Below, piece by piece: positions 1 through 64,000 of a DNA stretch of 64,000 nucleotides. A program made the position numbers and the translations under genes. This DNA comes from Chloroflexota bacterium. GTDB taxonomy: Bacteria > Chloroflexota > Dehalococcoidia > Lucifugimonadales > JADFKI01. Below the pieces are notes generated by a model. It searched no databases. It saw only the letters and a list, made by a program, of their open reading frames with translations, and was not told the origin of the DNA. The stretch lies in the NCBI GenBank assembly GCA_027623195.1, contig JAQBUT010000013.1, positions 1 through 64,000 on the forward strand. The letters are read 5' to 3'. Numbering within the stretch: position 1 is the first letter of the stretch; each line of letters begins with the position of its first letter.

Positions 1-222
1 AGTACCATCCGGCATTGAGACCCGCCCCCAAGTAGCGGAAGACTCTCTTAATTTGGCCTCATTGTTGTTTGAATAAGTAGATCCACCTTACAGGGCAAGT
101 GCATCTGGGTAAACCGCTCCGGTGAAAACCTGCTTCAGCAGGACGCCAAAGATATCATCGGCAGATTCATATTCGAACTATTCCCAGGGCAGTCGCGATT
201 TCAGATAAGGGCGTGGCGTCGG

Positions 223-3063
223 GTGATCGACGCAATCGAGTCCTCATCCTTTATCTCAGACATCAGCGTTGACGGCGAAATCCGCAAGTTCCAGACCAGC
301 ATATTCCCGGTTATGGACGACGATGGCAACGTCAAGTCGGTCGTAAGCATTGGTCGACCTTTCGAAGACCGCGAGGTCCTTCAACACGAAAACCAGATGC
401 GCGGCGCCGAGCTAGACTTGATCCAAGAGATCTCCAGCATCATTACCTCCAGCCTGGAAATTGGTGACCTTTACGAAAGGTTTGCCACCGAGTTCAAAAG
501 GCTCGTCGATTTTGACAGAATTGTTTTCATGGAGATGAATGACGACGGCGAGAGCTTGACCCCAGCCTTCGTGTCATCCATAGGCCCACACAAGATGGCT
601 GCAGCGGACTTCCTGGCCGTCCAAAAGTCAGGGATGGATCGGGTGATGAGGAATCAGACCACGCTGGTGGAAAACGACCTCAAGGTGCATCGAAAGTTCG
701 CCGTGGACGAAGAGCTGCTGGCCGAGGGCATACGGGCGATCATTCGAATTCCGCTGGTAACACGCAATGGTGCCATCGGAGTAATGGCCTTAGACAGCTA
801 CCACCCCAACGCCTTTGGGCCACGAGAGCAGGCGGTTGCAGAAAGATTGGCGGCACAGATAGCGCCGGCGATTGAAAACGCTCGACTTTACCATGAGGCA
901 CAGGAGTACACCAAGGAACTGGAAGTTATCGATGAGATAGCAGGCCTGGTGACGTCCAGTCTGCGCATCGAAGAGGTGTACGAGAGGCTCTCATCCGAGA
1001 TCGGTCGACTGGTGGACTTTGATCGAATGTCCGTAATTCTGGTGGATTCGGAATCGGGCATTGCTTCCCAGGAATACGCCACCATGCCGAACGAGTTCGG
1101 CCTGGAGCGACGGGCCCCATGGTCCATATCGAATACCGCCACCGAAAAGATGATCGAGGAATGCGCCACGCTCATCGAAGCGGACCTTTCCAAGGAACTT
1201 CGATTTGAGCCTGACCGCGTTTTGCTCGACGCCGGTATTCGATCTGTAATTCGCGTGCCCCTGGCATCCAATGAACGCGCCATAGGCGTCCTGGCCCTTC
1301 ACTGCCGGAGAGCCAACGCATTCGGTCCCAGGGAGCGCCGGGTCATGGAGAGGCTGGTTGCGCAAATAGCTCCGGGTATTGAGAACGCCAGGCTATATCA
1401 GGAGGCCAGGGAGAGGGCCAAGGAACTCCAGGTCATTGATGATATTGCCACCATCATGATCTCCAGCCTTCATACGGAAGAGGTGTATGAACGGTTCGCG
1501 TCAGAGGTAAAGAAGCTCGTAGCTTTTGACAGGATGACGGTTATTCTAATAGATGCCGAAGCCGACGAGGCCGTGGTTACCTATGCCTCTGGTTTCAGCC
1601 ACGACATTTTGCATAACATCGTTCGAAGACCTTTGAAGACCAGCCACGTTCAGTGGATAATTGACCACCGCGACAGCCTTGTGGTGGATGACCTGGAACT
1701 GGCCGTAGAGCCCACGTTCTCAGAGGACCCACTCATGAGGGAGGCCGGATTCCGTTCTGGCATAAGAGTGCCTCTGCTGAACAAAAACCAGGTCATAGGC
1801 ACATTCACTCTGTGGAGCAAGAGCCCTCAGATGTTTGGCTCGCGAGAGAAGCGAATCGTTAGCAGGTTAGCAGCCCAGATAGAGCCTGCCATTGAGAATG
1901 CCAACCTTTACGAAGAGGTTGAGCAGACGCTGAACAGTCTCCGGACCACCCAGGAACAGATGATGCAGATGGAGCGCCTTCGTGCCATGGGTGAGCTTTC
2001 CCGGGGCGTTGCGCATGATTTGAATAATACCCTGTCCGCCATTTTGGGTCGGACCCAGATACTGATGAACCAGATTACTGACGAGACCCATCTGAAGTCG
2101 TTGAGGATTGTGGAGCAGGCGGCCCAGGACTCTGCTCAAGTAGTAAAGCGTATCTTGAAGTTCACGAAGCTCGACGATAACTCCGAATTCGTGGATGTAG
2201 ACGTGAACCAGCTGGTTACTGATGTAATTGAGCTAACCAGGCACAAGTGGACCAATGAGGCGCAGAGCAAAGGGCAGGCCGTGGAAATGTCCACCAAGCT
2301 CCAGGAAGTTCCGCACACAAGCGGAAACTACTCTGAGCTTCGAGAGGTTCTGACCAACCTGGTCATAAATGCGTACGAGGCAATTGAAGGCGACGGCACA
2401 ATAGAGCTGCAGACCTCCAGTTCCGCCGATTTCGTTCGAATATCCTTGCGTGACACGGGCAAGGGAATGACCCCCGAGGTCAGAAAAAAGGTATTCGACC
2501 CTTACTTCACCACCAGGGGGTCCGAGGGAAACGGCATCGGCACCACGGTGTCCCAGGCCATCATCACACAACATGGGGGAACCATAGACGTGGAAAGCGA
2601 ATTGGGAGTCGGAACTACCTTCAACATTTCGCTACCCATCACCAGCGAAATAGATGCGCTTTTCCACGATGCCCCCGAGGCACCTCAGGAGAAGGATAGC
2701 AAGGTCGCCAGCATACTCGTCGTAGAGGACGAGGAGGCCATACGAGAGACCTTGTCGGAGATGCTTCAGTTGGGCGGCCACACCATCACGCTGGCCGAGA
2801 ACGGCGAAGAGGGCCTGAAGTGCTTCAAGGAAGCCCATTTCGACATAGTGTTCACCGACCTGGGAATGCCCGGCATATCCGGCTGGGAGGTTGCCCGCGC
2901 TGTTAGAGGTATGCGGGAGGACGTTCCCATCGTTATGGTCACCGGTTGGGGAGTAGGCATTAGCCAGGAAGAGATGGATGAGAACGGCGTCGACGAGGTC
3001 CTTCCCAAGCCGTTCGACATCGACTTTGTTCTGGATCTGGTCCAGCGAATAGTGGAAGGTTAG
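223..3063 (+). CDS. Hybrid sensor histidine kinase (PAS, 3x GAF, HisKA, HATPase, REC); true N-terminus uncertain
   Basis: Three repeated GAF units ending in IENARLY/IENANLY. H-box GVAHDLNN, N-box NLVINA, G-boxes DTGKGM and GNGIG, C-terminal receiver (VVEDE..TDLGMP..KPF). The frame is open from 73 with PAS-like sequence. Confidence 0.93.
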   Translation: MIDAIESSSFISDISVDGEIRKFQTSIFPVMDDDGNVKSVVSIGRPFEDREVLQHENQMRGAELDLIQEISSIITSSLEIGDLYERFATEFKRLVDFDRIVFMEMNDDGESLTPAFVSSIGPHKMAAADFLAVQKSGMDRVMRNQTTLVENDLKVHRKFAVDEELLAEGIRAIIRIPLVTRNGAIGVMALDSYHPNAFGPREQAVAERLAAQIAPAIENARLYHEAQEYTKELEVIDEIAGLVTSSLRIEEVYERLSSEIGRLVDFDRMSVILVDSESGIASQEYATMPNEFGLERRAPWSISNTATEKMIEECATLIEADLSKELRFEPDRVLLDAGIRSVIRVPLASNERAIGVLALHCRRANAFGPRERRVMERLVAQIAPGIENARLYQEARERAKELQVIDDIATIMISSLHTEEVYERFASEVKKLVAFDRMTVILIDAEADEAVVTYASGFSHDILHNIVRRPLKTSHVQWIIDHRDSLVVDDLELAVEPTFSEDPLMREAGFRSGIRVPLLNKNQVIGTFTLWSKSPQMFGSREKRIVSRLAAQIEPAIENANLYEEVEQTLNSLRTTQEQMMQMERLRAMGELSRGVAHDLNNTLSAILGRTQILMNQITDETHLKSLRIVEQAAQDSAQVVKRILKFTKLDDNSEFVDVDVNQLVTDVIELTRHKWTNEAQSKGQAVEMSTKLQEVPHTSGNYSELREVLTNLVINAYEAIEGDGTIELQTSSSADFVRISLRDTGKGMTPEVRKKVFDPYFTTRGSEGNGIGTTVSQAIITQHGGTIDVESELGVGTTFNISLPITSEIDALFHDAPEAPQEKDSKVASILVVEDEEAIRETLSEMLQLGGHTITLAENGEEGLKCFKEAHFDIVFTDLGMPGISGWEVARAVRGMREDVPIVMVTGWGVGISQEEMDENGVDEVLPKPFDIDFVLDLVQRIVEG

Positions 3064-3311
3064 GCTCCTCCACTTACCTTCGCGTCATCTATTCGATTCT
3101 CTTCACCCCCGTCTCATACCCCCAGCTGCACCACGCTAGCTGTTCCTGTTCCAAATGTACCCGTTCCCCCTGACGCCCATATCAGTCCCCGTAGGCGGCC
3201 CAATTTACTATTAGGTGCCCATGCAATAAAGTAATCTATGGCAATTTGCAGGGAAACTTCCGGGCGCGGTTCATATGTCCGGGTAACGCGAGTAATACAG
3301 GAGAGAAAGCT

Positions 3312-3839
3312 ATGCCGATACGCAGTCTGGATGGGAACACGCCCAATATTCACGCCACGGCGTTCATCAGCGAGATGGCCTACGTGGTGGGGAACGTCAC
3401 AATAGGGGAGGGCTCCAGCGTTTGGCCGGGCGCAGTGGTGCGCGGAGACATGGGAACGGTTGTAATCGGAAAATTCACCAACATACAGGACAATTCGGTG
3501 GTGCACAGCGATGCCAACATAGAGATCGGCGACAACGTGACCATAGCGCACAACGTGCTTTGTCACGCCAGGACGGTGGCCAACGGCGTGGTGCTTGGCA
3601 ATGGCGTAACCGTGAACGACGGCGTCTCGATAGGCGAATACAGCTTCATTGCGTCGGGCGCCATGATTGTGGACGAGGTGGAGATTCCGGAGAGGTCGCT
3701 GGTGGTGGGTGTCCCCGCCAAGGTTTTGCGGCAGGTTGGCCAGCGCCACCTGGATAAGATGAAGTGGTACAACGACGTGTATATCGAAAAGGCCCAGAAG
3801 TACAAAGCCGAGGGCAACCTGGAGTCAGAGCGGCCTTAA
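3312..3839 (+). CDS. Gamma carbonic anhydrase family (hexapeptide repeat) protein
   Basis: VVRGD..NIQDNSVVH..TIAHNVLCH motifs; SD AGGAG precedes the ATG at 3312. Confidence 0.9.
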   Translation: MPIRSLDGNTPNIHATAFISEMAYVVGNVTIGEGSSVWPGAVVRGDMGTVVIGKFTNIQDNSVVHSDANIEIGDNVTIAHNVLCHARTVANGVVLGNGVTVNDGVSIGEYSFIASGAMIVDEVEIPERSLVVGVPAKVLRQVGQRHLDKMKWYNDVYIEKAQKYKAEGNLESERP

Positions 3840-3968
3840 CACGGCCCGTGGGGCCGCCCTCAAGTTAAGTACCAGACCCAAGCATTAGCCAGGCCAATGA
3901 CCTCAAGCCGCCATGCTGCATTTGAAACCCCAATGGCCATAGCCGGACAATCGAAAAATATCCCCAAG

Positions 3969-5639
3969 CTACATTTGGAGAGGGGCGTCCATGATCATCA
4001 GGGATAGGCAACGAGCCAGAGCTGTTCTTGCCGCGTCCACCAGCTTCAGTCGGGCCTTGGTGACAGCCTCTTCTCCGGCTTCGGTGGAAACGACGCGACA
4101 GTCCTGGTAGAAGGAGTGGAACGTCGTAGCCAGCTCTGACGAGTAGTGGGGCAGGTGATGAGGCTCCATGGTGCGAGTGATCAGTTCGATCAACTCCGGC
4201 AGCTCCAGCATTTTTCGGATGAGCGACAACTCTGAATCGTGGGTCAACAGACTCACGTCGCCGTCGGAGAAGTCGATGCCACGCTCTTCCGCCAGACGCA
4301 GAATGCTGGCGATACGGGCGTGAGCGTACTGCACGTAGTAGACCGGGTTCTCCTGTGACTGCTCCTTGGCCAAAGCCATATCGAAATCCATCTGGCTGTT
4401 GGCGTCGCGTGACAGGAAGAAGTAACGGCAGGCGTCCGGTCCCACCTCGTCGATAACGTCTCGCAGCGTTATCATGTCGCCGGTGCGCTTGGATATTCGC
4501 ACCACCTCGCCGCCGCGTTTCAGCGTCACCATCTGGTTTATAACCAGCGTCATTTTTTCTTCTTGAAGACCAAGCGCGCCTATGACCGCCTTGATAAAGC
4601 CGGCGTGGCCCTGGTGGTCGGCCCCCCAAATGTTGATGACCTTGTCGTACTTGCGCTCGACGAACTTATTGTAGTGGTAAGCAACGTCGGACGCGAAGTA
4701 GGTCGGGATGCCATTGCTGCGCACCAGCACCTTGTCCCTCTCGTCACCCAATCGTGTCGAGGCGAACCAGGTCGCGCCATCGTTCTCCGTGACGTATCCC
4801 CGGTCGCGTAGTAGCTGTATGGACTTTTCGAACTGGCCGTCAGTGAACAGTGTTGCTTCGTTGAACCAGATATCGAAATTGATGCGAAGGAGCTTTACGT
4901 CCTCGCGGATGCGGGCCATCATTTTGGACAGGCCCAGAGCGCCTATCTCGTCTAGCGCCTGCTCCAGCGGCAAATTCAGTAGCCTATCGCCCTCTTCGTC
5001 CTTAATCTCCTCGGCCAGATCCACCATGTATTCAGCTTTGTAGCCGTCCTCCGGGACCTGAGCGTCCCGCCCAAACTGCTGTTCGTAGCGAGCGAAAAGT
5101 GTCCGCTTGAAGTGGATAATCTGAGCGCCGGCGTCGTTGAAGTAGTACTCTCGGTCCACGTTGTAACCGGCCGCTTCCATGATGTTGGCCAGGGCGCTGC
5201 CAATTACGCCGCCCCTGGCGTGGGCCACATGCAACGGCCCAACTGGGTTGGCGCTTACGAACTCGATTTGCACCCTCTGACCATGACCGATGTCTACGTT
5301 TCCATAGGTGTCGCCGGCCAGTCGAATGGCCTCCACCTGCTCCGCGAGCCAAGACTGCTTTAGAGAGAAGTTGATAAAACCAGGTGCCGCAACGCTGACG
5401 TGGTCCAGGATGCCCTGGGTCGGAATCAACGACTCCAGCTTTTCAGCAATCATCATGGGGTTCATGCGCATCGGACGCGCCAGCTTCAGCGGTAGGCTGC
5501 TGGCGAAATCGCCATGCTCGGGCTTTTGGGGTCGTTCAATAGTGATTTCCTCCACATCCACCTTGGGCAGGAGTTCACTTTTTTGGGCGTCAGCCAGTGC
5601 TTTGCGCACCAGAAGTTCGATGTCTTCCCTGATGGTCAT
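3969..5639 (-). CDS. argS: Arginine--tRNA ligase
   Basis: EFVSANPVGPLHVAHAR (HIGH-like), WGADHQGH, ISKRTG, YVQYAHARI, C-terminal ..PLQM. Confidence 0.97.
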   Translation of the reverse strand: MTIREDIELLVRKALADAQKSELLPKVDVEEITIERPQKPEHGDFASSLPLKLARPMRMNPMMIAEKLESLIPTQGILDHVSVAAPGFINFSLKQSWLAEQVEAIRLAGDTYGNVDIGHGQRVQIEFVSANPVGPLHVAHARGGVIGSALANIMEAAGYNVDREYYFNDAGAQIIHFKRTLFARYEQQFGRDAQVPEDGYKAEYMVDLAEEIKDEEGDRLLNLPLEQALDEIGALGLSKMMARIREDVKLLRINFDIWFNEATLFTDGQFEKSIQLLRDRGYVTENDGATWFASTRLGDERDKVLVRSNGIPTYFASDVAYHYNKFVERKYDKVINIWGADHQGHAGFIKAVIGALGLQEEKMTLVINQMVTLKRGGEVVRISKRTGDMITLRDVIDEVGPDACRYFFLSRDANSQMDFDMALAKEQSQENPVYYVQYAHARIASILRLAEERGIDFSDGDVSLLTHDSELSLIRKMLELPELIELITRTMEPHHLPHYSSELATTFHSFYQDCRVVSTEAGEEAVTKARLKLVDAARTALARCLSLMIMDAPLQM

Positions 5640-5737
5640 AGACGATTTCCTGAGAATTCTGGATAAGGATAGTAAGGTAAAGGTTAGCAGAGGTTATGTC
5701 TGGTAGCCAGTGATATGCGGGCCACGTAGTCTTCGGT

Positions 5738-6508
5738 TCAATTACACCCAGACCAGGGCTCGTAGCCACGTCGGCTCACAGGAACTCCTTCGGCATTGCG
5801 AAGCTCCGCTAAGTCCGGTTCCAAGTTATTCCAGATGGCCGTGCCGCTTCCGAATGTGAACCCGCCAAAGTCGGGGTGGATTTTGTTCGTGTAAACCCGC
5901 ACGCTGTAGCCGTCATGAAGTGTGTATGTGGGAAACTCGAAATAGGGCTCGCCGTCGTCTACGTCTAGCAACATCCAGCCCTCAAGCTCCTGAGGGGCGT
6001 CTCCGCAATTGGCAATCTCTACGTACTCGTCACCCTCGTACCACTGCTCCTCGCCGTTGAAGAATACCTCCGTAATGCGAACGTCGGGTTCCCCGGTGGA
6101 TTCAGGTATGGCTGTCTGCGTCGGTGGTGACGGCGACGGAGCAGGGGATGGGGACGTGGTCGGCGGGAGCGCCGTCGATGTAGGTTCTGGAGAGGAAGTC
6201 GGCGACGGGTTTGGCGTGGGCGTTGCGCTGGGCGCGGGCGCTATCGTGCGCAATGGCGATGGAGTAGCCTTGCCGGTGAGAATAGGTGTGGAGACCTCGA
6301 CCATTGACGCAGGAGTGTCAGTAGGAGGTGCAGAGGTAACCACCATAGCCTTCGCCGTTTGCGTAGTGAGGGCTGCCAATGCCCAAGCAGTCTCGGTGGC
6401 AAATGGTATATTCAAATGTGAGACCACGGGGATTTCATCAGGCGTTTGGACGCATCCAATTATGGCCATTAGGCATAGCGCTGTGGAGAATGCGATTAAC
6501 TTGGCCAT
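5738..6508 (-). CDS. Lipoprotein with Pro/Thr-rich stalk and C-terminal lamin-tail (LTD) domain
   Basis: Signal peptide ending AIIGC, PT/PS-rich linker, LTD motifs VRITEV..DEYVEIAN..LEGWML..IWNN. Start chosen at MAKLIAF. Confidence 0.8.
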   Translation of the reverse strand: MAKLIAFSTALCLMAIIGCVQTPDEIPVVSHLNIPFATETAWALAALTTQTAKAMVVTSAPPTDTPASMVEVSTPILTGKATPSPLRTIAPAPSATPTPNPSPTSSPEPTSTALPPTTSPSPAPSPSPPTQTAIPESTGEPDVRITEVFFNGEEQWYEGDEYVEIANCGDAPQELEGWMLLDVDDGEPYFEFPTYTLHDGYSVRVYTNKIHPDFGGFTFGSGTAIWNNLEPDLAELRNAEGVPVSRRGYEPWSGCN

Positions 6509-6552
6509 GTACGAGATCGTAGCCCTTAACGCTAGTACACATTTCAGGATAC

Positions 6553-6583
6553 AAAAGGGGACGCCTTCGCGAGCGTCCCCTTT
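6553..6583 (-). terminator. Intrinsic terminator downstream of selD
   Basis: AAAGGGGACGC-loop-GCGTCCCCTTT inverted repeat with A/T flanks, 30 nt after the selD stop. Confidence 0.75.
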
Positions 6584-6611
6584 CAACGTTGATTTAAATT
6601 TGCGTTCCGGC

Positions 6612-7673
6612 TTACGGAACGACTTCGATTCTCATCCCGCCCAACGAATCCTTTTGAAGAATCTCGCCGACCACCGCCCGCGTCTCCACACCGGCAATTT
6701 CCAACTCTCGCAGCAGATCGTCCTTTTTGGACGCTGCCACGGAGATGAGCAGCCCGCCGGAGGTCTGCGCATCGGCCAAGAGAATTCGGCTAAGATCATC
6801 CACCTCTGGATGCCAGGCGACCACGCCTTCGAGCGATTCCAGGTTGCGATGGGTGCCGCCGGGGGCGATGCCCGCCTCCAGTAGCTCCTTCACGCCGTCG
6901 ATGACTGGCACGTCGCCAAGTCGAATCCTGGCGCAGACGTCGCTTCCCAGCACAATGCCTCGCAGGTGACCAAGCAAGCCGAACCCTGTAACGTCGGTGC
7001 AGGCATGTGGTCCTACTTTGACCATGGCCTCAGCAGCAGCCTTGTTTAGCGTAGCCATATGCTTCACGGCGGTGGCCAGCACCTCCGCAGATACGCGTTC
7101 CTGCTTGCCCGCCGTGGTGATGATTCCGGTGCCTATGGGTTTGGTCAGCACCAGTACGTCGCCAGGCTTGGCCCCCGCGTTGGTGACCTCTTCGCCGGGC
7201 CGCACCACGCCAGTGACAGCCATGCCGTATTTAGGCTCTTTGTCGTCCACGGTGTGCCCGCCGACTATGAGCACTCCGGCCTCGGTTGCTTTGGACGCGC
7301 CGCCCTTTAGAATCTCGCCCAGGATTTCGTGGGGGAGGTCCACCGGGAAGCCCACCACGTTTAAGCCAAATATTGGCTTGCCGCCCATAGCATAAACGTC
7401 ACTCAGGGCGTTGGCGACCGCCACTTCTCCGAATACGAACGGGTCGTCTACTATTGGCGGGAAGAAGTCCACAGTGGATATGATTGCCATGTCGTCGTTC
7501 ATCTTGTACACGGCGGCGTCGTCTCCGGTGGAAATGCCCACTAGCAGGTTGGGATCTGTTATTGCTGGTAGCTGCCGCAGCACCTGCGACAGGTCCTTAG
7601 GACTGAATTTAGAGGCTCAACCGGCGCAGCTGGCCAGCTCCGTCAGCCTGATATTTTCATGAACATGTGCCAT
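6612..7673 (-). CDS. selD: Selenide, water dikinase; selenoprotein with Sec at codon 19
   Basis: SD GAGGAG + ATG at 7673 gives MAHVHENIRLTELASCAG-UGA-ASKFSP, in frame with the 6612-7583 ORF (DDAAVY, TVDFFPP, NALSDVYAMGG, TDVTGFGLLGH, DAQTSGGLL). Confidence 0.95.
7575..7619 (-). promoter_or_regulatory. Candidate bacterial SECIS element of selD
   Basis: UGA (7617-7619) is followed 22 nt later by hairpin ACCU-GUCGC-AGGU (7582-7594) with a G-first apical loop. Confidence 0.65.
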
Positions 7674-7750
7674 GTCAAAGGCTCCTCTACGTAGTGTATT
7701 TCGATAAGTTCGGCTTAATGGCCGATGTGTGGACAAAGTATAGCAGACGG

Positions 7751-9202
7751 CTATTTTATCCTGTGGCCGTTGGGTGCCCATGTGGCCAACTCGCTCTTGC
7801 CGGGCAGGAACTGAGCTCTGCCTCTGGGGCGCTTTAGCTCGCCGTCTTCAATAATTACCTCACCGCGCTGCATGGAGAAAACGGCCTTGCCAAGAATCTC
7901 CTTGCCTTCGAACATCGTGAAGTCGGCATTGGTGTGCTGATGCTCTGCGCTTAGTGTGTGGGCCAGCGTTGGGTCGAACAGCACGATGTCCGCGTCAGAC
8001 CCGGGCAGCAGCGCTCCCTTCTTTGGGTATAGGCCGAATATCTTGGCCGGGTTCTCGCACATGACTTGGACCAGCCTTGGCAGCGTTATGCGCCCCTTGT
8101 TAACGCCTTCCTGGTACGCCACAGACAGCATCTGCTCGCACCAGTTGCCGCCGAAGGTAGCCTCAAAGATGCTTAGGTCGTCGCCGGACTCGATCTCGCT
8201 AAGCGCGCTACTGACGCTCTGGCCTCCCTGATATTTCTGGGCTTTCTTGAAACCGCAGAAGTCGCTGGCTATGGTGTCCAACAGGTGGAGGCCTATGCCT
8301 TTCCACATTGCCTCGTTGTCTTCCTTTTCCCGCAGCGGTGGGCCTATCTTCGCCAGGGCCCCGTGGTCCAGCATGGACTGGTTCGTAAGGTCCAGATATT
8401 GTGGGCAGGTCTCCCCGTATAGCCGCAAGTCCCCACCCTTAAAGTGGTCCAACGTGTTCAGCATCTCCCTGGCGCTGATGTGCACTATATACAGAGGACA
8501 GTCAGTCACGCTGGCATAGGTGGCCGCGCGGTTGGCCGCTTCCAGCTCAAGAATCCTGGGCTGGGACGGCGCGTACCACTCACGTCCCGTTCGACCCTCG
8601 GCCACCGACTTGTCCATCAGGTGGTCGATGCAGTAGCCGTTCTCTGCGTGCACCATGGCCATGCCGCCGTCTTTCGAGGCTATATCCATGGCCTGAAGCA
8701 TCTTATCGTCAGGCATCATAATGCCCCGCCTGGGATAAGTCATGAACATCTTGAAGGAGATGACGCCCATTTTGATTAATCTGGGCACCTGGTCTTCCAC
8801 ATCGTCGTCGCCAACAAGAATCGCGTGGATGCTGTAGTCCAACCGGGAGTCCCGTTGTGCCTCGTCCATGAAAGCCTCGATGGACTGTATTGTGGTCTCT
8901 TCAATGCCCACGTCCCGTCGGTTCCTTATGAAGGGAATGATAGTCGTGACGCCGCCGAAGGCTGCACTCTCTGAGAAGGTGTCCACTCGGTCCGCGTTAA
9001 CAGGGTGGTTGTGGGCGTCTATGATGCCAGGCAAGACGTACTTGCCCGTCGCGTCGATGATCCGAGCAGCAGGCTGGTCGGACAGGTCTGGCCCCATTCG
9101 CTGGATAACCTCGTCCTTAACCAGAACGTCCTGCCTGCTTATGCCGTCACCAGTGATTACCAGCCCGCCCTTTATGAGGTAGTCGGCCTGCTGAGTTGTC
9201 AT
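7751..9202 (-). CDS. Dihydropyrimidinase/hydantoinase-family cyclic amidohydrolase
   Basis: PGIIDAHNH, AAFGGVTT, FKMFM (carboxy-Lys), VHAEN, VHIS, GETCPQY, NPAKIFGLYP, GSDAD. Confidence 0.88.
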   Translation of the reverse strand: MTTQQADYLIKGGLVITGDGISRQDVLVKDEVIQRMGPDLSDQPAARIIDATGKYVLPGIIDAHNHPVNADRVDTFSESAAFGGVTTIIPFIRNRRDVGIEETTIQSIEAFMDEAQRDSRLDYSIHAILVGDDDVEDQVPRLIKMGVISFKMFMTYPRRGIMMPDDKMLQAMDIASKDGGMAMVHAENGYCIDHLMDKSVAEGRTGREWYAPSQPRILELEAANRAATYASVTDCPLYIVHISAREMLNTLDHFKGGDLRLYGETCPQYLDLTNQSMLDHGALAKIGPPLREKEDNEAMWKGIGLHLLDTIASDFCGFKKAQKYQGGQSVSSALSEIESGDDLSIFEATFGGNWCEQMLSVAYQEGVNKGRITLPRLVQVMCENPAKIFGLYPKKGALLPGSDADIVLFDPTLAHTLSAEHQHTNADFTMFEGKEILGKAVFSMQRGEVIIEDGELKRPRGRAQFLPGKSELATWAPNGHRIK

Positions 9203-9232
9203 GTCATTTCTCCTAGTCAATCTTGTCTGGGT

Positions 9233-9260
9233 ATCTTAACTTCCCCAATAAAACTGTCAA
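9233..9260 (-). promoter_or_regulatory. Sigma70-like promoter of the amidohydrolase gene
   Basis: TTGACA-16 nt-TAAGAT on the minus strand, about 30 nt upstream of the start. Confidence 0.6.
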
Positions 9261-9527
9261 GTAATTTCTGATAATCCGCGTCTGGGCATGAGGAAAATCA
9301 GCTATGAATGGGACGTGATACTGGCATCTAAATGGCGTCGCCCTTGAGCTTTCTTTTCGCCTCTGGGATGGCCATTTCCCCATTCATCCAAAACAGGTAG
9401 AATTGGGGCATCCAAATCCAGGAAATTGCTGCACATCCTATAACCGTCAAATGTAATGGAATTTGAAATATCGGCGGCATCTCAAGCTTGCTGCTGCATC
9501 GTGTGAACAAAAAGGGAGAACGAAAGA

Positions 9528-10334
9528 ATGGCAGATCATAAACTTACCGTAGGCAACGTGGAAGTGGTGTCTGTGCTGGACGGCTACTCGGCCAGGAGAG
9601 TCCCCACCGAGACGTTCCCTGGAAGCACCATCGAGGGCTGGCGGGAGTTCCCAGACATCCTGGACGAGAATGATCAGATACAGTCCAGGTACGGCTCCGT
9701 AGCCTTGCGTTCCCAGGGCAAGCTAATCATCGTGGACACGGGCATGCAGACCGATCCCGGCGGGAGACTGCCGGACGACATGAAGGCCAAGGGTGTCGAT
9801 CGTGAAGCCGTCGACATCGTGTTCCTGACACACCTGCACCCCGACCATGTGGGCTGGAACCTGACCGACGGCCGACCAACGTTCCCAAACGCGCGCTACT
9901 TGGCACCCCGCTCCGACTACGAGTACTGGAGCCAGCCGGACGTCCTTGCCAACGCCGCGCACGTGCAAAACCAGGTCATGCCGCTCAACGACCTTAAGCT
10001 CATAGACCTGGTGGAGGAGGAGTACAAGATCACCGGCGAGATTACCACGGTGTCGACTCCCGGCCACACGCCGGGCCACTTCTCGCTAATAATCGCTTCG
10101 GCGGGGGAGAGGGCATTCATTCTGGGTGATGTGGCCCATAGCCCTGCCCAGGCGCACTATACCGACTGGAACCCGATGTTCGACATTCAGCAGGACATTT
10201 CCAGGGCGACGCGACATAAGGTGCTGGACCAGCTGGAGGCCGAGGGCACGCTGGTTTCGTCCGGTCACTTCCCGGACCCAGGCTTTGGCCACTTCGCCAG
10301 AGTCGAAGGCCGTCGCGTGTGGAAGGCCCTTTAA
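9528..10334 (+). CDS. MBL-fold metallo-hydrolase (AHL-lactonase/MPH-like)
   Basis: THLHPDH, PGHTPGH, GDVAH, SGHFP. Confidence 0.9.
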   Translation: MADHKLTVGNVEVVSVLDGYSARRVPTETFPGSTIEGWREFPDILDENDQIQSRYGSVALRSQGKLIIVDTGMQTDPGGRLPDDMKAKGVDREAVDIVFLTHLHPDHVGWNLTDGRPTFPNARYLAPRSDYEYWSQPDVLANAAHVQNQVMPLNDLKLIDLVEEEYKITGEITTVSTPGHTPGHFSLIIASAGERAFILGDVAHSPAQAHYTDWNPMFDIQQDISRATRHKVLDQLEAEGTLVSSGHFPDPGFGHFARVEGRRVWKAL

Positions 10335-10780
10335 AGGCTAACAAGATTCCTTCTTTGGACATCCCATCTGAGGTTGCAGGCTTTATCGCGTCGCACAGGG
10401 TGGCGCGACTGGCGACTGCCGATGCGGAGGGCGTGCCCCACGCCGTTCCGATCTGCTACGTCTTCGATGGTAAATGCATATACACGGCCCTGGACCTGAA
10501 GCCCAAGCGAGTCCAGGGTCGGGCTCTCAAACGGGTTCGCAACATCCTCCAAAACCCCAAAGTTTCTCTGGTCATCGACGACTACTCAGAGGATTGGTCC
10601 GAGTTGGCGTACGTTCAGTTACAGGGTAACGCCCATCTGGTTGACGACGGGCACGAGCAGAAATTAGCCGAGGCTTTGCTACGAGAAAAGTATCACCAGT
10701 ACGAGACACTATTGGAGTCGGGCTGTACGGTAATAAAGATCACACCCACGAACGTCGTTAGCTGGGGCCAGGCTCGTTAG
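10319..10780 (+). CDS. PPOX-class (split-barrel) probable F420-dependent oxidoreductase, Rv0121-like; start uncertain
   Basis: RVARLATAD..PHAVPICY..DLKPK..LKRVRNI..DDYSEDWSEL..KYHQY. Confidence 0.82.
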   Translation: MEGPLKANKIPSLDIPSEVAGFIASHRVARLATADAEGVPHAVPICYVFDGKCIYTALDLKPKRVQGRALKRVRNILQNPKVSLVIDDYSEDWSELAYVQLQGNAHLVDDGHEQKLAEALLREKYHQYETLLESGCTVIKITPTNVVSWGQAR

Positions 10781-11261
10781 GCCAACCGTCTTTTTTGCTT
10801 CGATACAGCCTGTAGATTCGAGGCTCCACCCTAGCCCACCACGGCGCGTCATCCGGCAAAAATCGATACTGTCCTGTGTACAGGTGTGGGGTTAGCTGTC
10901 GGCGACGAAAACGTTTTGATGCCCGGTACAGAACGAAGTAGGCCAGGGGGTGGCTCTGGTTGCCGATCTGGTCTACCAGCATGTGGCTCCCGTAGCCCAC
11001 AAGGGCGGCCAATAAGAGAGGGTGGTACCAGAATCCCAGCATGATGCCTATGCCGATAAGCACGAATTCCCAGGTGTGGAAGGGCCGTGTCATGTACCGC
11101 AGGAAGTGTCCGTCTCGAGGTTCCACGAAGTCCAAAACGTGATCAGCGTCGGTAAACACCCCGGTTAATATTGTTAATGGAATGGCTAGCGGCTCGTCTG
11201 TGGCAGCCCAAACAGCGATACCCAGGCCGCCTGCTATGACAGTGTGTGTTACAGGTCCCAG
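10758..11261 (-). CDS. Membrane-bound metal-dependent hydrolase (YdjM-like), probable CTG start
   Basis: Frame is open from 11261 (CTG after an in-frame TAG, SD GGGAG upstream): xGPVTHT..DADH..RPFHTWE..GYGSHMLVD. Confidence 0.75.
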   Translation of the reverse strand: MGPVTHTVIAGGLGIAVWAATDEPLAIPLTILTGVFTDADHVLDFVEPRDGHFLRYMTRPFHTWEFVLIGIGIMLGFWYHPLLLAALVGYGSHMLVDQIGNQSHPLAYFVLYRASKRFRRRQLTPHLYTGQYRFLPDDAPWWARVEPRIYRLYRSKKDGWPNEPGPS

Positions 11262-11337
11262 CTAAGCTCTCCCGCAGAATATCGGCTTGTCGGACCAGGC
11301 AAAGGAACAGCGTGTGGCAATATAGAGGGCCATTGCC

Positions 11338-11724
11338 TTACTCCTCGAACTCGTCCAGCCAGGCGCGTTTGAACACGCCGTAACGAGGCCCGTCCTTATC
11401 GCCCATGGGGACGATGTTCACCAGCTCCCAACCCTTGTCGCCCATGCGATTAAGCATGTGCTCGTTGTAGATCCTGGTCTGTTCAAGGATGTCGTCGTCG
11501 TTAGGCCCCTGGTCGTTTGCGTGACCCATCAGCTTGATCACCTCATACTCCCAGGTGGGCAAGCCTTCTATAGGGTCGAAGTCCTCGATGTAGTCCAGTT
11601 GGGTAACGTCTTCATCGGAAACGTCTGCCCAGCTGTCCTTGGGGATAGGCGCTTGGCACTCTAGACAGAGATCCGCATTGCCGAAGTCGTAGGCCCCGCA
11701 TTCGGAGCAGAAGTAAAGTTTCAT
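11338..11724 (-). CDS. Zinc-ribbon plus DUF4177-like small acidic protein
   Basis: CSEC..CLEC pair, then WEYEVI..LNRMGDKGWELV..FKR. Confidence 0.72.
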   Translation of the reverse strand: MKLYFCSECGAYDFGNADLCLECQAPIPKDSWADVSDEDVTQLDYIEDFDPIEGLPTWEYEVIKLMGHANDQGPNDDDILEQTRIYNEHMLNRMGDKGWELVNIVPMGDKDGPRYGVFKRAWLDEFEE

Positions 11725-11991
11725 AAGTTTGTTATCGGCGCTTTGACTATTAGCTATCTGGGGAATAAACCGGTTGAAGGACTGGGAAACAGTATTTAAT
11801 CCGTACCCTGGTATATTGCCTGTTTGGTTACTTCGATTATAGGTGGGTGTGAATGAATTCACAACGACAATTGAACCTTAGGGCAACTCGCTGTGGGACA
11901 GGTCCGAACTTATTTATGCCGTATCTTGGGACTTTGCGAGGCGGAGTTAGGCTAAATTGCTTAACGAAAAATGAGGGCATCGGCGCCCTTG

Positions 11992-13275
11992 TCAGGCCTC
12001 GCTGGCAGGCCTTGTTGGGGCAGGGGGAGGGGAGGCGGGCGTCCGCACTGTCATAAGACTAATGATAGCGACTATTGATAACGCTCCTGTCACTGAAAAT
12101 GCCAGGCCCCACCTTATGGCCTCTGGCGACAGGTCCAGGATCGCGCCAACGACGATGGGGCCGATCACGCCCCCGGTGAATCCCAAGAACGAATGCACCG
12201 CTAATGTGGAGCCGAGTTTGGAAGGCTCCGAGACCTCGGTTACGGCTGTGGAGTATATTGCCGAGTCTGCCGCTATGGCCCAACCGTATAACGCCGTCAG
12301 GCCTATGATGACCGGCCATGGGAAGCCAATGAGCCAGCCTATGGCGAAGGAGACCGCGCCGCTAAGGGCGAAGATAACTGAAGCGGAAGCCGCGCGTCCC
12401 CACCTGTCTGAGAGTATGCCGCCTACGACAGGCCCAGCCGCAGCAGTCGCCAGGGCAATGCCGCCCACGGTGGCTGCGGTGATGGCTGCTTCAGCACTGT
12501 CCACGCCTTTGGCAACCAGCACGACCACTAGAAATGCGGGCAGCCATACGCGAACGATGTAAAGCTCGGCGGCGTGCAGGGAGTAGCCCAGTATGAATAT
12601 ACGCGTTGCCCGATTTTTGAGGACCGAAAGGTCAAGCGCACCTGATGAGCCTCCGCCTTCCGGAGCCTTATGTGAGCGGAGCAGCAGGTAGGCCATAGGA
12701 ACACTCAATGCCGCCAGTAATGCCATGACCATGTAGGCGTCTCGCCACTCCAGATGCGCCATGAGTACGCCCGTGAGGGCTAGGGATACGCTGTTTGACG
12801 CATAAAAGAATGTAACGTACGTACCCACCGCCATGCCTCGCCCGTTGTTTGCAAAGCGCTCCGCCACGACACGCATACCTGGATTGTAGACGCCCACCAG
12901 TCCCAGACCTGCCAGCACGCGAAGCACTACAGCCGTCACCAGGTTGTCGGCGAATATCGGGAACAGGATATGGGATACCACTGAAATTGAGGCGAAACAT
13001 ATCAGTATATATTTGGAGCTGAACCTGTCGGTGAGAGGTAGTACGAACAGGGCCGACACGGCGAAGCCAGCCAGGTATGCTGAGAAGATGAAGCCAGCCT
13101 GGGTATTGTTCAGGCCCCACTCTTCTTTAATCAACGGCAGGGCGGCCACGTAGCTGGAGAAGGGAAAGAGCAGTACGAAGAGCATGCTGGACATCGCCAG
13201 CAACCAGGCCGCGTCTCTGGCCTGAATGCCACCCAGCCATCGTATTTCAGGAGTCGCTTTCGTTGCCTGCTCCAT
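11992..13275 (-). CDS. MFS transporter
   Basis: About 12 hydrophobic segments; LTDRFS and GILSDRWGR motif-A. Confidence 0.9.
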   Translation of the reverse strand: MEQATKATPEIRWLGGIQARDAAWLLAMSSMLFVLLFPFSSYVAALPLIKEEWGLNNTQAGFIFSAYLAGFAVSALFVLPLTDRFSSKYILICFASISVVSHILFPIFADNLVTAVVLRVLAGLGLVGVYNPGMRVVAERFANNGRGMAVGTYVTFFYASNSVSLALTGVLMAHLEWRDAYMVMALLAALSVPMAYLLLRSHKAPEGGGSSGALDLSVLKNRATRIFILGYSLHAAELYIVRVWLPAFLVVVLVAKGVDSAEAAITAATVGGIALATAAAGPVVGGILSDRWGRAASASVIFALSGAVSFAIGWLIGFPWPVIIGLTALYGWAIAADSAIYSTAVTEVSEPSKLGSTLAVHSFLGFTGGVIGPIVVGAILDLSPEAIRWGLAFSVTGALSIVAIISLMTVRTPASPPPAPTRPASEA

Positions 13276-13322
13276 TTACATCAGGTCTCCGTACGCCTGG
13301 GGTTGCGCGTGGCCCATCCTCA

Positions 13323-13970
13323 CTACCGAAGCAGCGATAGGAACTGCTTTGCCGCTAGTATCATGGCCTCGTCATCTGTCAGGCTCAGTACCTGTTCCAG
13401 GTCGGGCACAGCCTTCGTGGGGTCTTCAGACTGTAAGTACACCCGAGCCCTGAGCAGGTACAGTTCAGGGGTTTTAGGCGTCAACGAGATTGCAGTCGTA
13501 AGGTCGTTGGCGGACAGGCCAAGCTCGCCCGTTGTCAGGTATACACCAGCCCTATTCACGTACGGCTCGCGCAGGTTGGGATCCAGCTGAATGGCCCTCG
13601 TAAAATCTATCAGAGCGTTGTCTATATCCTTCCGCTCGACGAAAACCAGCCCCCGGTAGTTATAGACGATGGCCAACTGCGGGTCCAGCTTTATGGCCCT
13701 GCCCAGGTCTTCCAAGGCGAATCCCTCGTCTCCAAGCAGGTGGTATAGGAAGCCTCGTTCGGCGTAGGCCTCCGCCAAATTGGGGTCCAGCCGTATGGCC
13801 TCGGTAAGCTCGTCGTAGGCCCGCTTCATCAGGCCTTGACGACGCAAATCTACCCCGTGGTCCAGGGCGTCCAAGGCATCCAACTCGTCGGTGGTGACGG
13901 GCGTTCCGCCGCATGCCATGGCCAGCGCAAGGGCAACGGCGACCAGCGTAACGAAGAGAGCGTTGCTCAT
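13323..13970 (-). CDS. TPR-repeat lipoprotein
   Basis: Lipobox LAMAC; repeated AI.LDP..A.AY..RG units. Confidence 0.88.
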   Translation of the reverse strand: MSNALFVTLVAVALALAMACGGTPVTTDELDALDALDHGVDLRRQGLMKRAYDELTEAIRLDPNLAEAYAERGFLYHLLGDEGFALEDLGRAIKLDPQLAIVYNYRGLVFVERKDIDNALIDFTRAIQLDPNLREPYVNRAGVYLTTGELGLSANDLTTAISLTPKTPELYLLRARVYLQSEDPTKAVPDLEQVLSLTDDEAMILAAKQFLSLLR

Positions 13971-14024
13971 GGCATCATGTTAACAGAGGCCTGGGCGTGC
14001 AAGCGCTCTTTTTTATGCCAGGGA

Positions 14025-15581
14025 TTAACCCTTACCCTCACGAATCCAGTCCGCGACTCGCTCGGCGATCATAATGGTGGTGGCGTTGGTGTTTGCACGA
14101 ATCACGTCAGGCATTATGGACGCATCGACTACTCGCAAGCCCTCCATGCCGTGGACCCTGCCATACTGGTCCACAACGGCCATGGGGTCTGAAGCCGGCC
14201 CCATCTTGCATGTGCCGGAGGAGTGGTGCTGGGTGCCGACGTTCTCCATGATCCACTTGTCCAGGTCGGCGTCCGACTCCAGGATGTCCGTGGAAGGGGC
14301 TATGCGCTCGACAATCACGTCCTGGTATTCGGGACGCTCGGCGACATCTGCAGCCAGACGCAGCGCGCCTCGCATTCGTTCTCGATCCCAGGCATCGCTC
14401 AGGTAGTTGTAATTCAGCACGGGCTGGTCCCGGGGATCGCTGGACGCAAGACGCAGGGTTCCCGCCGTGACGGCCTTCTGTATTGCCACGCTGATGCCGG
14501 TGAACGTTCCCTCTTCGTCTCCGGCGAATCCAGGAGGACGATGCTCGCTGGTCATAAGCAGTGGGGACATCTGCATGTCGTTGCGGAACTTCGAGTTCGG
14601 CGTGGTGTACCGCATGCCTACCTGAATCGACGGCGTGAACGTATCCATGTCTTCCATAGTTGTCCTGAAAGGCATGAAGACCGCCGGGTGGTCCCTCAAG
14701 TTCTCTCCTATCCCGGGTAGCTCGTGTACAACGTCGATTCCTACGGATGCGAGGTGCTCTGCCGGGCCAACTCCGGACAGCATTAGCGTCTGGGGTGAGT
14801 TGATGGCTCCTGCGCTGAGTATGATCTCGCCCGCCTCAATGCGGAACGCCTCGCCTCCGCTCTCGGCCTCGATACCTACCGCCTTCTTGCCTTCGAAAAG
14901 TATTCGTCTGACCATCACGTCGCCTCGAATGGTCAGGTTCAGGCGGTGGCGCGCGGTGGTAAGGTAGGTCAACGCCGTGCTCATGCGTATGCCATCTATG
15001 TTGTTCAATGGCCGAGGGCTCAGGCCAGTGGCATCCGGATGGTTGGCGTCCATGGCCTCAGGGAAGCCCATGCCGATACATGCATTCCAAAAGGCCTGGG
15101 CCGAAGGGATCATGTCCTCTTTTTCGTAGCGACGCACCGGTATGGGACCGTCCCCGCCGTGGAAGTCGTCTGAGCCGAAGGTCAGGTCTGTCTCGCACTT
15201 TCGGAAATAAGGCAGGCAGTCCACGAAAGACCACTCGGTGTTTCCCAACTCTGCCCATTCGTCGTAGTCTTCCGGAATGCCTCTGAAGAAGACCTGTCCG
15301 TTTATCGAGCTTGAACCGCCAATCACCTTACCCCTGGGAATGATGATGGGCTCTCGTCCTTCCGTGGCCTGGGCTTCGTAATTCCAGGAGTGGGCATCGG
15401 GGCCGTACGCCGAAAACCAGGGGTTGTTGCCCTGCTTAACGTCCTCCGGCATATGATCGATGTCGGGGTAGTCCGGACCTGCCTCCAGCAGCAGAACGGA
15501 GCGCTCAGGGTCCTCGGTCAGGCGTGTTGCCAGCACAGACCCTGCGGAGCCGGCGCCAATGATGATGTAGTCGTACCGCAC
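14025..15581 (-). CDS. GMC family flavin oxidoreductase (choline dehydrogenase/MftG-like)
   Basis: IIGAGSAG, RGKVIGGSSSING, GENLRDH, HHSSGTCKMG, ANTNATTIMIAER. Confidence 0.92.
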   Translation of the reverse strand: MRYDYIIIGAGSAGSVLATRLTEDPERSVLLLEAGPDYPDIDHMPEDVKQGNNPWFSAYGPDAHSWNYEAQATEGREPIIIPRGKVIGGSSSINGQVFFRGIPEDYDEWAELGNTEWSFVDCLPYFRKCETDLTFGSDDFHGGDGPIPVRRYEKEDMIPSAQAFWNACIGMGFPEAMDANHPDATGLSPRPLNNIDGIRMSTALTYLTTARHRLNLTIRGDVMVRRILFEGKKAVGIEAESGGEAFRIEAGEIILSAGAINSPQTLMLSGVGPAEHLASVGIDVVHELPGIGENLRDHPAVFMPFRTTMEDMDTFTPSIQVGMRYTTPNSKFRNDMQMSPLLMTSEHRPPGFAGDEEGTFTGISVAIQKAVTAGTLRLASSDPRDQPVLNYNYLSDAWDRERMRGALRLAADVAERPEYQDVIVERIAPSTDILESDADLDKWIMENVGTQHHSSGTCKMGPASDPMAVVDQYGRVHGMEGLRVVDASIMPDVIRANTNATTIMIAERVADWIREGKG

Positions 15582-15716
15582 AATGCACCTCTTAAACGGG
15601 TTGGATTTGGCTGATTGTAAACGAATTGTCGATAGGCCACGGATGTCAGGTGTCGTTTGGAGGCTCGGCGTCCGTAAGGGTTGGTTTCACGCCATGGGCT
15701 GAGCCTCTTGCTTAGG

Positions 15717-16205
15717 CTAAATGAGCCCCCGCCAGTCGCTTAGGATCTGCTGGTCGTGAGGGAAGGGAAGGTCGTTTAATTCGTTAAGGGGGAACCATGC
15801 GGCTTCCTGGGCATCGTGACCGGCCTGCATGTTGCCCCCAGTGATGTGCGCCGAATACACCGCTAGGATCACAGGATTACCCTCCAACGAATACAGACCA
15901 ATAAACCTGTCCAGGTCTATATCCAGCCCGGTCTCTTCTTTGACTTCGCGGACTGCGGCACGTTCGACTACTTCTCCTCTGTCCACGTAACCCGACGGGA
16001 ATGCCCAACGCCCCATCTGTGGCTCTACACCGCGTTTGACCATGACAAGCCTTTCCCCGTCGGAGACCAGCACAGCCGCCACCACTTTGGGATCAAGGTA
16101 AACGACAAATTCGCAGGAAGGGCAGTATTGCCTGATCCTGCCTTCAATATGCTTTTCTGCCAACTCGGTGGGGCATCGCTGACAGTAGCCGATATTGCCT
16201 CGCAA
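15717..16205 (-). CDS. Nudix hydrolase with N-terminal zinc ribbon
   Basis: CQRC..CPSC; Nudix box GYVDRGEVVERAAVREVKEETGL; SD AGGAG before TTG. Confidence 0.9.
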   Translation of the reverse strand: MRGNIGYCQRCPTELAEKHIEGRIRQYCPSCEFVVYLDPKVVAAVLVSDGERLVMVKRGVEPQMGRWAFPSGYVDRGEVVERAAVREVKEETGLDIDLDRFIGLYSLEGNPVILAVYSAHITGGNMQAGHDAQEAAWFPLNELNDLPFPHDQQILSDWRGLI

Positions 16206-16356
16206 GTACGTCTCCTAAATCATCAAGCTCAGGCCACAATGCTATCCGCAGGCGCGGGAGTTGTCCATAAGGGGCATGTGGACGTTCCAAATAAACTGAC
16301 AGTCATAAACATTATGGACGAGGAGGAGAAGCCCTGGTTGTACGCTGGCTCCTTCA

Positions 16357-16386
16357 TTGACTGATGCCCGTGTCGGTAACTATAAT
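16357..16386 (+). promoter_or_regulatory. Sigma70-like promoter of the aldolase-cca operon
   Basis: TTGACT-18 nt-TATAAT, followed by SD AGGAGG and ATG at 16421. Confidence 0.7.
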
Positions 16387-16420
16387 GGCGGCGCTTATCA
16401 ACAGGAGGCAAACCACACAT

Positions 16421-17170
16421 ATGCGAGAAAATACAGCCAAACACAAGCTTGAGCGTGGCGAGACGGTAGTAGCCATATCAGGTCACAACTCATCTGATGT
16501 TGTCGACTTCCTGGGGCCTCTGGGATTCGATGCCATCTGGGTAGAGGGCGAGCACGGCCCCGTGGACTTCGCCGACATTCCCGATATCACCAGGGCCTGC
16601 GACCTTTGGGGCATGACTTCCGTTGTCCGGGTCAATCAGAATAACCCCGGCGTGATATACAGGACGTTCGATGTGGGCGCTCAGGGTGTGGTTATTCCTC
16701 ACGTGAATACGGTAGAAGAGGCTAGGGCAGTGGTAGATGCTGCCAAGTTTCATCCCATAGGCCAACGGGGAATGTTCGGCAACAGGCAGGGATACGGCGA
16801 CCCCGATTACTTCCACAAGGCCAACGATGAGACTCTGGTGGTGATCCTCATCGAGGACATCGTCGCGGTCAATAACCTGGCGGAAATCCTAACTGTCGAT
16901 AACATTGACGTATTCTTCGTCGCCCCCAGCGACCTTGCCCAAAGCATGGGCCACCTGGGAGGCGCTACCGAACCAGTCGTTCTTGAGACGATAGATAAGG
17001 CATTGGATCAGATTGTAGGGGCGGGCAGAACCGCCGGAGCGCTGGTGAACGACGCCAACGTTGAGCACTACATAAGCAAAGGCGTGCGCTTCATGATGAC
17101 CGGGTGGCCTGCATGGGTTAATTCCGGTGCGCAGACGTTCCAAGCCAAGGTGAAAGCGGCCACCGGGTAA
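16421..17170 (+). CDS. HpcH/HpaI aldolase family protein
   Basis: GFDAIWVEGEHG, DVGAQGVVIPHV, PIGQRG, ILIE, VAPSDL. Confidence 0.9.
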   Translation: MRENTAKHKLERGETVVAISGHNSSDVVDFLGPLGFDAIWVEGEHGPVDFADIPDITRACDLWGMTSVVRVNQNNPGVIYRTFDVGAQGVVIPHVNTVEEARAVVDAAKFHPIGQRGMFGNRQGYGDPDYFHKANDETLVVILIEDIVAVNNLAEILTVDNIDVFFVAPSDLAQSMGHLGGATEPVVLETIDKALDQIVGAGRTAGALVNDANVEHYISKGVRFMMTGWPAWVNSGAQTFQAKVKAATG

Positions 17171-17191
17171 TCCTCTCGACAGGCTGAAGAC

Positions 17192-18439
17192 GTGTCCAAC
17201 CTGGCCTCTATTCTGGAAAGCAGGCTCTCGTCCCAACGCCTTCGCTGGTTGCGGGCGTTGGCCGAGGCCAGTCGGAATAGGGCAACGGGCATATACATCG
17301 TCGGAGGCGTGGTTAGGGACCTTCTGCTGGATCGTCCTATTGTCGACATGGACATTTCGGTTTCAGGTCTGGACGAACAACTGGCCTCGGACATGGCGGA
17401 CGCCCTGGATGGTCGTGTTACGTCCCATTCCCAGTTCAACACCTTCAAGATAGAAATTGATTCCACTGTCATAGATGTCGCCATGACCAGGCAGGAGTCG
17501 TACGCCAATCCCGGGGCGCTGCCAGAAGTTCTGCCTGGCTCCTTGGAGCAGGACCTCGCCCGCAGAGATTTCTCAGTCAATGCCATGGCCGTAGACATCT
17601 CGTCAGACGCCTGGGGGGAGTTGCTCGACCCCTTCAACGGGCAAGGGGACCTGAATCGAAGCTTCATTAGAGTCCTCCACCCGAAGAGCTTTTCCGATGA
17701 CGCCACCCGTATATTCCGAGCCGTGCGGTACTCCCAAAGGCTGGGTTTCGCGCTGCAGGACGAGACTGCGATGTTACTGCAAAACAGCCTTGGCCGACTT
17801 GATGCCATCTCCGGCGACCGCATGCGACACGAATTCCAGAAGGTATTCGCAGAGGCCTGCGCGGGCCCAATTCTTTCGAGGCTAGACGAGCTTGGCGTAT
17901 TGGGTGTAGTTTTCGGCCCACTGGGACGACATTCTTCTTTACCCTGGCCGGACTGGCAGGCATCGGAAGGATTTTCAGAAAATCCACCAAACCCGGAAGA
18001 ACTGGTCTGGCTGTCCACCTTGGCTTGCGGGCTAACCCCTGGTGAGGCCGGCCTGTTTGCCCGGAGGCTTAACATGGATTCCAATTGGTCGACGGTGGTA
18101 CGGGATACAGTAGCAGTCGAGGGCCTTCTCGACGAATTGTGTTCACATGGCATCCTCAGAAGTCGCATTTACCAGATGCTTAATCAACTCCATCCTGCGG
18201 CCCTCCGGGGAGTTGCCGCCACGCATGACGGCAGCGCGGCTTCCGGTAATATTCACCTGTATCTTCAAGAGCTTCAGGGGATGCGCACAGAGTTGACAGG
18301 GCGAGACCTGATGGCTTTAGGAATCGATGAAGGTCCAGAAATCGGACGACTTCTGAATGCGCTGTTAGAGGCCCGCTTGGACGGCAGTATCGCCGACCGG
18401 CTAAGCGAAGAAGCCCTACTTAGACGGATGATTTCCTAA
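17192..18439 (+). CDS. cca: Class II tRNA nucleotidyltransferase (CCA- or A-adding type)
   Basis: IVGGVVRDLLL, DMD, DLARRDFSVNAM, DPFNGQGDL, DDATRIFRA. Confidence 0.85.
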   Translation: MSNLASILESRLSSQRLRWLRALAEASRNRATGIYIVGGVVRDLLLDRPIVDMDISVSGLDEQLASDMADALDGRVTSHSQFNTFKIEIDSTVIDVAMTRQESYANPGALPEVLPGSLEQDLARRDFSVNAMAVDISSDAWGELLDPFNGQGDLNRSFIRVLHPKSFSDDATRIFRAVRYSQRLGFALQDETAMLLQNSLGRLDAISGDRMRHEFQKVFAEACAGPILSRLDELGVLGVVFGPLGRHSSLPWPDWQASEGFSENPPNPEELVWLSTLACGLTPGEAGLFARRLNMDSNWSTVVRDTVAVEGLLDELCSHGILRSRIYQMLNQLHPAALRGVAATHDGSAASGNIHLYLQELQGMRTELTGRDLMALGIDEGPEIGRLLNALLEARLDGSIADRLSEEALLRRMIS

Positions 18440-18611
18440 GCCAACTGGTATCGCAGTAGGTATCTACACCCACGTTCCCCGTAATGCTTTACGTCTCAAG
18501 ATATTGTACCATATACCGTGTTTGCGGCTTACGATATTCGGCACAATATATAGGTATGAGCCATCGCCAGAGGTATCTTACACCGACGGCGCGAAGGGTT
18601 CAGGAGGGAAA

Positions 18612-19535
18612 ATGACAAGCGGTCAACAGGGATTCTCATCTAGCACAGCTGGTCTGGCTCTTGAAAAGCCGGCCAAAATACTGGTTGTCGATGATGAAGA
18701 CATCATTAGGGTTCTCCTTGACGAGATTTTGTCGGAGGAAGGCTATAAGGTCTACCAGGCCGAGGACGGCAGGGAGGCTGTTGCTCTTTTAGAAAAGGAT
18801 AGCTTCGATCTTATAATCAGCGACATGGTGATGCCTGAGGTCAGTGGTATAGAGGTTCTGCAGGCAGCATTCCGCATAGACCCTCATTATTCAGTCATCA
18901 TGATTACGGGGTACCCCTCTGTGGACACCGCCGTAAAATTAGTTAGCATGGGTGCCGCCGACTATATCACCAAGCCATTCAACGTCGACCTCATCAAGGT
19001 TACTGTTGCCAAAGTGCTCGCGATGAGGAAATTGGGCAACACATCGGGGGAGAACGACTCCGGCGACACCTTCGGACTGATCGACCCTGTTACAGGGGCG
19101 TACAATCTGCAGATGTTCTCCGGGCTACTAGATAACGAGGTCTCCAGGTCCCAATATAGGACGCATGAGATGTCACTTCTCTTGATGGAAATCGACAAGT
19201 TCGAGACCTACGTCGGCAAGGGCGGCGCGGCCGCCGGTGATCAGCTGACGCGAACGCTATGCAAGGTAATCAACGAACGGCGTCGGCCTGGCGATGTCCT
19301 GGGCCGCTCCGGATCATCCGAATTCGCCCTTCTGCTGCCAGAGACCGGCAGGGAAGAAGCCGAGGCACTAGGCCATCTGATTCGCAAGGGCGTCGAGTGG
19401 AACTTCACTATAAGCGCCGGCATCGCCAACTTCCCCAGGGACGCTCGCGAGCCGGAGCCAGTCTTCACCACCGCCAAGTCGGCCATGGAGGCCGCGAAGC
19501 AGCGCGGTGGCGATACAATTCTAATGCCTAAGTAG
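18612..19535 (+). CDS. Response regulator with degenerate GGDEF domain
   Basis: REC (VVDDE, SDMVMP, ITG, KPF). The GGDEF site reads GRSGSSEF. SD AGGAGG precedes the ATG at 18612. Confidence 0.85.
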   Translation: MTSGQQGFSSSTAGLALEKPAKILVVDDEDIIRVLLDEILSEEGYKVYQAEDGREAVALLEKDSFDLIISDMVMPEVSGIEVLQAAFRIDPHYSVIMITGYPSVDTAVKLVSMGAADYITKPFNVDLIKVTVAKVLAMRKLGNTSGENDSGDTFGLIDPVTGAYNLQMFSGLLDNEVSRSQYRTHEMSLLLMEIDKFETYVGKGGAAAGDQLTRTLCKVINERRRPGDVLGRSGSSEFALLLPETGREEAEALGHLIRKGVEWNFTISAGIANFPRDAREPEPVFTTAKSAMEAAKQRGGDTILMPK

Positions 19536-19619
19536 GTTTCCTTTCCCCCTGCCTCCGCAGAAAAAGTTAGGCCGGAGTCTCGACTAAGGTCGGACATTCG
19601 GCCCCTTGTTCTGATGACT

Positions 19620-21038
19620 TTACCCCAACGAAACACCACCGAGACCTGGCTCCGTCATTGTCGTCGGGTCCAGAATTTCGTCAAGCTGCTCTGCCGACAG
19701 GTTGGTTTTGACCAACGCCACCTCTTTCACGGTCTGCCCTGTCATCTGAGCCTCGTGTGCGAGGGCGGCCGAGGCGTCGTAGCCAATGTGCGGCACCAAA
19801 GTGGTCACTATGGCTAGTCCACGGTCCACCATGTCCGGCCCCTTCTGTGTGGCCTTCAGTCCTCGAACGCACTGCTCATCCAGGTTCCTGGCCGCCGCCG
19901 CTAGAAGGTCTATTGACTGCAACAGGTTGTAGGCGCAGACGGGCATCATCACGTTTATCTCGAAGTTACCCGATTGCCCCCCCACAGTAATGGCAGCGTC
20001 GTTCCCTATGACGTGGGCTGCCACCTGGCATACGGACTCCGGAATTACCGGGTTCACCTTGCCGGGCATTATGGAACTGCCGGGCTGTACCTCCGGAAGC
20101 TCGATCTCACCGATGCCAGCTCTCGGTCCCGACCCTAGCCAGCGGATGTCGTTGCATATCTTCATGAGGCTTACGGCCACTGTCTTGAGCGCTCCACTGG
20201 CCTCAACCACATTGTCCAATGTGTTCTGAGCCTGGAAGTGGTTTGTCGTTTCATGTACCTCCACGCCCAGCATATCGGTTAGCCTGGCGCAGACCTTCTT
20301 CGCGAAGTCCGGGTGGGTATTCACTCCCGTGCCAACTGCGGTGCCGCCCAGAGCGACCTCCGAAAGCTCCTCCTGGGCGTGGCGCACCCGCCTGATAGCC
20401 CGCTCCATCTGGCCTGCATGTCCCAGGAACTCCTGGCCAAGCCATATGGGCGTGGCGTCTTGCAGGTGAGTCCTGCCGGTCTTGATTACGGTCATGAACT
20501 CTTTGGACTTAATCTCCAGCCCCTGTTGTAGCTGCTTAAGCGCGGGCACAAGATCGTCGTTGATGGCCCTGAGGGCGGATACGTGAATGGCGGTGGGAAT
20601 AACGTCATTGGACGACTGACCGATGTTCACATGATCGTTAGGATGCACGGGCGTGCGAGAGCCAAGCACCCCGCCCATGATCTCGATGGCCCTGTTTGAT
20701 ATGACCTCGTTGACGTTCATGTTGGTGGATGTGCCGGACCCGGTCTGGAATATATCCACGACGAACTGGTCGTCCAGCTTTCCGTCGACAACCTCCTGGG
20801 CAGCCTGAGTTATGGCATTCTTCAGGTCCTCGGGCAGCAGGCCAAGTTCGGCATTCGTCTGGGCAGCGGCCATCTTGATCTGCCCCAGCGCCCGGATGAA
20901 CGAGCGGGGAAACCGAAGGTTGCTAATGGGGAAGTTGAGCACTGCCCGCATGGTGTTAGCGCCGTAGTATACGTCGGCCGGGACCTGGAACTCTCCCATG
21001 GAGTCGCGCTCGGTACGGAATTTGCCCTGCTCAGTCAA
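19620..21038 (-). CDS. fumC: Class II fumarate hydratase
   Basis: RTERDSMG, QTGSGTSTNMN, HPNDHVN, GRTHLQDA, GSSIMPGKVNP. Confidence 0.95.
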   Translation of the reverse strand: MTEQGKFRTERDSMGEFQVPADVYYGANTMRAVLNFPISNLRFPRSFIRALGQIKMAAAQTNAELGLLPEDLKNAITQAAQEVVDGKLDDQFVVDIFQTGSGTSTNMNVNEVISNRAIEIMGGVLGSRTPVHPNDHVNIGQSSNDVIPTAIHVSALRAINDDLVPALKQLQQGLEIKSKEFMTVIKTGRTHLQDATPIWLGQEFLGHAGQMERAIRRVRHAQEELSEVALGGTAVGTGVNTHPDFAKKVCARLTDMLGVEVHETTNHFQAQNTLDNVVEASGALKTVAVSLMKICNDIRWLGSGPRAGIGEIELPEVQPGSSIMPGKVNPVIPESVCQVAAHVIGNDAAITVGGQSGNFEINVMMPVCAYNLLQSIDLLAAAARNLDEQCVRGLKATQKGPDMVDRGLAIVTTLVPHIGYDASAALAHEAQMTGQTVKEVALVKTNLSAEQLDEILDPTTMTEPGLGGVSLG

Positions 21039-21176
21039 TTTATTGTCCTTTCAATTTAGTCTGCTTATCCAGCACGCTGAATCGCAAAACAATTGGTCGG
21101 TCCGCTAAACGATTATGTCCTTGGATTGATATGCAGTTTCTTAAAGGAAGATTGTTTGGCCCATTGATGGAAAAAA

Positions 21177-21815
21177 TTAAACGGTGGTTGCCATGAACTG
21201 CACGGTTCGGTCAGCAATCTCCTGTTCGTGGCCTCTCAGGCTATGATCGGTTTCGGGTATCTCTCTAAACTGAACCGGCTCTCGGACCTCATCTAGTTCT
21301 CGCTGCAACTCCGCCGAGTCCACGATGCGGTCGTTTTGCCCCACTATGAAAAGCTTCGGCCTCTTGTCACCGCGTATGGGGGATGCTTGGACAGCCGAGA
21401 TGGGCGGTGCGATTAAGATCAGGCTTGCAGCGTGCTTGTAGTTCCGCAGTCCCCGCAGTATGACGCCAGCGCCAAAGGAGTAGCCGACCAAGGCAATGCG
21501 CTTCTTATCGATTCCAGGCCAGTTGCGGGCCAGGTTCAGCGCAGCCTTGACGTCTTCCTGCTCCGTCTCCCCGTTGGTGAACTGCCCTTCGCTGCCCTCG
21601 ACGCCCCGGAAGTTGAAGCGCAGCGTGGCAATGCCCAATCGGTCCGCGTTGGTGCATATCGCCGTTACGATTGGACTATCCATGTTACCCCGCAGAGTCG
21701 GGTGGGGATGGCAGACCACCAGCATCGGGTAGGGCTGAGCGAAGTCCTCCGGCGTCGACAGTATCCCCTCAAGGGCTGCCTTTTTGCTTTCAAATCCTAC
21801 GGCTGTCTGTCTCAT
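21177..21815 (-). CDS. Alpha/beta hydrolase (paralog 2)
   Basis: CHPHP, RFNFRGV.GSEG, GYSFG, GQND, DH. Confidence 0.88.
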   Translation of the reverse strand: MRQTAVGFESKKAALEGILSTPEDFAQPYPMLVVCHPHPTLRGNMDSPIVTAICTNADRLGIATLRFNFRGVEGSEGQFTNGETEQEDVKAALNLARNWPGIDKKRIALVGYSFGAGVILRGLRNYKHAASLILIAPPISAVQASPIRGDKRPKLFIVGQNDRIVDSAELQRELDEVREPVQFREIPETDHSLRGHEQEIADRTVQFMATTV

Positions 21816-21822
21816 GCCGCCC

Positions 21823-22491
21823 CTACTGCACTTTGCCTTGATATTGCTGGCACAGCCACTCCTGAAAGAAATTGCCGGTCAATTCGCCAATGACGTCCAG
21901 GGAATTTGCAAAAAAATGGTCGGCGCCCTGGATCAGCTCTATCTGCTTTGGGTCCGAGAATCGCTTTGCAAGAAAGCCGAACTGAGCCGCCGGAAAATCA
22001 TGGTCGAACTCGCCGCAGATCAGGAGCTTCGGGTGAAGCATCTCATGGGCGCCCATCTCGTTGAAGACTCGGGAAGGGCAGGCTATGGACGCGATTGCCT
22101 GCGTCACTTCACCGTATGTCGACGCAATTAAGGCCACCGCTGCACCGAAGGAGTACCCAGCCAGCCCTATCCGGCTGGGGTCCACCTCGTCCTGTAAGGA
22201 TAGGAAGCTGAGCGCCTCCACAGCGTCGCTGATTTCACCGGAACCTTCGTCGAAGGAGCCCTCGCTCAGTCCAACGCCACGAAAATTGAAGCGCAGGGCC
22301 GCGATACCCGCCTCGCCAAGGTAGCGCACCAAGGCTGACACCACCGCGTTATCCATGTCGCCACCGTGCCTCGGATGTGGATGGCAGATCACCACTGCGG
22401 GGAGGCTGTCGCCGTCGTTCGGGAGGTGCAGCACTCCCTCCAGGGTTATGTCGCCGTTGGTGAAGCTGATATTTCTCTGTGATTTTGTCAT
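21823..22491 (-). CDS. Alpha/beta hydrolase (paralog 1)
   Basis: CHPHPRHGGDMDN, RFNFRGVG.SEG, GYSFG, GEFD, GADHFF. Start chosen at MTKSQR. Confidence 0.88.
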   Translation of the reverse strand: MTKSQRNISFTNGDITLEGVLHLPNDGDSLPAVVICHPHPRHGGDMDNAVVSALVRYLGEAGIAALRFNFRGVGLSEGSFDEGSGEISDAVEALSFLSLQDEVDPSRIGLAGYSFGAAVALIASTYGEVTQAIASIACPSRVFNEMGAHEMLHPKLLICGEFDHDFPAAQFGFLAKRFSDPKQIELIQGADHFFANSLDVIGELTGNFFQEWLCQQYQGKVQ

Positions 22492-22709
22492 TATTCGAAA
22501 GTTTGGCAAGCCTCTTTTACTGGGCCGCAAGCCAGTCAATCTTACGGTGAAGGGTTGGCTTTTGACAAGCAGGATTGTTAGAATTGGCGCAGTTACAGGC
22601 GCGGCGCAAACAACTAAAGCTCCTGACAGGTTCGCCTGGAAACGGCCCTATTGCCCCTGTGCGATAATTACTCTATCGAAAGATATTCCATCAACATTTG
22701 GAGGAAGAC

Positions 22710-23750
22710 ATGCGAGAGGTTGACCTGCGTAGCGACACCGTAACCAAACCGACGCCCGAGATGCGGAAAGCGATGGCCGAGGCTGAGGTGGGCGACGACG
22801 TCTTCAGCGACGACCCCACGCTGAACAGGCTGGAGGCGATGGCTGCGGAGCGTTTGGGCAAAGAGGCGGCCGTATTCGTCGCCAGCGGCACCATGGGCAA
22901 CCTTGTTTCGGTGTTGACTCACTCCCAGCGCGGCGATGAGATCATCGTGGGGGACAAGTGCCACATATTCAGAAGCGAGGCTGGCGGCGCGTCCGCTCTA
23001 GGCGGCGTGGCCTATAACATTCTGCCCAACGACGAGCGAGGCATGCTGGACCCTGATCAGGTGGAGGCAGCTATCAAGCCGCCTAACGTGCACTTCACCC
23101 GCACAGCCATGATCGGTCTTGAGAATACCCACAACGCCTGTGGAGGCTCCGCCCTGACGCCGGAAGACACCAAGGCCATAGCAGATGTGGCACATCGGCA
23201 CGAGATTCCGCTGCACGTGGACGGCGCTCGTATATTCAACGCGTCGGTGGCGCTGGAGACGCCAGTGGCCGAGCTGGTCAAGGACGCCGACACGGTCACC
23301 TTCTGCCTTTCCAAAGGCCTGAGCTGCCCGATAGGCTCTATCATCGTAGGCAGTTCGCAATTCATCGACGGAGCGCGCAAGTGGCGCAAGATGGTCGGCG
23401 GCGGAATGCGACAGGTGGGCATCGTTGCGGCTGCGGGCATCGTCGCGCTGGACACCATGGTGGATCGCCTCGCCGAGGACCACGCCAACGCACGCAAACT
23501 GGCTCAAGGGCTGGCCCAGATTCCTGGCATTTCCATAGAGCCGGACAAGATGTACTCGAACCTGGTCTTTTTCGATATCAAAGACGGCGACCCGGCGGTG
23601 ATAATGCAGGAGATCAACAAGCGCGGGGTTAAGGGCGGCATGCCCACTCGGTCCTGGCGTTTCGTGACCCACTACGGCATCACGCCGGACGATATCGACT
23701 ACACGTTGGAAGTCATGGAGACCGTCATGCGTGATTTTTCCAGAAACTGA
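22710..23750 (+). CDS. ltaE: Low-specificity L-threonine aldolase
   Basis: DLRSDTVT, GDDV, SGTMGN, ENTHN, HVDGARIFNA, CLSKGL, GGGMRQ; SD GGAGG. Confidence 0.93.
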   Translation: MREVDLRSDTVTKPTPEMRKAMAEAEVGDDVFSDDPTLNRLEAMAAERLGKEAAVFVASGTMGNLVSVLTHSQRGDEIIVGDKCHIFRSEAGGASALGGVAYNILPNDERGMLDPDQVEAAIKPPNVHFTRTAMIGLENTHNACGGSALTPEDTKAIADVAHRHEIPLHVDGARIFNASVALETPVAELVKDADTVTFCLSKGLSCPIGSIIVGSSQFIDGARKWRKMVGGGMRQVGIVAAAGIVALDTMVDRLAEDHANARKLAQGLAQIPGISIEPDKMYSNLVFFDIKDGDPAVIMQEINKRGVKGGMPTRSWRFVTHYGITPDDIDYTLEVMETVMRDFSRN

Positions 23751-23776
23751 ATCAAACCCAGGGACCACCATTAGGG

Positions 23777-23817
23777 AGAGGCAGGTCAACCTAAACTGAC
23801 CTGCCTCTTTCCTATTT
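23777..23817 (+). terminator. Intrinsic terminator after ltaE
   Basis: 12-bp stem AGAGGCAGGTCA/TGACCTGCCTCT followed by TTCCTATTT. Confidence 0.7.
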
Positions 23818-23933
23818 CGCCCAATACAATTTCAGGCAAGGTTCGTGGTGAGTGCTGATTTCATCTAGTATCCTCGACGGAGTGGTGACTTGTAGCACCG
23901 AATGTCATACGAAGCACATTCCTTAAAGGTTCC

Positions 23934-25154
23934 ATGCTCTTAGTCTTTCGAAATGCCCGGTTCCGCCTGCTGTGGATAAGCGTAATCATCAACTACGTTG
24001 GCCTGATGACGTACTTCACGGTGCACGGTTGGCTTGCCCTTACCGTAAGCGATTCGGCATTCTGGGTAGGCGCAACTGCTGGAGTTAGCGGGCTGGGACT
24101 CATGGGATGCAGCGTCGTATCCGGCGTGCTGGTGGACAGGCTTAACCGCAAGAAGCTGATCATTGCCGCGCAGCTAGCTCAGGCCACGATGGCTCTGACC
24201 CTGGCGGTTCTGATCTTTACCGATCAGGTGGTGCTTTGGCACGTGATGCTGGTGGCGTTTCTCGACGGCACCTTCATGGCCATAAAAATCCCGTCGCGGT
24301 TTGCGCTGGTTCTGGATGTGGCAGGCCGCGAGAACTTGCTGAAGGGCACTGCCGCCAACTTCGCCGCCATGACGATGATGGGCATAGCAATTCCGCCTTT
24401 GGCCGGGTATATCGTTGGCGCGCACGACATAGCATGGGCCTACGTTATGATGAGCAGCGCCTTTGTCGTTTCCGCCATCGTCCTGGCGTTCCTTAGCGGC
24501 GTCACGCCCATAGTGCGCGCACGCATATCCTCTCCTCTGCAAGACTTGAAGCAGGGCTTTCGCTACGCCATCACAACGCCCCAGGTGAGGGCTTTGCTAC
24601 TGCTTACGCTTACGTCTGAAGCCTTCGGGTGGGCCCACGAGACGATGCTGCCTGTCATGGCGGGCAAGGTGCTGGAGGCTGGACCTCAAGGGCTGGGATA
24701 CCTGCTGTCAGCAGGCAGCGCGGGCGCGCTGGTCTCCACGCTGACAATGTCCAGCATGGGCGATATCAAGAATAAGGGCAGGGTGCTGATAGTGGGCTAC
24801 ATGGGATTCGGTTTTTTCTTGATCATGTTCTCCCAGTCGCCCTGGCTACCGCTGTCCATGTTACTAATCGGTTTGGCCTACGCCAGCGTGGCGGTGTACG
24901 AGACGACAGTTAGCACCTTGTTGCAGACCTCAGTCCCCGACGAGATGCGCGGGCGGGTGCTTAGCTTGCAGTCGCTTACCTGGGGCTTTACAGGCGCGTC
25001 AGGATTTCACACCGGAGCCATAGCAGCACTGGTGGGAGCGCCGCTGGCCATCTCCATAGGCGGTGGCATGCTCATCCTGAACGGCCTGCGTATGGTCCGC
25101 GGGATTGCCAGCCGATTCCAAGAGGCGCAGGTGGAGCCAGCGACCGGCGACTGA
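23934..25154 (+). CDS. MFS transporter (DHA3/EntS-like)
   Basis: GVLVDRLNRK, LQTSVPDEMRGRV, multiple TM segments. Confidence 0.9.
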   Translation: MLLVFRNARFRLLWISVIINYVGLMTYFTVHGWLALTVSDSAFWVGATAGVSGLGLMGCSVVSGVLVDRLNRKKLIIAAQLAQATMALTLAVLIFTDQVVLWHVMLVAFLDGTFMAIKIPSRFALVLDVAGRENLLKGTAANFAAMTMMGIAIPPLAGYIVGAHDIAWAYVMMSSAFVVSAIVLAFLSGVTPIVRARISSPLQDLKQGFRYAITTPQVRALLLLTLTSEAFGWAHETMLPVMAGKVLEAGPQGLGYLLSAGSAGALVSTLTMSSMGDIKNKGRVLIVGYMGFGFFLIMFSQSPWLPLSMLLIGLAYASVAVYETTVSTLLQTSVPDEMRGRVLSLQSLTWGFTGASGFHTGAIAALVGAPLAISIGGGMLILNGLRMVRGIASRFQEAQVEPATGD

Positions 25155-25190
25155 GGCCGCAGCACTACGATTATACGGACGTACAGAAAA

Positions 25191-25386
25191 CTACTGAGGT
25201 ACTCGGTCCGCGTTGTTGACGATTACTTCTGATGGGGCTTCTCCGAGGCCCTGCCTCCGCATTCAAGGTCAGTGGCTCATCATCTCGCTCATGGCCCTGG
25301 TTATAGGGGATGCTTTTCGTCGCTATGGCGACTAGCATTCCACCTAGTATTGCGCCGCCAAGTACTGATGCAAGATACCTTTTCAT
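25191..25386 (-). other. Cryptic small membrane-anchored Met-rich protein with a +1 frameshift and two in-frame UGAs (candidate U-P-U selenoprotein or pseudogene)
   Basis: MKRYLASVLGGAILGGMLVAIATKSIP, then +1 at CCCC (25306-25309), then ITRAMSEMMSH-UGA-P-UGA-MRRQGLGEAPSEVIVNNADRVPQ-TAG. Hairpin at 25235-25251 follows the UGAs. Confidence 0.5.
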
Positions 25387-25399
25387 TTCGGGCCTGCCT

Positions 25400-25651
25400 T
25401 TATGCGTGCCTGATTCCTCCCCGGAGAGAGTCCTGCAACTCCTCAAACTGCTCGGTGGTAATCTCGCCACGAGCAAGTCTTAACCGGAGAATATCCATTG
25501 GGGTCTCTCCGGAATCTGGGGGCGTATTCTTGGAGCTAACGAGTTTGGAGACTCCCCATATACCCAGTCCTATTACCGCGACCCAGAACAGCATCATGCC
25601 CATGCCAAAAAACGGCATCCACCACTGAAATCCTTGCTGAAAACCCCACAT
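25400..25651 (-). CDS. SHOCT-domain small membrane protein
   Basis: Met/Trp/Gly-rich N-terminus, one TM helix, SHOCT motif PMDILRLRLARGEITTEQFEE; SD AAGGAG. Confidence 0.88.
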   Translation of the reverse strand: MWGFQQGFQWWMPFFGMGMMLFWVAVIGLGIWGVSKLVSSKNTPPDSGETPMDILRLRLARGEITTEQFEELQDSLRGGIRHA

Positions 25652-25758
25652 TACCTGCTCCTTCGTGCCCTCGGAGTCATATCTGTATCGGAAGTTCGGC
25701 CTGTTTTAGACTCCGCCAGATGGCGCATTAGCCTAACATCAATTCTCGTCGGTTTGGT

Positions 25759-25806
25759 ATGAAGGAATCATGAGGAAACCGACAAATGCATGAAGATGTC
25801 GTGAAA
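25759..25806. promoter_or_regulatory. Two OmpR-family-type direct-repeat boxes
   Basis: ATGAAG-N5-ATGAGG (25759-25775) and ATGAAG-N5-GTGAAA (25790-25806), with 11-bp periodicity, upstream of the SHOCT gene. Confidence 0.55.
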
Positions 25807-25976
25807 TTCAGGGAATCAGAGGCAAGTTCCTTGAAATGCGCCGCCACTACATAGAGCGCTGCACCGAACGCTTCGCCCCGCCCATGACCGAAGAGGAGGA
25901 GCGAAAGCTTGCGGCGTAGGGCTGCACGGGGGCGAAGTGGTCAGTGGTTACACATGATGGCCGATCGAGGTTGTGT

Positions 25977-26738
25977 TTACTCGCTGCAATCATTGGGCAA
26001 TAGATAATGTGGCAGAATCGGACTGTTAGCTGTCAGCATGATCGTAGAAAGCCACATCAAATGATCAAAGGCAACTGAGTTCGATCGGTATGATTGCCAA
26101 CCTGGAAGTGCTTCCCCTTGCTCATCGACGAGATGAAGTGTACCGCTACCATCGCCGTAGTCAATAACAGAGCCCCTGTCCATAACAAAAATTCCATCGA
26201 GAATTTCGTTTGAAGAAACGGAATTGTCCGACATGTAGCCTTCAACGGACCCTTTTATCGCGTCGAGGCTAACCTGAGATTCAAAGGCAAATATGAACCA
26301 AGGCGGATGACCTAAGAATCTTGAGCTATCATCGCCATTTGACATCAGTATTCCTGTAAAAGGAGCGGCCTGTAACTGTTTGAATCGGCGGGATTTATCG
26401 ATGGATTCGGTCAATTCGGTACTTGTCAAATTTGTCTTAATCTCTCCTGCTGCTGATATGCCTTCTATGAAGAATAGACCGGGCTGGTCAGGTGTGAACG
26501 TAAATGGATGGTCTTCGGTTACGACCACAACGTCGGTTTGTGCCGAAGTATTGCCGTGGCTGTCGATTATCTCCCCATGGCCAATCTCTAGCCTCCGAGG
26601 GAGGTAATCGCGTAAAAATCTGCGAAATGTTTTCTCGACAGATTCTCCTTTGTTTCCGGCATGGTTGAAGGTAGCTCGCACCTCTTCGAGCCGGGCCTTC
26701 ATCTGTTTCTCTACCGCATCTATCTTGTCTTTCATCAT
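25977..26738 (-). CDS. DUF6602-like putative PD-(D/E)xK nuclease
   Basis: H.GNKGESVE..FLRDYLP..GEIIDS.G..SAQTDVVV..GEIKTNL; visibly more AT-rich than its neighbours. Confidence 0.7.
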   Translation of the reverse strand: MMKDKIDAVEKQMKARLEEVRATFNHAGNKGESVEKTFRRFLRDYLPRRLEIGHGEIIDSHGNTSAQTDVVVVTEDHPFTFTPDQPGLFFIEGISAAGEIKTNLTSTELTESIDKSRRFKQLQAAPFTGILMSNGDDSSRFLGHPPWFIFAFESQVSLDAIKGSVEGYMSDNSVSSNEILDGIFVMDRGSVIDYGDGSGTLHLVDEQGEALPGWQSYRSNSVAFDHLMWLSTIMLTANSPILPHYLLPNDCSE

Positions 26739-26759
26739 GGGAATACCCTCAATTCATCG

Positions 26760-28094
26760 TTAGTGGTCTCTATTCCCATCCCCCCACCAGCGCTTCAATC
26801 TTTCCGCCACCTCGGGTTCGTAGCCCTGGTCGCCGGGGTTGTAGTAGCGGCGGCCCTTGATGCTCTCGGGCAGGTTCTGCATGGGTGCGAAGTTGTCCTC
26901 GTAGTCGTGGGAGTACTTGTAGCCGTCGCCGTAGCCCATGTCCTTCATCAGGCCCGTGGGGGCGTTGCGCAGGTGCATGGGAACCGGGTCGTTGCGCGTC
27001 TGCTGCACGTCCTCCATAGCCTTGTTTAGCGCCATGTACGAGGCGTTGCTCTTGGGAGCGGTGGCCAGGTAAACCGTTGCCTCCGCCAGGGGAATGCGGC
27101 CCTCCGGCAGGCCAATCAGGTGGTACGCCTGCTGCGCGGCCATTGCCACCGACAGCGCCCGAGGGTCCGCCATGCCAACGTCCTCCGCCGCCAGGATGAC
27201 CAGACGCCGTGCGATGAACATGGGGTCCTCGCCGGCCTCCAGCATGCGTGCCAGGTAGTAGACGGCCGCGTCCGGGTCCGAGCCGCGCACCGACTTTATG
27301 AAGGCAGATATGGTGTCGTAGTGCTGGTCGCCGCCCTTGTCGTAGCGCAGTGATCGTTGTTGCATGGCATCCTGTATCACCCCGACCGTGATCTTGCGGA
27401 CACCCTGGGCGTCGGGATTCGTGGCCGCCGTAGATAGCTCCAGGGCGTTGAGGGCCGTGCGTGCGTCGCCGTTGGCTAAATTTACGAGAAGGGCTGTGGC
27501 ATCCTCGTCCAGCAGAGGTTTGAGGTGAGCCAGGCCCCGCTGAGGCGTTGCAACCGCTTGGGAGATAATCTGAGAAATCTCATCGTCGGTCAGCGATTGC
27601 AGGGCGAAGACCCTGGCACGGGACAGCAGGGGAGACACCACCTCGAAGGAGGGGTTCTCAGTCGTCGCGCCGATGAGCACAAAAGTGCCTTCCTCCACGA
27701 AGGGCAGTATCACGTCCTGCTGTGCCTTGTTGAAGCGATGAATCTCGTCAACGAACAGCACGGTGCGCTGGCCGTGCATGCCCAGGCGCTCCCGGGCCTC
27801 GCCTGCGATGCGTCGTAAGTCGGCCACACCTGACGCCACGCCGCTGACCCTCTCGAACTGGCTCTTCGTTGCCGTGGCGATGAGGTTGGCCAGCGTAGTC
27901 TTCCCCGTGCCCGGAGGCCCCCAGAGGATTATGGAGGGGAGTTGGTCGGACTCGATGCTGCGTCGCAAGACGGTTTCGGGGCCAATGATGTGCTGCTGCC
28001 CCACGTACTCGTCGAAGGTGCTAGGTCGCATCCTGGCAGCCAGAGGGGCCCTGCTCTGCAACTCGCGTTGGCTTTGGTGTTCGAAAAGCGTCAT
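26760..28094 (-). CDS. rarA: Replication-associated recombination protein A
   Basis: APLAARMRP, WGPPGTGKTT, DEIHRFNKAQQD, ATTENPSF, SAFIKSVRGSDPDA, VPMHLRNAPT. The true start is MTLFE (28094), not 29102. Confidence 0.95.
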   Translation of the reverse strand: MTLFEHQSQRELQSRAPLAARMRPSTFDEYVGQQHIIGPETVLRRSIESDQLPSIILWGPPGTGKTTLANLIATATKSQFERVSGVASGVADLRRIAGEARERLGMHGQRTVLFVDEIHRFNKAQQDVILPFVEEGTFVLIGATTENPSFEVVSPLLSRARVFALQSLTDDEISQIISQAVATPQRGLAHLKPLLDEDATALLVNLANGDARTALNALELSTAATNPDAQGVRKITVGVIQDAMQQRSLRYDKGGDQHYDTISAFIKSVRGSDPDAAVYYLARMLEAGEDPMFIARRLVILAAEDVGMADPRALSVAMAAQQAYHLIGLPEGRIPLAEATVYLATAPKSNASYMALNKAMEDVQQTRNDPVPMHLRNAPTGLMKDMGYGDGYKYSHDYEDNFAPMQNLPESIKGRRYYNPGDQGYEPEVAERLKRWWGDGNRDH

Positions 28095-28210
28095 TTCTGA
28101 TGTCCTTAATGATATGTCTAACTGACCTGAGTGTAGCGAAAGCGGCGGCATAGGGGTAGGGGCGGGTTTCGCGGTAGCCTGAACCGTCGCCGTCCCCAGG
28201 TTGCAAACGA

Positions 28211-29137
28211 TTACAGTGAGACTACGCTCCTGAAAATCATGACAGAACTCATCAGCGCGAACATGAGCAACAGCGCGATTTTTAGCGTGCGCTCGGGGCA
28301 GCGGGCCGAGATGTGTGGTGCGATCTGACCGCCTATTATCACGCCAGGAACCGCCAGTATGACCAGCGTCCACTCGAAGGCTACGGTGCTGCCAGAGACG
28401 CTGGCCACCACCAGATGCGTCAGCGATCCGGCCAGTACTGTCGCCGAGACCACGATTACGGTTGTGGCTACGGCAACCCTGGCTGGCATGTCGTGCCGAA
28501 CAATTAGCGTCGTGGTGACTATCGCCCCGACGCCCACGCCTATGAGGCCCACCAGCGCTCCGCCAGCCCCGGTGTAGGCACGGTCCCGCCAATTGAATCG
28601 GGCGAGGTAGCTGTACTTGCGACCGTCCCGGGCCATGATTTCGGAATTCGCATTTTCGCGAGAAGCTAACGGGGAGGCGACCGTTGAGGCTACGCCGGGG
28701 CGATTGATGTTTCGTTCGGTCCCGCGACGAACAATGATCGATCTGAGAACTGTAAACGCCAGCAGAAGCAGCACCGAGCCGAAGACTATGAAAAGCAGCC
28801 ATGAAGGGATCAGGAATGACACGGACCTGGCTAAGATGGCGCATGGAATCGTGATGATCAGCAGCCTCGCCGCCAGACGAAAATCCACCACGCGCTGGCG
28901 GACATATCCCATGCTGGCGCTGGCGGTGCCGAAGAACATGATGAGCAGGGAAACGCCGATGGCTTCGTTGGGCGTTAGCTGAGGGAAGGTGCCGCTTAAC
29001 GCAGGAAACAGCAGCAGGAAGGCTGGCGCGAACATGACTGCGCCTTCCATGGCCAGTGTGTTGGCGGTGATAGCGATGCCCAGGGATGCAGGCAGCACCC
29101 ACCAGATGGCCAGTACGTTCGAGGTAAAATCGCCCAT
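28211..29137 (-). CDS. Sulfite exporter TauE/SafE (TSUP) family membrane protein
   Basis: Two hydrophobic repeats, AIGVSL, GLIGVGVG, AVATT, GGQIA. Confidence 0.8.
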   Translation of the reverse strand: MGDFTSNVLAIWWVLPASLGIAITANTLAMEGAVMFAPAFLLLFPALSGTFPQLTPNEAIGVSLLIMFFGTASASMGYVRQRVVDFRLAARLLIITIPCAILARSVSFLIPSWLLFIVFGSVLLLLAFTVLRSIIVRRGTERNINRPGVASTVASPLASRENANSEIMARDGRKYSYLARFNWRDRAYTGAGGALVGLIGVGVGAIVTTTLIVRHDMPARVAVATTVIVVSATVLAGSLTHLVVASVSGSTVAFEWTLVILAVPGVIIGGQIAPHISARCPERTLKIALLLMFALMSSVMIFRSVVSL

Positions 29138-29296
29138 TGGCGGCTACTGCACTTCATTGGTTACAGGATTCGATGGACCGACGTCTGCGGCATTATCGAC
29201 GGTTGAGACCTTCGGGGGCAAGTCTGGCCACGCCGGTGCTCGGCCTATCGGCTCAGATGCGCCTGTCGAAAAATGGATTCCTTTAGAGGTGGAAGG

Positions 29297-29596
29297 TTAT
29301 TTGAGGTCCGCGATGGTAACGCCGCCGTTGCCCTCACTGGGTGCCGCCGGATGGTGTCGAACGACCAGTGGGTGCTTGGTCAGGAAATCACGGACGGCCT
29401 CCCGCATAGTTCCCGTGCCTTTGCCGTGGATGACCCGAACCCAGGGGTAGCCCGCAATCACGGCGTCGTTCAGGTACCTGTCCAGCTTTTCCAGGGCCTG
29501 GCGAACGGGCATGCGGCGTAGATGAACCTCGGTCTCCACCGAGAGTTGGCTTAGTAAACGGGACTGTGGCTGGTCTTTCCTTGGCTTGGGATTCAT
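29297..29596 (-). CDS. Stand-alone Smr (MutS2 C-terminal-like) domain protein
   Basis: EVHLRRM..ALEKLDRYLNDA..VRVIHGKGTG..EGNGGVT; ATGA overlap with the selA stop. Confidence 0.88.
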   Translation of the reverse strand: MNPKPRKDQPQSRLLSQLSVETEVHLRRMPVRQALEKLDRYLNDAVIAGYPWVRVIHGKGTGTMREAVRDFLTKHPLVVRHHPAAPSEGNGGVTIADLK

Positions 29597-30996
29597 GAGC
29601 CAACCAGCGCATTGGAGACGACCGCAAGCAGGGCGTCTTCCTCCTCGGGCAGGACAGTTCGAGGGTCTAGCAGCACGCGCTCGTCCTCGATGCGGCCAAT
29701 TACCGGGGTGTCGCCCTCTCGCAAAGCCTTGGCCAGAGCCTCAGCGCCGCCAGTCCTGTTGCGACAGTCGATCGCCAACGCCCATGAGTCGATGGTCTCT
29801 CCCGGCAGGCTGCCCCCGCCTATGGTGGACATGGCCTTTTCTACGGATGCGGCACCGCCTATTCTGGCCTGCCAGCGCTCAGCTTTGGCAGCGGCCTCGC
29901 TCTCTGACATGGAGATCATTCGCCAGATGGGCACCTTATCCACTGCCTCGCCCTTGATGTAGTGGAGGACTGTCGCCGCCAGGGCCGCCATGCTCATCTT
30001 GTCGATGCGCACCGCTCGGGCCAGCGGGTGCCGCGCCACGATGTCTATAAGCTCGCGCTTCCCCGCGATGATGCCCGCCTGAGGGCCACCAAGCAGCTTG
30101 TCGCCTGAGAAGAAGCCCAGCCCGACGCCCGCCTGAACGCTCTCCTGGGGCATAGGCTCGTGGGCAATGCCGTATGCCGCCGTGTCCAGCAGGCAACCGC
30201 TGCCAAGGTCGTGCAGCACAGTGACACCACGTTGTGCGCCTAGCTCTACTAACTCGGCTAACTCAGGCGCGTGGGTGAAGCCCATGACACGAAAATTGCT
30301 TGCGTGAACGGCCAGTATCGCGCCGGTGTTCTCCGTGATTGCAGCCTCGAAGTCGCGGGCGTAGGTGCGGTTGGTGGTGCCAACCTCGACTAGCGTAGCG
30401 CCGCTCTGACGCAGCACGTCCGGAACGCGAAAGCCGCCGCCGATCTCCACAGCCTCGCCCCGCGAGACTATGACCTCCTTGCCAACGGCCAGCGCCGCCA
30501 GCCCCAGCATGAGAGCGGAGGCGTTGTTGTTTACCACTAGGGCTGCCTCGGCGCCCGTGACCTCTGCCATCAGGTTGGATATGTGCGCCTGCCGGGAGCC
30601 GCGCCTGCCGGTATTCAGGTCCAATTCCAGGTCGCTATAGCCCAGGGCTGCGCGTCGGGCGGCGTCGGTGGCCTCCTGGCTCAATGGAGCGCGTCCCAGG
30701 TTTGTGTGCAGTATGACGCCAGTGGCGTTAATGACGTGGGTGGGCCACTCTCGCCAGTTGGTCTCGGCGCTCTCCTCGATGGCCTGCACCAGCCTGTCGA
30801 AGTCTGGCGCAGCGTACCCATCAAGGATAGTCTGGCGGGCTGCGTCGATTTCCGAGCGCACAAGGTCTACCACGACCTTTCGGGAGTATTTTTGGACCAG
30901 CATTTCCACGCGGTCGTCGGAGAGGACTTTTTCGACGCTGGGAAGAGACTTAAATTTTGAGGTCATCTTTTGAGGTCTCGAGCTTTCTGAATTCAT
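29593..30996 (-). CDS. selA: L-seryl-tRNA(Sec) selenium transferase (alternative start 30966)
   Basis: SLPSV, VINATGVILHTNLGRAPL, VNNNA, VSRGE.VEIGG.FR, EVGTTNRT, DLGSG, FSGDKLLGGPQAG. Confidence 0.96.
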   Translation of the reverse strand: MNSESSRPQKMTSKFKSLPSVEKVLSDDRVEMLVQKYSRKVVVDLVRSEIDAARQTILDGYAAPDFDRLVQAIEESAETNWREWPTHVINATGVILHTNLGRAPLSQEATDAARRAALGYSDLELDLNTGRRGSRQAHISNLMAEVTGAEAALVVNNNASALMLGLAALAVGKEVIVSRGEAVEIGGGFRVPDVLRQSGATLVEVGTTNRTYARDFEAAITENTGAILAVHASNFRVMGFTHAPELAELVELGAQRGVTVLHDLGSGCLLDTAAYGIAHEPMPQESVQAGVGLGFFSGDKLLGGPQAGIIAGKRELIDIVARHPLARAVRIDKMSMAALAATVLHYIKGEAVDKVPIWRMISMSESEAAAKAERWQARIGGAASVEKAMSTIGGGSLPGETIDSWALAIDCRNRTGGAEALAKALREGDTPVIGRIEDERVLLDPRTVLPEEEDALLAVVSNALVGS

Positions 30997-31085
30997 ATTG
31001 CTGCTCTCCCTATTATAACCCTGTCTCCTCAATTCACCTTCGCCACTATTTACGTAAGTGACCAACAGCGTAAACATCAGTTGTG

Positions 31086-31114
31086 TTGACCCTATTTCGG
31101 CTGCTTGATAGAAT
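31086..31114 (+). promoter_or_regulatory. Sigma70-like promoter of the coaE operon
   Basis: TTGACC-17 nt-TAGAAT, 30 nt upstream of coaE. Confidence 0.7.
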
Positions 31115-31143
31115 GGGTTGAATTTGCCCAATGACAGGAATTT

Positions 31144-31764
31144 ATGTTCGTAATCGGATTAACAGGAGGCATTGGGACAGGCAAAACTCAGGTATCTGAA
31201 ATGCTGGAGAAGCTGGGTGCGGCCATAGTCAATGCCGACCTTTTGGGTCATCAGGTGTACTTGCCGCAATCAGAGGGCTGGCGTGAGGTGGTAGACACCT
31301 TCGGCCAGGAGATCTTGACCCCCGAGGGTGAGATAGATCGAAGGAAACTGGGGCCCATTGTTTTTGGCGACCCAGAGGCCCTCAACAAGCTTAACGCCAT
31401 TACGCATCCTAAAATCCACGGACTGGCTGAGGATAGCCTTAGGAGGCTGGCCGAACAGGGCAGGGAGGTGGCGGTTCTGGAAGCAGCCCTGCTAATCGAG
31501 GCTAAGTGGACAGGCCTGGTGGATGAGGTCTGGGTGACCACCGCCCCAGTGCAGGATGTGGTCAGGAGAATACAAGAGCGAAACGGCTTGGATGAAGAGG
31601 CTATACGCTCTAGAATTTCTTCTCAGATGCCCCAGGAAGAACGAGTAACCCACGCCGACGTAATCGTAGAGAACGCTGGCGATCTTATCGAGCTAGGGAA
31701 CAAAATTCAAGAACTGTGGGACCGCAGAGTTGCGACTCATAAGGAGAGTAGACGTAAGAGATGA
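31144..31764 (+). CDS. coaE: Dephospho-CoA kinase
   Basis: [41 protein letters not shown]. Confidence 0.95.
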
Positions 31765-32651
31765 CTCAGAGTACGACAACACTTTTTCGCAGCTACCTCA
31801 TCGAAGAGTATCACCTAACGGAAGAGCCATACTACAAGCCCGTCGGCGACGAGATAGAGCTTTTCGAGGCTGCATATAAACAGAAGATTCCCCTGATATT
31901 TAAGGGCCCCACGGGCTGCGGTAAGACGCGATTCGTAGAATATATGTCCTACAGGTTGGGCCAGACTTTAACCAAGGTTAAGCAGACTGGAGACGATGGG
32001 GCGCCTCGCGCCGGTAACATACCGCTGGTCACCATTGCCTGCCACGAAGACCTGACTTCCAGCGACCTCGTGGGCCGTTACCTGTTGGAGGGCGACTCCA
32101 CAGTATGGATCGACGGGCCACTAACGCGTGCGGTCAAGGTTGGCGGCATCTGCTACCTGGATGAAATTGTAGAGGCCAGGAAGGACACCACCGTCCTGAT
32201 CCACCCTCTAACGGACCACAGGCGCATTCTTCCCGTGGAGAAGAAAGGGGAGTTGCTGGAGGCCGCTGAAGGCTTCCTGCTGATTCTGTCTTATAACCCT
32301 GGTTACCAGAGCGCACTGAAGGACCTGAAGCACAGCACGCGCCAGCGTTTCGTTTCCATTGAGTTCGACTACCCGCCCCGAGATATCGAGGCGGAGATCG
32401 TCGAGCACGAGTCTGGCGTGGACAAAGACATGGCTATGCAACTAGCCAAGCTGGGCGAGAAGGTGCGTAACCTTAGAGAGCATGGTCTCGGCGAGGGCGC
32501 CAGCACGCGCCTGCTTATCTACGCGGGCAAGCTCATCTCACAGGGCATTGCCCCACGGCGGGCCTGCCAGGTGGCCGTGAACTGGGCAGTGACCGACGAT
32601 CCTTCCGTACAGAAGAGCATCGAAGAGTTGATCGGCAGTATTTTCGAATAA
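31761..32651 (+). CDS. CbbQ/NirQ/NorQ-type MoxR AAA+ ATPase
   Basis: [56 protein letters not shown]. Confidence 0.93.
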
Positions 32652-32659
32652 GAACGTTA

Positions 32660-32721
32660 ACAGGGGACATTGAGGATTGGCGTTGCGGGCTTGCTCGGCA
32701 CCCCGATCCTCAGTGCCCTGT
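32660..32721 (+). other. Long intergenic stem-loop within the operon (no U-tract)
   Basis: CATTGAGGATTGG pairs with CCGATCCTCAGTG (13 bp including G-U), extended by ACAGGG/CCCTGT. Confidence 0.7.
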
Positions 32722-32740
32722 CAGCGTCAACCATTGAAAG

Positions 32741-33367
32741 GTGAAATCGTCTGTGACAGGGCAACCAGTACCGGACCTCATACGACGCATCCTTTCTGAG
32801 AATCCTCACAAGTCCTTAAGTGATCCCTCTCTCACTCCAGCCGGGGTGACGCTTCTGCTCTACCCCAAAGACGGCCTGCACTGCGTCCTTTTGCAAAAAA
32901 GGTCCCAGTTGGTGGAGCACCACAAGGGGGAAATCTCCTTTCCAGGTGGCATGAAGGACGCAACCGATGTGGACCTCCAATACACGGCCCTGCGAGAGGC
33001 TCACGAAGAGATGGGTATTCTCCCCGAGCACATAGAGGTGCTAGGCCAGGTGGACGATGTATCCACGATCTCTAATTTCGTCGTAAGTACGTTTGTGGGG
33101 ACAATACCGTATCCCTACGAGTTCACGACCAGCGATGTAGAGGTAGCCGAGGTTCTGGAAGTCCCGCTGAATAACCTGATGGATAGGGCTAACAGGCGTG
33201 ACGAAGTACGTCTAGTAAATGGTAAACTAAACTATGCTCCGGTTTTCGCCCATCAAGGGCACATAATATTTGGGGCAACCGCTAAAATTTTGGACCAGTT
33301 CCTAGCATTGCTGGAGAACGCTCCCCATAAGGAGGCCCCGTGGCTGAAACATCAGCTCCCAAGATAG
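32741..33367 (+). CDS. Nudix CoA pyrophosphatase (NudL/PCD1-like)
   Basis: LQKRS..HKGEISFPGG (NuCoA motif), TALREAHEEMG, EVAEVLEVPL, IFGATA. Confidence 0.88.
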   Translation: MKSSVTGQPVPDLIRRILSENPHKSLSDPSLTPAGVTLLLYPKDGLHCVLLQKRSQLVEHHKGEISFPGGMKDATDVDLQYTALREAHEEMGILPEHIEVLGQVDDVSTISNFVVSTFVGTIPYPYEFTTSDVEVAEVLEVPLNNLMDRANRRDEVRLVNGKLNYAPVFAHQGHIIFGATAKILDQFLALLENAPHKEAPWLKHQLPR

Positions 33368-36300
33368 AAGAAATAAGGGCTGAACTGGCGAAATTTCCCT
33401 CCTCCGTTCTGGAAGAGTTCGAAAAGGCGCTTTTGAAGATGCCCGATAACCTCACTGAGCCGCAGCTAGCGGACTGGGCGGGCGCAGGACGGGACCTTGC
33501 TCAAAAGACGGTTCGCTCCTGGGAGGCATCTGCTCAGTATTTCAAGGTGAGTCCATCGGTTCTGGGCTTTATGCCGCTGAACTACTTCTTCAAGTGGACA
33601 GACTGTGGTCAGGCCTTGTGCGCGGAGTCGCCAACACTGGCCGCTGCGTTCTTCGAGGCCAGCCCCGGCACTATGAGCAAATTGCGGTCCCGCCACATCG
33701 AGAGTTGGTCGGGGCTCGGTCGAAGCCTTTATAAAGGAACTTGGAAGTCCAGCACATTGGCCTGCAAGTTCTTTCAGTCCAGTCCCGTTCTACTGGAACA
33801 CCTGAGCTTTCCAGAGCTGGAGCGCTTTGCTTCGTTCCTGGACTCTCTGTCTCACCGCTCATATGATCTTGCATCCGAGTGCCTGACGCTGGGCCAGGGG
33901 ATATTCCCGCTTATTGGCGAGGACCGAGCGGCGTTCATATCGCTGGCCTCCACGCTGGTGGAAACCGGATGGCGCGAGGTCAAGAGCTTCTTCGAGGCGG
34001 GTTCACGAGCGCTACCCCGCGTAGAGAGTGGGCAGCGCCTGCGCTTCCTTAAAATGGCGGAGCAGCTAGTCAAGAACGGCGGCACGAATATCCCTGGCGT
34101 CATGTTGGAAATATCCAAAGCCCTGTCTCAGATAGAGCCTCACCAGCATGCCCATATATTGGGATTGGGTGAGGCGCTGATGGTGCATTCGGCCCTTGCG
34201 GTCCCCGAGTTCATCAAAGCCTGCCCCCAGGCCCTGGAAAAAGTAACCATGTCTCAGTTGGAGAAGTGGTTCTCCGAAGGGGTGGGGATTTTGGAGCAGA
34301 ACCAGGACGGTGGTTTGGCCTACTTCAAGATGGAGTCTGCCCGTTCAGAAGAGATTCTGGAAGGGCTCTCCTCAGGTGTTGAATACGGTCGCATCAAGGA
34401 CGTGATGGAGATGTACTGCCGTGCCATGGCGGGCGCTGACATAAAGCTTGCCGAGGCCGTTGACCTGGTAGAAAAGAACATAGGTTGGGTCTCCAATGAG
34501 GCTCCCTCCACTGAGGGCACCACGGTGTTTGTGCCTTCCCTGGTGGATAAGTACGGTTCCAAATCCGACAACTTCTCCTGGTACAAGGTCGTATCCACGC
34601 ACCAGGTAGCGCATATCGAGTTTGGTAGCTTTATTTTCGATTTTGATACGCCGTCTATTTTCTTTACGGACCGACGACAGGAGCTGGAGCAGCAGAAGGT
34701 ACAGATGCCTGAAGGTTCCCGCCAGGAAATGCCTGAGGTGGATTCAGAGAGCGTCGAGCATGCGTGGGTGACGGATGCGCAACGCTTTTTTGACCTGTTC
34801 GAAGATAGGAAGCTGGCACTGGACATCTACACGGTCGTGGAAGACGCACGTCTGGATGCCAGGGTTAAGGTCGAGTATCCGGGCATACGCTTGGGGTACG
34901 ACCTGATTCAAACCAGTTCCCTTCACGAGCGCCCGGAGATTACCGATATGCCCGTAAGGGAGGCGCTGGTAGAATTTCTCGTGCGCCTGAGTCTGAACCA
35001 GTACAACGGGATACCTGCCCCGGAGCAGTTCGTGGACGAGGCGAAAGAGGTGGGCCGAATAATGCAGCAGGTGCTCAGGCCCGAAGCAACCATACAGGAT
35101 ACGGCGGAGGCTTCGCTGCGAATTTACGCTATTATCGCCCAGATTCCCAACGAGGAGGTCCCTACGGAGGACTGGGAAGATGTCGATATGGACGATACCC
35201 AGAACGAGGAGTATCAGGACCCCGACGATATGGAGCAGCTCCTGCAGCAGATCTCTATGGGCATGGAAATGGAGATGAGGCCCGACAGCGAGCAGGAGTA
35301 CGACTCGACTGAAAACGTCGAGTTTAGGGGCGACTTCAAGCCCGAGCTGGTCCAAATGCTGACCGAGCTTCGCAGGCAGCAAAAGGAGGGTGGTTCCACC
35401 GACGGAGAGCCGATCTCCCAGGAACAACTGGAGGAACTACTGAAGAACAGTGCAGAGTTGGAACTCCAGGCAACCCAGGGTGAGCTTCAGGAGTCCAGCA
35501 ATATGATGGCCAACAACCTGATGAAAGAGGCCGGCCTAGACATGCCTCAGTCGCCTGAGTACGGCAAGGGGCCACTGGTGCATGTGGATGAGGACGGTGG
35601 CGCGTTGGAGGCAAACGAGCCACAGACCTTTGTTTACGACGAGTGGGACTTCCGTGCGGATGATTACAAGCCTCGCTGGTGCATCGTCCGTCAGAAGACG
35701 ATGGCAGAGGGCGATCCCACCTACTACAGTTCGACTCTGACCAATTACGGTGGCCTTGTCACGCAGATCCGACGTCAGTTCGAGATGATGGTGCCGGAGA
35801 ATTTCCAGAAGGTTCGCAAGCTGGAAGATGGCGAGGAGATAGACATCGACGACCTCATAGAGGCGGTGGTGGACAGGAAGACTGGCGCCAGCCCTAGCGA
35901 TAAGTTCTACTGGCGGCGGAACAAGGTCCAGCGCGATGTGGCGGTGGCTTTCCTTCTGGACACCAGCGCATCGACAGCGGAGGCTATAGACGACGCCAAG
36001 AAGTCGCCTGACGACTGGGATGCCCCGGACGACCCCGTCGAGTACATGGTCTGGCTCAGGACTCGCCGAGGAGAGGCGATGCGTCGCTCCTACAAGCGCA
36101 TCATCGACGTCGAGAAGGAGGCGATTGTTCTTCTAATCAACGCCTTGGAGGCCATCGGCGACCTGTACGGCATATACGGGTTCAGCGGTTACGGTCGGGA
36201 GAACGTGGAGTTCTACACGATCAAGGACCTGGACGAAAACTTCTCAGAGAGAGTGAAGAAGCGCATCGACAGGGTTGCGCCGCTACATGCCACCCGCATG

Positions 36301-36621
36301 GGCCCAGCCATTCGGCATACAACGTACAAGCTGGACAAGCAGGACGCGCGGACCAAGTTGATGTTCCTGATTAGCGATGGTCGTCCCCAGGACAGGGGCT
36401 ACAGCCGTGAGGGCGTGGAGAAGGAATACGCAGTCCACGACACCAAGATGGCTCTGGACGAGGCAAAGGCTAAAGGTATTCAGTCCTTCGCGCTGACAGT
36501 GGACAAGAATGGCCACGACTACCTAAAGAATATGTGTGATGATATGGGCTACGAGGTATTGGACGACATCTACGAGTTGCCGTCCCGCCTGCTGTACCTG
36601 TATAAGAAGCTGACGATGTAG
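33340..36621 (+). CDS. Large NorD/CbbO-like vWA protein with helical-repeat N-terminus
   Basis: HQVAH, EDARLD, YDEWDF, LEDGEEIDID, MIDAS DTSAS..TRMGPAIRH..ISDGRPQD; SD AAGGAGG. Confidence 0.88.
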   Translation: MAETSAPKIEEIRAELAKFPSSVLEEFEKALLKMPDNLTEPQLADWAGAGRDLAQKTVRSWEASAQYFKVSPSVLGFMPLNYFFKWTDCGQALCAESPTLAAAFFEASPGTMSKLRSRHIESWSGLGRSLYKGTWKSSTLACKFFQSSPVLLEHLSFPELERFASFLDSLSHRSYDLASECLTLGQGIFPLIGEDRAAFISLASTLVETGWREVKSFFEAGSRALPRVESGQRLRFLKMAEQLVKNGGTNIPGVMLEISKALSQIEPHQHAHILGLGEALMVHSALAVPEFIKACPQALEKVTMSQLEKWFSEGVGILEQNQDGGLAYFKMESARSEEILEGLSSGVEYGRIKDVMEMYCRAMAGADIKLAEAVDLVEKNIGWVSNEAPSTEGTTVFVPSLVDKYGSKSDNFSWYKVVSTHQVAHIEFGSFIFDFDTPSIFFTDRRQELEQQKVQMPEGSRQEMPEVDSESVEHAWVTDAQRFFDLFEDRKLALDIYTVVEDARLDARVKVEYPGIRLGYDLIQTSSLHERPEITDMPVREALVEFLVRLSLNQYNGIPAPEQFVDEAKEVGRIMQQVLRPEATIQDTAEASLRIYAIIAQIPNEEVPTEDWEDVDMDDTQNEEYQDPDDMEQLLQQISMGMEMEMRPDSEQEYDSTENVEFRGDFKPELVQMLTELRRQQKEGGSTDGEPISQEQLEELLKNSAELELQATQGELQESSNMMANNLMKEAGLDMPQSPEYGKGPLVHVDEDGGALEANEPQTFVYDEWDFRADDYKPRWCIVRQKTMAEGDPTYYSSTLTNYGGLVTQIRRQFEMMVPENFQKVRKLEDGEEIDIDDLIEAVVDRKTGASPSDKFYWRRNKVQRDVAVAFLLDTSASTAEAIDDAKKSPDDWDAPDDPVEYMVWLRTRRGEAMRRSYKRIIDVEKEAIVLLINALEAIGDLYGIYGFSGYGRENVEFYTIKDLDENFSERVKKRIDRVAPLHATRMGPAIRHTTYKLDKQDARTKLMFLISDGRPQDRGYSREGVEKEYAVHDTKMALDEAKAKGIQSFALTVDKNGHDYLKNMCDDMGYEVLDDIYELPSRLLYLYKKLTM

Positions 36622-36651
36622 GGCGGTTCGCTGAATATTAGGAAACTGGAC

Positions 36652-36686
36652 AAAAAAGGAGTCGCCTGAAGGCGACTCCTTTTTTT
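36652..36686 (+). terminator. Intrinsic terminator
   Basis: AAAAAAGGAGTCGCC-TGAA-GGCGACTCCTTTTTTT. Confidence 0.92.
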
Positions 36687-36892
36687 CTTATAGTGCAGCG
36701 TCGTTCGGGATTCCAGCGCTTAGCAAGCGAAGCAAACCATATTCAACAAATCATGTTAAGTCATCGAAATATAGCTAAACTTATGCTGAAAGCGTAATAT
36801 AATTACGAGGAATGGGTGTTGGGTAAAGAGAGGGCACTTCAACGAGCTTCAATCGCGCGTATTGCCAACGAGATTCGCAAAGGGGGTAGCAA

Positions 36893-37957
36893 ATGTCGTT
36901 AAAGGTTGGAAACCTAGAACTGTTCATGGGGCCTAAACAGGCCGGAGGGCCAGACGATCTTGAGAAGGTTATCGTCGACTTCATTTCCAAGGCGACCAGG
37001 CGTCTGGATATAGCGGTGCAGGAGTTGGATTCCAGGCCCATAGCGGACGCCATCATCGCAGCCCGCCAACGAAAGGTGACCGTTCGCCTGGTTTTGGAAG
37101 GCGATTACCTTTCATCCACAAGGCGGCGCTCGGACCCTTACGTGGCCGGGGGACCCCACGAACCCAATCGCGAGATACATGCAGCGATGTTGAGGACGGC
37201 CATCAATGTAAAGTCGGACTACAACCCACATATATTCCATCAAAAGTTCATTGTTAGGGATAATGAGACCGTCCTGACAGGCTCAACAAATTTCACTCAA
37301 ACGGGAGTGTCCAGCAACCTTAACAACGTGGTGATAATTCAGGACACGGATATCGCTAAGATTTACGGCCGCGAGTTTCGAGAAATTATGCAGGGGCACT
37401 TCGGGAATCTCAACGAAGGTCACGACGCAAAGCCGCCGGAAAAGACAGTCTCCGGAATTCCATTAAAAGTATTGTTCGCCCCCGACCACGCCCCAGAGAT
37501 GGAGATCATGAAGCAGATGCTTAAGGCCAAAAATCGCATCGACTTCGCGGTGTTTACTTTCGCTGAGTCATCGGGAATCGATGATGCAATGCTCAGCGTG
37601 GCGGCTGGAGGGATAAAGATAAGAGGAGCCTTGGACGGCCTAAGCTCCAACAGTAAATGGGCGGCCACACATGGTCTGGCGGGTAAGGCCAACATCGAAC
37701 TTTTCAACGTTCGGAAGCAGACCACCGTTAACAAGCTGCACCATAAGCTTATGGTCATTGATGAGCGTGTGGTGATAGTCGGTAGCTTCAACTATACGGG
37801 GCAAGCTAACAGATTGAACGACGAGAATATTATCGTCTTGGGAGACTTGCGAGATGACGTATCTCAAACGTCCAAGAATAACCAGGAAAAAGTGGGGAAA
37901 TTTGCCTTGGACGAAATAGACCGTATCGTTCAGCAATTTGGCAGCGCCATAATTTAG
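36893..37957 (+). CDS. Phospholipase D superfamily protein with two HKD motifs (Nuc-like)
   Basis: HQKFIVRD..TGSTNFT and HHKLMVID..GSFNYT..NDEN; no signal peptide. Confidence 0.85.
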   Translation: MSLKVGNLELFMGPKQAGGPDDLEKVIVDFISKATRRLDIAVQELDSRPIADAIIAARQRKVTVRLVLEGDYLSSTRRRSDPYVAGGPHEPNREIHAAMLRTAINVKSDYNPHIFHQKFIVRDNETVLTGSTNFTQTGVSSNLNNVVIIQDTDIAKIYGREFREIMQGHFGNLNEGHDAKPPEKTVSGIPLKVLFAPDHAPEMEIMKQMLKAKNRIDFAVFTFAESSGIDDAMLSVAAGGIKIRGALDGLSSNSKWAATHGLAGKANIELFNVRKQTTVNKLHHKLMVIDERVVIVGSFNYTGQANRLNDENIIVLGDLRDDVSQTSKNNQEKVGKFALDEIDRIVQQFGSAII

Positions 37958-38007
37958 CCAATGGCCGAGACAAGGAGTTTCGGACGAGAGCTGTCCGCCA
38001 TTCAGCC

Positions 38008-38403
38008 TCAGGCCTGAAAAACCGTCGCCTCGCCTTTGAGGACCTCGTCGCCGGACTGGTTCTTGATGCTGATGTCTAGCTTGGCGATGCTGCGCCGGTT
38101 ACTGGCCGACGTTACCGTTGCCTCGGCCATGATGGTGTCGCCGATGTATACAGGCTTTGGGAAGCTCCAGTTCTGACTCAAGAAGACGGTGCCAGGGCCT
38201 GGCATGTCCATGGCAACCATCGCGTGCAGAAGTCCCGTGGTTATGCCGCCCTGGCATATCAGCCCATCGAACCTGGTGTTGCTGGTGAACTCCTCGTCGA
38301 AGTGCAGGGGATTGTAGTCGCCAGTGATTTCAGCGTAGGACTGCACCATTTCCTTGGTGACTGTCATTTCCCGTTGAGCTTTCTGTCCGACTTCAAGATC
38401 CAT
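38008..38403 (-). CDS. MaoC family dehydratase
   Basis: ITGDYNPLHFD, MPGPGTVFLSQ..F.KPVYIGDTI. Confidence 0.9.
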   Translation of the reverse strand: MDLEVGQKAQREMTVTKEMVQSYAEITGDYNPLHFDEEFTSNTRFDGLICQGGITTGLLHAMVAMDMPGPGTVFLSQNWSFPKPVYIGDTIMAEATVTSASNRRSIAKLDISIKNQSGDEVLKGEATVFQA

Positions 38404-38534
38404 GATTCTTTTCCTATTCCCGTGTTCCCACCCGTGAGCCCTCAGCAAATCACAGGGCTTGGGTATAGCCCCTAGTCTTTGGCGCATCTAGGTTGATATG
38501 TCTCCAACGATTGCGTTCCCAAGGCAATCCAATC

Positions 38535-39794
38535 TTAACGCCGCATGGAGAGGGATTGAGGAGGCAGGCCGTTTAGAAAACGGACTAACCCTAAAAGCGC
38601 GTGCGTCGAGGCGCGGCTACGCAACCTCAGCCTGCTGGTAGGGTAGTGGCCTGAGGTAGAAGACACGCTGTCGCCAATAGCGAACCCGATGTGCGACGTT
38701 CCAACCGGCCCGCTGGCGTCTGTTGGGTCGGCAACCAGGCCTGTGATCGCCAGGCCCACGTCAGCATCGAACAACTTACGAGCGGCCCTGGCCATGTCCT
38801 CCGCCACGTGAGCGTTGATGGGGCCGTATTCTTCTATTAGCTTCGGGTCGACACCATGCCCTTCTAGCAGATCGTCGCGGTACACCACAGCGCTTCCCTT
38901 TAGGAAGTGGCGACTCCCTTCTACGTCCGCAAGGTTGGAGGCCAGCAGGCCTCCTGTAAAGGACTCCATGATGCCGAGGGTGAATCCTTTCGCCTGGAGC
39001 AGCGATGCGGCCAGACTTTCCGGCGTATCATCGTCCGTGCCCCAGACGACGTCTTCGCCTATTACACGACGAATCTCCGTCTCCATCGGGCGGATTAGCT
39101 CCCAGGCCTCTGCGTCGGTGGGGGCGGTTGCTATGGCCCGCAGATGGATGCCGTCCTGTTTCGAGTAGATGCCCAAATACGGATTCTTGCTCTGAAAAAG
39201 CGGCGAAAGCATCTCGTCCAGACCGCCTTCGGATATGCCAAACGTCTTCAGGTTACGGGTGACGATGGCCACGTCAGGATTTCGCGCCTTGATCTTCGGA
39301 CCTATGGTGCTCGTCCACATGGGAAGAATCTCTCTGGGTGGGCCAGGCATGGCCACGATTACATGGCCGTCCTTTTCCGCCCACCAGCCTGGGGCGGTGC
39401 CGTGATCGTTGGGGACCGTTTGTGCCGACGGTATGAGCGTCGCCTGTTTGATGTTGGTCTCCGGCATGGGGAATCCCCGGTTGACGAAGAGGCCTTTGAG
39501 GTGCTCCAGCAGGTCATCTTGAACAGCCATCTCTTCGCCAAAGGCTGCCGCAATGCTCTCCCTGGTTAGATCGTCAGATGTCGGTCCGAGGCCGCCTGAA
39601 GTGAGGGTGATGTCGGAACGCTTCCAGGCCCGCTCAATAACTTCACGAAGCAGTTTGGGGTCGTCGCCCACCTTGGTCACCCACCGCACTTCAACGCCAA
39701 TTTTTGCCAACTCTGAGGCAAGAAAGGACGAGTTGGTATCCACAAGCTCGCCCATGAGAAGTTCGGTGCCGATAGATATGATTTCAGCGTTCAT
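38535..39794 (-). CDS. cinA: Competence/damage-inducible protein A (MoCF domain plus NMN deamidase domain)
   Basis: IGTELL.G..DTNS, GGLGPTSDDLT, GTAPG, PGPPRE, ESFTGG. Confidence 0.92.
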   Translation of the reverse strand: MNAEIISIGTELLMGELVDTNSSFLASELAKIGVEVRWVTKVGDDPKLLREVIERAWKRSDITLTSGGLGPTSDDLTRESIAAAFGEEMAVQDDLLEHLKGLFVNRGFPMPETNIKQATLIPSAQTVPNDHGTAPGWWAEKDGHVIVAMPGPPREILPMWTSTIGPKIKARNPDVAIVTRNLKTFGISEGGLDEMLSPLFQSKNPYLGIYSKQDGIHLRAIATAPTDAEAWELIRPMETEIRRVIGEDVVWGTDDDTPESLAASLLQAKGFTLGIMESFTGGLLASNLADVEGSRHFLKGSAVVYRDDLLEGHGVDPKLIEEYGPINAHVAEDMARAARKLFDADVGLAITGLVADPTDASGPVGTSHIGFAIGDSVSSTSGHYPTSRLRLRSRASTHALLGLVRFLNGLPPQSLSMRR

Positions 39795-39937
39795 ATTTGA
39801 ACCTTGTCTAACGTATATTAACCCGGATCTTGAATATACCCGGCAAGTATAAGTGGCGGGAGGACTGTCGGGCAGCGAAAAGGCCGGACCGTAAGAGTGC
39901 GGCCTCCGCTAATCCTATATTACATTCAGGCGTAACG

Positions 39938-40957
39938 TTAATCGCCGTATGGTATGTCCTCGCCAAATGCCAGAACGGCGTCTACCCAGTCAGCGTTTAT
40001 TTCCAGCACTGGTTGGAAAGAATAACTGGATTCGTCCTTGGCGTAGTAATAAGCCCCATCGTCGGACTTATTGCCTAGAATCAACAACACGCCGTCCGTA
40101 AACGTCGTGCCCCGGTCTGTCTTCCCAGTGAACCTGATCTCAATTGCGGTGGAGTCTTCGGTGATGCCCCACGGAGAGTAATCCCGGTCATCCACTCTGG
40201 GCTGGGCCACCGAGATATGCTCGGCTCTGCCCACTCTGGGGGAGAATTTATCCCAACGTTCCTCGTCGATAGGGCGCAATACCGGGTCGTTGGCGAAGTC
40301 CTGAACGAACCAGCCACCCTGCCTGAAGTTTTGCGCGAAGGAGATTCTGTGGGTGCCCTCTAGGGCAGGGTCCCCGTAATGGATATTAAGCTCCGCGATT
40401 GTTGATGGGCTTCGCTGCTCATACCATTTGGGTATCGGCGGCTCGTATGCAAGCCGGCTGATGACATCCACCCACGTCGACGTGATTAGAAAAAGGTCTG
40501 GGAATCCTTCAACCTGGCTGTAATTATGGTTTCCGTCGGTGGTTACATCGCCTAATCGAAACTGCAGGGACCGGTTGGAGGTCAGGCCGACTTCTACTAT
40601 GGTGTCTGGTTCGTCAAGCCCATACTCCGCCGGATCATCGATCACAGGCCGGAATGTCGTAAGGTCGCGCTTGGTTCCAGGACCGCTCAGGAGCAGCGGA
40701 ACGCCTCCCCAGCGTATGAAGTTTGGCGGTATATCTGCAGGATCGTCGAATGCCCAGGTGTGCGGGCCTGATTTATGAAAGCGGACGATGCTGCCCCTGT
40801 AGTTGACCATGATAGTCTCGATGTCATCTTCCGAGACCTGGTAAAACCAGGGAGACTTTGTCTGTTGCTCAGGCACCGATTCAAAGGGATTGATCCATGC
40901 AACGACGCCAACAGCTATCGCAATTATTATCAGAACACCGGTAATTTTGAAATTCAT
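39938..40957 (-). CDS. DUF4340-like membrane-anchored protein of the Gld-like ABC operon
   Basis: N-terminal TM, AEYGLDEP motif and a second repeat PWGI; located after the GldG-like gene. Confidence 0.7.
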   Translation of the reverse strand: MNFKITGVLIIIAIAVGVVAWINPFESVPEQQTKSPWFYQVSEDDIETIMVNYRGSIVRFHKSGPHTWAFDDPADIPPNFIRWGGVPLLLSGPGTKRDLTTFRPVIDDPAEYGLDEPDTIVEVGLTSNRSLQFRLGDVTTDGNHNYSQVEGFPDLFLITSTWVDVISRLAYEPPIPKWYEQRSPSTIAELNIHYGDPALEGTHRISFAQNFRQGGWFVQDFANDPVLRPIDEERWDKFSPRVGRAEHISVAQPRVDDRDYSPWGITEDSTAIEIRFTGKTDRGTTFTDGVLLILGNKSDDGAYYYAKDESSYSFQPVLEINADWVDAVLAFGEDIPYGD

Positions 40958-40973
40958 TCCGCCCGTCCGCCTC

Positions 40974-42662
40974 CTATCGTCTTCGCCACCACACGAGCGC
41001 GCCAAGCACTAGCATCACCAGGGGCGGTACCACCCAACTGGACCACTTGATGAAGTTCCTACCCCGACTGGTGACCACTAACTCTCTGTATGGGAACAGC
41101 TTTGGGCCTATTCCGATTAGATCGTAGTCTTCGGCCAGCCAGTTTACGGAGTTAAGAAACAGGTCCCCGTTGTCGCTACTGCTGAAGAAGAACTTGTTTT
41201 TAGCGAAATCCGAATCGCCGAATAGTACCATCTTGGCTTCGGAGTGCCGTTCCGATTCGTCTACAGTGCCGGATGCCTGGATAGCCATGATTATGCTAAA
41301 CGGGCGTCGTACGTCCACATCCCCGTCGAAGTGAATGTTTTCAGGGTTTGGCTCCAACCAACTGGCCCCAGTCGTGACGCCTAATGGCGCCAGTCTTAGG
41401 TAAGGCGGCATCTCCTCGACAGGTATCAGTGGCTCCAAGGATGCTGCGTCGGGGAAGAAGCTGACCCTAATCTGGTCCGTAATAGGAATGCCCTCGGACA
41501 GTGGAGAAGTGCTGGTGAAGTACTGTCCATAGTCCTTTTGAAGCAGAGGCGTTAGCTCTTGACCTGCGACGTTGCTTACTGGATCGGCCACGCTGAAATT
41601 TCCGATGACGACCCCCCATTGCACGAATAGCTCAACGAAGGAACTTGGTGTGTTAGGGTCGAACAGCCCAATAATGCGCCCTCCCTCAGGATTATCGTCG
41701 GAACCTCCGTTCCGAATGTACTGGTTCAGGGCGTCTCGTTCCATCGGGTCGAGATCTTTTTGTGGGCCGGCGATTATTAGCACGGCGGCATTTTCAGGTA
41801 CGCCGCCCGTTTCCAGCAGGCTTAACGGCGATACTCTGTAGTTGTCCCGCTGCAATCCCTGCAGCGCGAAGTCAAAACCGTTATCGGCGTCCCCAAGCTG
41901 GCCCGTTATTGAGTCTCTTGTGGGGCCCGCTTCGCCGTGGCCCGTTAAGTAGTAAATGGTCTTCTGTTCTTCGCCAGTGGCGATGAGAATACTGGTAACG
42001 AAGTCTTGCTCAGTGAAGGACTGTGTTGCCTGTTGAGTGCCATCACTCAGGTCCTCGAAGACTATCACGGGATAGTTTACGACTCCGTACTGCTGCGCCA
42101 CGCTTCGCTCCAGTTCGGGGTCGACGAACTCGAAACTGAAGTTGTTGCTTCGGCGGTCAAATTCGTTCAGCAAATCTTCAACCTGCTGCTTGGTGGAGAT
42201 CGTGCTGGCAGCAGTGGGAATGAAGAAGGCATGGGCCTTGACGCCCCCGTCCAGACCGTTCAGTATCCGTTGCGTGTCATCTGACAACGTGAAAACCCTG
42301 GTAGCCGTAACGTCTACCCTGGTAGGGGTTCGGAACAACAGAAAATTCACGAGCACGATGATAACGAAGAAAGCGACTGTCATCACGATGACGTTGCCGC
42401 CGAACCTGCCCTGCCTTCCGCCCAAGAAAATTGCTATGGCACGTGGCGATAGAACCAGCGCCAGGAAAAGCAGAACCAGTCCTATTATTATGACGCTTAA
42501 AGAGAAGTCACGGGTCTCTTCGATGGTTAGGAAAAGGCCCCCGCCCACGACTAACCCAAGAACACCTACGATTGCCGTGACGAAGCTCCAGAACCCTGTG
42601 GACTTGATAGAGCTTAGAAGGAACTCCCGTACGCTCTCTCCGCCCTGGTCTTGATTTACCAT
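40974..42662 (-). CDS. GldG-like ABC transporter auxiliary protein
   Basis: RVDVT..FTLS..T, FVDP, YYLTGHGE, IIAGPQKD, FGDSDF, NSVNWL, C-terminal TM WWRRR. Confidence 0.85.
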   Translation of the reverse strand: MVNQDQGGESVREFLLSSIKSTGFWSFVTAIVGVLGLVVGGGLFLTIEETRDFSLSVIIIGLVLLFLALVLSPRAIAIFLGGRQGRFGGNVIVMTVAFFVIIVLVNFLLFRTPTRVDVTATRVFTLSDDTQRILNGLDGGVKAHAFFIPTAASTISTKQQVEDLLNEFDRRSNNFSFEFVDPELERSVAQQYGVVNYPVIVFEDLSDGTQQATQSFTEQDFVTSILIATGEEQKTIYYLTGHGEAGPTRDSITGQLGDADNGFDFALQGLQRDNYRVSPLSLLETGGVPENAAVLIIAGPQKDLDPMERDALNQYIRNGGSDDNPEGGRIIGLFDPNTPSSFVELFVQWGVVIGNFSVADPVSNVAGQELTPLLQKDYGQYFTSTSPLSEGIPITDQIRVSFFPDAASLEPLIPVEEMPPYLRLAPLGVTTGASWLEPNPENIHFDGDVDVRRPFSIIMAIQASGTVDESERHSEAKMVLFGDSDFAKNKFFFSSSDNGDLFLNSVNWLAEDYDLIGIGPKLFPYRELVVTSRGRNFIKWSSWVVPPLVMLVLGALVWWRRR

Positions 42663-42663
42663 A

Positions 42664-43377
42664 TTACCGCCACCTACGGGCTTCTAAAGATCGCACCGTG
42701 ATGAACAGGAATACAACCACAATGCTTAAGTAATAGACGACATGGCTAGAGTCCAAGACGCCTCGAGAGAAGTCATCGAAGTGAGCGTCCATGGATAAGC
42801 CTGATATCACGTCTGCTCCCACGCCCTGAAGTAAAACGCCGATCCTGTTTATGTTGGCTAACATGAGCAGGATACCGATTCCTACCACCGCCGCGACAAT
42901 CTGGTTGCCGGAAAGCGAAGAGGCCATGATGCCTATGGCCAAGGCGGCGGCTCCGTAGAGGAAAAGACCGAGGTATGCGCTGACAAGTGGCCCGATGTCA
43001 GGGTCGCCGAACACGAACAACATCAGCACGTAATACAGGGTAAACGATAGCGTTACCCCCAGTGTGACCAGGCTGGCCAGGTACTTGCCGATCACTACCT
43101 CCCAGTCTCTCACTGGTGAGGTGAGCAGCAGCTCCAATGTACCCAGCTTTTGCTCCTCGGCCAGCAGGCGCATCGTGAGCAGCGGCGCCAGGAAAACGAT
43201 GAAGAGTGTTGCCCAGTTTATGTACCCGCGGACGCTGGCCTCAGCGAATGGGCGGGTGATGTCGAATACGAAAAAGACTCCCGTGAGAACCAAAAACATG
43301 GCCCCGACTACGTACGCCGTCGGGGATGAGAAGTATGATCGAGTTTCTTTCCAGGCGATGATGAAAGTGTTGTTCAA
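42664..43377 (-). CDS. GldF-like ABC-2 permease
   Basis: KE.RSYF.SP.AY, PLLTMRLLAEE..GTLELLLTSP, GKYLA. Confidence 0.9.
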   Translation of the reverse strand: MNNTFIIAWKETRSYFSSPTAYVVGAMFLVLTGVFFVFDITRPFAEASVRGYINWATLFIVFLAPLLTMRLLAEEQKLGTLELLLTSPVRDWEVVIGKYLASLVTLGVTLSFTLYYVLMLFVFGDPDIGPLVSAYLGLFLYGAAALAIGIMASSLSGNQIVAAVVGIGILLMLANINRIGVLLQGVGADVISGLSMDAHFDDFSRGVLDSSHVVYYLSIVVVFLFITVRSLEARRWR

Positions 43378-44357
43378 CCCTGCTGCGCCTCCTCTTCAAC
43401 TGCCCCGATAACGCCAGGTATTTGCTCCTCCGTGGTTACCTGAAGGAATATCTCCTCCAGCGTCATACCAACGGACTGCAAGCGTAAAAGCTCCCACCCG
43501 CCCGTTACAACGGCTGAAGCCAACCGCGAACGTAGTTCCAGATCAGGCAATAAGGACACGGCATAAGTGGTGTGTCCGCCGTTCTGGACGTAATGGTGGT
43601 CTACGTCGGTTACGCCTTCGACGGCGCTGATGGCGTCCGCGATTTCCTTGGACGGGCCCTTTACGTCTAGCTCAATCCTATCGACGCCACGCAATCGGGT
43701 GGCCAGCATTTCCGGCGTATCTTCCGCCACAATCTGGCCCTCATTGATAATGATTACGCGCTCGCAGATCATGCTCACTTCTGGCAGTATGTGCGTGCTT
43801 ATGACTAGCGTATGTTCGCCGCCCAGGCTTTTGATTAGCTGCCGGGTTTCGACTACCTGGATAGGGTCTATGCCTATCGTCGGCTCGTCCAGCACCAGAA
43901 CGTCCGGCTCGTGCAATATTGCCTGCGCGATGCCCACCCGCTGCCGAAAGCCCTTGGACAGCTTTCCTATGTGAGTATTCCGGTACACGCCCAGGTTTAC
44001 TATGTCGATGACTTCGTTAATTCGACGGGCAACATAATTCGATGACATTCCGCGTATGCGCCCCATGAACTTAAGGTAGTCCGTTACCTCCATGTCTGTG
44101 TACAGAGGCACCGTCTCCGGAAGGTAACCAATATGCCTTCGTGCCTCCAGCGAGTCGGACACGATGTCGCTACCAGCGATACGCACCGTTCCACTGGACG
44201 GCGGCAGGAATCCCGTCAGCATCTTCATGGTCGTGGACTTTCCGGCGCCGTTGGGACCGAGAAAACCGAGAATCTCTCCCTTGCCAACACTGAAGGAAAT
44301 GTCCGTCACTGCGGGGAAGTCACCGTAGTATTTACTTACGTGTTCAATTTCGATCAT
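43374..44357 (-). CDS. GldA-like ABC transporter ATP-binding protein
   Basis: GPNGAGKST, LSKGFRQRVG, LDEPT, STHIL. Confidence 0.93.
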   Translation of the reverse strand: MIEIEHVSKYYGDFPAVTDISFSVGKGEILGFLGPNGAGKSTTMKMLTGFLPPSSGTVRIAGSDIVSDSLEARRHIGYLPETVPLYTDMEVTDYLKFMGRIRGMSSNYVARRINEVIDIVNLGVYRNTHIGKLSKGFRQRVGIAQAILHEPDVLVLDEPTIGIDPIQVVETRQLIKSLGGEHTLVISTHILPEVSMICERVIIINEGQIVAEDTPEMLATRLRGVDRIELDVKGPSKEIADAISAVEGVTDVDHHYVQNGGHTTYAVSLLPDLELRSRLASAVVTGGWELLRLQSVGMTLEEIFLQVTTEEQIPGVIGAVEEEAQQG

Positions 44358-44606
44358 GGCCTATACATCCAATCGTAGGAATTTTTCCTTCGATTTAGCC
44401 CTTTATACGTCGTTAGCTTGCGTTAAGATATCAAGAAAATTATCAGCCTTGTTCCAATACTTCAACCAATCTCCACGGCTGTGTCAAGGCGTTTGCTTGA
44501 GGATTCTATACCATGTGGGTGGAGGGTATCAACTCTATATTGTGCGAAACCTCATGGGGTGATAATCTTATTTGAATGTTGGTTGGAATACAGGAGGCAG
44601 ACCTTA

Positions 44607-45029
44607 GTGCATCTGGTAGTTGATGGCTACGGAGCGGATCCGGCGAAGCTCAAAGACGAAGACCTTATATATCATTTTCTGGATGACTATCCCACTGCCA
44701 TCGGCATGACCAAGATCGTCCCTCCACAGGTGTACACGTACCATGGTCAGACTCCGGAGGACTGGGGTGTGTCCGGCTTCGTTCTCATAGCGGAAAGCCA
44801 CATCAGTGTCCACACCTTTCCAGACAAGGGCTACATCAACATAGACATATTCTCCTGTAAAGAGTTCGACGCCAACTCCTCGTTGGAAGATGTGAAGAGC
44901 ACCTTCTCCCTGCCCGAAGCCAACGTTTGGACATTGGATCGCGGGCTGGAGTTCACCCAACCTCGCGAGGCTTATAACGGAATGGTCCGCGAAAGGGTAG
45001 GGCTGACCCGCAGCGCTCCTACACCCTAA
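44607..45029 (+). CDS. speD: Pyruvoyl-dependent SpeD-family decarboxylase proenzyme (AdoMetDC or arginine decarboxylase)
   Basis: GTG start MHLVVDGYG after SD AGGAGG; GVSGFVLIAESHISVHTFP..DIFSC. Confidence 0.8.
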   Translation: MHLVVDGYGADPAKLKDEDLIYHFLDDYPTAIGMTKIVPPQVYTYHGQTPEDWGVSGFVLIAESHISVHTFPDKGYINIDIFSCKEFDANSSLEDVKSTFSLPEANVWTLDRGLEFTQPREAYNGMVRERVGLTRSAPTP

Positions 45030-45050
45030 CTGGATTCTGACGGGGGCCAA

Positions 45051-45953
45051 ATGCCTGATAAAACCTATGATTGGCTGGGCGACGTTCCCCTTCAATGGAA
45101 CACCTTCCTCGATACTCCTCCTGAGGAGTCAGACCCCGACGAAGCCTTGGTGTTCGTTATCCCCGTCCCCTATGACAGCACAACATCCTATAAGGGGGGA
45201 GCCAGAGAAGGTCCTCGTGCAATCATCGAAGCCTCCAGGCATCTGGAAGACCTGGATCTCGAATTGGGGCGGGACATCTCTAGCGTCGGAATACATACCA
45301 CCCCGGCATTAGCGCCAGACGTAGGCGGGCCAGAGGCCATGATCGCCAACGTGCGCAAGGCGGTCCGGCATGCAGCAGGCCAAGGAAAGCTAGTGGCTTT
45401 GCTCGGGGGCGAGCATACCATTAGTGTTGGGGCTGTGCAGGCTCTGGCAGAAGTGCATTCTGACCTCTCGGTGCTCTACCTGGATGCCCACGCCGACATG
45501 CGGGATACTTACATGGGAAGCCGATGGGGTCACGCCTCTGTGGCCAGGCGGGTATGCGAGGTTTCGCCACTCGTATTGGTGGGTGTTCGCAGCGCATGCG
45601 CGGAAGAAATTTCCTTCATAGAGAAGGAAGACCTCCCGGTGTTCTTCTGGCCAGGTTCTCTCTCTGATAAGACCGATCTGGCGAATGTTGTCACGGAACT
45701 CCTGTCACCTAACGTATACATCAGCGTGGATCTGGATGTCTTCGATCCCTCCGAGGTGGCTGCGGTGGGAACGCCTGAGCCGGGTGGCATGCATTGGGAA
45801 GAGGTCACAAATCTTCTCAACGCCGTTGGCCTGCGTCGCAACATTGTGGGCTTTGACATCGTAGAGCTAAGCCCTTCACTGGGTCCGGAGGCGGGGGCGT
45901 ATGCCGCAGCCAAGCTGGCGTACAAGCTGATAGGCTATGCGACCGGCAAGTGA
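45051..45953 (+). CDS. speB: Agmatinase
   Basis: PYDSTTSY..GAREGP, GGEHTIS, DAHAD, DLDVFDP, GTPEPGG, DIVEL. Confidence 0.92.
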   Translation: MPDKTYDWLGDVPLQWNTFLDTPPEESDPDEALVFVIPVPYDSTTSYKGGAREGPRAIIEASRHLEDLDLELGRDISSVGIHTTPALAPDVGGPEAMIANVRKAVRHAAGQGKLVALLGGEHTISVGAVQALAEVHSDLSVLYLDAHADMRDTYMGSRWGHASVARRVCEVSPLVLVGVRSACAEEISFIEKEDLPVFFWPGSLSDKTDLANVVTELLSPNVYISVDLDVFDPSEVAAVGTPEPGGMHWEEVTNLLNAVGLRRNIVGFDIVELSPSLGPEAGAYAAAKLAYKLIGYATGK

Positions 45954-46100
45954 TTTATTTGGTATGCGGCGGTGTTCGCCCTTCATAAAAGATGCGATTT
46001 GTAAATGCGAACTGCTCGGTCAAAGCTAAATATTGCCATTTTGGTTGGCTAGCCTATGCCGTGATAAAATAAGGTACTATTTCTCACAGGGAGACTATTT

Positions 46101-47294
46101 ATGACCGCATCCGGTAAGCTAATTTACCTGGACCACTCTGCCACCACTCCGGTACGTGAGGAAGTGCTGGATGCGATGATGCCTTACTTCTCCGCCAGCT
46201 ACGGCAACCCTTCCAGCATTTACACTCTGGCTCAGGACGCGCGCAAGGCCGCCGACGATGCGCGAGAGACTGTGGCACGTATTCTCGGGGCGCGAATGAG
46301 CGAGATAGTGTTCACCAGCGGCGGGACGGAGTCGGATAACGCTGCCCTCAAGGGCGTTGCATTTGCGTTGAAGCACCTGGGCAACCACATCATCACCTCC
46401 AGCATTGAGCACCATGCGGTGTTGCATAGCTGCCATCAGCTAGAGCAGTTTGGCTTTGAAGTTACCTACCTTCCCGTGGATGAGTTCGGCCTCGTTGACC
46501 CTGAAGGTGTGCGGCAGGCCATAACGGATCAGACGGTACTCGTCAGCGTGATGCTGGCCAATAACGAGATCGGGACCATCGAGCCGGTTGCGGAGATTGC
46601 CAGGGTCGTCAAGAAAGAAGCCAAGATCCGCAAGCAGACCATAATGGTGCATACAGACGCGGTGCAGGGAGCGGGGTATCTGGACCTTAATGTGAAGACG
46701 TTGGGCGTAGACCTCATGAGTCTTTCGGCTCACAAGTTCTACGGTCCTAAAGGCGTGGGGGTGCTATACATTAAGCGCGGCACTCCATTCGAGCCGCAGA
46801 GCATGGGTGGGGGGCAGGAACGACAGCGAAGGTCAGGAACGGAAAACGTGCCCGGCATTGTTGGACTGGCTGAGGCCCTCAGGCTGGCGGACGAGGAAAG
46901 GGAAGTGGTTTCGCAGCGTTGCATTCGCCTGCGGGACACCATGATTGAGGCCATAAAGGAAAAGGTAAAAAAGGTCCATTTGAACGGGCATCCAACTCAA
47001 AGGCTTCCAAATAACGTCAATATGTCTTTCGAAAATGTTGAGGGAGAGCCTATACTCTTGGGGCTGGACTTCTCAGGAATATACGCTTCAAGTGGAAGCG
47101 CATGCTCATCAGCATCGCTGGAACCTTCTCACGTGCTGCTAGCAATTGGAAGGCAGGCAGATCTCGCGCAGGGTAGCCTTCGTTTAACCCTGGGCCGTGA
47201 GACGACTGATGAAGACGTTGAGTTCGTCCTGTCAGTGCTTCCCGGCCTGGTGGCGAGATTGAGGGCTATGCCCTCTCTATCAGCAATAGAATAA
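46101..47294 (+). CDS. iscS: Group I cysteine desulfurase (IscS/NifS)
   Basis: [42 protein letters not shown]. Confidence 0.93.
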
Positions 47295-47317
47295 ATCGGA
47301 CGGTCAGAGTTAACAGA

Positions 47318-47914
47318 ATGGGAATTTTCCCGACACCTAAAACGGTATCAATACTATCCAGGCAGGCTCCATTTACGACCGCAATTAAACTGACCTTCCT
47401 TTTATCGATGCTGCTGACTGTATTCGCGCTGACTGGCTGCGGGGAGAAATCCGACCTGGTTGTTGTTGTAGGTCGCAGTCTGGAGTTGCACGCCACCCCG
47501 CCTGAGATAGTCGAAAAGGTGGCCTTTCGAGATACTACCGGAGCACACAGGATCATTCGGCCCCGAGCCTCTAATCGCCAGCTTGCCGTGGTAAAGCTAA
47601 CCGTCGTGAACAGGACGGCGCTTGTCACCTCTCTTGTTATAGACGGAGAGGCCGCGAAGCTGGGAGACCGTCGCGGGGAACGCATCGAAGCGATAGACCC
47701 TTTTGCGGACTCCAGTCCAGCCGACGGCGCGACGCCCGAAGAGGATTTGTACGCACCTTTCCTTCGGGGCGAGGTAGAGCTGGATAGGAATTTCCAGGTG
47801 GAAGGTTACATTGTGTTCGACGTCCCTAAGGGACTGATACTTGGCAGCCTTTTTTGGGACGAGGTCGACGCTATAGTAGTTGATTTCGTGGACTACTCCA
47901 GCCGACGGCCCTAG
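47318..47914 (+). CDS. Hypothetical lipoprotein (DUF4352-like); start may be downstream
   Basis: Lipobox ALTGC; V.LTVVN..EGYIVFDVPK. Confidence 0.65.
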   Translation: MGIFPTPKTVSILSRQAPFTTAIKLTFLLSMLLTVFALTGCGEKSDLVVVVGRSLELHATPPEIVEKVAFRDTTGAHRIIRPRASNRQLAVVKLTVVNRTALVTSLVIDGEAAKLGDRRGERIEAIDPFADSSPADGATPEEDLYAPFLRGEVELDRNFQVEGYIVFDVPKGLILGSLFWDEVDAIVVDFVDYSSRRP

Positions 47915-48092
47915 GCGCTGTTGCGCCCCCGCCTGAAGCTTGGAACATTACCCCAGCCGCCGCATATTTCGTGCTATTCGACACGCCACCGTTTGCCCCG
48001 GAATCCCCTTTATATTATGCGCATCTAAACTTATGCACGGAAACAAAATTCCGTAATAACTTATCTGATAGAACAGTGAGGAATTGATTTAG

Positions 48093-48419
48093 ATGGCGCA
48101 TCCTATAAACATTAACGACAACAGTTTTCAGCAAGAAGTCTTGGATTCCGACCAGCCGGTGCTGGTGGATTTCTGGGCAGAGTGGTGCGGACCATGTAAG
48201 TTGATCGCGCCTCTGGTGGATGAACTGGCCCAGGAGTACGACGGCAAGGTAAAGTTTGCCAAGGTAAACGTTGACGACAATCCCAAGACAGCCATGGAGT
48301 ACGGCATCAGGGGCATACCCACGATGCTCATATTCAAGGGCGGACGGCCTGTGAAGCAGGTGGTCGGAGCGGTAGCCAAGTCGGTGCTGCAGGAGAGCCT
48401 GGAAGAGGCCACAGCCTAA
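48093..48419 (+). CDS. trxA: Thioredoxin
   Basis: [18 protein letters not shown]. Confidence 0.97.
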
Positions 48420-48582
48420 GGACCAAATCCAGATGGCCGGCAAGTCCTCGCCCAAGCAGGGGAGGCTTGCTTTAATTAACCAAAACATTATAATTTAGTG
48501 GGGCGTTCGTGAGAGCGCCTCGCTTGTTGTCAGTAGCGTGTGCGGTAACAAACGGTCGGCGCGCTGCAAGACATCACAATGC

Positions 48583-48680
48583 GGGGGCGAATGCGCTCCG
48601 GTGGGTACCACGGACTTCAAATCCGATGGTCCGGGCCCTGCGGTTCGGACGGTGGGTTCGACTCCCTCTCGCTCCCGCCA
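48583..48680 (+). tRNA. selC: tRNA-Sec (anticodon UCA)
   Basis: 8-bp acceptor GGGGGCGA/TCGCTCCC + G-CCA, D-loop CGGT, anticodon loop CTTCAAA (TCA 48617-48619), long variable arm GTCCGGGCC/GGTTCGGAC, TTCGACT loop. Confidence 0.95.
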
Positions 48681-49035
48681 ATAAGCCATGGTTACAGTGC
48701 GCCGTAAGCTTGTTGGATTCGTCTTCGGGCGAACACCTTCAGTAAGTGGCCCTGTCGTCTGCTACTACTTCTAGCAACGTCAGGAAGGTGGCAAGGTTTC
48801 TTAACTGCGGTCGCACCTGGAACATCCCATCCACCACTCCATCGTCATGGCGCACTAAGTTAGGTAACTCACCCCTCACGACTCCTACCCTCCTTCGTGT
48901 TTGCTCCGAAATCTCGGACGGTTGCCGCTGTTCTTTGCAAGCCGCGCTCTATTGTTACAATGTGCCTCTCCATGGCGTATATAGGCGTATGTAAGGTTGG
49001 ATTAACGGACGAGATGTAGTTTCTGAGGTAAAGCC

Positions 49036-49695
49036 ATGGAGAACGCTGTGGAGAAGCCAAAGCGAGCGCGGCATCATACCGGACCGCCACCTGGGCAGGT
49101 CTGGCGAACGGAAATGAAGACTGGACATCCTAGGGCCCTTCTTACCACCGTGCAGGGGACATTAGAAGATGAAGGCTTTGCGGTGCCCGATGGCCCCGTA
49201 TACTCCGACGAGGCGGCGCCTATTCGGGACACAAGTTACTTCACAGGAACCGTTACGGGTATCATCGACAATAGAGTAATCAGATGGTGGATGGTTGCCG
49301 TTTCGATATTCCTGATTCCTGTGCTTATAGGAATTTGGCTACTGATAAGAGAATTTCGCTGGGAACGGACGAAAATTGAGCTTTCAGTAGAAGGCGAGAC
49401 TTACTGGGCCGGTGCCACTGGCGAAGAAAGGTCTGAACAGTTCAGGAGCGAAATGGAAAGATCAGGGGTCGTGAGCGATGTCAGGTGCAGGTTGACTATG
49501 CAGGTAGGCTACGCCATGGAAGAGGATGGCGTGAGGCAAAGCCTCAAGGGCAGGGCATGGCACCCCGAAGAGCTAAGTCGTAACTTGGTAACGGCTATAC
49601 AGAATCGGGTACCCAATCTTGTTCTGGAATCTCCTAATTCAACTCCTCAATTTATTGAAGCTGCAAATTCGTTGCCTCAGCTAGGTAGCGGTTGA
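49036..49695 (+). CDS. Hypothetical single-pass membrane protein
   Basis: 219-aa ORF with SD GAGG and one central TM (WWMVAVSIFLIPVLIGIWLLI). Confidence 0.65.
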   Translation: MENAVEKPKRARHHTGPPPGQVWRTEMKTGHPRALLTTVQGTLEDEGFAVPDGPVYSDEAAPIRDTSYFTGTVTGIIDNRVIRWWMVAVSIFLIPVLIGIWLLIREFRWERTKIELSVEGETYWAGATGEERSEQFRSEMERSGVVSDVRCRLTMQVGYAMEEDGVRQSLKGRAWHPEELSRNLVTAIQNRVPNLVLESPNSTPQFIEAANSLPQLGSG

Positions 49696-49833
49696 GATTC
49701 TATTCCGACGATCGCCATGGCACTCCCGAAAGATAAGCTCTGACGCACAATGCCGCTTTCCAATCCGGGCTTGAAAATGCAAATGTCTCGTTAATAAACC
49801 CTCTTTTTAGGCCCCATATTTCGGATAATCAAT

Positions 49834-49857
49834 CCGACATATGACCCGACATATGAC
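49834..49857. repeat. Perfect 12-bp tandem direct repeat
   Basis: CCGACATATGAC x2 upstream of the SDR gene. Confidence 0.85.
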
Positions 49858-49889
49858 TGACGAGACGAAGCTATTTGATATGACGGTAC

Positions 49890-50675
49890 TTGGAGATCGA
49901 TTTGAGACTTGAAAACAAGGTTGCGCTGATCACCGGCGCGGCGTCTGGAATGGGCCGTGCTGCGGCGGAGTTATTTGCTGCCGAGGGCGCCAAGGTAGTC
50001 ATGCTAGGCCGACGTCAGGCGCAGGGCGAGGAAGTTGCCGGAGTGATTACTGCCAACGGCGGGGACGCTATCTTCGTTCGCGCGGATATCTCAGTGGAAG
50101 ATGACGTGCGCCGGGCCGTGGAAGCGGCTGTAGGCAAATACGGCAAGCTGGACGTTCTTTTTAACAACGCTGGGATCAATAAGACTGCCCAGGGACGGCC
50201 CGACGAAGAGCCCACCGATAGCTGGGACCAGATTATGGGAGTGAACCTTCGCGGGGCTTACTTCTGTATCAAAAACGCAGTGCCGGAGATGCGGAAGGCA
50301 GGCGGCGGGTCAATCATCAACAACTCGTCGGTGCTGGATAGCCAGGCAGATGACAACTCGGCAGCCTCGTACCACGCCTCAAAGGGGGGACTCACCGCTT
50401 TGACGTTGAAATGCGCAGTCGTCTACGCCGAGGACAACATCAGGGCCAACTGCATTCAGCCAGGAGCCATTGCGACGGAGATGTCCAGAATTACCTGGGA
50501 CAACCTTGACGATCCGGATCTGATAGAACGGCGAAGCAAGGCCCAGCCCTTGAAAAGAATGGGACACCCCATGGATGTCGCCTATGCGGCCCTCTATTTT
50601 GCTTCTGACGAATCGGCCTTCGTTACGGGCGCCACCCTGCTGGTGGACGGCGGGCAGAGCGCGTCTTACAGGTAG
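49890..50675 (+). CDS. Short-chain dehydrogenase/reductase
   Basis: TGAASGMG, NNAG, YHASK, PGAIAT, VDGG. Confidence 0.93.
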   Translation: MEIDLRLENKVALITGAASGMGRAAAELFAAEGAKVVMLGRRQAQGEEVAGVITANGGDAIFVRADISVEDDVRRAVEAAVGKYGKLDVLFNNAGINKTAQGRPDEEPTDSWDQIMGVNLRGAYFCIKNAVPEMRKAGGGSIINNSSVLDSQADDNSAASYHASKGGLTALTLKCAVVYAEDNIRANCIQPGAIATEMSRITWDNLDDPDLIERRSKAQPLKRMGHPMDVAYAALYFASDESAFVTGATLLVDGGQSASYR

Positions 50676-50684
50676 GAAACACAC

Positions 50685-50721
50685 AAAAAAAATGAACGCC
50701 GTTCAAACGGCGTTCATTTTT
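50685..50721. terminator. Bidirectional intrinsic terminator
   Basis: A-run + TGAACGCCGTT/AACGGCGTTCA + T-run between convergent genes. Confidence 0.9.
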
Positions 50722-50760
50722 GTACCCTTTAGGTCAGAACCTCTTGATTGGCCCCTTGTG

Positions 50761-51012
50761 TTAGATGACCTGCTTCACGACCACTGCTGCGTTTACGGAT
50801 AAGGTGATCAGGGCCGCGGTAACCAACGAGCCAGCGAACGTGTACAGGAAGAAGGCGCTGGCATCCAACACAGCCGATGCTCTGCGCTTCGGCAAGTAGA
50901 TGGCCGCGTGAAGAAACAGAGGCCGCGCGAGGTTCTGGGCCACTAGGACCAAAACCCAAGATATTGCGAAAACTGCTGCCAAGCCAAGGGTTACCTCTAG
51001 AATTAACATCAC
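50761..51012 (-). CDS. Small two-TM hypothetical protein
   Basis: SD AAGGAGG before GTG; two hydrophobic helices. Confidence 0.7.
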   Translation of the reverse strand: MMLILEVTLGLAAVFAISWVLVLVAQNLARPLFLHAAIYLPKRRASAVLDASAFFLYTFAGSLVTAALITLSVNAAVVVKQVI

Positions 51013-51328
51013 CTGCCTCCTTTGTCTTATATATATTTTGGCTCCGCCAGAATTACAGGAGTGTTACGGCGTGCAGGCAGTTTTTTGACTTTTGCCTATA
51101 CCAAATTTGAAGGCTAGGGATTTCCGTGTTCTAGATTGCCCCCGCATTGGATTCATAGGCATGGAACCTTCGTCCAAAAGCGTAATCGGAAAAATGGTAC
51201 CGGGACGATAGGACGGAAGCGGCCAGTTCCGTCATCCAGGACACCAGGAAATTCGGCCCATACGGATGCTACGCCGTTTATCAGGGGCGACGGGGCGTTT
51301 ACCTTTAATACGCGAGCGCATGGTGTGA

Positions 51329-52768
51329 ATGGAAAATGGGGTAACGATAGAATTGATTTTGAGTTCGGCTATCTGGTGTAAGGCACGAAGCTTCGCAGTT
51401 TGGGTAGCGATATCAGCGATGGGTATTCTTGTCGTAACCGCGTGCGCGCTGCCAGGAGCTGGTTCTGGGCGAGGCAACGATGTGTTTGCGGCCCCGGCGG
51501 TCGCCCCGGCACAAGTCACCAAGTCAAATGACAGCTTCACTCTTAAGGAAGTTCAAAGATTCCTGGACCCGTCCGGCTCTGCTTTGCTCCAGGAGCCTTT
51601 ACCTCGGTCTGGCGTCTTGCCATCTAATCCTGGGACTTTGGGGACGAAATTGTGGCTTCTGGCGCCAACGCCTACGTTTACCGCCGTGACTCAACCATTG
51701 CCGACGCCCCCAGCAGGTGAGCCTACGCCACCTATGCCATCACCAACCCCGGTGTGGACGCCAACCCCTGGAGTCGCGGCAACCCATACCCCGACGGCCG
51801 TGCCAATTCAGCATTCGCCCACAAGTACTCCTTCGCCGGAGAGTTCGCCAACGACCACCCCAACCGCAACATCGACACCGATGCCGGTAGAGTTCGTTAA
51901 GGCGCTTTCGATGGGCCAGTTGGTTTTCGGGGTGGATATATCGCCAGATGGGACCAAGCTGGCAGTAGCCTTAGGAAACAACAGGATAGAGGTGATGGAT
52001 GTTGAGTTGGGGACCTCTGCGGATCGTTTAAGAGAACACAACGACGCCGTCAATGACGTGGAGTATTCCCCCGACGGCATTCGCATGGTCTCGGCCTCGG
52101 ATGACGAAAATGCCATACTGTGGATTCATTATGACCAGTGGGAGATTGACCGTGAGCTGGAGGATCACAGTGACCCTGTGAATGCCGCAACATTCTCTCC
52201 CGACGGCACAATAATAGCCACGGCGTCTAAGGACCAGGGCGTAGCTTTATGGTCTGTGGAAACAGGGAAACGTCTGTTGAGTATCAAAGGGCATAGCCAG
52301 TCTGTTAACGACGTAGCCTTCTCTCCCGACGGTTTGACTTTTGCGACGGTCTCAAGTGATCGTTCAGTGAAGCTGTGGAACGTGAGTGACGGCTCGTTCG
52401 TAAGAGAGTTTGAAGGCCACCAATCGTCGGTAAATGGGGTAGCCTTTTCTCCAGACGGCGCATTACTGGCCTCGGCAAGCGATAATGAAATTCGTCTTTG
52501 GAACGTTTCTGATGCTACGACTGCGCGGGTCATCCTGGGGCATGATGACCGCATCAACGTAGTGTTGTTTACGCCAGACGGCGCGACTCTGATCTCAGGG
52601 TCGGATGACAACACCGTGAGGCTTTGGCAGGTCAGCGACGGGCTGCCCATCCAGACGCTTTCGCAACACACCAGCGCCATAAAGGGCCTCAGCATCACCG
52701 ATGACGGCAAGACGTTTGTTGTCGGTTCCCGGGATATGTCTGTTAGTGTCTGGAGATTTAGGGACTAG
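51329..52768 (+). CDS. WD40-repeat lipoprotein with Pro/Thr-rich stalk (start uncertain)
   Basis: Lipobox VVTAC, PT-rich region, about 7 GH..V..VAFSPDG..ASxSxD..V.LW repeats. Confidence 0.88.
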   Translation: MENGVTIELILSSAIWCKARSFAVWVAISAMGILVVTACALPGAGSGRGNDVFAAPAVAPAQVTKSNDSFTLKEVQRFLDPSGSALLQEPLPRSGVLPSNPGTLGTKLWLLAPTPTFTAVTQPLPTPPAGEPTPPMPSPTPVWTPTPGVAATHTPTAVPIQHSPTSTPSPESSPTTTPTATSTPMPVEFVKALSMGQLVFGVDISPDGTKLAVALGNNRIEVMDVELGTSADRLREHNDAVNDVEYSPDGIRMVSASDDENAILWIHYDQWEIDRELEDHSDPVNAATFSPDGTIIATASKDQGVALWSVETGKRLLSIKGHSQSVNDVAFSPDGLTFATVSSDRSVKLWNVSDGSFVREFEGHQSSVNGVAFSPDGALLASASDNEIRLWNVSDATTARVILGHDDRINVVLFTPDGATLISGSDDNTVRLWQVSDGLPIQTLSQHTSAIKGLSITDDGKTFVVGSRDMSVSVWRFRD

Positions 52769-52783
52769 GCAGACGGCTGCAGC

Positions 52784-53401
52784 CTAGCCTAAGGCCAGAG
52801 ACGCCAAAATCGCCACGGCAAACCAACCCACAAATACCCACGCCACTGCCTTGTTGGGCCAGGGAATCCTCCTGAGCCAAGGCAAATCCCTCTGCCGAAG
52901 CGTGATCGCCAGCGCCGTCAAGGGAAGAAAAACAAGCGTCTCCCGAACGATAACTAAGACGTTGGACAGGCTCAACAGCGTTTCGATCCGGTACCCTCCA
53001 CTGGGCAATAATGCTATGGGGGCCTGGAGGCGTATGTCAGCCCAGGGCCACAACAGGCTGATGCTTCCCTTGTCACTTGAATCCACCATCATGGAGTCCA
53101 ATACCAGGTGCGAGAAGTAAACAAGGAATAACATTGCGGCTGTGTGCATAGGACGGGGTACTTTGAACATGGCCAGCGCCAATAGCGAAACGAGGCCAAA
53201 TGCCAGCGCCACCGTCAGGCTGTGAGAGGCTCCGCGGTGAAACGCCCAGATGTTACCGACGAATAGGCCTCCTACCAGGTCTAAGTCCGCCAGCACGGCC
53301 ACAACCGCCAGGACGACGCCCTGTTTTCTCTCTCGACTAGACCCGGCCATGCTCTGCGTTATAGCCAGGCCCACCAGATAGTGCCCAACAGGTGTAGCCA
53401 A
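52784..53401 (-). CDS. Membrane-bound metal-dependent hydrolase (YdjM-like)
   Basis: TPVGH, ADLD, HRGASHS, SHLVLD, LLWPW. Confidence 0.85.
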   Translation of the reverse strand: MATPVGHYLVGLAITQSMAGSSRERKQGVVLAVVAVLADLDLVGGLFVGNIWAFHRGASHSLTVALAFGLVSLLALAMFKVPRPMHTAAMLFLVYFSHLVLDSMMVDSSDKGSISLLWPWADIRLQAPIALLPSGGYRIETLLSLSNVLVIVRETLVFLPLTALAITLRQRDLPWLRRIPWPNKAVAWVFVGWFAVAILASLALG

Positions 53402-53666
53402 CCTTCCCCCCTTGTTACCTGTGCATCACATTAACCGCTACTGGCCACAATGAGCCGAGCAGCCTTGATCACATTATAAGAGTTGTCCGAATTTCAAGGC
53501 TACCAAAACTGGAATAGTCTTAGACAAGTTTGATTCCCAACATGCGACTGGCGACCGAAATGCAAGAAGTAAATGAGAAAAGTAAAAAAATAAAGTCTGC
53601 TTAAATGGCAAAAGGTCATTCGGAGCGGCTACAACGCACTTACGCCATTTCGATGGAGCCTTGTAA

Positions 53667-54476
53667 CTAGATGATGCTGGGACTGTCGTCGCGTGGCGTC
53701 CAGTCTTCCCCTGCGCCGTCCTGAGGCTGGTAACCAAGCACGTTCCCTGTGGTCTCTATATCCCATATGCTGAGAGCGTTGTCCGACTCTCCATTTACTA
53801 CTGTGAACCCTACCGACGACGGGGCGTCGATGCTTTTCTGTATGAGCTGTGCGGCATCGCGATGACTGAGCCATAGGGATAGCGATGGCGGTGAGAAAGT
53901 TGGATCGTCCGGCGTCATCACCCAGCCGATACGAAGGCAGATCACAGACAGGCCGTGGGCGTCATGAAAGTAGCTGCCCAACGCCTCTCCGAAGGCCTTG
54001 CTAACGCCGTAATAGCTGTCCGGACGGATTAGTTCCGTTGTGAGAGCAGGGAAAGGCCGTCGTATTTCGCTAAGCCTACCGTCGTATGCAGCCTTGTACG
54101 GGTCCTGCTTGAGAGGGTAGTAGCCAACGACGTGGTTGCTGCTGGCGAACACAACGCGCTTCACCCCGGCGTCTCTGGCTGCTTCGAAAACGTTTCTGGT
54201 CCCGATTATGTTGTTATCCAGAATGGATTCCCAGGGGCCACGAGGGCTTGGGTCAGCGCCAAGGTGCACTACTACATCCACACCTTCAAAGGCTGGGCGT
54301 ATGCCGTCGTAGTTGGAGATGTCGGCAACTGTGCTGGGCACGTCGTCCACTTGCACTCTATCCAGGCCGCTCAGCGCGTATCGATCACCCAGTTGCCTCC
54401 GAATGATGCCACCTATCTGGCCCGCCATGCCCGTGACCAGGACTCGCTTCTTGTCAGCCAAGACGTTCTCCTTCAA
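53667..54476 (-). CDS. NAD-dependent epimerase/dehydratase (uronate dehydrogenase-like)
   Basis: TGMAGQIG, FASSNHVVG, RPDSYYGVSKAFGE, LRIG, WLSHRD. Confidence 0.88.
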   Translation of the reverse strand: MKENVLADKKRVLVTGMAGQIGGIIRRQLGDRYALSGLDRVQVDDVPSTVADISNYDGIRPAFEGVDVVVHLGADPSPRGPWESILDNNIIGTRNVFEAARDAGVKRVVFASSNHVVGYYPLKQDPYKAAYDGRLSEIRRPFPALTTELIRPDSYYGVSKAFGEALGSYFHDAHGLSVICLRIGWVMTPDDPTFSPPSLSLWLSHRDAAQLIQKSIDAPSSVGFTVVNGESDNALSIWDIETTGNVLGYQPQDGAGEDWTPRDDSPSII

Positions 54477-54566
54477 ATGTTTCTAATTGCTTTCATCTGC
54501 CCACGAGGCATTGCAAGCGGGCGGATAGCAATTATATAGCAGACTTGCGGCCTTAAATGTTTTGCG

Positions 54567-55877
54567 TCATTCGGGCGTAGCGCTCCTGGAAGGAGGCCTG
54601 GCTACCATAATGAGACCAGTCCCCAAAAGCGACAGCAGGAAGAATGCCGTGAACGCCCTGGAGTAGCTTAGAGTCAGGTCGAAGGCCAGCGCAGCTATGA
54701 GAGGTCCCAGTGCGAATCCGGCAACCTGAACGGCCCTGCTCACGCCGAATATCGTTCCTATTCGTCGCCGGCCGTAGTAGTTCGCCAGCATCAATGTGCC
54801 CAGAGTCCTTATGCCGCCCTCCGTGAATCCTTGTAGTGCGGCGTACAGATACGCCATGGCCGGAGTATCTGTTCTCAGCAGCAGCAGCAGGGTGCCGGCC
54901 CGGAGGGCGTAGTTAAGCGCCAGAAGGTATCTGGTGGAGTATCTGTCGGCAACCAAGGCCCACACCAGGTTGCTAATACCCGACGCCAGGAAACCTATGC
55001 TGACTGCCCCGACTGCTAAGGTCGCCGACAGCCCTTGCTGTACCAGGAAAGGCACCAGGTGAAGCCCGACGCCCGAGCTAGCGATCCCTACAGCGAATGT
55101 GGATACGAGAATGAGGGCCAACGCGGGGTGCCGCACGGCTTCCTTAAGTGTCCAATGCTCCTCATCGGCAATGGCGCTTCCTGAGGGCTGGGTCGGGCTA
55201 TCGCCGCTTCGAATGGGCAGCGGCAGGTCTCCGTCTATGGCCAGGCCCATGTCCTCAGGCTGACGCCTTACCAGAATTGCAGTGGGTATTACGCCAAATA
55301 CCACCATGACTCCGGCCAGAATTAGCCAGGCAGCCCTCCAATGTATATTGTCCATTGTTAGCTGCACTACCAGCGGCAATATTACTCCGCCAACGGACGT
55401 AACGAAAAATAGGGTTGCCAGCGCTCGTCCTCGAAGTCGAAGAAACCATTTGGCAATGGCTGGCGCCGACGGAGGCTGAATGAATCCCTGGTCGGCCAAC
55501 CTTGCCAAGCCGAAAGCCAGGTAAAACCATAACAACGTCTGCATCGCCGCCAAATTCACCATGGCAACCACCACCATCAGGCCCCCGATTACCAGTGGTA
55601 TGCGGGCTCCAAAGCTATCAGTCAAACGCCCAGTCAGAAGGGCGGTGGCTGCGCCAAGGAGGGCTCCGAGACTGGTGGCGCCGGCTATCTCGGTACGGGA
55701 CCAACCGAACTCGTCGGCAAAAGGCAGAATGAAAACGGTGAGCACGCCTATGGTGGTTGCGCCGTTGGCAAAATTAATGCCGGACACGGCCGTCAAAACG
55801 TGCCAGCCGGGGTAAACGTTACGTCGCGGATGCATTCTCATATAATCGACTGTGGCCTGCGTATATGCAACGGCCAT
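54567..55877 (-). CDS. MFS transporter (OFA-like)
   Basis: GWSR, GRLTDSFGAR, KWF...RGRA, about 12 TM. Confidence 0.9.
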   Translation of the reverse strand: MAVAYTQATVDYMRMHPRRNVYPGWHVLTAVSGINFANGATTIGVLTVFILPFADEFGWSRTEIAGATSLGALLGAATALLTGRLTDSFGARIPLVIGGLMVVVAMVNLAAMQTLLWFYLAFGLARLADQGFIQPPSAPAIAKWFLRLRGRALATLFFVTSVGGVILPLVVQLTMDNIHWRAAWLILAGVMVVFGVIPTAILVRRQPEDMGLAIDGDLPLPIRSGDSPTQPSGSAIADEEHWTLKEAVRHPALALILVSTFAVGIASSGVGLHLVPFLVQQGLSATLAVGAVSIGFLASGISNLVWALVADRYSTRYLLALNYALRAGTLLLLLRTDTPAMAYLYAALQGFTEGGIRTLGTLMLANYYGRRRIGTIFGVSRAVQVAGFALGPLIAALAFDLTLSYSRAFTAFFLLSLLGTGLIMVARPPSRSATPE

Positions 55878-55888
55878 TTGAGGTTGAA

Positions 55889-55917
55889 TTGACGTTGGAT
55901 TTGGCCGCTGCTACACT
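55889..55917 (+). promoter_or_regulatory. Sigma70-like promoter
   Basis: TTGACG-17 nt-TACACT upstream of the ABM gene. Confidence 0.55.
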
Positions 55918-56021
55918 CGCGCAGCGAAAGTATTAGTTAACGATATGGCGGCTTCCGTTTACGAAGTTGCGGTTATATTCGTAGACTCAGATTTTAGATA
56001 TTTCAGAAACGGGGAGGGGAC

Positions 56022-56306
56022 ATGATTGGTGTATTAACTCACCATTGGGCCAAACAGGACAAAATTCAAGAGGCCAAAGACCTGCTGGACGGCAACGGCG
56101 AAGCCCAGAGCCGCGCTCCGGGATTTATTGGCCGGGAGACTTACTACTCTCTTAGCGACCCAACCAAGATTACAACGATGGTTAAGTGGGAGAGTAACGA
56201 GATATATGACCAGTGGAGGGCTAGTCCTGAGCGCGCGACCGCTATGTCTGGAGCAGATGCCCTCTGGTCCAAGGGCGCGGAATCTGAGCGATTTGAAGCG
56301 GTTTAG
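56022..56306 (+). CDS. Antibiotic biosynthesis monooxygenase (ABM)-like protein
   Basis: APGFIG..KWES..W..SPE; SD GGAGG. Confidence 0.8.
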   Translation: MIGVLTHHWAKQDKIQEAKDLLDGNGEAQSRAPGFIGRETYYSLSDPTKITTMVKWESNEIYDQWRASPERATAMSGADALWSKGAESERFEAV

Positions 56307-56365
56307 CCGATCGTAAATTTACGTGAAGGTCCCTCTCTCGTGAAAATGCGAGGGGCGGGCCTTTG

Positions 56366-57004
56366 CTATTGGTGCCTGGCGATATTGGGCCACTCTCTGC
56401 GCCAGCCACCCAGGCGCTCTATCATGGCTTCCTGCTCGATCATATGTATGATCTCCGCATACTTTAGGCCGCGAGAGGAAGAGTCCGATTTGGCGAGGCC
56501 CTCGTGCAGAAGTAGGGCATTTACCATGAGGTCACCGACGAAAACGTAGCGAAGGTGTCGGCCCATTCGGTCTACTTCTAATACGTCCTGTTCCAACAAG
56601 ACCCTTCTGCCTTCTACGATTTCGCGATTGCGTTCCAAGGCCTCCACAGCGAAAGGCTCTGCACCAGACACCGGGCGCTTTAAATCGGGAGCGTCGATGC
56701 CGATGTAGCCCACCGTCATAAGCTTGCCGTCGACGAAAACCTCAATCGTATCTCCGTCAATTACCTTTGTCACTTCTGCTGAGGTAAGTTTCTTGGTCCG
56801 GTAAGCGCGCCCAGGTGAGTTTCTGGTAATTCGGTCCATAGCCTGAATTGTTCGCGCAGCGCCCACATCCTCAAATAAATGAGAAGCTTCGACCTCCTCC
56901 TTCTGTAACCAGGAATGCTTCGAATAGCTGGGCGCATTGTGGTAAATGCTCCAGGTGGCAACGCCGAAGAACATTACAGCGCAGAAAGCAATAACGAATC
57001 GCAT
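56366..57004 (-). CDS. Secreted thermonuclease (SNase) family protein with altered active site
   Basis: Signal peptide; VIDGDTI, GYIGIDAPD, DRMGRHLRYV, VNALLLHEGLA. Confidence 0.82.
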   Translation of the reverse strand: MRFVIAFCAVMFFGVATWSIYHNAPSYSKHSWLQKEEVEASHLFEDVGAARTIQAMDRITRNSPGRAYRTKKLTSAEVTKVIDGDTIEVFVDGKLMTVGYIGIDAPDLKRPVSGAEPFAVEALERNREIVEGRRVLLEQDVLEVDRMGRHLRYVFVGDLMVNALLLHEGLAKSDSSSRGLKYAEIIHMIEQEAMIERLGGWRREWPNIARHQ

Positions 57005-57088
57005 ACTGGGATGATTACCTAATTTTCACTGAAAAACATCGTAGTAAGCCCCTAATTTTCGTATTTCTGTATCGTTATACGGCGCTGG

Positions 57089-57117
57089 TTGACGCCTGTA
57101 TAGGCGGGGAGTATGCT
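57089..57117 (+). promoter_or_regulatory. Sigma70-like promoter of ggt
   Basis: TTGACG-17 nt-TATGCT, followed by SD AGGAGG and ATG at 57146. Confidence 0.65.
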
Positions 57118-57145
57118 AACTTCACCCATACCAGGAGGCTCAAAA

Positions 57146-58855
57146 ATGCAAAATCAGCCCACTATAACCAACCTCGTGAAGGAAGAAGCCAGGGCGTCTG
57201 GCGGGATGGTTGCAGCCAAAGACCCTGCAGCCACCAGGGCGGGGCTGGAGATGCTAAGGAGCGGCGGTAACGCAGTGGATGCTGCGGTGGCGGTCTGCTT
57301 TGCCGTGGGCGTGGTGGAACCGGCCTCCAGCGGCATAGGGGGTGGAGGCTATCTGGTATACCAGATGGGACAGCAGGGTGGTGTCATTGGCTTCCCAATG
57401 CGAGGTCCGTTGGCCGCGAAGCCAGACATGTTCCAGTTAACCGGCGAGGGCGCGGTAGGCAACTTCGGATGGCCGGCAGTTGCCAATAACGAGAATATTG
57501 AAGGATACCGATCTATTGCTACTCCGGGTGCCGTAGCGGGCCTTTGTGAGGCACATAAACGGTTCGGCAAGCTGCCGCTTAAAGATGTGGTGGCTCCTGC
57601 GGTGCGATTGGCCAGAGAAGGTCACGCGCCGGGTTGGCACAACCTGTACGCCATGGGCGTCTTGGCCGGGATGTTGTTCAAGTATGATGAGCTTCGTCGG
57701 GTACTGATGCCCGGAGATAATATGCCAACCGGCGACCTGGTAGAGCCAGCTAATCTCAAGCAGCCTGAGCTTGCCAACATCCTGGAGGCTATTGGCCAAC
57801 AGGGCCCTGATGCATTCTACAAGGGCGATTTTGCCCAGGCTATGACGTCAGACATTCAGGCCAATGGCGGAATCCTATCGATGGAAGACCTGGCGCAGTA
57901 CAAGCCCTTCGTGTGGGACAGGGGCCTGGAGATTTCGTACCGAGGTTACACAGTGCGGGTGCCGCCGTTCGCCAGCGCGGGCATCACCAGCGCCATGACG
58001 TTGAAACTGCTTGATGGCTTCGACCTGGCGTCGATGGGGCACAATAGCGAGGAGATGCTGCACACGTACATCTCCTGCGCGCGACTGGCGTATGCCGATC
58101 GCTTCGAGTATGTTGCCGACCCAGAGTTCGCCGACGTACCGTGGAACGGCCTGGTTTCCGATGCGTACCTCGCTCGCCGTCGCGCCGAGGTGGCGTCGAA
58201 GGCGCCTAACGCGTTCCTTCCGGGCGATCCTTGGCAGGAGGAAGGGCGGCGTCCTGAAAATGTGCTGGCCTCCAGCAGGCCATCGTTCGACAATGGAACT
58301 ACCCATCTATGCGTTATCGACGGCGATGGCAATGCTGTCTCCATGACAAACACCATAATGTCGGGCTTCGGTTCGGGCATCATTCCCAGGGGTACCGGCG
58401 TTGTCATGAATAACGGCATGATGTGGTACGACCCCGAGCCCGGTCGTGTCAACTCTATCGCCCCTGGAAAGTTCCCGCTGAACAATATGACTCCCGCGCT
58501 GGTCATGGACTCGGACGGAGTGAAGCTGGCATTGGGAGCCTCCGGAGGCCGGCGCATCACAAACTGCGTCACCCAGCAGATTGTTAAGATTCTGGACTTT
58601 GGCATGGGCCCCCAGGCGGCAATAGACTCTCCCAGGGTTGACTGTAGCATGCCATTCACCAGTGTCGACCCAAGACTAGATCCTGCCCTGATATCGGCAT
58701 TGGAGGGCAGGGGCCATTCACCCAAGGTAATTGGTGGCGGATTCGTGGAAACCGGGTTTGCCAGCTTTGCCAGTCCAGTGGCCATCTTGAAAGGCGACGA
58801 TGGGCTAACCGCTGGCGTGGACACATTCCATTCGGCATACGCCGAAGGCATTTAG
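57146..58855 (+). CDS. ggt: Gamma-glutamyltransferase-family Ntn hydrolase (cytoplasmic)
   Basis: GGNAVDAAVA, SGIGGG, GTTHL, GNAVSMT, GFGS, MNNGM, PLNNM, GASGG. Confidence 0.88.
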   Translation: MQNQPTITNLVKEEARASGGMVAAKDPAATRAGLEMLRSGGNAVDAAVAVCFAVGVVEPASSGIGGGGYLVYQMGQQGGVIGFPMRGPLAAKPDMFQLTGEGAVGNFGWPAVANNENIEGYRSIATPGAVAGLCEAHKRFGKLPLKDVVAPAVRLAREGHAPGWHNLYAMGVLAGMLFKYDELRRVLMPGDNMPTGDLVEPANLKQPELANILEAIGQQGPDAFYKGDFAQAMTSDIQANGGILSMEDLAQYKPFVWDRGLEISYRGYTVRVPPFASAGITSAMTLKLLDGFDLASMGHNSEEMLHTYISCARLAYADRFEYVADPEFADVPWNGLVSDAYLARRRAEVASKAPNAFLPGDPWQEEGRRPENVLASSRPSFDNGTTHLCVIDGDGNAVSMTNTIMSGFGSGIIPRGTGVVMNNGMMWYDPEPGRVNSIAPGKFPLNNMTPALVMDSDGVKLALGASGGRRITNCVTQQIVKILDFGMGPQAAIDSPRVDCSMPFTSVDPRLDPALISALEGRGHSPKVIGGGFVETGFASFASPVAILKGDDGLTAGVDTFHSAYAEGI

Positions 58856-58865
58856 GCGGAGTGCT

Positions 58866-59303
58866 ATGCCGTCACTTAATTCCCAGCAGCTAAACGATTT
58901 CTTGACTACCGGTAGGCCCTTGATGAAGCTGGGCACCGTTGGCCCGGAGGGATGGCCGTATGTCTGTCCGCTCTGGTTCGATTACGACGGGCAGACCTTT
59001 ACCGTTGCCGGACGCCAAAAGGCCAAATGGGTCGCAAACGTCAAGGCCAACTCGAAGGTCTCGGTATGCGTGGACACATATGACTCGCCTTATACCCGAG
59101 TCATAATGGAGGCCGATGCCGTTATCGAGGACGAGGCTTGGCTGCACTCTGCCCCAACCAGGGCGATACGTTACCTGGGCGAAGAGGAGGGGATGCGTTA
59201 CTTCAACAGCACCAAGAACGAGCCTCGATGCCTAATCAGGATAACGCCGCGGACCGTCAGCACGTGGACGGGTGGAGGCTGGCACCCCAAATATCGCGCC
59301 TGA
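58866..59303 (+). CDS. Pyridoxamine 5'-phosphate oxidase-family (PPOX) protein
   Basis: LGTV..EGWPYVCPLWF..NVKAN.KVSVCVD..IRITP..TW. Confidence 0.82.
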   Translation: MPSLNSQQLNDFLTTGRPLMKLGTVGPEGWPYVCPLWFDYDGQTFTVAGRQKAKWVANVKANSKVSVCVDTYDSPYTRVIMEADAVIEDEAWLHSAPTRAIRYLGEEEGMRYFNSTKNEPRCLIRITPRTVSTWTGGGWHPKYRA

Positions 59304-59385
59304 TTTTAGGTTTTTTGGGGGAAATAAGGGGCTAGTGGGCTCTGAACCAAATTGGCAAATTCCAGGTGCATGATATTTGGCCGGT

Positions 59386-60219
59386 TCAGGATTCTGGTGT
59401 CCAGCTAATTAATCCCTGCCTGCCGCGCCCTATATCTCTTACAACAAGCCCGTCCGGAGTCTCGACAAGCAGGTCCTCGACAGCCTTTTTCAAGCGCTCC
59501 TCCTCCTCCGTATCGGGCTTCACGTAAAGCCGTCCCAAAAGTTGATCGTGCGCTTCTTGCTGGCTTTCGAAGGTCTGAAGGGGTGAGGGCTCGAACATCT
59601 CAACGTCGGGGTATATGTCCATCTCCCAGAGCAGCGGCATCAGTTCTGACAGGCCGGGCATGTCGATGCGCTCCTCGCCGTGCACAGGAAGCCAGAATGG
59701 AGACATGCGGGAAATGGGCGCTCGCATGAAACACAGGATCATCACCTGTTCTTTAGCGTGCTCCGCCAGCTTGCGAATGAACGGCTCCGCATCAGCCACG
59801 CCGTAAAGCACGTGGGCGCATATGACTACGTCGGCAGGTTCCACTTTCGCGTCTTCCCAAAGGCTTTGCACCACGGAGACATTGGTTATCTCTGACTGCT
59901 TCGCCTCCTCCTGAAGCTGCTCGATCATGCTCTGTGAAGGTTCGGCGACGGTGACGTGGGTCACCTTCAAGGCCAGCGGTAACGCGATGCGTCCTGCGCC
60001 GCCGCCTACGTCCAGCACAGTGGAATCAGCGCCGATTTTGGATGCGATCTTGTCCATTACCGGGTCGTCCGCGCGCCTAGGGTCCTGCCGGAAATATTGA
60101 GCGAAGGGTCGCCAGAAATCGCCGGACGACCAGTGAGCATCGGCCTGTACCTTCTCCGACTGCGCGTGGTGCGATTCTACCCGTTGTTTCCAGGATTCAA
60201 TTGCTGAAGTCAATTCCAC
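59386..60219 (-). CDS. Class I SAM-dependent methyltransferase
   Basis: VLDVGGGAG, VAEPS..M, DVVICAHVLY. Confidence 0.88.
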   Translation of the reverse strand: MELTSAIESWKQRVESHHAQSEKVQADAHWSSGDFWRPFAQYFRQDPRRADDPVMDKIASKIGADSTVLDVGGGAGRIALPLALKVTHVTVAEPSQSMIEQLQEEAKQSEITNVSVVQSLWEDAKVEPADVVICAHVLYGVADAEPFIRKLAEHAKEQVMILCFMRAPISRMSPFWLPVHGEERIDMPGLSELMPLLWEMDIYPDVEMFEPSPLQTFESQQEAHDQLLGRLYVKPDTEEEERLKKAVEDLLVETPDGLVVRDIGRGRQGLISWTPES

Positions 60220-60442
60220 GCTCCTTCAAATGTGCAGGTTTGGGCTCTATAAGTTACAAGGCCAATTATTGCAGTGGAGAACATGTTTGCCAATAGCAGA
60301 GAAGCTTGAACAAAGTGTCAAAGCCTTCTTTCGGCTCTACACCGCCGCAAACTGGATTTGTAACCCTATCCACGCCCTGCCACTTTAGTGACTGGATGTT
60401 TCGCCAGGTACTCCTATTGAAAGAAATTCCGTTGCATACCGC

Positions 60443-60715
60443 ATGGCGGAAGTGTATCCTTCTTACGCTATGGATATTGCACGTTTCGCAGACACCCCGT
60501 TTTCCTGGGCAATCGTCGGTTTCATCATCGGCATTGCTCTTGGCGTCAACGCCATATCGGTGATATTGCTGGCCATCGGCCTGGGACTCTTCCTTCTTTA
60601 CCTGCGCCTGCACGGCCCCGCCGAACAATCGACCGAGGGCCGATTATTCGCTGCAGGTCCCGTCTTCATTGTCAGTTGGATCGTGGGCTTCGTGGTGCAC
60701 GGCCTGGCCTTCTAA
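60443..60715 (+). CDS. Small multi-pass membrane protein
   Basis: Three hydrophobic helices; TAATG stop/start overlap with lutA. Confidence 0.65.
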   Translation: MAEVYPSYAMDIARFADTPFSWAIVGFIIGIALGVNAISVILLAIGLGLFLLYLRLHGPAEQSTEGRLFAAGPVFIVSWIVGFVVHGLAF

Positions 60716-61512
60716 TGACTCAAAGCAAGCCACCAGTACAGGCCTCGCTTTTCGTCACCTGCATCATAGACCAGTTCTACCCTGATGTCGGCGAGAGCAT
60801 GGTGCGGGTGCTGGAACGGCTGGGCGTGAAGTTGGACTTTCCTCAGGCCCAGACCTGCTGCGGGCAGCCAGCCTATAACGCCGGTTTCTGGAGCGACGCA
60901 AAGCCTCTTGCCAGAAGGGTGTTGGACCAGTTTCAGCATTCCGAATACGTGGTGGTGCCATCCGGCTCCTGCGCCAGCATGATACGCGTCTTTTACCCCG
61001 AACTCTTCCACGAAGAACCAGAGTCTTTACAGAAGGCCACGTCACTGGCCAAACGTACTTTCGAACTCTCCGAATTCATCGTAGACGTTCTGGGAGTGAC
61101 AGACCTTCGGCACCTCTCAGGGGATGTCGCCGCGTCGGAAAGCAAAAAAATCACCTATCACGAGGCCTGTCACCTGCGTCGGGAACTGGGCGCGACAACC
61201 CAGTCGAGGGCGCTGATTCGTTCGTTGCCGGGCATCGAGCTGGTGGAGATGGATCAGGCCGAGGTGTGCTGCGGCTTTGGCGGCACCTTCTCCGTCAAGT
61301 ATCCAGATATATCCGGCGCCATGCTGCAGGACAAGTTGGACCGAATCAAGGCCACGGGGGCGTCGTCCGTTGTCGCCTGCGATTGCAGTTGCCTTATGCA
61401 AATCGGGGGAGGGCTGGAAAAGGGCGGCTCCAATGTTCGCTCGGTGCACCTGGCTGAGCTGCTGGATGACGCCATAGGAAAGACAGTTCGTCCCGACAGC
61501 AGATTGGGTTAG
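60715..61512 (+). CDS. lutA: Lactate utilization protein A (CCG Fe-S)
   Basis: LFVTC, QTCCGQP, PSGSC, YHEACH, CCGFGGTF, DCSCLMQI. Confidence 0.92.
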   Translation: MTQSKPPVQASLFVTCIIDQFYPDVGESMVRVLERLGVKLDFPQAQTCCGQPAYNAGFWSDAKPLARRVLDQFQHSEYVVVPSGSCASMIRVFYPELFHEEPESLQKATSLAKRTFELSEFIVDVLGVTDLRHLSGDVAASESKKITYHEACHLRRELGATTQSRALIRSLPGIELVEMDQAEVCCGFGGTFSVKYPDISGAMLQDKLDRIKATGASSVVACDCSCLMQIGGGLEKGGSNVRSVHLAELLDDAIGKTVRPDSRLG

Positions 61513-61522
61513 GGGAATCTAA

Positions 61523-62938
61523 ATGCAACCTCGCATAAAGCAGTTCCCTCAACTCGCCGCCGCCGCTCTTAAGGACGAGCAGATTCAGAACAATCTGCTA
61601 GGTCTTTACAACGGTTTCCACCAGGCCCGCATCGCCGCATCCGAGGCCACGCCCAACTGGGATGAACTCAGCGATCGCGGGCGCGCAATAAAGGCCCACA
61701 CAATCGACAACCTGGACTACTACCTTGAGATGGTGGAACGTACCGTAACGGCTGCCGGAGGCAAGGTTTTCTTCGCCAAGGACTCCGACGAGGCTACCCA
61801 GTACGTGATAGAGGTTGCAAAGGCCAGGGGCGTTAAGCTCGCAATCAAGGGGAAGTCCATGGTCTCGGAAGAGATGGGCCTCAACCATAGATTGGAAGAA
61901 GCAGGCATAGAGCCGGTCGAAACTGACCTGGGTGAGTACATCATCCAGTTGGCCGACGAGACGCCGTTCCACATCATTGCTCCCGCCATACACAAGTCCA
62001 AAGAACAGGTTTCGGACCTGTTTCAGGAAAAGCTGGGTACTCCGCCCATGACGGAGATTTCAGACCTAGCCGCTGAGGCCCGTCGTCAGCTTCGTAAGAA
62101 GTTTATCGAAGCGGATATGGGTATAACGGGAGCAAATTTTGTGGTGGCCGAGACGGGTACAGTGGCGCTGGTGACCAACGAGGGCAACGGGCGTATGTCT
62201 ACATCCATGCCCAAGCTGCATATCGCCATTACAGGCATGGAGAAGGTACTTCCCTCGATAGAAGACCTGGGTATTATGCTCAGGCTGCTGATAAGGTCTG
62301 CCACCGGCCAGCGCATATCCAGCTACGTCACGACGGTTACTGGCCCGCGCAAGTCGGATGACGAGGACGGGCCCGAGGAGTTTCACCTGGTGCTGGTGGA
62401 CAACGGAAGGTCGAAACTGCTTGCCGACCCTGCGCTCAGGGAGTCGCTATACTGCATTCGATGCGGTGCATGCCTCAACGCGTGCCCTGTGTACCGCAAG
62501 GTTGGAGGCCACGCTTATGGCTGGGTATATCCTGGACCGATAGGCGCTATCGTTTCGCCCATGCTAACAGGACTTTCGGACGGCAAAGACCTGCCATACG
62601 CGTCTAGTCTTTGCGGCGCATGCAAAGAGGCCTGTCCCGTCAAGATCAACATACCTCGTATGCTGCTTTACATGCGGCACCAACTCGCTGAAGGCGACAA
62701 CTACCCAGAGCATAAGACGGCTCCATTAGGCGAGGCCATCACATTTAAGCTCTGGAGACTTTCTCTTTCCAACAGCCTTAGTCTTAAGATATTCAGCGGA
62801 CTAGCGAGGCTGTTGCAGAAACCCTTCGCCAAGGACGGGCGCATTAACAAATTGCCGCCGCCGTTATCCGCCTGGACCAATCTGAGGACATTCCCTGCGC
62901 TGGCGTCACGGCCTTTCCGCAAACGCTGGAAAAGCTAA
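61523..62938 (+). CDS. lutB: Lactate utilization protein B (Fe-S)
   Basis: KSMVSEE, ETDLGEYIIQ, NEGNGR, CIRCGACLNACPVY, SSLCGACKEACPVKI. Confidence 0.95.
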   Translation: MQPRIKQFPQLAAAALKDEQIQNNLLGLYNGFHQARIAASEATPNWDELSDRGRAIKAHTIDNLDYYLEMVERTVTAAGGKVFFAKDSDEATQYVIEVAKARGVKLAIKGKSMVSEEMGLNHRLEEAGIEPVETDLGEYIIQLADETPFHIIAPAIHKSKEQVSDLFQEKLGTPPMTEISDLAAEARRQLRKKFIEADMGITGANFVVAETGTVALVTNEGNGRMSTSMPKLHIAITGMEKVLPSIEDLGIMLRLLIRSATGQRISSYVTTVTGPRKSDDEDGPEEFHLVLVDNGRSKLLADPALRESLYCIRCGACLNACPVYRKVGGHAYGWVYPGPIGAIVSPMLTGLSDGKDLPYASSLCGACKEACPVKINIPRMLLYMRHQLAEGDNYPEHKTAPLGEAITFKLWRLSLSNSLSLKIFSGLARLLQKPFAKDGRINKLPPPLSAWTNLRTFPALASRPFRKRWKS

Positions 62939-62941
62939 GCC

Positions 62942-63679
62942 ATGGACAGCAAGGAATTCATAGCCAACGTGCGCCGCTCTCTTGGCCGCGAGGAGGGTAG
63001 TCAGGTTACGCCGTCTGAGGCGACTCACATGTCGCTTAGCAGTCAGCAGGTGGAGTCTTGGGCCCAAGCCATAACGCGTGGAATTGAAGCCCACGCCGAT
63101 GAGTACATGGGGCAGCTTGAGAAGACTGCGGTTGAGGCCGGCTGGCGTGTGGCCAGATGTGCCACGGCTGCGCAGGCAGCGAGCCACATTCGCAATATCG
63201 TCAGGGATGTGGAGGCGACCTCGGTTTTGCACTCTGCCCACCCCGCCCTGGAGGCACTGCATCTGGGGGAGACGTTGATTGGGACTGGGGCAAATCTAGA
63301 AGCTATGGTCCTCAATGATACTTCTGACAGGGAAGTTCAGCGCGATGCCTTGCGTCAAAAAGCCATCAACGCGGACATTGGAATTACGGGAGTTGACTAC
63401 GCCATAGCCGAGACCGGGACTGCCGTTCTCCTTGCGCGAAAGGGCGTAAGCAGGGTTGTGTCGCTACTGCCTCCGGTGCACATCGCCGTGGTGGAGAAGG
63501 GCCAGGTGCTCCCTAGCCTGGACGAGCTGTTCACTCTGCGGCGCAAGGAATTCTTGCACAACAATCTGGGCAGCTACATGAACCTCATTAGCGGGCCAAG
63601 CCGCTCCGCCGATATCGAATACCAGCTTGTTACAGGCGTGCACGGTCCAGGCGAGGTACACATGGTGCTTATCGGCTAG
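62942..63679 (+). CDS. lutC: Lactate utilization protein C (LUD domain)
   Basis: AIAETGT, SLLPPVH, ISGPSRSADIE..GVHGP. Confidence 0.92.
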   Translation: MDSKEFIANVRRSLGREEGSQVTPSEATHMSLSSQQVESWAQAITRGIEAHADEYMGQLEKTAVEAGWRVARCATAAQAASHIRNIVRDVEATSVLHSAHPALEALHLGETLIGTGANLEAMVLNDTSDREVQRDALRQKAINADIGITGVDYAIAETGTAVLLARKGVSRVVSLLPPVHIAVVEKGQVLPSLDELFTLRRKEFLHNNLGSYMNLISGPSRSADIEYQLVTGVHGPGEVHMVLIG

Positions 63680-63686
63680 TAAGCCG

Positions 63687-64000
63687 TCAGACTCCGAAAA
63701 CCCTGACGCCTACCTGCATAAGCCGCAAGGCCTCCTCCACTGCCGTAGCCAGCAGTTCGGCCGCCCCCTCCGACGCCTCGTCCAACGTCATAGGCGATGT
63801 GACGATGGATGTCACCGCGTCTATGGCGTGCTCGTGCACGTCGCGGAACCCGCCCCCCAACGAACCGGCAATTGCAATGACAGGTATGCCCAGTTTGCTG
63901 GCTCGACCCGCTACACCAACGGGAGACTTGTTGTAGATGGTGGAGTGGTCGATGGCCCCCTCCCCGGTGATAACAAGATCGCTACCTGGCAAGTAATCAT
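63687..64000 (-). CDS. garK: Glycerate kinase, C-terminal part (truncated by the window edge)
   Basis: DLVITGEG.ID..T..K.P.GVA..A...PVIAIAGS. Confidence 0.85.
   Translation of the reverse strand, partial: DYLPGSDLVITGEGAIDHSTIYNKSPVGVAGRASKLGIPVIAIAGSLGGGFRDVHEHAIDAVTSIVTSPMTLDEASEGAAELLATAVEEALRLMQVGVRVFGV

What the first reader, a model, noticed from the sequence alone, without database searches (positions are those of the whole stretch)
25191..25386. Hidden small protein with a candidate double-selenocysteine U-P-U motif behind a +1 shift
Seen (minus strand): ATG at 25386 encodes a TM anchor MKRYLASVLGGAILGGMLVAIATKSIP. The 0 frame then gives unremarkable sequence. The +1 frame after ATC-CCC-T-ATA gives a Met-rich helix ITRAMSEMMSH, then TGA-CCT-TGA (25271-25263), then MRRQGLGEAPSEVIVNNADRVPQ-TAG, 64 aa in total. 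A hairpin GGGC-C-UC-[GGA]-GA-A-GCCC (25235-25251) has a G-first loop 18 and 24 nt after the two UGAs, extendable by AUG/CAU pairing. Established: bacterial SECIS elements are hairpins immediately 3' of UGA with a G in the apical loop; Met-rich and CxC motifs bind Cu(I); CCC-U is a +1 shift-prone context. This genome has selA, selC and a Sec-type selD. Inference: an undescribed Sec-x-Sec metal-binding or redox micro-protein. The shift could be a C-homopolymer assembly error, a real inactivating indel, or programmed recoding.
Basis: partly seen in the sequence, partly recalled or inferred. Interest (0 to 1): 0.85.

Follow-up and report, generated by a model that had tools for sequence, protein, structure and literature searches.

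The report
Broken copy of uncatalogued membrane selenoprotein
This is a frameshift-broken copy of a real but apparently uncatalogued family of tiny membrane-anchored bacterial proteins that use selenocysteine, and intact relatives carry two selenocysteines one residue apart, probably to bind soft metals.

Summary
A same-genus genome (G002) has the gene unshifted, with both TGAs and a fully paired hairpin. The gene belongs to a wider family: a membrane anchor, a Met-rich helix, then Sec or Cys. Of 152 library relatives, 109 stop just before that column, 31 have Cys there and 5 short forms stop at the first UGA. In 11 of 13 loci seen as DNA, a TGA is followed 18-21 nt later by the same hairpin, read in two different frames, so the RNA is what is conserved. 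No Pfam or NCBIfam model fits, and no entry of a 2026 catalogue of 119 families matches by name or motif. The shift is not programmed. This copy lacks two bases; near-identical relatives in another study are in frame, and two source-study assemblies carry the lesion. It is most likely a recent pseudogene. Copies in two other genomes are also broken. Function is inferred only: soft-metal binding (about 50%) or redox (about 30%). Use of UGA1 as Sec is likely but not shown.

The parts
25400..25651 (-). Upstream gene in the same orientation: 83-aa membrane protein with a C-terminal SHOCT-like domain; its stop lies 13 nt before the selenoprotein ATG
   Evidence: Pfam SHOCT E 4e-5, 23.5 bits, under the cut-off of 27. 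Also upstream of the gene in G002 but in none of the 10 other family loci tested.
25393..25398 (-). Shine-Dalgarno-like GGCAGG, 6 nt before the ATG
   Evidence: read from the sequence; function inferred
25306..25386 (-). Codons 1-27: start, glycine-rich single transmembrane anchor, family-conserved Thr and Pro
   Evidence: conserved columns in alignment A6
25303..25306 (-). Frameshift scar: one base (T, 25305) where relatives have a full Lys or Glu codon; two bases missing
   Evidence: G002 alignment; contigs of runs X3 and X6 are 2 bases longer here; library protein P0008
25272..25304 (-). Met-rich amphipathic helix, now out of frame
   Evidence: helix 9-50 in the low-confidence model of the G002 protein
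25269..25271 (-). UGA1, inferred Sec; specific to the short form
   Evidence: in frame in G002; 5 of 152 library records end exactly before it
25263..25265 (-). UGA2, the family-wide Sec/Cys position
   Evidence: TGA in 11 loci; Cys in 31 of 152 library records
25235..25251 (-). bSECIS-type hairpin, 7-bp stem with one C-A mismatch here, GGA loop at 25244-25242
25191..25262 (-). C-terminal tail to TAG; begins with the hairpin-encoded peptide, then poorly conserved
25171..25386 (-). 71-codon 0-frame ORF, the product expected from the broken allele: anchor plus a non-conserved tail, no Sec
   Evidence: no credible Pfam match

Best explanation
WHAT IT IS. A recently inactivated copy of a real small selenoprotein gene. 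The intact gene makes a 65-77 aa protein: one Gly-rich transmembrane anchor, a Met-rich helix, Sec-Pro-Sec and a loose tail. It is the short form of a wider family whose long form has a longer Met helix and one Sec or Cys, often as C-x-P-x-x-x-U. DECODING (inferred from conservation). SelB binds the G-loop hairpin in the coding sequence and delivers Sec-tRNA. The hairpin lies 18 nt behind the family-wide UGA2 and 24 nt behind UGA1, both inside the consensus range of 16-37 nt, so one hairpin probably serves both codons in turn. THIS GENOME (supported by sequence comparison). Two bases were lost after codon 27, so translation stays in the 0 frame and gives anchor plus junk without Sec. FUNCTION (inferred, about 50%). 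A membrane-tethered trap or hand-over site for soft metal ions such as Cu(I), Ag(I) or Hg(II): Met thioethers on the helix gather the ion and the selenol pair (Sec-x-Sec, Cys-x5-Sec, or Sec from two subunits) binds it tightly. The gene is accessory, patchy and often lost.
For: Shown: unshifted U-P-U gene in G002. Of 152 library records (classed by pattern), 109 end just before the column, 31 have Cys, 5 end at the UGA1 column and 7 are other. For two records (P0060, P0159) the exact locus is in hand and the stop is TGA. TGA plus hairpin in 11 of 13 loci; 73 of 77 cells paired, one pair changed on both sides and two on one side; slid controls pair 17-58%. The hairpin is read in frame 0 in 6 loci and in frame 2 in 5. 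Some Cys forms keep either hairpin-encoded peptide, and Cys form P0125 lies in a branch of support 96 with 20 truncated forms (quick tree), which suggests Sec-to-Cys change. Lesion: runs X1 and X2 match the window with no difference or gap; X3 (two contigs) and X6 have two more bases. Other losses: G416 split by an IS-like element, G818 ending at TAA without a hairpin. For metal binding: 6-17% Met in five translated members, a second Cys in 67 of 140 long forms, Cys-rich variants, and no enzyme fold found. That Met and Cys/Sec bind soft metals is recalled knowledge.
Against: U-P-U was seen as DNA in only two genomes plus contigs of one other study; the stop codon of the other short-form records was not seen. 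The hairpin is nearly invariant, so covariation does not exceed the shuffle control (110 of 500 shuffles reach the paired share). This genome's hairpin alone (-6.6 kcal/mol) misses the consensus limit of -7.5. No Cys-form DNA was seen, so loss of the hairpin with Cys is untested. Co-occurrence with Sec machinery is weak evidence: selA is in 98 of 141 genomes of the class. X1 and X2 are of one study and may be the source of this DNA; contigs drop rare alleles. Neighbours are not conserved and mostly unrelated to metals. The structure model is poor (pLDDT 57.5, pTM 0.27).
Confidence: 0.78

Rival explanations
1. Programmed or leaky +1 frameshift at CCC-U yields the U-P-U protein in this genome.
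For: CCC-U is shift-prone (recalled). The hairpin and both TGAs are still intact here, and the shifted product would lack only one residue.
Against: The site is not conserved: G002 and the X3 contig have a Lys codon after Pro and need no shift. The next 0-frame codon is an ordinary Tyr codon. An intact 3' part is also expected of a young pseudogene.
Confidence: 0.06
2. The shift is a sequencing or assembly error and the organism's gene is intact.
For: The genome is a 65-contig assembly. Both matching runs come from one study, platform not on record.
Against: Separate contigs of two samples (depth 35 and 7.3) carry the same letters. The difference is two bases fewer plus a T that the relative lacks, not a shortened homopolymer run.
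Confidence: 0.07
3. In the short form UGA1 is a true stop: the protein is anchor plus helix, and UGA2 with the hairpin is a relic of a long-form ancestor.
For: Sec-less forms exist: G818 ends at TAA, and P0093 lacks the Cys/Sec segment. No C-P-C or C-P-U homologue was found among 152 records. The one short Cys form, P0016, has a single Cys.
Against: TGA-CCT-TGA and the hairpin are the best-conserved DNA of the gene between G000 and G002 (9 of 9 and 16 of 17, against 58-64% in anchor and helix), which a dead 3' region would not be. The tail stays open and alignable. 24 nt lies in the consensus range, and this genome's own candidate SECIS spacings run from 16 to 33 nt.
Confidence: 0.07
4. Same gene and same lesion, but the function is redox: a membrane-tethered diselenide or selenenylsulfide switch, like a bacterial counterpart of SELENOK/SELENOS. 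This is a rival on function only.
For: Most selenoproteins are redox-active (review PMC13188914, section 7). C-x5-U and U-x-U can close rings (recalled). The genome holds six AhpC/TSA-like genes with an in-frame TGA.
Against: No thioredoxin or other redox fold and no conserved redox partner nearby. The spacing varies between U-x-U, C-x5-U and a lone U, which suits a ligand set better than a tuned redox pair (inference).
Confidence: 0.3
5. A selenium-sensing leader ORF whose UGA stalling controls a downstream gene.
For: Short ORF with tandem UGAs. Two earlier notes of this scan propose such leaders elsewhere (unchecked).
Against: In G000 and G002 the next gene is convergent, so there is nothing downstream to control. 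The protein sequence is conserved, with a membrane anchor and Cys orthologues.
Confidence: 0.03

Closest known systems
Bacterial selenoproteins decoded by SelB and an in-frame bSECIS (consensus model in PMC13188914, section 5)
   Same: In-frame UGA, Cys orthologues, 3-nt G-first loop on a 7-bp stem 18-24 nt downstream, host with selA, selB, selD and tRNA-Sec.
   Different: No match over a cut-off to any NCBIfam or Pfam family. No enzyme or thioredoxin fold found: only an anchor, a Met helix and a tail.
Closely spaced double-Sec proteins: rhodanese-related UxU form (PMC1976440, passage), TsoB UxxxxU, NF041115 UxxU, FmdB UxxU (PMC13188914, Table 1)
   Same: Two Sec within a few residues, so U-x-U has precedent.
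   Different: No sequence relation found; those are folded domains, this is a single-pass micro-protein with U-P-U.
TsoA, LULAXC motif selenoprotein (NF045695)
   Same: Weak profile matches over the Met-rich helix: 4 of 48 members at E up to 0.01, best 0.001.
   Different: 12-18 bits against a cut-off of 170; half the length; no LULAxC motif. Probably compositional.
Eukaryotic SELENOK/SELENOS single-pass selenoproteins (architecture recalled; start of the abstract of 10.1101/2021.05.15.444318 seen in a search listing)
   Same: One membrane anchor, with Sec in a poorly ordered region.
   Different: No homology tested or found; Sec is internal, 10-25 residues from the end; Met-rich; bacterial SECIS.
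Met-rich soft-metal binders such as SilE/PcoE and the CueO Met-rich region (recalled, not tested)
   Same: Met-rich helices without a catalytic fold.
   Different: Membrane-anchored, with Sec or Cys; no hit to those families.

Membership tests
Bacterial selenoprotein (SelB/bSECIS) | In-frame UGA conserved at one column in several genomes | tested here: met
   11 of 13 loci with DNA; exceptions L046 (TAA, no hairpin) and L042 (5' piece only)
Bacterial selenoprotein (SelB/bSECIS) | Cys orthologues at the UGA column | tested here: met
   31 of 152 library records for the UGA2 column; none with Cys at both columns
Bacterial selenoprotein (SelB/bSECIS) | [quoted passage not shown] | tested here: met
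   18-21 nt in 11 loci, 24 nt for UGA1
Bacterial selenoprotein (SelB/bSECIS) | Hairpin energy of -7.5 kcal/mol or lower | tested here: inconclusive
   Met in 9 of 11 excised hairpins; G000 -6.6 and G1144 -6.5 miss it; the 40 nt after UGA1 in G000 fold at -9.4
Bacterial selenoprotein (SelB/bSECIS) | Host has Sec machinery | tested here: met
   G000: selA, selB, selD, tRNA-Sec. At least one component in each of the 8 other genomes; G002 selB under the cut-off; background 98 of 141
Bacterial selenoprotein (SelB/bSECIS) | Intact reading frame through the UGA in this genome | tested here: not met
   two bases missing at 25306-25303; met in G002
Bacterial selenoprotein (SelB/bSECIS) | Se incorporation shown experimentally | not testable with these tools
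   needs 75Se labelling or mass spectrometry
TsoA (NF045695) | Score over 170 bits and LULAxC motif | tested here: not met
   best about 18 bits
Any catalogued NCBIfam or Pfam family | Score over the curated cut-off | tested here: not met
   NCBIfam: 48 members of A6; Pfam: 5 translated members
Programmed +1 frameshift gene | Shift site and broken frame conserved among relatives | tested here: not met
   G002, three contigs in X3 and X6, and P0008 are in frame
Met-rich soft-metal binding proteins | Metal binding, or a conserved place in metal-resistance operons | tested here: inconclusive
   no conserved neighbourhood in 11 loci; binding not testable here

The most novel reading that the evidence does not exclude
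A fold-less single-pass selenoprotein family of Chloroflexota in which one tiny hairpin decodes two UGAs one codon apart. The resulting Sec-Pro-Sec clamp on a Met-rich helix acts as a membrane-tethered high-affinity trap for Cu(I) or Hg(II): a non-enzymatic use of selenocysteine, with natural U-x-U, C-x5-U, lone-U and Cys-only versions for comparison. A bolder add-on, leaky +1 shifting that keeps this copy partly alive, has about 6%.
Probability: 0.4. Interest if true: 0.8.

Novelty: new variant of a known kind. Interest (0 to 1): 0.62.

Why it matters
The family is hidden by annotation: 114 of 152 library records are cut at the predicted Sec codon and, where named, mostly called hypothetical. 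It adds an architecture to the bacterial selenoproteome, a membrane anchor plus Met helix with no enzyme fold found. The 45 nt from TGA-CCT-TGA to the end of the hairpin are a minimal natural substrate to test whether one bSECIS can serve two UGAs at 18 and 24 nt. The hairpin kept in two reading frames shows RNA-level selection cleanly. The copy in this window is probably dead, so work should use the G002 gene.

Tried and rejected
Single-sequence searches with the fused reading found nothing; profiles were needed. The G002 protein against 401 genomes of the order gave one true hit, G002; the other rows (E 0.003-0.1) I took as chance matches to the Gly-rich anchor, after reading 5 of them. L039 is a chance M-M-S-R-C-P-C match in an unrelated frame. 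L051 and L052 are not family members. No paralogue in G000. The AUG/CAU extension of the hairpin was rejected. No conserved metal-regulator palindrome: the pattern hit 2 of 11 upstream regions, and only L046 looks like a CsoR-type site (consensus recalled). No sigma-70 promoter match at 25050-26000. Foldseek against PDB gave no match, and the PDB sequence search gave only designed helical proteins and weak rows. The ESM Atlas, queried with Cys form P0068, gave only unnamed clusters; a search of its named clusters for the U-P-U form stays open. Topology by charge was undecided (mean net charge +1.4 before and +2.1 after the anchor, 139 records). No RNA holder listed. The careful tree did not finish; the quick tree resolves little. 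Earlier-findings look-ups by sequence were blank. No complex prediction was run.

Full report
1. Observation. The minus strand has ATG at 25386, a hydrophobic anchor, a 0 frame of 71 codons, and in the +1 frame a Met-rich stretch, TGA-CCT-TGA (25271-25263) and TAG at 25193. The hairpin at 25251-25235 has a GGA loop 24 and 18 nt behind the two TGAs. The genome has selA, a TGA-containing selD and tRNA-Sec in the window, and selB elsewhere. The gene follows a SHOCT-like membrane protein gene by 13 nt and faces a convergent MFS gene.

2. An intact orthologue. A DNA search of 41 genomes hit two besides G000: G004 shares only the SHOCT gene, while G002 (same genus) has the whole gene in one frame, 77 codons, with TGA-CCT-TGA in frame and a fully paired hairpin. 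The alignment puts a 2-base gap in G000 just after the Pro codon. Identity is 9 of 9 over TGA-CCT-TGA and 16 of 17 over the hairpin, but 47 of 81, 21 of 33 and 19 of 41 over anchor, helix and tail. Locus L038 gives the same ORF and is counted once; its record is titled Chloroflexota.

3. The shift. I laid 4 of 7 listed runs, all as contigs. X1 and X2 (one study, possibly the source) match the window with no difference or gap, at depth 35 and 7.3. In the other study, one contig each of X3 and X6 has 72 letters in place of 70 over 25296-25367, and a second X3 contig has two bases put in at 25303. Applying that contig's listed differences gives an open frame with Lys after the Pro. No difference is listed at the TGAs or the hairpin, but 10 of 50 rows were not shown and differences near contig ends are not listed. 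Library protein P0008, a close relative, is in frame with Glu there. So the lesion is real in this population, recent, and not a conserved recoding site. Loss recurs: of 9 genomes holding the gene, G416 has it split by an IS-like element (read by eye) and G818 ends at TAA without a hairpin.

4. The family. Profile searches gave 22 representatives, 135 clusters of which 120 were listed, and 20 clusters: 152 distinct records. By pattern, 109 end just before one column, 31 have Cys in it, 5 short forms end at the UGA1 column, and 7 are other, among them a short form with one Cys (P0016) and a form lacking the segment (P0093). All 5 members of the P0006 cluster are 50 aa long. Long forms have a longer Met helix, and 67 of 140 have C-x-P-x-x-x before the column. 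Genome searches show a patchy spread, G000 not counted: 1 true hit in 400 of the order, 3 of 400 in the class, 2 of 400 in the phylum, 4 of 151 around G1110 (two new), 1 of 27 around G768. Of 13 loci, 11 have TGA at the column and the hairpin 18-21 nt behind it. None was a Cys form.

5. The hairpin. Over 11 sequences 73 of 77 cells pair; one pair changes on both sides (C-G to G-C in G416) and two on one side; slid controls pair 17-58%. The shuffle control is not exceeded (110 of 500), because the stem hardly varies. The stronger argument is frame: the same DNA is read in frame 0 in 6 loci and in frame 2 in 5. It meets the consensus model of PMC13188914 (loop of 3-9 nt, G first or second, 16-37 nt); the energy limit is met in 9 of 11, not in G000. 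Candidate SECIS elements of seven other TGA genes of G000 lie 16-33 nt behind the codon, three of them with a 3-nt G-first loop. All 9 genomes have at least one Sec component, but so do 98 of 141 of the class, and the tRNA-Sec model also passed its cut-off in 5 of 14 control genomes.

6. Mechanism. Shown by comparison: the reading frame of the family, the Sec/Cys column, the hairpin and the lesion. Inferred: that UGA1 is also Sec (UGA2 can only be reached through it, and the 3' part is under selection); that one hairpin serves both codons; and the function. The model of the G002 protein is one long helix (9-50) and a disordered tail at low confidence, without structural matches. I favour soft-metal binding (about 50%) over redox (about 30%) and others (about 20%), from the Met content, the variable Cys/Sec ligand set and the lack of a catalytic fold. 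Gene neighbours give little: an SBF-family transporter divergent from the G1110 copy and a small Cys-repeat protein behind the G1144 copy, against helicase, epimerase, MFS and other unrelated genes elsewhere.

7. Comparison with what is known. No NCBIfam model passes a cut-off for 48 members, and no Pfam model for 5. TsoA scores 12-18 bits against 170. Table 1 of PMC13188914 (119 families) has no entry that fits by name or motif; I did not compare sequences for entries without an NCBIfam or Pfam model. U-x-U is known from a rhodanese form (PMC1976440). Library searches found no description of the family. Papers seen: PMC13188914, abstract, section 5, parts 1-2 of 3 of section 7 with the whole table, and passages; PMC1976440, PMC12013277 and PMC13745706, passages only; PMC13326102, passages and a supplement search in a file cut when stored, so its family table was not seen; 10.1101/2021.05.15.444318, listing and start of the abstract only; Haft and Tolstoy 2025 (PMC12013261), nothing, as it is not held. 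Those unseen sources and closed bioRxiv supplements may bear on novelty.

8. Verdict. This copy is most likely a young pseudogene, not a recoding site. It works like a SelB/bSECIS selenoprotein but belongs to no catalogued family tested. Novelty: new variant of a known kind. Interest 0.62.

Noticed in passing
L042 (G416:C467) and L043 (G416:C292): The family gene is split over two contigs by an IS-like element with about 22-nt imperfect terminal inverted repeats and an 8-nt target duplication; the 3' piece keeps the TGA and a hairpin with a compensatory change (repeats read by eye).
   Followed up: partly
L046 1330-1700, minus strand (G818): The family gene ends at TAA before the Sec column, without a hairpin; a palindrome 45 nt before the start resembles a CsoR-type operator (consensus recalled).
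   Followed up: partly
G000 C42:6659-7039, C3:46883-47251, C53:18073-18435, C65:80027-80392, C1:6135-6446, C56:189632-189991: Six AhpC/TSA-like ORFs with one in-frame TGA each and candidate SECIS hairpins; a selenoprotein-rich genome.
   Followed up: partly
window 25256-25244, minus strand: A competing 5-bp hairpin with an AGG loop lies 16 nt behind UGA1 (pair probability about 0.25). It could be a second SECIS for UGA1, but G002 has a mismatch in it.
   Followed up: partly
library proteins P0025, P0064, P0070, P0092, P0094: A Cys-rich subgroup with 4-5 Cys behind the anchor, forming one well-supported branch; good material for metal-binding tests.
   Followed up: no
window 25977-26738, minus strand: 253-aa DUF6602 protein upstream of the SHOCT gene.
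   Followed up: no
window 21177-22539, minus strand: Two tandem, similar alpha/beta hydrolase genes.
   Followed up: no
G000 C41:82473-82688, minus strand: A distant paralogue of the SHOCT gene (32% identity); its downstream region was not read.
   Followed up: no
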